From Fistulifera solaris (Eukaryota), in NCBI GenBank assembly GCA_030295235.1, contig AP026172.1, positions 917,902 to 937,901 on the forward strand: 20,000 nucleotides of DNA. Direction: 5' to 3'. Shown here piece after piece: positions 1 to 20,000 of the stretch (positions are counted from its first letter, which is position 1; every line of letters begins with the position of its first letter). The notes beneath the pieces were generated by a model. That model ran no database searches. It saw nothing but the letters and a program-made list of their open reading frames with translations, and was not told where the DNA came from. A program made the translations under genes and the position numbers.

Positions 1-2243
1 GCGAATCAAAGCATCTTCACTGTCAAACATGAATTCAGCCAAGGCTTTGCAAAGCAGAGTCTTACCAACACCCGTCGGACCCAAAAAGATAAAAGACGCG
101 ATTGGCTTGTCGGGGTCATTGAGACCAGCTCGGGATCGTTGCACGGCCTCTGTTACGGCCTCGACGGCTTCTTCTTGGCCGACGACACGATTCTTTAGCT
201 TTTCGCCCATGGTCAAAATACGATCTTTCTCGGTTTCTAACAATTTACCGGGAGGGATTCCGGTCCAAACAGCCACGACCGCCGCAATATCGTCGGCAAC
301 GACTTCGTCGCGAAGCATCTTTTCGCGGTTGTTCATGTCAGATTCCGTTTCCATGGCATCCAATTGCGCCAGTTCCTCCTCTAAAGGCGGAAGGGCCGAG
401 AACTTCAATTCAGCCGCCTTGTTCAAATCATACTCGCGTTCCGCTTTTTCGATCTCAAACTTTATACCTTGAATCTTTTCTTTCAACTCGTTAAGGCGAT
501 TTACACCACCTTTCTCAGCCATCCAACGAGCGGTCAAGTCCTGCTGTTCCTTTTGAAGCTGAAGAAGCTCCTCATCCAACTTGGCCAGACGGTACGACTC
601 TTCTGGCGTCGAAGATCCATCTTTTTCAAAATCGGAGCGCAACGATAGCCGTTCCATTTCCAATTGAATAATGCGGCGATCAATTTCATCCAAGATCACG
701 GGCTTGCTGGTGATTTCATTTTTGAGTTTTGCACAGGCTTCGTCGACAAGATCAATAGCCTTGTCGGGCAGAAAACGGTCCGGGATGTACCGATGACTAA
801 GTTTGGCCGCCGCAAGTAAGGCTTCATCACGGATGCGAATACCGTGGTGCAATTCGTAACGTGGTTTAAGACCACGTAAAATACTGACAGTGTCTTCAGG
901 GGTTGGCTGATCAATCATAACTTGTTGAAACCGACGTTCCAAAGCCTTATCCTTCTCAATGTATTTTCGATACTCGTTCACTGTAGTCGCACCGATGCAA
1001 CGCAATTGTCCTCGAGCCAAGGCTGGCTTCAAGAGATTACTGGCATCCATGGATCCCTGTGCGGACCCAGCGCCGACAACAGTATGCATTTCGTCAATAA
1101 ACAGAATAATCTCTCCATCACTCTTCATGACTTCCTCGAGAACGGCTTTGAGTCGCTCCTCAAATTCACCACGCATCGTGGCACCAGCTACCAATGCTCC
1201 GAGGTCGAGACCAATTAGACGACTGCCTTTCAAACTCTCCGGAACGTCTCCGTCGACGATACGCTGGGCAATACCCTCCGCAACAGCCGTCTTTCCAACT
1301 CCAGGGTCTCCAATCAGCACAGGATTGTTCTTGGTTCGTCGCGATAGTATTTGAATAGCACGTCGGATTTCGTCATCACGACCGATCACTGGGTCTAGTT
1401 TGCCTTCACGTGCTCGTTCGGTGAAATCAATGCCATATTTGTTTAGTGCATCGTACATATTCTCTGCACTTCGCGAGATGACGGGCCCCGACTTTTCACG
1501 CATGCCTTTGACAATAGTAAGCAAGTCCTGGTATTTAACATTTTGCTTGAATAGAGCATCGCGGGTAAAGAGGGAATCTTCCTTGGCGAGCGCCAGCAAG
1601 AGTCCTTCCGACGACACGAATGAATCCTGTGAAACATAAAAGCAATGGGAATGAGTCAAGGAGTAGATACGACTACCATAGCATCTCCTGAATCATCACT
1701 TACACCTAGTACACTCTTTACTTGCGTCGCACCGTCCAACACGGCTTGCAACGATCGTCCCATGGTCTTTTGTGCACCGGAATCCGCACTGACCTTGGCC
1801 TGTCTCGCCAAAAAGTCGTCAAGTTCTCGACGCAAGTCGCTCACGTTACATTGAGCTTGCGTCAGAATGCGTTCCACAACCTTGCGCGCCGCTTCCGCGT
1901 CGTCACCGGCGTTGTGTTTTTTGGGATTGAGCAGTAAATCCAGCATCAAAGGTGCTTCAACATTCGTCGATTGATGAAATTCGGCGGCTTTAGTCAAACT
2001 CGCGATCGCACTCCAGGCCGCGTCAGTGTATTTGGCTTGATTAAAGTCATCAGCAGCCATCTGGAGTCTAGTAGAGAGACGATAGGGTTTGCTTGTCAAG
2101 AACAAAGAGGGAGACAAAGTGTTTGGCGATCGAGAAATAGTCGACGAAGGCACGAGTGCGGCAGGACAAAAGGCATTCGTATGTTGCCATGATGTCGACG
2201 CAATACTTAAAAGAATAACAACTGCGCTATTTCCAATCTTCAT
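1..2243 (-). CDS. clpB: Plastid-targeted ClpB/Hsp100 disaggregase, 3'-truncated by the window edge; exons 2243-1704 and 1626-<1
   Basis: Manual translation of exon 2 gives [39 protein letters not shown] (Walker A1), IILFIDEMH (Walker B), [23 protein letters not shown], a coiled-coil M-domain ([14 protein letters not shown]) and [10 protein letters not shown] (Walker A2). The N-terminus [22 protein letters not shown] is a signal peptide plus an ASAFAP-like motif and a Ser/Arg-rich transit peptide. Confidence 0.96.
1627..1703 (-). other. 77-nt spliceosomal intron in clpB
   Basis: GTAAGT donor at 1703 and TTTCACAG acceptor at 1627; phase-0 splicing gives the in-frame join [19 protein letters not shown] typical of Clp N-domains. 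Confidence 0.92.
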
Positions 2244-3073
2244 GCTTGTCTGTTTGAGCGCAGCAACAGAAGAATGAAAGGAATACGATTGATAATTACC
2301 ACTTGTCGTTCAAAAAGACGCAAAGGGAAAAATAATGAGCTATTTCGTTGCTTTCGTGTTTCGGGTTCGCTTGACATCGCTTCGTTTCGCCATCGAACGC
2401 AGTGCGCGCGTTCAACAAAACAAGGTATAGTACCTTTGAAACTTGATAACGGTCATAATTTTGCTTTGTAATTTGTACTGAAATAAATCCAATATATGAC
2501 AAAATGAAACAAAAATGGAAATTTCAGTCGAATGTCAAAATTACATTCTGACTTTAAGAAACGTAGGAATAAATATTAGGATTATCTTCAGCAAAACTCT
2601 TGACACCTGACACGTGGAACGTTTTCCGATGATTGCGCGACGTAATTCCGACAATGGCGCCTTCCTTCATTGCGTGAAACTTGGCCTTCAATTTAAAACT
2701 GCCTTGTCATCCTGTATCAAAGAATGATATTTGCTCAGAACGATTCACAATTAGTGAGCTCGCGATGTTCAAAGGAAGGTCACACCGCTTAATAGCGACG
2801 TTACATCGTCAAGGAGAACGTCGATGGTCGATGTGTCGAAAATATACAACAATTTGCAGCTGCAAAAAAAAGTGATTATCCAATTGCGATTGCGCATCAC
2901 TACGTTGAACGAAATATTTCGAGGAAGTGATGATGGTGCAAACATTGCGTGGAACTGATCTGATCGGACGAAACTAAAAGGAAGGATTTGGCTTGCAGTT
3001 CACGAAAGGTGCAGCGCCTACTTTTGCCTAAAGATTATTATCGCCTAAAATGCTGCTTGAACCCTAAGATGGC

Positions 3074-5002
3074 CTACATGCGACGGCTTCCCGAATCGGC
3101 CGAGTCCTTGCTGGCACTGTCGAGATGACGGCGACTTCCCGAATCTGCCGAGTGCTTGCTGGCACTGTCGAGGTGACGGCGACTTCCCGAATCTGCCGAG
3201 TCGTTGCTGGCACTGTCGAGGTGACGGCGACTTCCCGAATCGGCCGAGTCCTTGCTGGCACTGTCGAGGTGACGGCGACTTCCCGAATCGGCCGAGTCGT
3301 TGCTGGCACTGTCGAGATGACGGCGACTTCCCGAATCGGCCGAGTCCTTGCTGGCACTGTCGAGGTGACGGCGACTTCCCGAATCGGCCGAGTCGTTGCT
3401 GGCACTGTCGAGATGACGGCGGCTTCCCGAATCGGCCGAGTCCTTGCTGGCACTGTCGAGATGACGGCGACTTCCCGAATCGGCCGAGTCGTTGCTGGCA
3501 CTGTCGAGGTGACGGCGACTTCCCGAATCTGCCGAGTCCTTGCTGGCACTGTCGAGGTGACGGCGACTTCCCGAATCGGCCGAGTCCTTGCTGGCACTGT
3601 CGAGGTGACGGCGGCTTCCCGAATCGGCCGAGTCGTTGCTGGCACTGTCGAGGTGACGGCGACTTCCCGAATCTGCCGAGTCGTTGCTGGCACTGTCGAG
3701 GTGACGGCGACTCCCCGAATCGGCCGAGTCGTTGCTGGCACTGTCAAGGTGACGGCGACTTCCCGAATCGGCCGAGTCGTTGCTGGCACTGTCGAGGTGA
3801 CGGCGACTTCCCGAATCTGCCGAGTCGTTGCTGGCACTGTCGAGGTGACGGCGACTTCCCGAATCGGCCGAGTCCTTGCTGGCACTGTCGAGATGACGGC
3901 GACTTCCCGAATCGGCCGAGTCGTTGCTGGCACTGTCGAGGTGACGGCGACTTCCCGAATCTGCCGAGTCCTTGCTGGCACTGTCGAGGTGACGGCGACT
4001 TCCCGAATCGGCCGAGTCGTTGCTGGCACTGTCGAGGTGACGGCGACTTCCCGAATCGGCCGAGTCGTTGCTGGCACTGTCGAGGTGACGGCGACTTCCC
4101 GAATCTGCCGAGTGCTTGCTGGCACTGTCGAGGTGACGGCGGCTTCCCGAATCGGCCGAGTCGTTGCTGGCACTGTCGAGGTGACGGCGACTTCCCGAAT
4201 CGGCCGAGTCGTTGCTGGCACTGTCGAGGTGACGGCGACTTCCCGAATCTGCCGAGTGCTTGCTGGCACTGTCGAGGTGACGGCGGCTTCCCGAATCGGC
4301 CGAGTCGTTGCTGGCACTGTCGAGGTGACGGCGACTTCCCGAATCGGCCGAGTCGTTGCTGGCACTGTCGAGGTGACGGCGACTTCCCGAATCGGCCGAG
4401 TCGTTGCTGGCACTGTCGAGGTGACGGCGGCTTCCCGAATCGGCCGAGTCCTTGCTGGCACTGTCGAGGTGACGGCGACTTCCCGAATCGGCCGAGTCGT
4501 TGCTGGCACTGTCGAGGTGACGGCGACTTCCCGAATCTGCCGAGTCCTTGCTGGCACTGTCGAGGTGACGGCGACTTCCCGAATCTGCCGAGTCGTTGCT
4601 GGCACTGTCGAGGTGACGGCGACTTCCCGAATCGGCCGAGTCGTTGCTGGCACTGTCGAGGTGACGGCGACTTCCCGAATCTGCCGAGTCCTTGCTGGCA
4701 CTGTCGAGGTGACGGCGACTTCCCGAATCGGCCGAGTCGTTGCTGGCACTGTTGAGGTGACGGCGACTTCCCGAATCTGCCGAGTCGTTGCTGGCACTGT
4801 CGAGGTGACGGCGACTTCCCGAATCGGCCGTGTCGTTGCTGGCACTGTCGAGATGACGGCGGCTTCCCGAATCGGCCGATTTCTTAGAGTCGTTGCTTGC
4901 CAAGAAACGCTTTCGCAACATCTGGTTGCCGCTTGGAATCTCACTTGAGCTTCCGCACGTCAAAGAGACGAGGAAGAAGAGGGTTGCAGTTGGGAACTTC
5001 AT
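3074..5002 (-). CDS. Secreted tandem-repeat polyprotein (642 aa): signal peptide, short pro-region, then 37 x RRHLDSAS(N/K)(D/H)SADSGS; silacidin/silaffin-like peptide precursor
   Basis: ATG start, hydrophobic leader MKFPTATLFFLVSLTCG, LRKRFL site, uninterrupted ORF. Most nucleotide variants between units are synonymous in this frame (CAC/CAT, AGT/AGC, GCC/GCA, CTC/CTT, GGA/GGG), which identifies it as the true frame. Confidence 0.88.
   Translation of the reverse strand: MKFPTATLFFLVSLTCGSSSEIPSGNQMLRKRFLASNDSKKSADSGSRRHLDSASNDTADSGSRRHLDSASNDSADSGSRRHLNSASNDSADSGSRRHLDSASKDSADSGSRRHLDSASNDSADSGSRRHLDSASNDSADSGSRRHLDSASKDSADSGSRRHLDSASNDSADSGSRRHLDSASKDSADSGSRRHLDSASNDSADSGSRRHLDSASNDSADSGSRRHLDSASNDSADSGSRRHLDSASKHSADSGSRRHLDSASNDSADSGSRRHLDSASNDSADSGSRRHLDSASKHSADSGSRRHLDSASNDSADSGSRRHLDSASNDSADSGSRRHLDSASKDSADSGSRRHLDSASNDSADSGSRRHLDSASKDSADSGSRRHLDSASNDSADSGSRRHLDSASNDSADSGSRRHLDSASNDSADSGSRRHLDSASNDSADSGSRRHLDSASNDSADSGSRRHLDSASKDSADSGSRRHLDSASKDSADSGSRRHLDSASNDSADSGSRRHLDSASKDSADSGSRRHLDSASNDSADSGSRRHLDSASKDSADSGSRRHLDSASNDSADSGSRRHLDSASKDSADSGSRRHLDSASNDSADSGSRRHLDSASKHSADSGSRRHLDSASKDSADSGSRRM
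3086..4861 (-). repeat. Coding tandem array of 37 x 48 bp (minus-strand consensus CGCCGTCACCTCGACAGTGCCAGCAACGACTCGGCCGATTCGGGAAGT), with a partial unit extending to 4879
   Basis: Directly visible; 1776 bp / 48 = 37 units, no indels. Confidence 0.98.
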
Positions 5003-5098
5003 GTTCGATGAACTTTTGCTGTTTTTCCTTCGGATGTTTTGATTAATGAGCTTGAAAGAGACAAACTAGGAAGATACAGAATTTTGTGATCTACCTGT

Positions 5099-5278
5099 TG
5101 ACGTCAGTATATCTTCCACGTTTCTCACTTCTCGCTCACCTTCGCACGAATCGCCAATCCCACATCTGTCCAAGTATGGAACACGGAGTAAATAATTGCG
5201 ACCAGATTATTTATGAATCATGAATGGCGTAAATATATATATTGACAATTCTGTATACATTTTTCAAGCATGACTCAT
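5099..5278. promoter_or_regulatory. Candidate bZIP sites upstream of the repeat polyprotein: TGACGTCA (5099-5106), ATGAATCAT (5213-5221), ATGACTCAT (5270-5278)
   Basis: Perfect CRE-type and AP-1/GCN4-type palindromes within about 100-280 bp of the ATG at 5002; function is inferred only. Confidence 0.3.
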
Positions 5279-6534
5279 TGCGAGTTGCGAGCCGAGACCA
5301 AAAATCTAATTCAATTTTGAAAAGGTTACAGATTTCTATGAAATCTTCTTAGATGGAGTAGACTAGGATGTTGTATGATACTTGGCTGTGATTGACAAAG
5401 CATACTTCTTAAAGAAAAGAGTCAAGAGACTGGTCTAGGGTCTAGGTGATAACATTAAGTATCGCGTCAGGTATAGTGGCAGTCGCTCAAATTGACTTTT
5501 AATTTTTAATAGTGGGAATTGGATATACGATATTGTTTGTTACTCCGTAGCTTTTAAACGGTTTTTGGTTTCAGCTTCTTAAGAAAATTCAATCCCCCCC
5601 CCTCGTTGCTCGTTAGTCGTTAGTCATATTTATTACCTGGTACTTAGATGTTAGAAAAAGTGAGTTGTGACTGCAAACAAAATTTGGTTTCCCATTTTCC
5701 ATTTCCAACGGTTGCTTTGGATTTTATGTGTTCGAGTGAAATGTGAAATGTGAAACGTCGTAGGTGGTAGTTGTAGGTGGTGTGAAAACGTGCTTCGTGC
5801 GGAGTCTCAGTAAATTTGGCCTATAATACAGCCTAAGGCTTAAGTGGTACACACTTGGTGTACTCGACGCTTGAAACTTGAAACTTGGTTCCTGACTCCT
5901 GACTCCTGACGCGTTGAGATCCGAAACCGAAACTGGTATCAGAAATCTTAAATCAAGAGGGCCTTTTAGGACCATCGAAACCGCTTACCGCTGTTTTTAA
6001 AATTTTGAAATTATTGGTCCGAGTGTCGGGTTTCGGGTCTGCCGCTTGCCGCTATGGCTACTACGTAGTACAGTACCTGGTACTTGCTAATTTGTGGTCC
6101 GTTCGTTTTGCTACAGGGTAAGCCGTAGTTTCAGTGACATTTTTATGTAGGCATCGATTGTTTACGTCGTAAATGCTTCGAAAATAGTAACTTCCTATGA
6201 TTATAAACCCAGGAACTATGAATGTGTTGACGTGTTGACCACTTACTTCCACGACTGCAAATTTGTCGTGAGTTGTTAGTCACAACCACTCTAGTTCCGG
6301 CGGAAAATTTTTCGTGCTCCCAGCGGGACGTCATACCCGGGACCCAGTTACCCCGGGACCATCGTTACGTTGCACGTTGCACCACACGGACACCCGTTTT
6401 CACACGTATAGCTAGCGCGCAATTATAAACACACCCGTTTTCACGGAGTACTGAGTAGGAACATAATAAATTGGCAGTTCATTGTTTATGATGAAGGGCT
6501 CAAACATTGCAGACGACTCCGGCAAGCTGCAATC

Positions 6535-7134
6535 TTAGTTCTGATCATCGGTGCTGTCATGTGCAATATCATCTGCGCTATCGGTGTCGTTATTATGCGT
6601 TTCAATCATCGCGTATCCACTTTCGCAACCCGTGGCGTTCAACACAATTTTCAAAAACGCCCTTTCACAGCCACTGAAATTTATGTTGTTGCCCACGCCC
6701 GTGATTTCGCAACCACTCCTATCCGTTTCGATTACCATTGATCCATGGTTGCAGTTACTGATGTTCATTTCGATTTCGAGAACTACGTCGGTGTGGTTAA
6801 TCACAATTGTCTCGTCATCAGCACTATCGGAATCGCGGTACAGGACGTTGTTCGAATCGCTGTCGTCGCTCTTATCGTCGGAGGAATTTGCGTTATGTTG
6901 AAGGCGACGACCAAAAGAGTGTACAATTGTCGACAAGCGGTCAAACGGGGCGATGCCCACGCTTTCTAGCTCGAACCGGTGCTTTCTTAAAAGCGAACTC
7001 GAATGAGGGCTCAGGTTTGCATGCGTCGGTTCATCTAGATCGCTTTTGACCTCGTGGTTGGGCAATGAAGCGAGGACCAAGAACGATTCTTTCAGAAACG
7101 CAGACACGAAAAGACAAAGTAAACGGCAATTCAT
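6535..7134 (-). CDS. Putative secreted acidic protein (199 aa) with an RRLQ processing site, Asp/Ser-rich segments and a two-repeat Cys-containing domain
   Basis: Hydrophobic N-terminus MNCRLLCLFVSAFL; GRRLQ followed by HNANSSDDKSDDSDS; several N-x-S/T sequons; single ORF with ATG start. Confidence 0.7.
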   Translation of the reverse strand: MNCRLLCLFVSAFLKESFLVLASLPNHEVKSDLDEPTHANLSPHSSSLLRKHRFELESVGIAPFDRLSTIVHSFGRRLQHNANSSDDKSDDSDSNNVLYRDSDSADDETIVINHTDVVLEIEMNISNCNHGSMVIETDRSGCEITGVGNNINFSGCERAFLKIVLNATGCESGYAMIETHNNDTDSADDIAHDSTDDQN

Positions 7135-8147
7135 CCTTTCAAGATTTGATGATCAACATTGGCGAGAAAGAAAATATAGGGAACCTTTTATGAAAAGAAT
7201 GAGTGGGTGCAAAAAAGTTAAAAAATGAGAATCTTTCCGTTTTACGTTTGCGGGGTAACATCATCGGAACTCTATCGGGTTCTTTGAGAACCACGAAAGT
7301 ACTTGCAGGCGATTCTCTTTCCCTGGACGAGGCGACATACGGCTAAACTGCGTCGTCTCAAGATAAAGTATTTCATTTATTTGTCGTTAACTGCTGCGCT
7401 GTAATGATGTTATGGTTGTCACCTTTCATGGAATTTAATGTAAACTAATTCGTTAGTCTTTGGCGAAATAGAAACAGTATGAACAACAAGCCGACAATTC
7501 CCTATCACGATGATTTCTCCGATTGTTGGCAGAGAACCGTGTAGCTTTAGCCAAAAGAATGGTGTGTTCACTACAATCCAGTTGAGCCTATTGTGGCCGA
7601 CGCTTGTCATCCGAGATGGAAAGAGCAATCAGAAGTGTTGGTGTTTGCAACTCTGAAAGCGAGGCTAAAGAAAGTCTGCATCAATACGGAATAGATTTTA
7701 TGATGATGGTGCTTTCTCACTCGAAAAGAGTTTTTATGAAAAAAGCCCGCCGACTAGATAGCTGTATAAACCTAACTCATTAGCTGATACCCATCTCTGA
7801 TCTGCTTGGTTGAGCAGCTAAACCAACGTGAAAACCAAATATTAAAGAAACAAATTGGATAGATCATTATTTGTAAATGCGACTACCGTTAGCGACGATG
7901 GTTCTTTCCCGTGACATATTAAAGCGACCGGCCTCATTGACAAGAATGCAAAAGAAGACATGAAAATAGTCTCTGTAGTCACTAATTTACAGCGTGATTA
8001 GTTCATCGAGCGGCGACCCCGCTCATGGGACAAAAAAGAAGAAAAGATTTGAAAAGCACCAACAACGAGATGACGCATTCCATTTCGTCGCCGAACTAAC
8101 ACTCCCTGATGCGCTTCCACTGTTTTCGTCTCATTTAGACAATTGTT

Positions 8148-8333
8148 TCAGCAATGACGCTCGCTATCGAGTTGATCCGCTTTTCTTAAAGATTCTTTCA
8201 CTTCTCCGCTCTTCAAAGACGAAGGCTTCGGTTCGATCATGACGAGGTGGATCTTGTTGTTCGTGGAGAGGAGGCTCGAATTTATTCCCGGCGAAGCTAC
8301 CAAAATGAACAAAGGTAGAAAAGAGAGTTTCAT
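8148..8333 (-). CDS. Possible small secreted peptide ORF (61 aa, MKLSFLPLFILVASPG...) or a truncated gene
   Basis: CAAAC-ATG context and a signal-peptide-like MK plus hydrophobic N-terminus; short, with no recognisable domain. Confidence 0.35.
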   Translation of the reverse strand: MKLSFLPLFILVASPGINSSLLSTNNKIHLVMIEPKPSSLKSGEVKESLRKADQLDSERHC

Positions 8334-8937
8334 GTTTGAATGAGTAAAGTTGATTGCTTCTTCGATGCAATGAAGATGAACGAAGAATGACAACAGCGCT
8401 AAAGAAAACGTTAGTGTCGTCGGCGTATGTATTGGCGTCTCTAAAAATGGTTGTGTGGACTGTCGATTATAGAGTATGCGCAATCCTGCGCAATGAATCG
8501 TGCGAAAAAGGAAAATTCCTATGTACCTGGTAGCAAGTCAGAAAGCGAAAAGCAGACGTCATTACACGTCAGGTGCTTTGGGTGTCGCTCGTAGTTTACA
8601 GTTTAAGGAGCTAGGGGTAACCGATTTACCCCGCATATTACCAGTGTTTCTTCGTTTCATTGGCAACGCAACAACTTCCGCACGCGAGAATAATTTCGGG
8701 ACGGATCTTTCAATCGACTTTTTGTCGGATAGGCTTCAACACAAGGATAATAAATGTGGGGTCTCAGCTCGACTAAGATGCCAACGTCATGCGACATTAT
8801 ACTACATAGTAATCATGAAATTTGACATTTAGTAAGAGATATACTGAGCATAGTTGTCACCAATTCATGTTCGAATTCAAAAATATGAATGACTAAAACG
8901 GAGCACAACGGACTAAGGATCGCTTCTGGTATTCCCC

Positions 8938-10076
8938 TCAAGACGAACCTAAGTTGTGAAACAGAGTTTCACTCCGCGGTATAGCAATCGCCTCCGCTTC
9001 TCCTCCGACTCCAATCGCAACAGCTGCTTGCCGATCGGGACAATCCATAATTTGGGTCGGTGCAAGTTGCACCAACTGCGACCACGCCCCGGGTGCATGC
9101 GCCAAGCGGAACTGAAACGCGTGCCCTACAAAGGTTCCTTCAAACTTTGTAGCACTTGCCCAGTCCCACATAAAATCGGGTAAGTTCGTGGTCTCACGGC
9201 CCAAGTGAAACTTGAAGGTTTCTTGACAGTCTTCGGCTGCCGGTGCCACATAGTAGCCATGCAGAGGACATCCCGCCACATTGCGAAATGCCACATCGAG
9301 TGTATGACACGGCCGACCCTCGGCGGGTGGTGTTCGAGCGTACATCGGATCGAAAGTCGCATCCTCACGTATGGGCTCCAAGTCTTCCAATGGACAATTG
9401 ACAAGCAGTTCGGGGGGAATGTTGCTGCCAATCGGAATGAGGCCAACTCGATGCTGCATCAGAATAGGTCCTGCGGAACCATCTGGAAGGATTTCCCGTG
9501 CTTGAAACGAATGACCTTGATAAGTATGCAAGGCCATCCACTGTCCAGGCTGCAACTGCGTCGTTTCATCCTGCATCGGCACCAGCTGCGGATTGCGAGC
9601 TGATTTTTCATTCCCTTCGGCATCTAAGTAAGAAATAACTACTGCATGGCTTGATTTATTTTCGACAATCCACATAGTATCAAGCCCCGTTTGAATGTTC
9701 TGTTGTGCGTGTTGTTGTGTGAACGCTCCCGGATCTATCGGACAGTAAAAGGTCTTTTCGTTCGGCACATTCATGATAGTTCCTTGTGCTTTTAATGCTT
9801 GATAACGTGCCGCTCGACCCAATGTATCTTTGAAGGCATTGAATTGCTGGCGATCACAAACAACATCCGAATGGAAGCGCGCACCTTCTTGAATCGCATT
9901 CGGATCAGGACATTTGCTTCCGCTGTTACTTGTGGCAGCTGCAGCTAAAGCAGCAGCGGCAGTCAGTGGGTTTGGCATGGTTGGGAAGCAACATGTATGT
10001 CAGCAAATGAATGTACCACAAAAGAATAGGGAAGATGAATAATAATCAATGCAAGCAAATAATACGAAAGCATCAT
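8938..10076 (-). CDS. Probably secreted protein with two VHL beta-domain-like repeats; putative signal-peptide exon 10076-10017, main exon about 9944-8938
   Basis: Repeat 1 WIVENKSSHAVVISYLDAEGNE..LQPGQWMALHTYQGHSFQARE and repeat 2 VAFRNVAGCPLHGYYV..EGTFVGHAFQFR fit the VHL-beta pattern (F.N.S...V...W...G....L.PG.....SY.GH.W..R). Upstream CACC-ATG MMLSYYLLALIIIHLP looks like a signal peptide; the GTACAT..CTGAC..TTTAG intron is off-phase by 1 nt. Confidence 0.7.
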
Positions 10077-10370
10077 GGTGTCTGTTTTTCTCCGGTCTGC
10101 ATCTAAGGCAGCGCGGACTTTCCTACTACATGCGAATAGTAGATTAATCAGAGTTCTTTATGTCTTTGAGGGGTCATAAAGTCATTAAGTCGGAATGGAA
10201 CAAGCAAGCAAGGCAAGCAGCAAGCCGCGTCGTCTTGCCATCAACCAGACCTGCGACACAGGCGTCGACAACCATCAAGCGTTTTTATCGTCTTCCTCTC
10301 ATTTCTTTTACCAGGTGATATCCATGTGCGATCGGCAATCATAAAGTATCATTTTTTACCTGAGATAACC

Positions 10371-11714
10371 ATGACAGAAGTGAGAGACACGAAAGATTCT
10401 GGAAAGGCGTTATTTGCGACACGCGAATATGCAATCGGTGATATCATCTTGCAAGAAGACAAGCCGTTGGCTATCTTGTCGCACACTACTTCTTATAGCG
10501 CTAAAAATGATTCTCCGTTCATTGCTATTGCGCAGGCTTATCAACAGAGCAACACCCAGTTAGATATTGAGGCGAAATTGTTATCGCTTTATCACCCACA
10601 GGCTGACACGGCAAATCCTGCGGAACAGGAACTCTGGAAAAATAGCCAATCCGCCGCGGAAAACGACGATCGTCTTCACAAAATCATTATGATTGCATGC
10701 TGTAACTCTTTTCAAGGAGGATATGTGTACGAACATGCCAGTCGAATCAATCATTCCTGTCAGCCGAATGCAATTGTGAATATACAAGAGGACACTGGTG
10801 CATTGCTCTTACGAGCATTGACGCCGATTGTTGTCGGCGAAGAAATTGGCATTTCCTACGCCGGCTTGTATCTGTATACCGATACCAGGGCACGCCAGCA
10901 TGTATTGCGCCGTGATAAATTCTTTGATTGTGCCTGTGTACGGTGTCAAGAGGCTGTCGACCCGGCGAATATGATCCCTTGTACTAAATGTCATCCTCGG
11001 CACCAATCTCATTTGGATGAAGCGACCCAATACGATGACGACGACGAGCACCCCGTGAAATACATGATGTGGAAGAGTGATCAATTCGTTTGTGAGTCAT
11101 GCGATTATGTAGAAACGTTAAAATCATCTGTCGCTACCGTGGTACATTCTATCTCGGATAAAGTTTTGCAATTTCTTGAACAATACAAGGAACAAGACAA
11201 CAGCTCGAAGGCGTCCTCTGAACAGAAAGACAATGCGCCCCAGGACGAACAGGACGAAGAATTGGAATCGCTATTGCAGGAGCACTTATCGCTAGCGAGC
11301 AGTGTGTTGGGCGCTCGTCACTGGACGACAAATTTGTTGCTTCTACTGTATCTCGATCGGGGATTGAAGCAATACCACAAAAAGCTTATTTTTCAACAAG
11401 CGGCTGACGATGACATGCAGCTGGACTTGGCAGAACACATCGATCATTTACAACGTATCACGCAGTTTGTGAAAAGGCTAAAACTTCACTTGCACCCGGG
11501 CCATTTGCTTTCCGACGTGATTGTCGGGATAGCGCGTGCATTAGTAAGCTTGAGCGATGTCAAATCCGCTCAGTATGCTACCAGATGGTTGGATCATTTG
11601 ATTGGATACGAGCCTTTCTTGTCTGAGGCGCTTGTCAAAGTGGTTGACTCGCTCAAAAGTGCATGGACACGTATGGAAGCCGACGAACCGGCACATAAAA
11701 AACTAAAGGGATAA
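10371..11714 (+). CDS. SMYD-like SET-domain lysine methyltransferase
   Basis: SGKALFATREYAIGDIILQE (SET-N), SRINHSCQPN, LRALTPIVVGEEIGISY, post-SET FFDCACVRC, extra CxxC pairs, a helical C-terminus with LGARHW and a terminal PAHKKLK NLS-like motif. ATG at 10371 (ACC-ATG) is preferred over GTG at 10326. Confidence 0.9.
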   Translation: MTEVRDTKDSGKALFATREYAIGDIILQEDKPLAILSHTTSYSAKNDSPFIAIAQAYQQSNTQLDIEAKLLSLYHPQADTANPAEQELWKNSQSAAENDDRLHKIIMIACCNSFQGGYVYEHASRINHSCQPNAIVNIQEDTGALLLRALTPIVVGEEIGISYAGLYLYTDTRARQHVLRRDKFFDCACVRCQEAVDPANMIPCTKCHPRHQSHLDEATQYDDDDEHPVKYMMWKSDQFVCESCDYVETLKSSVATVVHSISDKVLQFLEQYKEQDNSSKASSEQKDNAPQDEQDEELESLLQEHLSLASSVLGARHWTTNLLLLLYLDRGLKQYHKKLIFQQAADDDMQLDLAEHIDHLQRITQFVKRLKLHLHPGHLLSDVIVGIARALVSLSDVKSAQYATRWLDHLIGYEPFLSEALVKVVDSLKSAWTRMEADEPAHKKLKG

Positions 11715-12193
11715 CGAGCTATCGAGCTTACAACAATGCAGTTATTTCTGACTCAGATACAGCCGTTCGCCGATTGCAGCCAATCCAAATATTTTTGTCG
11801 GGCAACAAGCTGTTAAGGAAGATCGATTGCTTCGTTAAAGTCTTGTGCAACGTTGCGTCAGAGAAGGCCGTTCGCAGAAAAGTGACCCTATTTGGGACTA
11901 AAGATAAATTTAGCGACCACCGGTCCTAAAAAGGGACCAAATAAGGTGGCATTTCAGGCACCGTTGGCTCCATCAGCTCTCGCATTAACAACAAATTTGG
12001 AATTGAGAATTTTGGAATAGTCTCGAATTACAGAAGACATTTTCGAAGCGCAGAGATTCCAAATTTCACCCATCCTTGGCTACATGGATGAGAACGAAGC
12101 ACGTCTCAATTTTCGAGAGGCAACTCATCGTTCATTTTCTTACAAATTGCTTCTTTGATTTTCCCTTTTCATCTCTCGTAGCAATCTATACCA

Positions 12194-12616
12194 ATGGACT
12201 ACTCATCACCACAACTTAGTCAGCCGACTGCAATGTCGGACTCTCCAGAAATTGAGACGTTTGGCTGGAGCGATTTCCCTCTGCTTATGCTAAGTTCGCA
12301 GCACCACGAGACGAATTTCCGCGAAAACAGCACGTGGGGCTACTTTTGCGATACAACTTCTGCCTGTACCAACAAGATTGATCAGGGCTCTCTAGAATAT
12401 CATGTTATCTCGCTTTCCAACGGCGTTTTGTCAACCATTCCCGAAGAAGTTGAAGAAAAACTTGTTGCGACAAATTGTTGGTTGTCGACTGGCAATAAAG
12501 CTGTCAAGAACTTCATAAGCCGGGCAACACCAACAAGCGAAAAGACTCAGCAGTTGCTCTTTCTAATTGAGCCATATCGAAAGGAACAAAGAATGCGCTT
12601 CAGAGAGCATCACTAA
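12194..12616 (+). CDS. Hypothetical protein (140 aa)
   Basis: ATG-initiated ORF after a pyrimidine-rich leader, in its own intergenic gap; no recognised domain. Confidence 0.5.
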   Translation: MDYSSPQLSQPTAMSDSPEIETFGWSDFPLLMLSSQHHETNFRENSTWGYFCDTTSACTNKIDQGSLEYHVISLSNGVLSTIPEEVEEKLVATNCWLSTGNKAVKNFISRATPTSEKTQQLLFLIEPYRKEQRMRFREHH

Positions 12617-12947
12617 GCAAGGTCGTCAAACAAGCTAACTTTGAATGCAGCAACATCGCCTTCTTCTAATGACTCGCGACGCTTAACGAGACACAGAAAG
12701 CTAAACTTCATTCACTTCTATCAAAACGTAAGCTTATTTAAATTTGGTCCAACAGTATGTACAATTTGAAGTCAAACTTAGGCGATGAGGTTGCTTGTTG
12801 GCCTTGGGAAGCGGATGCTCTCTTTACAATTGGTGAGCAACCACATCTTTGTTTGTGCATTGTGTTGATATTATCAACGAAGGTCTTAGCTATTGAATAT
12901 AACATAGGCATTTTGATACATGCATGCAGAATATGTGCAGAATCTTA

Positions 12948-14792
12948 TCAGTTCTCGTGAAGTCGCGAGAAGACGAAGACAGTTCCTCGATGACCACGAA
13001 CAATGCGTAGACTCTCGTCAACGAATAAAGTGTCGACGTACGCCATTCCGTGTCCACCTAAAGGGCGCGTGAAAGTATAACACATAGAGCTATCGTCATT
13101 CATGTCCTTGGGAAGCTCAGCTCCCATTAGAATCTTGACAGCCAAAAGTTTGGCTTTTTCGGCAAAGCCGTGGGTTGGAGGATGCAGCGCAAAGAGACGG
13201 AGCCACTCACTCTGATCGACGGGATCGTCGTTGGGTTCAATTCTACCTCCTGTGATCCAAACCGACTGCCGGTTTGGCGTGTTTGGATCCTTCACGGTGT
13301 ATCCAGTTGTTGTCATGATACCACGAATGGGGCGTCGGACATCCTTGTTTGGGGCGTTGGGATATGCTGCTTGCGGCGACTCGATAGTGAAAGCGGACAT
13401 GATACTGCGAGGTAAGAGAATTTGAGTTTAAAATCGCTCGGCTAATTGTCCTTCACTCGCAAATAACACTTACTCATAGGTGTGCAAATCAGCCCCATTC
13501 GCAACTTCCTCTTGCAATGCCTTTGGAACAGGAGTGCTCTCATGAATGCCGGCTCGTTCAACCGAGTTGAAATTACCCTGTAAGCTGCAAACAATCTGGG
13601 TTGGTGCGAACATGTCGAATGACAAACGGCCAAGTGTGTACATTGGATCACCGGCATCATTATCCCCAAGGTTGCCAAAGAAACTAGGCTTTGTCAGCGT
13701 CAGCCATTTTCCTTGACTCAACTCACCGTCGCCGTCGCAGATATTCAAGTTGAACGAGCTCTCCAAGAACTGAAGACACTCCTTAAAGCGGTCGCTGTTA
13801 GTTTCTCCACCCGAGATAGCTAACTCGTGTAAGATCCCATCACGAGCCTTTGTTATAGCCGATACTCTTACACTGGGTGGGATGTAGGCCACGACATCGT
13901 CGTTGTCGGGAACTGTGATAAAGGTAGGAGCGGCATCTTGAATATCGGTAGACTCGGACCCGCTATTTCCAAAGAAAGAGCTTCCTAAGGATGGAATAGT
14001 AAGCGGACTGATGCTACGGCCGAGCAAATAGCAGCTCATCATGAGACTTGATGGTAGCTTTTCATCATGTTGAGGTACTGTCGGGTGATGAACACGAAGT
14101 GCGACTGGGCGCACGATGTCATTCTCTACGATTTCATCCTCCACATTTGTTTCTAAGGGCGTGAACGGGCGCTTCGTCTGAAAATGAGCATCCTCATCTA
14201 AAGAGGGGTTTCGAGCTCCAGCCATTCGTTCCTCTTCGTGATGCGCGTAAAAGTGCACCATATCGCCCGAACTCGTTAGTTCGTGCGCTTTATCATCTTG
14301 TAAAACCCATTTACGATGCCATTCGTGAGCGTCAACAGAGGCTTTGAGCAAGTAAATCCCTGGGATACCTTGCGTATGAGCCTGCTTATAGAACTCCTCA
14401 GCAGCTTGTTGCGCAACCACACGTGGTTTCGGGCGGACAATGGTTGGCAGCTCTTCCAACGTATCTTTCTCTATTAAAGCTGGCTCTGCACGCTGCAGAA
14501 TCTCCTCCGAATGCATGAAATCTCTGTTGATCGCAGATTCATCATCTGAAATGGTTTCGGATGAATCGCTCAACGTCGAATTTAACATGAAACGCGGCGG
14601 CATCGCTCTCACTGGGACAGGCCGAACAACACAAGGTCTAACGACATCCGGTCTCAACAAGACGGGAGAAGAACAAGGAGAAACAATTGTTTGTTGCACA
14701 ATCTCGGGGGGAGCTGATGATTCCGGAGCATCTTCATCGCCTTGAACGTTCCTCTCGTTGTGTATCCGGATTCGTTTGGCTGAAAGTGCCAT
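12948..14792 (-). CDS. Hypothetical protein with a low-complexity N-terminal half and a PAP/fibrillin (lipocalin-like) C-terminal motif; exons 14792-13474 and 13404-12948
   Basis: A 69-nt phase-2 intron (GTAAGT at 13473 to CGCAG at 13405) joins the two long ORFs as HTY-D-IMSAFTI. The C-terminus YVDTLFVDESLRIVRGHRGTVFVFSR resembles the PAP_fibrillin end motif, and LSQGKWLTL resembles the L.G.W.L start motif. Confidence 0.8.
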
Positions 14793-15946
14793 TTTAGCGT
14801 ATTCAATCACGTATTCCTTAAATCTCCTTGCAAAACTTGGATTGTCGGGTAATGAATGAATTCAGGCGAATCTGATCTCCTTGTTTGTTTACGTTTGTTT
14901 GTGATGAAACCTTGACGTGATGTTGTCTCCTTTGCTGCACAAGCTTGTGGTTAGCGCGAGAGACCCTGCTGCTGTCAAGTCGCGATGTCATCGTAGGATT
15001 TTACACAACTTTTCTACCAACATCCAGAATGAAATTTCGGAAAAACATGCGCCTCCTACAAACAGTTACCAGTACCGGTACCGGTAGCTGTTGCTGAAAT
15101 AATGATGCTACCTGGTACATTTCCGTGCAGTCAGAGTGACGTAGAACGGCAAGTACTGAAGGAGCAATGGCCCTGCTATAGCCCATTTCTGTTCTCTGTC
15201 TTCCAATCCAGATGGAGACAACGATCGAGTACTTTTAAACTAACTTTGTTTCACTGGCTAACCGAAACAATCAATAAAATTTCTACTCATGCCTGAATCT
15301 ACGATTTACTGTACATGAAGAATTTTAGAACTTGAACACCAAAAAGCTGAAATTTCCTGCTGAAAACAATACTCCGAAATTTAAACTTCATCTTTCATCC
15401 ATAAAGCGGAATATAATGTAAAATTCGAAGCAATTCGAAACTATTGCGAAACGAAATGATAAATTTGTTCTTCATAAACTCGAAATATCTGTACTTCAAT
15501 CTCACCAGACATTTTCTGGAAATGAAAGGTAAACGTCTCCGATACATTCCTTAAATTCTGTTGGACATCGGACATGAGAAAACCTGTCCAGACTTTAATC
15601 GTGAACCGGGTCGGGTGGGAAGTGGGAACTGACGGCTGACGGCTACAGGCTAACGGGTACCGGTACCGGTACCGGACCGACTGAAGGTGCTCATTGAACG
15701 AAACTGCCGGCACTCCTTTTTTTCGTTTGTTCGTTTGCGAAAAAGGTGAAAGACAGTGATGTTGAGCGACGAGAATGAGAGGGAAACGGAAAGCTGCAAT
15801 AACTGCACTATCTCATCACTAAATAAACAAGCAGAATCAATCTTTATCACAAAGGATTTAAATTGGCTGAACGGAAGCTGTAGCGGCGCATTTTTCAGAT
15901 CAGACTGCATTGTGGTTCTTCATTACCTTTTTTTACAGAATAGAAG

Positions 15947-17711
15947 ATGGGATTGTGTCAAAGCTCCGGAGCTGGATCAAACATCATTGCAAAAAGCGAC
16001 GGCGGTGAAGAGGAATATCACAAACGATTTTTGGAAGATGCTCTTCTAGGAGCCGGCGAATTCGGTGTAAGAATATGATGGCATTTTCCTGCACATTGTA
16101 CTTTCATGCCCGTCTCACTCAATCTCTCTCTCGTCTTTTCTCTCAGGAAGTGAAAATGGTGCATGATATGATCAGTAAATGCAGAGGAGCTGAACCGATG
16201 GCTTGCAAAGCTTTGAAGAAGGGCGTGGTATTTAAGGACAACACTCTTTACACACCAATGAAGCCCGAAATTCTGCGCGGCGAAATTGAAATTCTGCGAA
16301 AATTGGATGGTCGACAGTTCTGTTTAAAGCTCATAGCAATCTACGAAACGCCAAAAGTGATCTACATGATCACAGAATATTGCGGTGGAGGTGAAATGAT
16401 GGAATATGTCGGGTCCCTGAAGGAGGATTTAACATCTGAAGATGTCAGCCGGATTGCATTTCAGCTGTTGTCGGCCTTGGATCACTGTGCGAAAAATCAA
16501 GTGTTGCATCGTGATATAAAGCCAGAAAATATCATGTTTCATGATCCTTCGCACGGATCGCCACTTCGTCTCATTGATTTCGGTTCAGGGACGTTGGACT
16601 CGCCCGATCGAAAGGAAGAAGATAAACACACGACATTCGCGGGGACAGCCTTTTACACTTCGCCCGAGCTCTTTCAGCGCGCATACAACCAATTGACGGA
16701 CGTGTGGAGCGCTGGTGTTGTTCTGTATGTTCTCGTTGCCGGTTATCCAGCTGATGTGCTTCAAAAGCATTCAATCTACTGCAATCGTCTAAACGTGATT
16801 TGAAAACGCTGCCCGGTATGCCCGACAATATGCCGGATAGTTACTATGAGCTACTTGCCGCGGCTTTAACTTACAAACCAAAGCTTCGTAAATCAGCTGC
16901 GGAACTGTTGGAATTTGATTTCACCAAATTTCATTCACAGCAAGATGGTGAACAGATTTTGTCCTTAGAGCAAGTAGCAGCAGCGGCAGCGTCTGCAGAT
17001 CTCCCTTTGGCGAGTCGTCCAGGGTACGAAGACAAGGAAGTGTTTCTTTGCATGGTAGCGTTTCTCGTCACAATATGTTCTTGGGATTTAAAAGGTTCGA
17101 ACGATCGTTAACTGCTTTATTGGCGGCGCTACTTAGCAAGAAGGAGTTGGACGCCTTGGTAACAAAGCTCAAGAATCTCGGCGCTCAGCAGCAAAGTGCA
17201 GAGCCAGAAGGTCCTTCATTACACTCCGATCAAGTAAATAAACAACTTGCTGTCATTTCCATGGAAGAGCTAAGAGAACTCATTAAAGAAGTGGCGGGAT
17301 GGAAACCAGATGTAAGTTCTGCTGTTGTGTACGGTCAACTGGAAAGATCGATCCCTCACCACTATTCGCTCTGCGCAAAGTTTCGAAACAATGTCCAAAC
17401 TAGAAAATGCAGGAGCCTACAGTTCTTTCGCGTACCATTTTGATTTGCTGTTTGATTTCAGTAAAGAGAGCGGTGATGCTCGTGGCTTCGCCAGGAGCGG
17501 TTCAACTCGCAGTGACACAAATCGTCGTCTCAGTCGCCGGGATCGACAATCGATTCGGCTACTCGCATCTTCTGCGGTAGATGAAGACTATTCAACTAGT
17601 AGTATGCGTGAATTAAGCAGAGGTTTGGCGCTCGAGGGAAACAACCGCGACGAAAAGAAATCAAAGCTAAATGTTTCTGTCAGCGCCGGGAACCTTTTTG
17701 GATTGCAATAA
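15947..17711 (+). CDS. CAMK/CDPK-like Ser/Thr protein kinase with an N-terminal myristoylation/palmitoylation motif; contains apparent frameshifts (assembly error or pseudogene)
   Basis: Exon 1 (15947-16066) MGLCQS...LGAGEFG; intron 16067-16146 (GTAAGA..CTCAG); then MACKAL, HRDIKPEN, LIDFG, AGTAFYTSPE, DVWSAGV. Frame breaks at A4 16763-16766 and G3 17022-17024; second intron donor GTAAGT at 17312. Confidence 0.88.
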
Positions 17712-17836
17712 TGCTACCTTCTCTTTTTAAACATAAACAAAGTTTTGTCTTTAATGTAATGGAATAAGTTATTTGTGCAAGACAATAAAGTAAATGCAAT
17801 ATCAATTATCTAAAGTTGACGTAAATCTCTTGTGCT

Positions 17837-18673
<837 letters not shown>

Positions 18674-18816
18674 CTACTCCGTGTTAATTATGCGTTGTCG
18701 TTATTGTTTTCCGAACCCAAACGATCTTAGATGATTTTACGAGCAGGATTAGGGTTACAGTTAAAATGGAAAAAGGGTGTTGGAAAACAGCGAGTGCCGG
18801 TCGTCGTACAGTCAGC

Positions 18817-19218
18817 AAGGGTTAGGAATTTGGAAATTGGGATATGGAACTTGGAACTTGGAAAAGGAACACTTAGAACTAGGTAAATAGGAAGTAGGAA
18901 TCAGTAACAAAGGAGTAAGGAAGATGAAATAGAAGGAAATGGTGGAAATAAGGGAAAGAAGAAGATTTCATTGGAAATGCAAATCAAACTATAAAAATTA
19001 TTTTGTGCAACAAAGACAATTGCAGTTCTGAGTGGGTAAATTTGGATCCATTGCACAGACTTTGATCAATGTTGTACCAATGTGAATGGTGTCCTCTTTG
19101 TAGAATTGCTGGGTATGATCATAGAGCTTTGTTAGGGTTAGGGTTAGGAATTTGGGAATTGGGATATGGAACATGGAACTTGGAACAAGGAAACGTAGAA
19201 GTAGGAAGTAGGAATTAG
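18817..19218 (+). repeat. Subtelomeric imperfect direct repeat (about 85 bp; 18817-18903 and 19131-19218), each copy starting with telomeric GGGTTAGG
   Basis: Both copies read GGGTTAGGAATTTGG(A/G)AATTGGGATATGGAAC(T/A)TGGAACTTGGAA..AAGGAA..TAGAA..TAGGAAGTAGGAAT; the second is preceded by interstitial TTAGGG units. Confidence 0.85.
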
Positions 19219-19524
19219 AGAAAGCGGTAACTTAGAAGTAGAAAGTAGGAATTTGAGTAGTGGTAACGTACATGGAAGTAGGAATCAAAGCAGGAGGCAT
19301 TGAGGGAAGAAGTGAAGCTAGGAAAAAAGGGGGAATTAGGGGAAGAATAAGAAGGAAAGGGGAGGCAAAGAGGGGATAGGGAATTTAGAGGAATGAGGAA
19401 CAATGAGCACTTGCAAAAACTGTTGTATCTATCAATGTTTTGCTCCTGTAAAAATATATTTGCACATTTGGACCCTCTTGCTTACGTGATTTTTGCTCAG
19501 ATTGCGTAATGAAAACTGTTTGTG

Positions 19525-19630
19525 AAACTGTTGTGTTAGTACCTCTCTTATCTACTTGGCACAATATAAACATTGTAAAACTGTTGTTTTATTACCTCTC
19601 TTATCTACTTGGCACAATGAAAACATTTGC
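19525..19630 (+). repeat. About 53-bp tandem duplication with a perfect 26-bp core TACCTCTCTTATCTACTTGGCACAAT (19540-19565 and 19593-19618)
   Basis: Directly visible. Confidence 0.9.
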
Positions 19631-19730
19631 AGTCACAATCCTTCACGTTTGGGTCAATTTCCACAACCTTAATAAGAGTTGTGCCATCATAGTTGACACC
19701 ATCCCTATAAGTTGTCTGTGTGTGGTCATA

Positions 19731-20000
19731 TAGGGTTAGGGTTAGGGTTAGGGTTAGGGTTAGGGTTAGGGTTAGGGTTAGGGTTAGGGTTAGGGTTAGG
19801 GTTAGGGTTAGGGTTAGGGTTAGGGTTAGGGTTAGGGTTAGGGTTAGGGTTAGGGTTAGGGTTAGGGTTAGGGTTAGGGTTAGGGTTAGGGTTAGGGTTA
19901 GGGTTAGGGTTAGGGTTAGGGTTAGGGTTAGGGTTAGGGTTAGGGTTAGGGTTAGGGTTAGGGAGTTAGGGTTAGGGGTTAGGGTTAGGGTTAGGGTTAG
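19731..20000 (+). repeat. Telomere (TTAGGG)n, about 45 units; right chromosome end
   Basis: G-rich strand runs 5'->3' toward the window end; two variant units near 19961-19980. Confidence 0.98.

Follow-up and report, generated by a model that had tools for sequence, protein, structure and literature searches.

The minus strand of the window analyzed here (the whole 20,000-nucleotide stretch of DNA, from the raphid pennate diatom Fistulifera solaris) carries a complete 642-residue reading frame in which short Ser/Asp-rich units alternate with RRHL spacers. We put at roughly one half the probability that this frame is a real gene, absent from the protein sets that were searched, and that its product is a secreted, disordered polyprotein serving as the precursor of silacidin-like acidic peptides. 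This is the best reading of the locus because the layout of the protein matches that of the RXL-processed biosilica precursors Sil1p and silacidin. The first-pass annotation had placed the frame at the correct coordinates and left its strand unstated; its parts are collected in Table 1.

Table 1. Features of the 642-residue frame and its upstream flank, in window coordinates.
Feature	Position	Strand	Basis
Possible 5' UTR (47 nt or more before the ATG)	5003..5049	-	158-nt contig of run X2; kind of run (RNA?) guessed
Entire coding frame (642 residues, TAG stop)	3074..5002	-	ORF lists and sequence
Signal-peptide-like segment, residues 1-20: Lys2, hydrophobic core at about 6-16, small C-G-S-S-S	4943..5002	-	Hydropathy, inspection
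Pro-segment EIPSGNQMLRKRFL, residues 21-34, ending RFL (RXL motif at 32-34)	4901..4942	-	Translation
Divergent first unit ASNDSKKSADSGS + RRHL, residues 35-51; sole KK of the protein	4850..4900	-	Translation
36 complete 16-residue units (12-mer + RRHL each), residues 52-627	3122..4849	-	Repeat finder, motif count, translation
Last unit DSASKDSADSGS + RRM, then stop; residues 628-642	3077..3121	-	Sequence, motif count
48-nt tandem array, 37.4 copies as assembled, 95% matches, no indels	3087..4879	.	Tandem Repeats Finder

The N-terminus of the protein, which begins MKFPTATLFFLVSLTCGSSSE and later reads MLRKRFL followed by ASNDSKKSADSGS, has the organization described for a typical biosilica protein, namely a signal peptide and then a stretch ending in an RXL motif (PMC5525289, available text). 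The Kyte-Doolittle mean over 11 residues peaks at 2.12 at residues 6-16, with all later windows at or below -0.64, and, as judged by hydropathy and inspection, this segment would act as an ER signal peptide of the kind carried by RXL biosilica precursors. The RXL domain, as defined in that text (PMC5525289), is represented by RFL directly before the first unit, and the pro-segment also holds RKR, a kexin/furin-type basic site. Signal-like segment, pro-segment ending LRKRFL and first unit are all present in the translation, as the first-pass annotation had reported.

Downstream of this region the protein is strikingly regular. The 37 copies of RRHL define 36 intervals, every one of exactly 16 residues; R-x-L sites number 38, with the units at a strict 16-residue period. 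The 37 12-mers that follow RRHL comprise DSASNDSADSGS (21 copies), DSASKDSADSGS (11 copies, the final one followed by RRM and the stop rather than by RRHL), DSASKHSADSGS (three copies) and single copies of DSASNDTADSGS and NSASNDSADSGS. The earlier description of 37 units of RRHL plus DSAS(N/K)(D/H)SADSGS therefore stands, the pattern being exact in 35 of the 37 12-mers. At the DNA level, a 38-nt back-translated pattern for HLDSASNDSADSG is matched 21 times, compared with no matches in 200 shuffles. The copy number of an array of this kind (1.8 kb at 95% identity) is that of the assembly and depends on it.

The consensus 12-mer contains 5 Ser and 3 Asp with no Glu, and a single Lys is found in 14 of the 37 12-mers after RRHL; the pI of the units lies between 4.05 and 5.2. 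At pH 7 the calculated charge of the 16-mer is -1.15 in the Asn form and -0.15 in the Lys form, and that of the trimmed 12-mer is -3.24 and -2.24, respectively, which bears out the proposal that a nearly balanced unit becomes anionic once the spacer has been removed. The protein as a whole (pI 6.3) consists of 30% Ser, 17% Asp and 2.8% Lys, contains neither Tyr nor Trp, and has two Pro and one Cys, the latter within the signal peptide. There are 24 N-x-S/T sequons, of which 23 fall in Asn-type units. Structure prediction yields a mean pLDDT of 44.7, a sole helix at residues 6-13 and no predicted fold, and the protein is accordingly predicted to be intrinsically disordered. Silaffins and silacidins are likewise characterized as random coils with little Cys (PMC5525289, available text), which this composition and the absence of a predicted fold match.

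Both of the systems that the protein most resembles are described in one review, of which partial text was available (PMC4557024). There, RXL motifs are said to end the repeats of silacidin, cingulin and frustulin precursors, and mature silaffins to lack the C-terminal RRIL or RRNL of the Sil1p repeats. Sil1p, from which silaffin-1 of Cylindrotheca fusiformis is made, comes like the 642-residue protein from a pennate host, and the two also share a signal peptide followed by an RXL motif and tandem Ser-rich units ending in RRxL (RRHL in all 37 instances here; in Sil1p the tail is missing from the mature peptides) (PMC4557024). The Sil1p units, however, number seven and are basic and Lys-rich, with polyamine or methyl groups on the Lys residues (PMC4557024), whereas the present protein has 37-38 units that are acidic and show no polycationic character, with KK confined to the first unit.

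The second system is the silacidin precursor of Thalassiosira pseudonana (Wenzl 2008 and Richthammer 2011, as summarized in PMC4557024 and PMC5649158). It is repetitive and secreted, with RXL at the repeat ends, and gives rise to Ser- and acid-rich peptides that are then phosphorylated; the peptides of both precursors would be strongly anionic if phosphorylated (PMC4557024, partial text). The T. pseudonana gene is likewise very repetitive, for which reason its PCR is reported to be difficult (PMC5649158, partial text). The description of silacidins as Ser- and Asp/Glu-rich peptides of a repetitive precursor fits the consensus 12-mer, but no sequence similarity to silacidin, which is compared here by its description, emerged from the database searches given below, and the acidic residues of silacidin include Glu (PMC4557024, partial text) where those here are Asp only. 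Further differences are the RRHL spacer, the uniformity of the 37 12-mers, the Lys in 14 units and the N-glycosylation sequon in 23. In the available text of PMC5649158, moreover, silacidin homologues are reported from centric diatoms only and as absent from the Phaeodactylum tricornutum and Fragilariopsis cylindrus genomes, in contrast to the raphid pennate host considered here.

A pennate precedent for a short Ser/acid repeat is the SEV.S.SE protein of Entomoneis vertebralis, which was proposed to be silacidin-like by pattern alone, without sequence similarity to silacidin (PMC12533330, partial text). It is set apart, by its description in that text (PMC12533330), by a Glu/Val motif, by an uncertain gene model and by RRxL spacers not being among the features reported. 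The F. solaris frustulins, with acidic Cys-rich (ACR) and polyglycine, Pro-rich or Trp-rich domains (PMC4712521, partial text), offer no match to a protein of this composition. The label 'silaffin/silacidin hybrid' given by the first-pass annotation is hence best taken, in our analysis, as a likeness in layout and composition and not as family membership: the signal-like N-terminus, RXL pro-domain, RRxL units and acidic Ser/Asp core agree with what the reviews describe (PMC4557024, PMC5525289, partial texts), while membership is not supported, the searches having recovered no sequence relative and the protein lacking polycationic character (Lys 2.8%, a single KK) and, in its peptides, Glu.

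If the protein is processed as these precursors are, its signal peptide would direct it into the ER, and a diatom RXL-type processing protease may cut at RFL and at every RHL, on the C-terminal side of the Leu; alternatively, a kexin-like enzyme acting at RKR and RR, followed by trimming, would leave identical cores. The basic RRHL tail would be trimmed, just as RRIL and RRNL are missing in mature silaffins, releasing some 38 short peptides (23 Asn-type, 14 Lys-type and one KK-type). With five Ser per peptide in acidic S-x-D and S-x-S contexts, phosphorylation appears likely from the sequence, and this would yield a strongly polyanionic, silacidin-like pool of peptides that may act within the silica deposition vesicle as the partner of long-chain polyamines.

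A different fate for the same protein is that it acts uncut, as an intact secreted polyampholyte glycoprotein in which acidic blocks (DSAS.DSADSGS) alternate with basic ones (RRHL) and the Asn-type units carry N-glycans, located at the cell surface, in mucilage or in an adhesive matrix or binding cations, and variable in copy number by virtue of a subtelomeric position. We regard this as unlikely, but as an explanation to be weighed seriously: the sequons, which agree with it as well as with a processed precursor, the nearly balanced charge of the 16-mer before cleavage, the whole-protein pI, the predicted disorder and a telomere repeat about 14.7 kb away would all suit it. Against it, no membrane anchor or hydrophobic C-terminus is found (hydropathy maximum past residue 30, -0.64), modules rich in Cys, Tyr or Pro that might serve cross-linking are lacking, and processed diatom precursors show the same arrangement of an RXL pro-domain followed by units with a strictly periodic RRxL (PMC4557024, PMC5525289, partial texts).

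That the frame itself is the coding one is indicated by several features of the locus. It runs from an ATG starting at 5002 to a TAG at 3076-3074 without interruption, so that no intron is needed; 120 nt separate the ATG from the array on its 5' side, and the stop adjoins the last unit on the 3' side. Three of the six frames are open across the array, and the 642-residue frame alone continues beyond it on the 5' side into a hydrophobic N-terminus that starts with an ATG. The codon log-odds of this frame is the highest of the six (0.172, with 0.027 for the runner-up). The 36 units differ by 9 distinct variant types, of which 5 are synonymous when read in this frame, where 22% would be expected (binomial p = 0.03), and 3 in each of the other two open frames; this test is based on just 9 variant types, and an antisense frame closed by stops performs as well in it (6 of 9, p = 0.028). 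The 642-residue frame is favored over the other two open frames because it is the only one to reach an ATG and signal peptide, has the best codon log-odds and has the synonymous variants on its side. The gene is situated about 15 kb (approximately 14.7 kb) from a telomere repeat at 19731-20000.

No sequence relative of the protein was recovered. There was no Pfam family at E ≤ 0.01, none of the 7,999 candidates of near length scored in a word-indexed homology search reached E ≤ 0.001, the ESM Atlas returned no usable match, and a collection of 15 billion proteins does not contain this exact sequence. A HMMER search of 1.84 billion protein representatives gave 290 matches at E ≤ 0.001. The best 150 of these, 9 of them inspected in full, are unrelated repeat proteins with periods of 8 or 16 residues (for example IDSGS, RYLDSQDV and SRRSADPK repeats). 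A motif script found RRxL-spaced acidic units in none of 156 proteins (the best 150 of the 290 matches and 6 others), and we rejected the matches as relatives, regarding them as artifacts of periodicity and composition. In JGI metagenome contigs, the protein query gave 143 pattern matches, none confirmed by tblastn, to which low-complexity masking may contribute, and a degenerate 29-nt DNA pattern gave none. Literature searches for four peptide strings gave no occurrence, and no such protein is named in the titles and abstract beginnings of the listed open-access Fistulifera papers on silaffins, silacidins or biosilica proteomics. Within the window, the neighboring ORF at 6535-7134, also acidic and secreted-looking, gave no BLASTP alignment with the 642-residue protein and was rejected as a detectable paralogue. 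A link to the SET-domain gene at 10371-11714 was likewise rejected, its sole support being a distance of 5 kb; diatom-specific SET methyltransferases are reportedly named in the title of one paper.

There appears, from sequence comparison, to be a second genomic copy of the gene. A contig of run X1, which is DNA-like, contains the repeat in register (34 x 48 nt) joined to a flank in which 25 of 30 letters agree with the 3' flank of the window, and the stop codon, compared by eye, is in the same position as in the present copy.

Transcription of the gene is only hinted at. The 158-nt contig of run X2 (4892-5049) bridges the start codon with 0 differences, and contigs of 40-78 nt alike to the repeat occur in run X5, a freshwater metatranscriptome recorded as RNA. 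Cover of the repeats is found in both X2 and X3, whose contigs in 8957-9918 and 10512-11757 lie inside the ORFs at 8938-9978 and 10371-11714, and X3 also covers 7876-8366; the region 5142-7847 is uncovered in both, although gaps in cover carry no evidential weight. This pattern looks like that of RNA, the kind of runs X1-X3 being guessed, and the contigs carry no strand or end information, while RNA libraries may contain DNA.

These observations bear on the suggestion that the locus is a non-functional, GC-rich subtelomeric minisatellite whose 48-nt unit happens to be stop-free in several frames and is preceded by an ATG by chance. The openness of three frames, the GC content of the array (0.62-0.64, versus 0.39-0.50 in the flanks), the missing homologues and database entry and the scant signs of transcription would all be expected of such a repeat. 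We nonetheless consider it improbable, as the ATG, the hydrophobic N-terminus and the RXL motif share one frame with the codon and synonymous-site preference, the stop stands exactly at the end of the array and is kept in the apparent second copy, and the contig of run X2 spans the start codon.

Fungal alpha-factor-type precursors processed by kexin consist of a signal peptide, a pro-region and tandem short peptides with basic spacers, and the 642-residue protein shares this plan, but its products would be polyanionic and of low complexity, and its spacer bears the diatom RXL motif. A receptor ligand without hydrophobic or aromatic residues would also be unusual. That the protein is a multi-copy precursor of a diffusible, pheromone- or hormone-like signal, cut by a kexin-type convertase at dibasic sites as in alpha-factor and animal neuropeptide polyproteins, is very unlikely: the signal peptide, the RKR pro-region and the many identical short units with RR spacers would agree with it, but the cores are made of Ser, Asp, Ala and Gly with Asn, Lys or His alone, a polyanion in 37 copies better suits a bulk material role, and the RRxL spacer is a diatom biosilica motif (PMC4557024, PMC5525289, partial texts).

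Silaffin and silacidin sequences are not conserved, even inside one genus (PMC12533330, partial text), and silacidins are reported from centric diatoms only (PMC5649158, partial text); the present product would be a candidate silacidin analogue in a pennate diatom, and a candidate for the acidic polyanion that partners long-chain polyamines there. Repetitive precursors can escape gene prediction and protein databases, and proteomics against such annotations could not detect the 642-residue product.

A more speculative extension, which we think has little chance of being correct, is that this one gene delivers two chemically distinct kinds of peptide as a fixed-ratio pool (23 Asn : 14 Lys : 1 KK), in which a third-position AAC/AAG change exchanges an N-glycosylation sequon for a modifiable lysine. 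Once phosphorylated, and with polyamine or methyl groups on the Lys, the pool would combine a silacidin-like polyanion with a silaffin-like zwitterion and so make up, on its own, a mixture for templating silica in a pennate lineage without known silacidin. In that case the protein would, to our knowledge, be the highest-copy RXL polyprotein.

The dominance of one 12-mer makes the peptide easy to synthesize in phosphorylated form and easy to seek by mass spectrometry, and both genome data and GFP-fusion transformants exist for F. solaris (PMC4712521, partial text).

Judged from its sequence layout, the locus most plausibly represents a putative new form of diatom peptide precursor with units spaced by the RXL (R-x-L) motif, and its copy number is unusually high and uniform. 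The first-pass annotation had claimed a secreted-type frame with 37 RRHL-spaced units, and this is borne out by a single 642-residue frame on the minus strand. It contains 38 R-x-L motifs, and its 37 RRHL motifs keep a constant spacing of 16 residues over all 36 intervals. Each RRHL is followed by a 12-mer, namely DSASNDSADSGS (n=21), DSASKDSADSGS (n=11), DSASKHSADSGS (n=3), DSASNDTADSGS (n=1) and NSASNDSADSGS (n=1). The Asn forms contain an N-D-S sequon, contributing to a total of 24 N-x-S/T sequons, and a single third-position change (AAC/AAG) converts a unit between sequon and lysine. The polyprotein is rich in Ser (30.2%), Asp (17.0%), Arg (12.1%) and Ala (12.0%), lacks Tyr and Trp, and has one Cys, within the signal segment. 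The earlier expectation of charge balance before cleavage and an anionic product after spacer removal also agrees with the calculated values, the uncut 16-mer being near neutral at pH 7 (-1.15 or -0.15) and the trimmed 12-mer carrying -3.24 in the Asn form and -2.24 in the Lys form. Residues 1-200 show no fold in a single-sequence AlphaFold model (mean pLDDT 44.7; helix at residues 6-13 only), which is weak evidence consistent with disorder.

Features of the polyprotein (residues) and of the window (nucleotides, strand in brackets).
Feature	Position	Observation
Signal-like segment MKFPTATLFFLVSLTCGSSS	residues 1-20	hydropathy maximum 2.12 at residues 6-16; later windows all ≤ -0.64
Pro-segment EIPSGNQMLRKRFL	residues 21-34	terminates in R-x-L motif
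First unit ASNDSKKSADSGS + RRHL	residues 35-51	
36 units, each 12-mer + RRHL	residues 52-627	
Last unit DSASKDSADSGS + RRM	residues 628-642	followed by stop
Polyprotein frame	3074-5002 (-)	ATG to TAG (ORF listing)
Repeat array	3087-4879	48-nt unit, 37.4 copies, 95% matches, no indels (Tandem Repeats Finder)
Gene pieces	1-1503 and 1656-2243 (-)	gene open at window edge
Next gene upstream	6535-7134 (-)	199 aa; hydrophobic N-terminus, ...GRRL (RXL motif), then acidic Ser/Asp stretch NSSDDKSDDSDSNN...DSDSADDE
Small ORF	8148-8333 (-)	61 aa; signal-like start (MKLSFLPLFILVASPG...); beneath X3 contigs (7876-8366)
SET-domain protein	10371-11714 (+)	447 aa; Pfam E=1.7e-10; 5 kb from polyprotein
Ubiquitin-Sod_Ni ORF	17837-18607 (-)	256 aa; hydrophobic leader, ubiquitin domain (Pfam E=6.5e-32), Sod_Ni (E=6.2e-29); HCQVPCG directly after ubiquitin C-terminal ...LRGG
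TAGGGT array	19731-20000	44.5 copies up to window end, G-rich strand toward end

Diatom biosilica precursors share this layout. According to the available parts of one review (PMC4557024), an RXL motif follows the signal sequence of Sil1p, the silaffin-1 precursor of Cylindrotheca fusiformis, and the RRIL/RRNL tails of its repeats are missing from mature silaffins; the repeats of frustulin, cingulin and silacidin precursors terminate in RXL motifs, which has been taken to suggest one RXL-specific endopeptidase. Silacidins, in the same account, derive from a highly repetitive precursor, contain many Asp/Glu residues and many serines, which become phosphorylated, and act together with long-chain polyamines (PMC4557024). 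An RXL domain after the signal peptide is called typical of biosilica proteins, and silaffins, cingulins and silacidins Cys-poor random coils, in the accessible text of PMC5525289. Compared with the Lys-rich, polycationic silaffins, the polyprotein contains little Lys (2.8%), and it shows none of the features that define frustulins in the available part of PMC4712521. The silaffin/silacidin hybrid proposed earlier is partly supported: the RXL layout and the Ser/Asp-rich units stand, the polycationic character of silaffins is absent, and silacidin homology was undetected in the protein and metagenome collections searched. The polyprotein would work like a silacidin or Sil1p precursor, yet is assigned to neither family.

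As far as the excerpts available state, the P. tricornutum and F. cylindrus genomes lack silacidin homologues, which occur in centric diatoms only (PMC5649158); silaffins and silacidins are unconserved even inside one genus, and a silacidin-like protein has been proposed in another pennate from pattern only (PMC12533330); the F. solaris frustule proteins named are frustulins and G7408 (PMC4712521). What is established here is sequence layout, and the polyprotein is a good and cheaply testable candidate for the acidic phosphopeptide that is missing in pennates.

Our main reading, given a probability of roughly one half, is that of an RXL-processed precursor of acidic peptides for silica formation, in which everything beyond the presence of the motif is interpretation. 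The processing order is proposed because the layout matches the precursors described in the available parts of PMC4557024 and PMC5525289. The polyprotein would be imported into the ER and cut after RFL and after every RHL (a kexin-type cut at RKR/RR with trimming would yield identical cores), the basic tail would be removed, serines in S-x-D and S-x-S contexts would be phosphorylated, and the resulting polyanion pool would be used in silica formation. An intact secreted polyampholyte glycoprotein, with which the sequons and the charge balance agree, is the less probable reading, as the polyprotein has no anchor or cross-linking residues and its RRxL periodicity is strict.

Since three of the six frames are open over the array, where GC is 0.62-0.64 versus 0.39-0.50 in the flanks, an open frame alone means little as evidence for a gene. 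The polyprotein frame is the sole open frame to reach an ATG and a signal-like N-terminus, 120 nt beyond the array on its upstream side, and it terminates right after the last repeat unit. Its codon log-odds (0.172, with seven other ORFs of the window as reference) is the highest of the six, the other open frames scoring 0.027 and -0.038. Furthermore, 5 of the 9 distinct variant types among 36 complete units are synonymous in this frame versus 22% expected (binomial p=0.03, from a small sample of repeats that do not evolve independently), and 3/9 in each of the two other open frames; one antisense frame has 6/9, but is closed by 37 stops.

A second genomic copy, roughly 10% diverged, seems to retain the end of the gene, as judged from a junction contig and a divergent neighbour in the sequencing run X1, evidently a DNA run because it covers all 30 bins, intergenic DNA included. 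The junction contig links repeat sequence to 30 loose letters, 25 of which match the 3' flank of the window by eye, and is in register with the array (4713-3081 = 34 x 48); by the same comparison the stop codon position is unchanged and the last codon altered. The neighbouring gene stretch 9202-9790 is present in X1 in two versions, one identical and the other with 58 differences in 589 nt, which fits two diverged subgenome copies; the divergent version is mostly what runs X2 and X3 contain. The window is eukaryotic and, going by cluster membership, probably belongs to one subgenome of F. solaris, a raphid pennate diatom: at no less than 90% identity, the 346-aa protein encoded at 8938-9978 falls into one cluster with a named protein of this species. 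The 5' reach to an ATG, the codon log-odds, the synonymous variants and the end of the second copy favour the proposed frame; a non-functional subtelomeric minisatellite is judged improbable. Least probable of all is a signalling-peptide polyprotein, the core peptides having no hydrophobic residue.

Transcription of the candidate gene is hinted at by contigs that give neither strand, ends nor level and may reflect DNA in RNA libraries. In X2, guessed to be RNA, a 158-nt contig (4892-5049, 0 differences) spans the start codon, and repeat contigs are present in X2 and X3. In X5, a freshwater metatranscriptome recorded as RNA, 40-78-nt contigs resemble the repeat: of 15, 2 have a likeness of 99% or more, 7 of 95-99% and 6 of 90-95%, one of the 15 lying outside the repeat at 8248-8280.

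The exact polyprotein is absent from about 15 billion proteins while three window neighbours are present in the same collection, and the frame is therefore missing from deposited protein sets. No Pfam family matched, a near-length word search found no relative, and ESM Atlas gave no usable match. HMMER over 1.84 billion representatives returned 290 matches at E≤0.001, the best 150 of which belong to unrelated proteins that repeat with a comparable period, none having RRxL-spaced acidic units; the top identity among these 150 is 53%, to an IDSGS repeat. Among JGI metagenome contigs, the protein query gave 143 pattern matches, 0 confirmed, and the DNA pattern 0 matches. Four peptide strings of the polyprotein occur in no paper of the literature searched.

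The 199-aa protein encoded next upstream looks, from its sequence, to be secreted like the polyprotein; it matches no Pfam family, BLASTP finds no similarity between the two proteins, X2, X3 and X5 have no contig on its gene, and its relatives are at 77%, 73% and 43% identity. Diatom-specific SET methyltransferases are reportedly tied, by one paper's title, to cell-wall formation. The TAGGGT array, from its reach to the window end and strand orientation, looks like a telomere, which we take to be of the TTAGGG type; the polyprotein gene would therefore be subtelomeric, about 14.7 kb away. The Ni-binding hook of nickel superoxide dismutase needs an N-terminal His, which removal of ubiquitin from the 256-aa protein would expose, given the position of HCQVPCG; the exact 256-aa sequence is absent from the 15-billion-protein collection. 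The 61-aa ORF may encode a small secreted protein. The two gene pieces at the window start, probably joined by an intron, presumably encode a Clp/Hsp100-type chaperone, recognised by eye, and the upstream ORF begins with a signal-like leader; the ...TNAF|CP after this leader resembles a diatom plastid-targeting motif.
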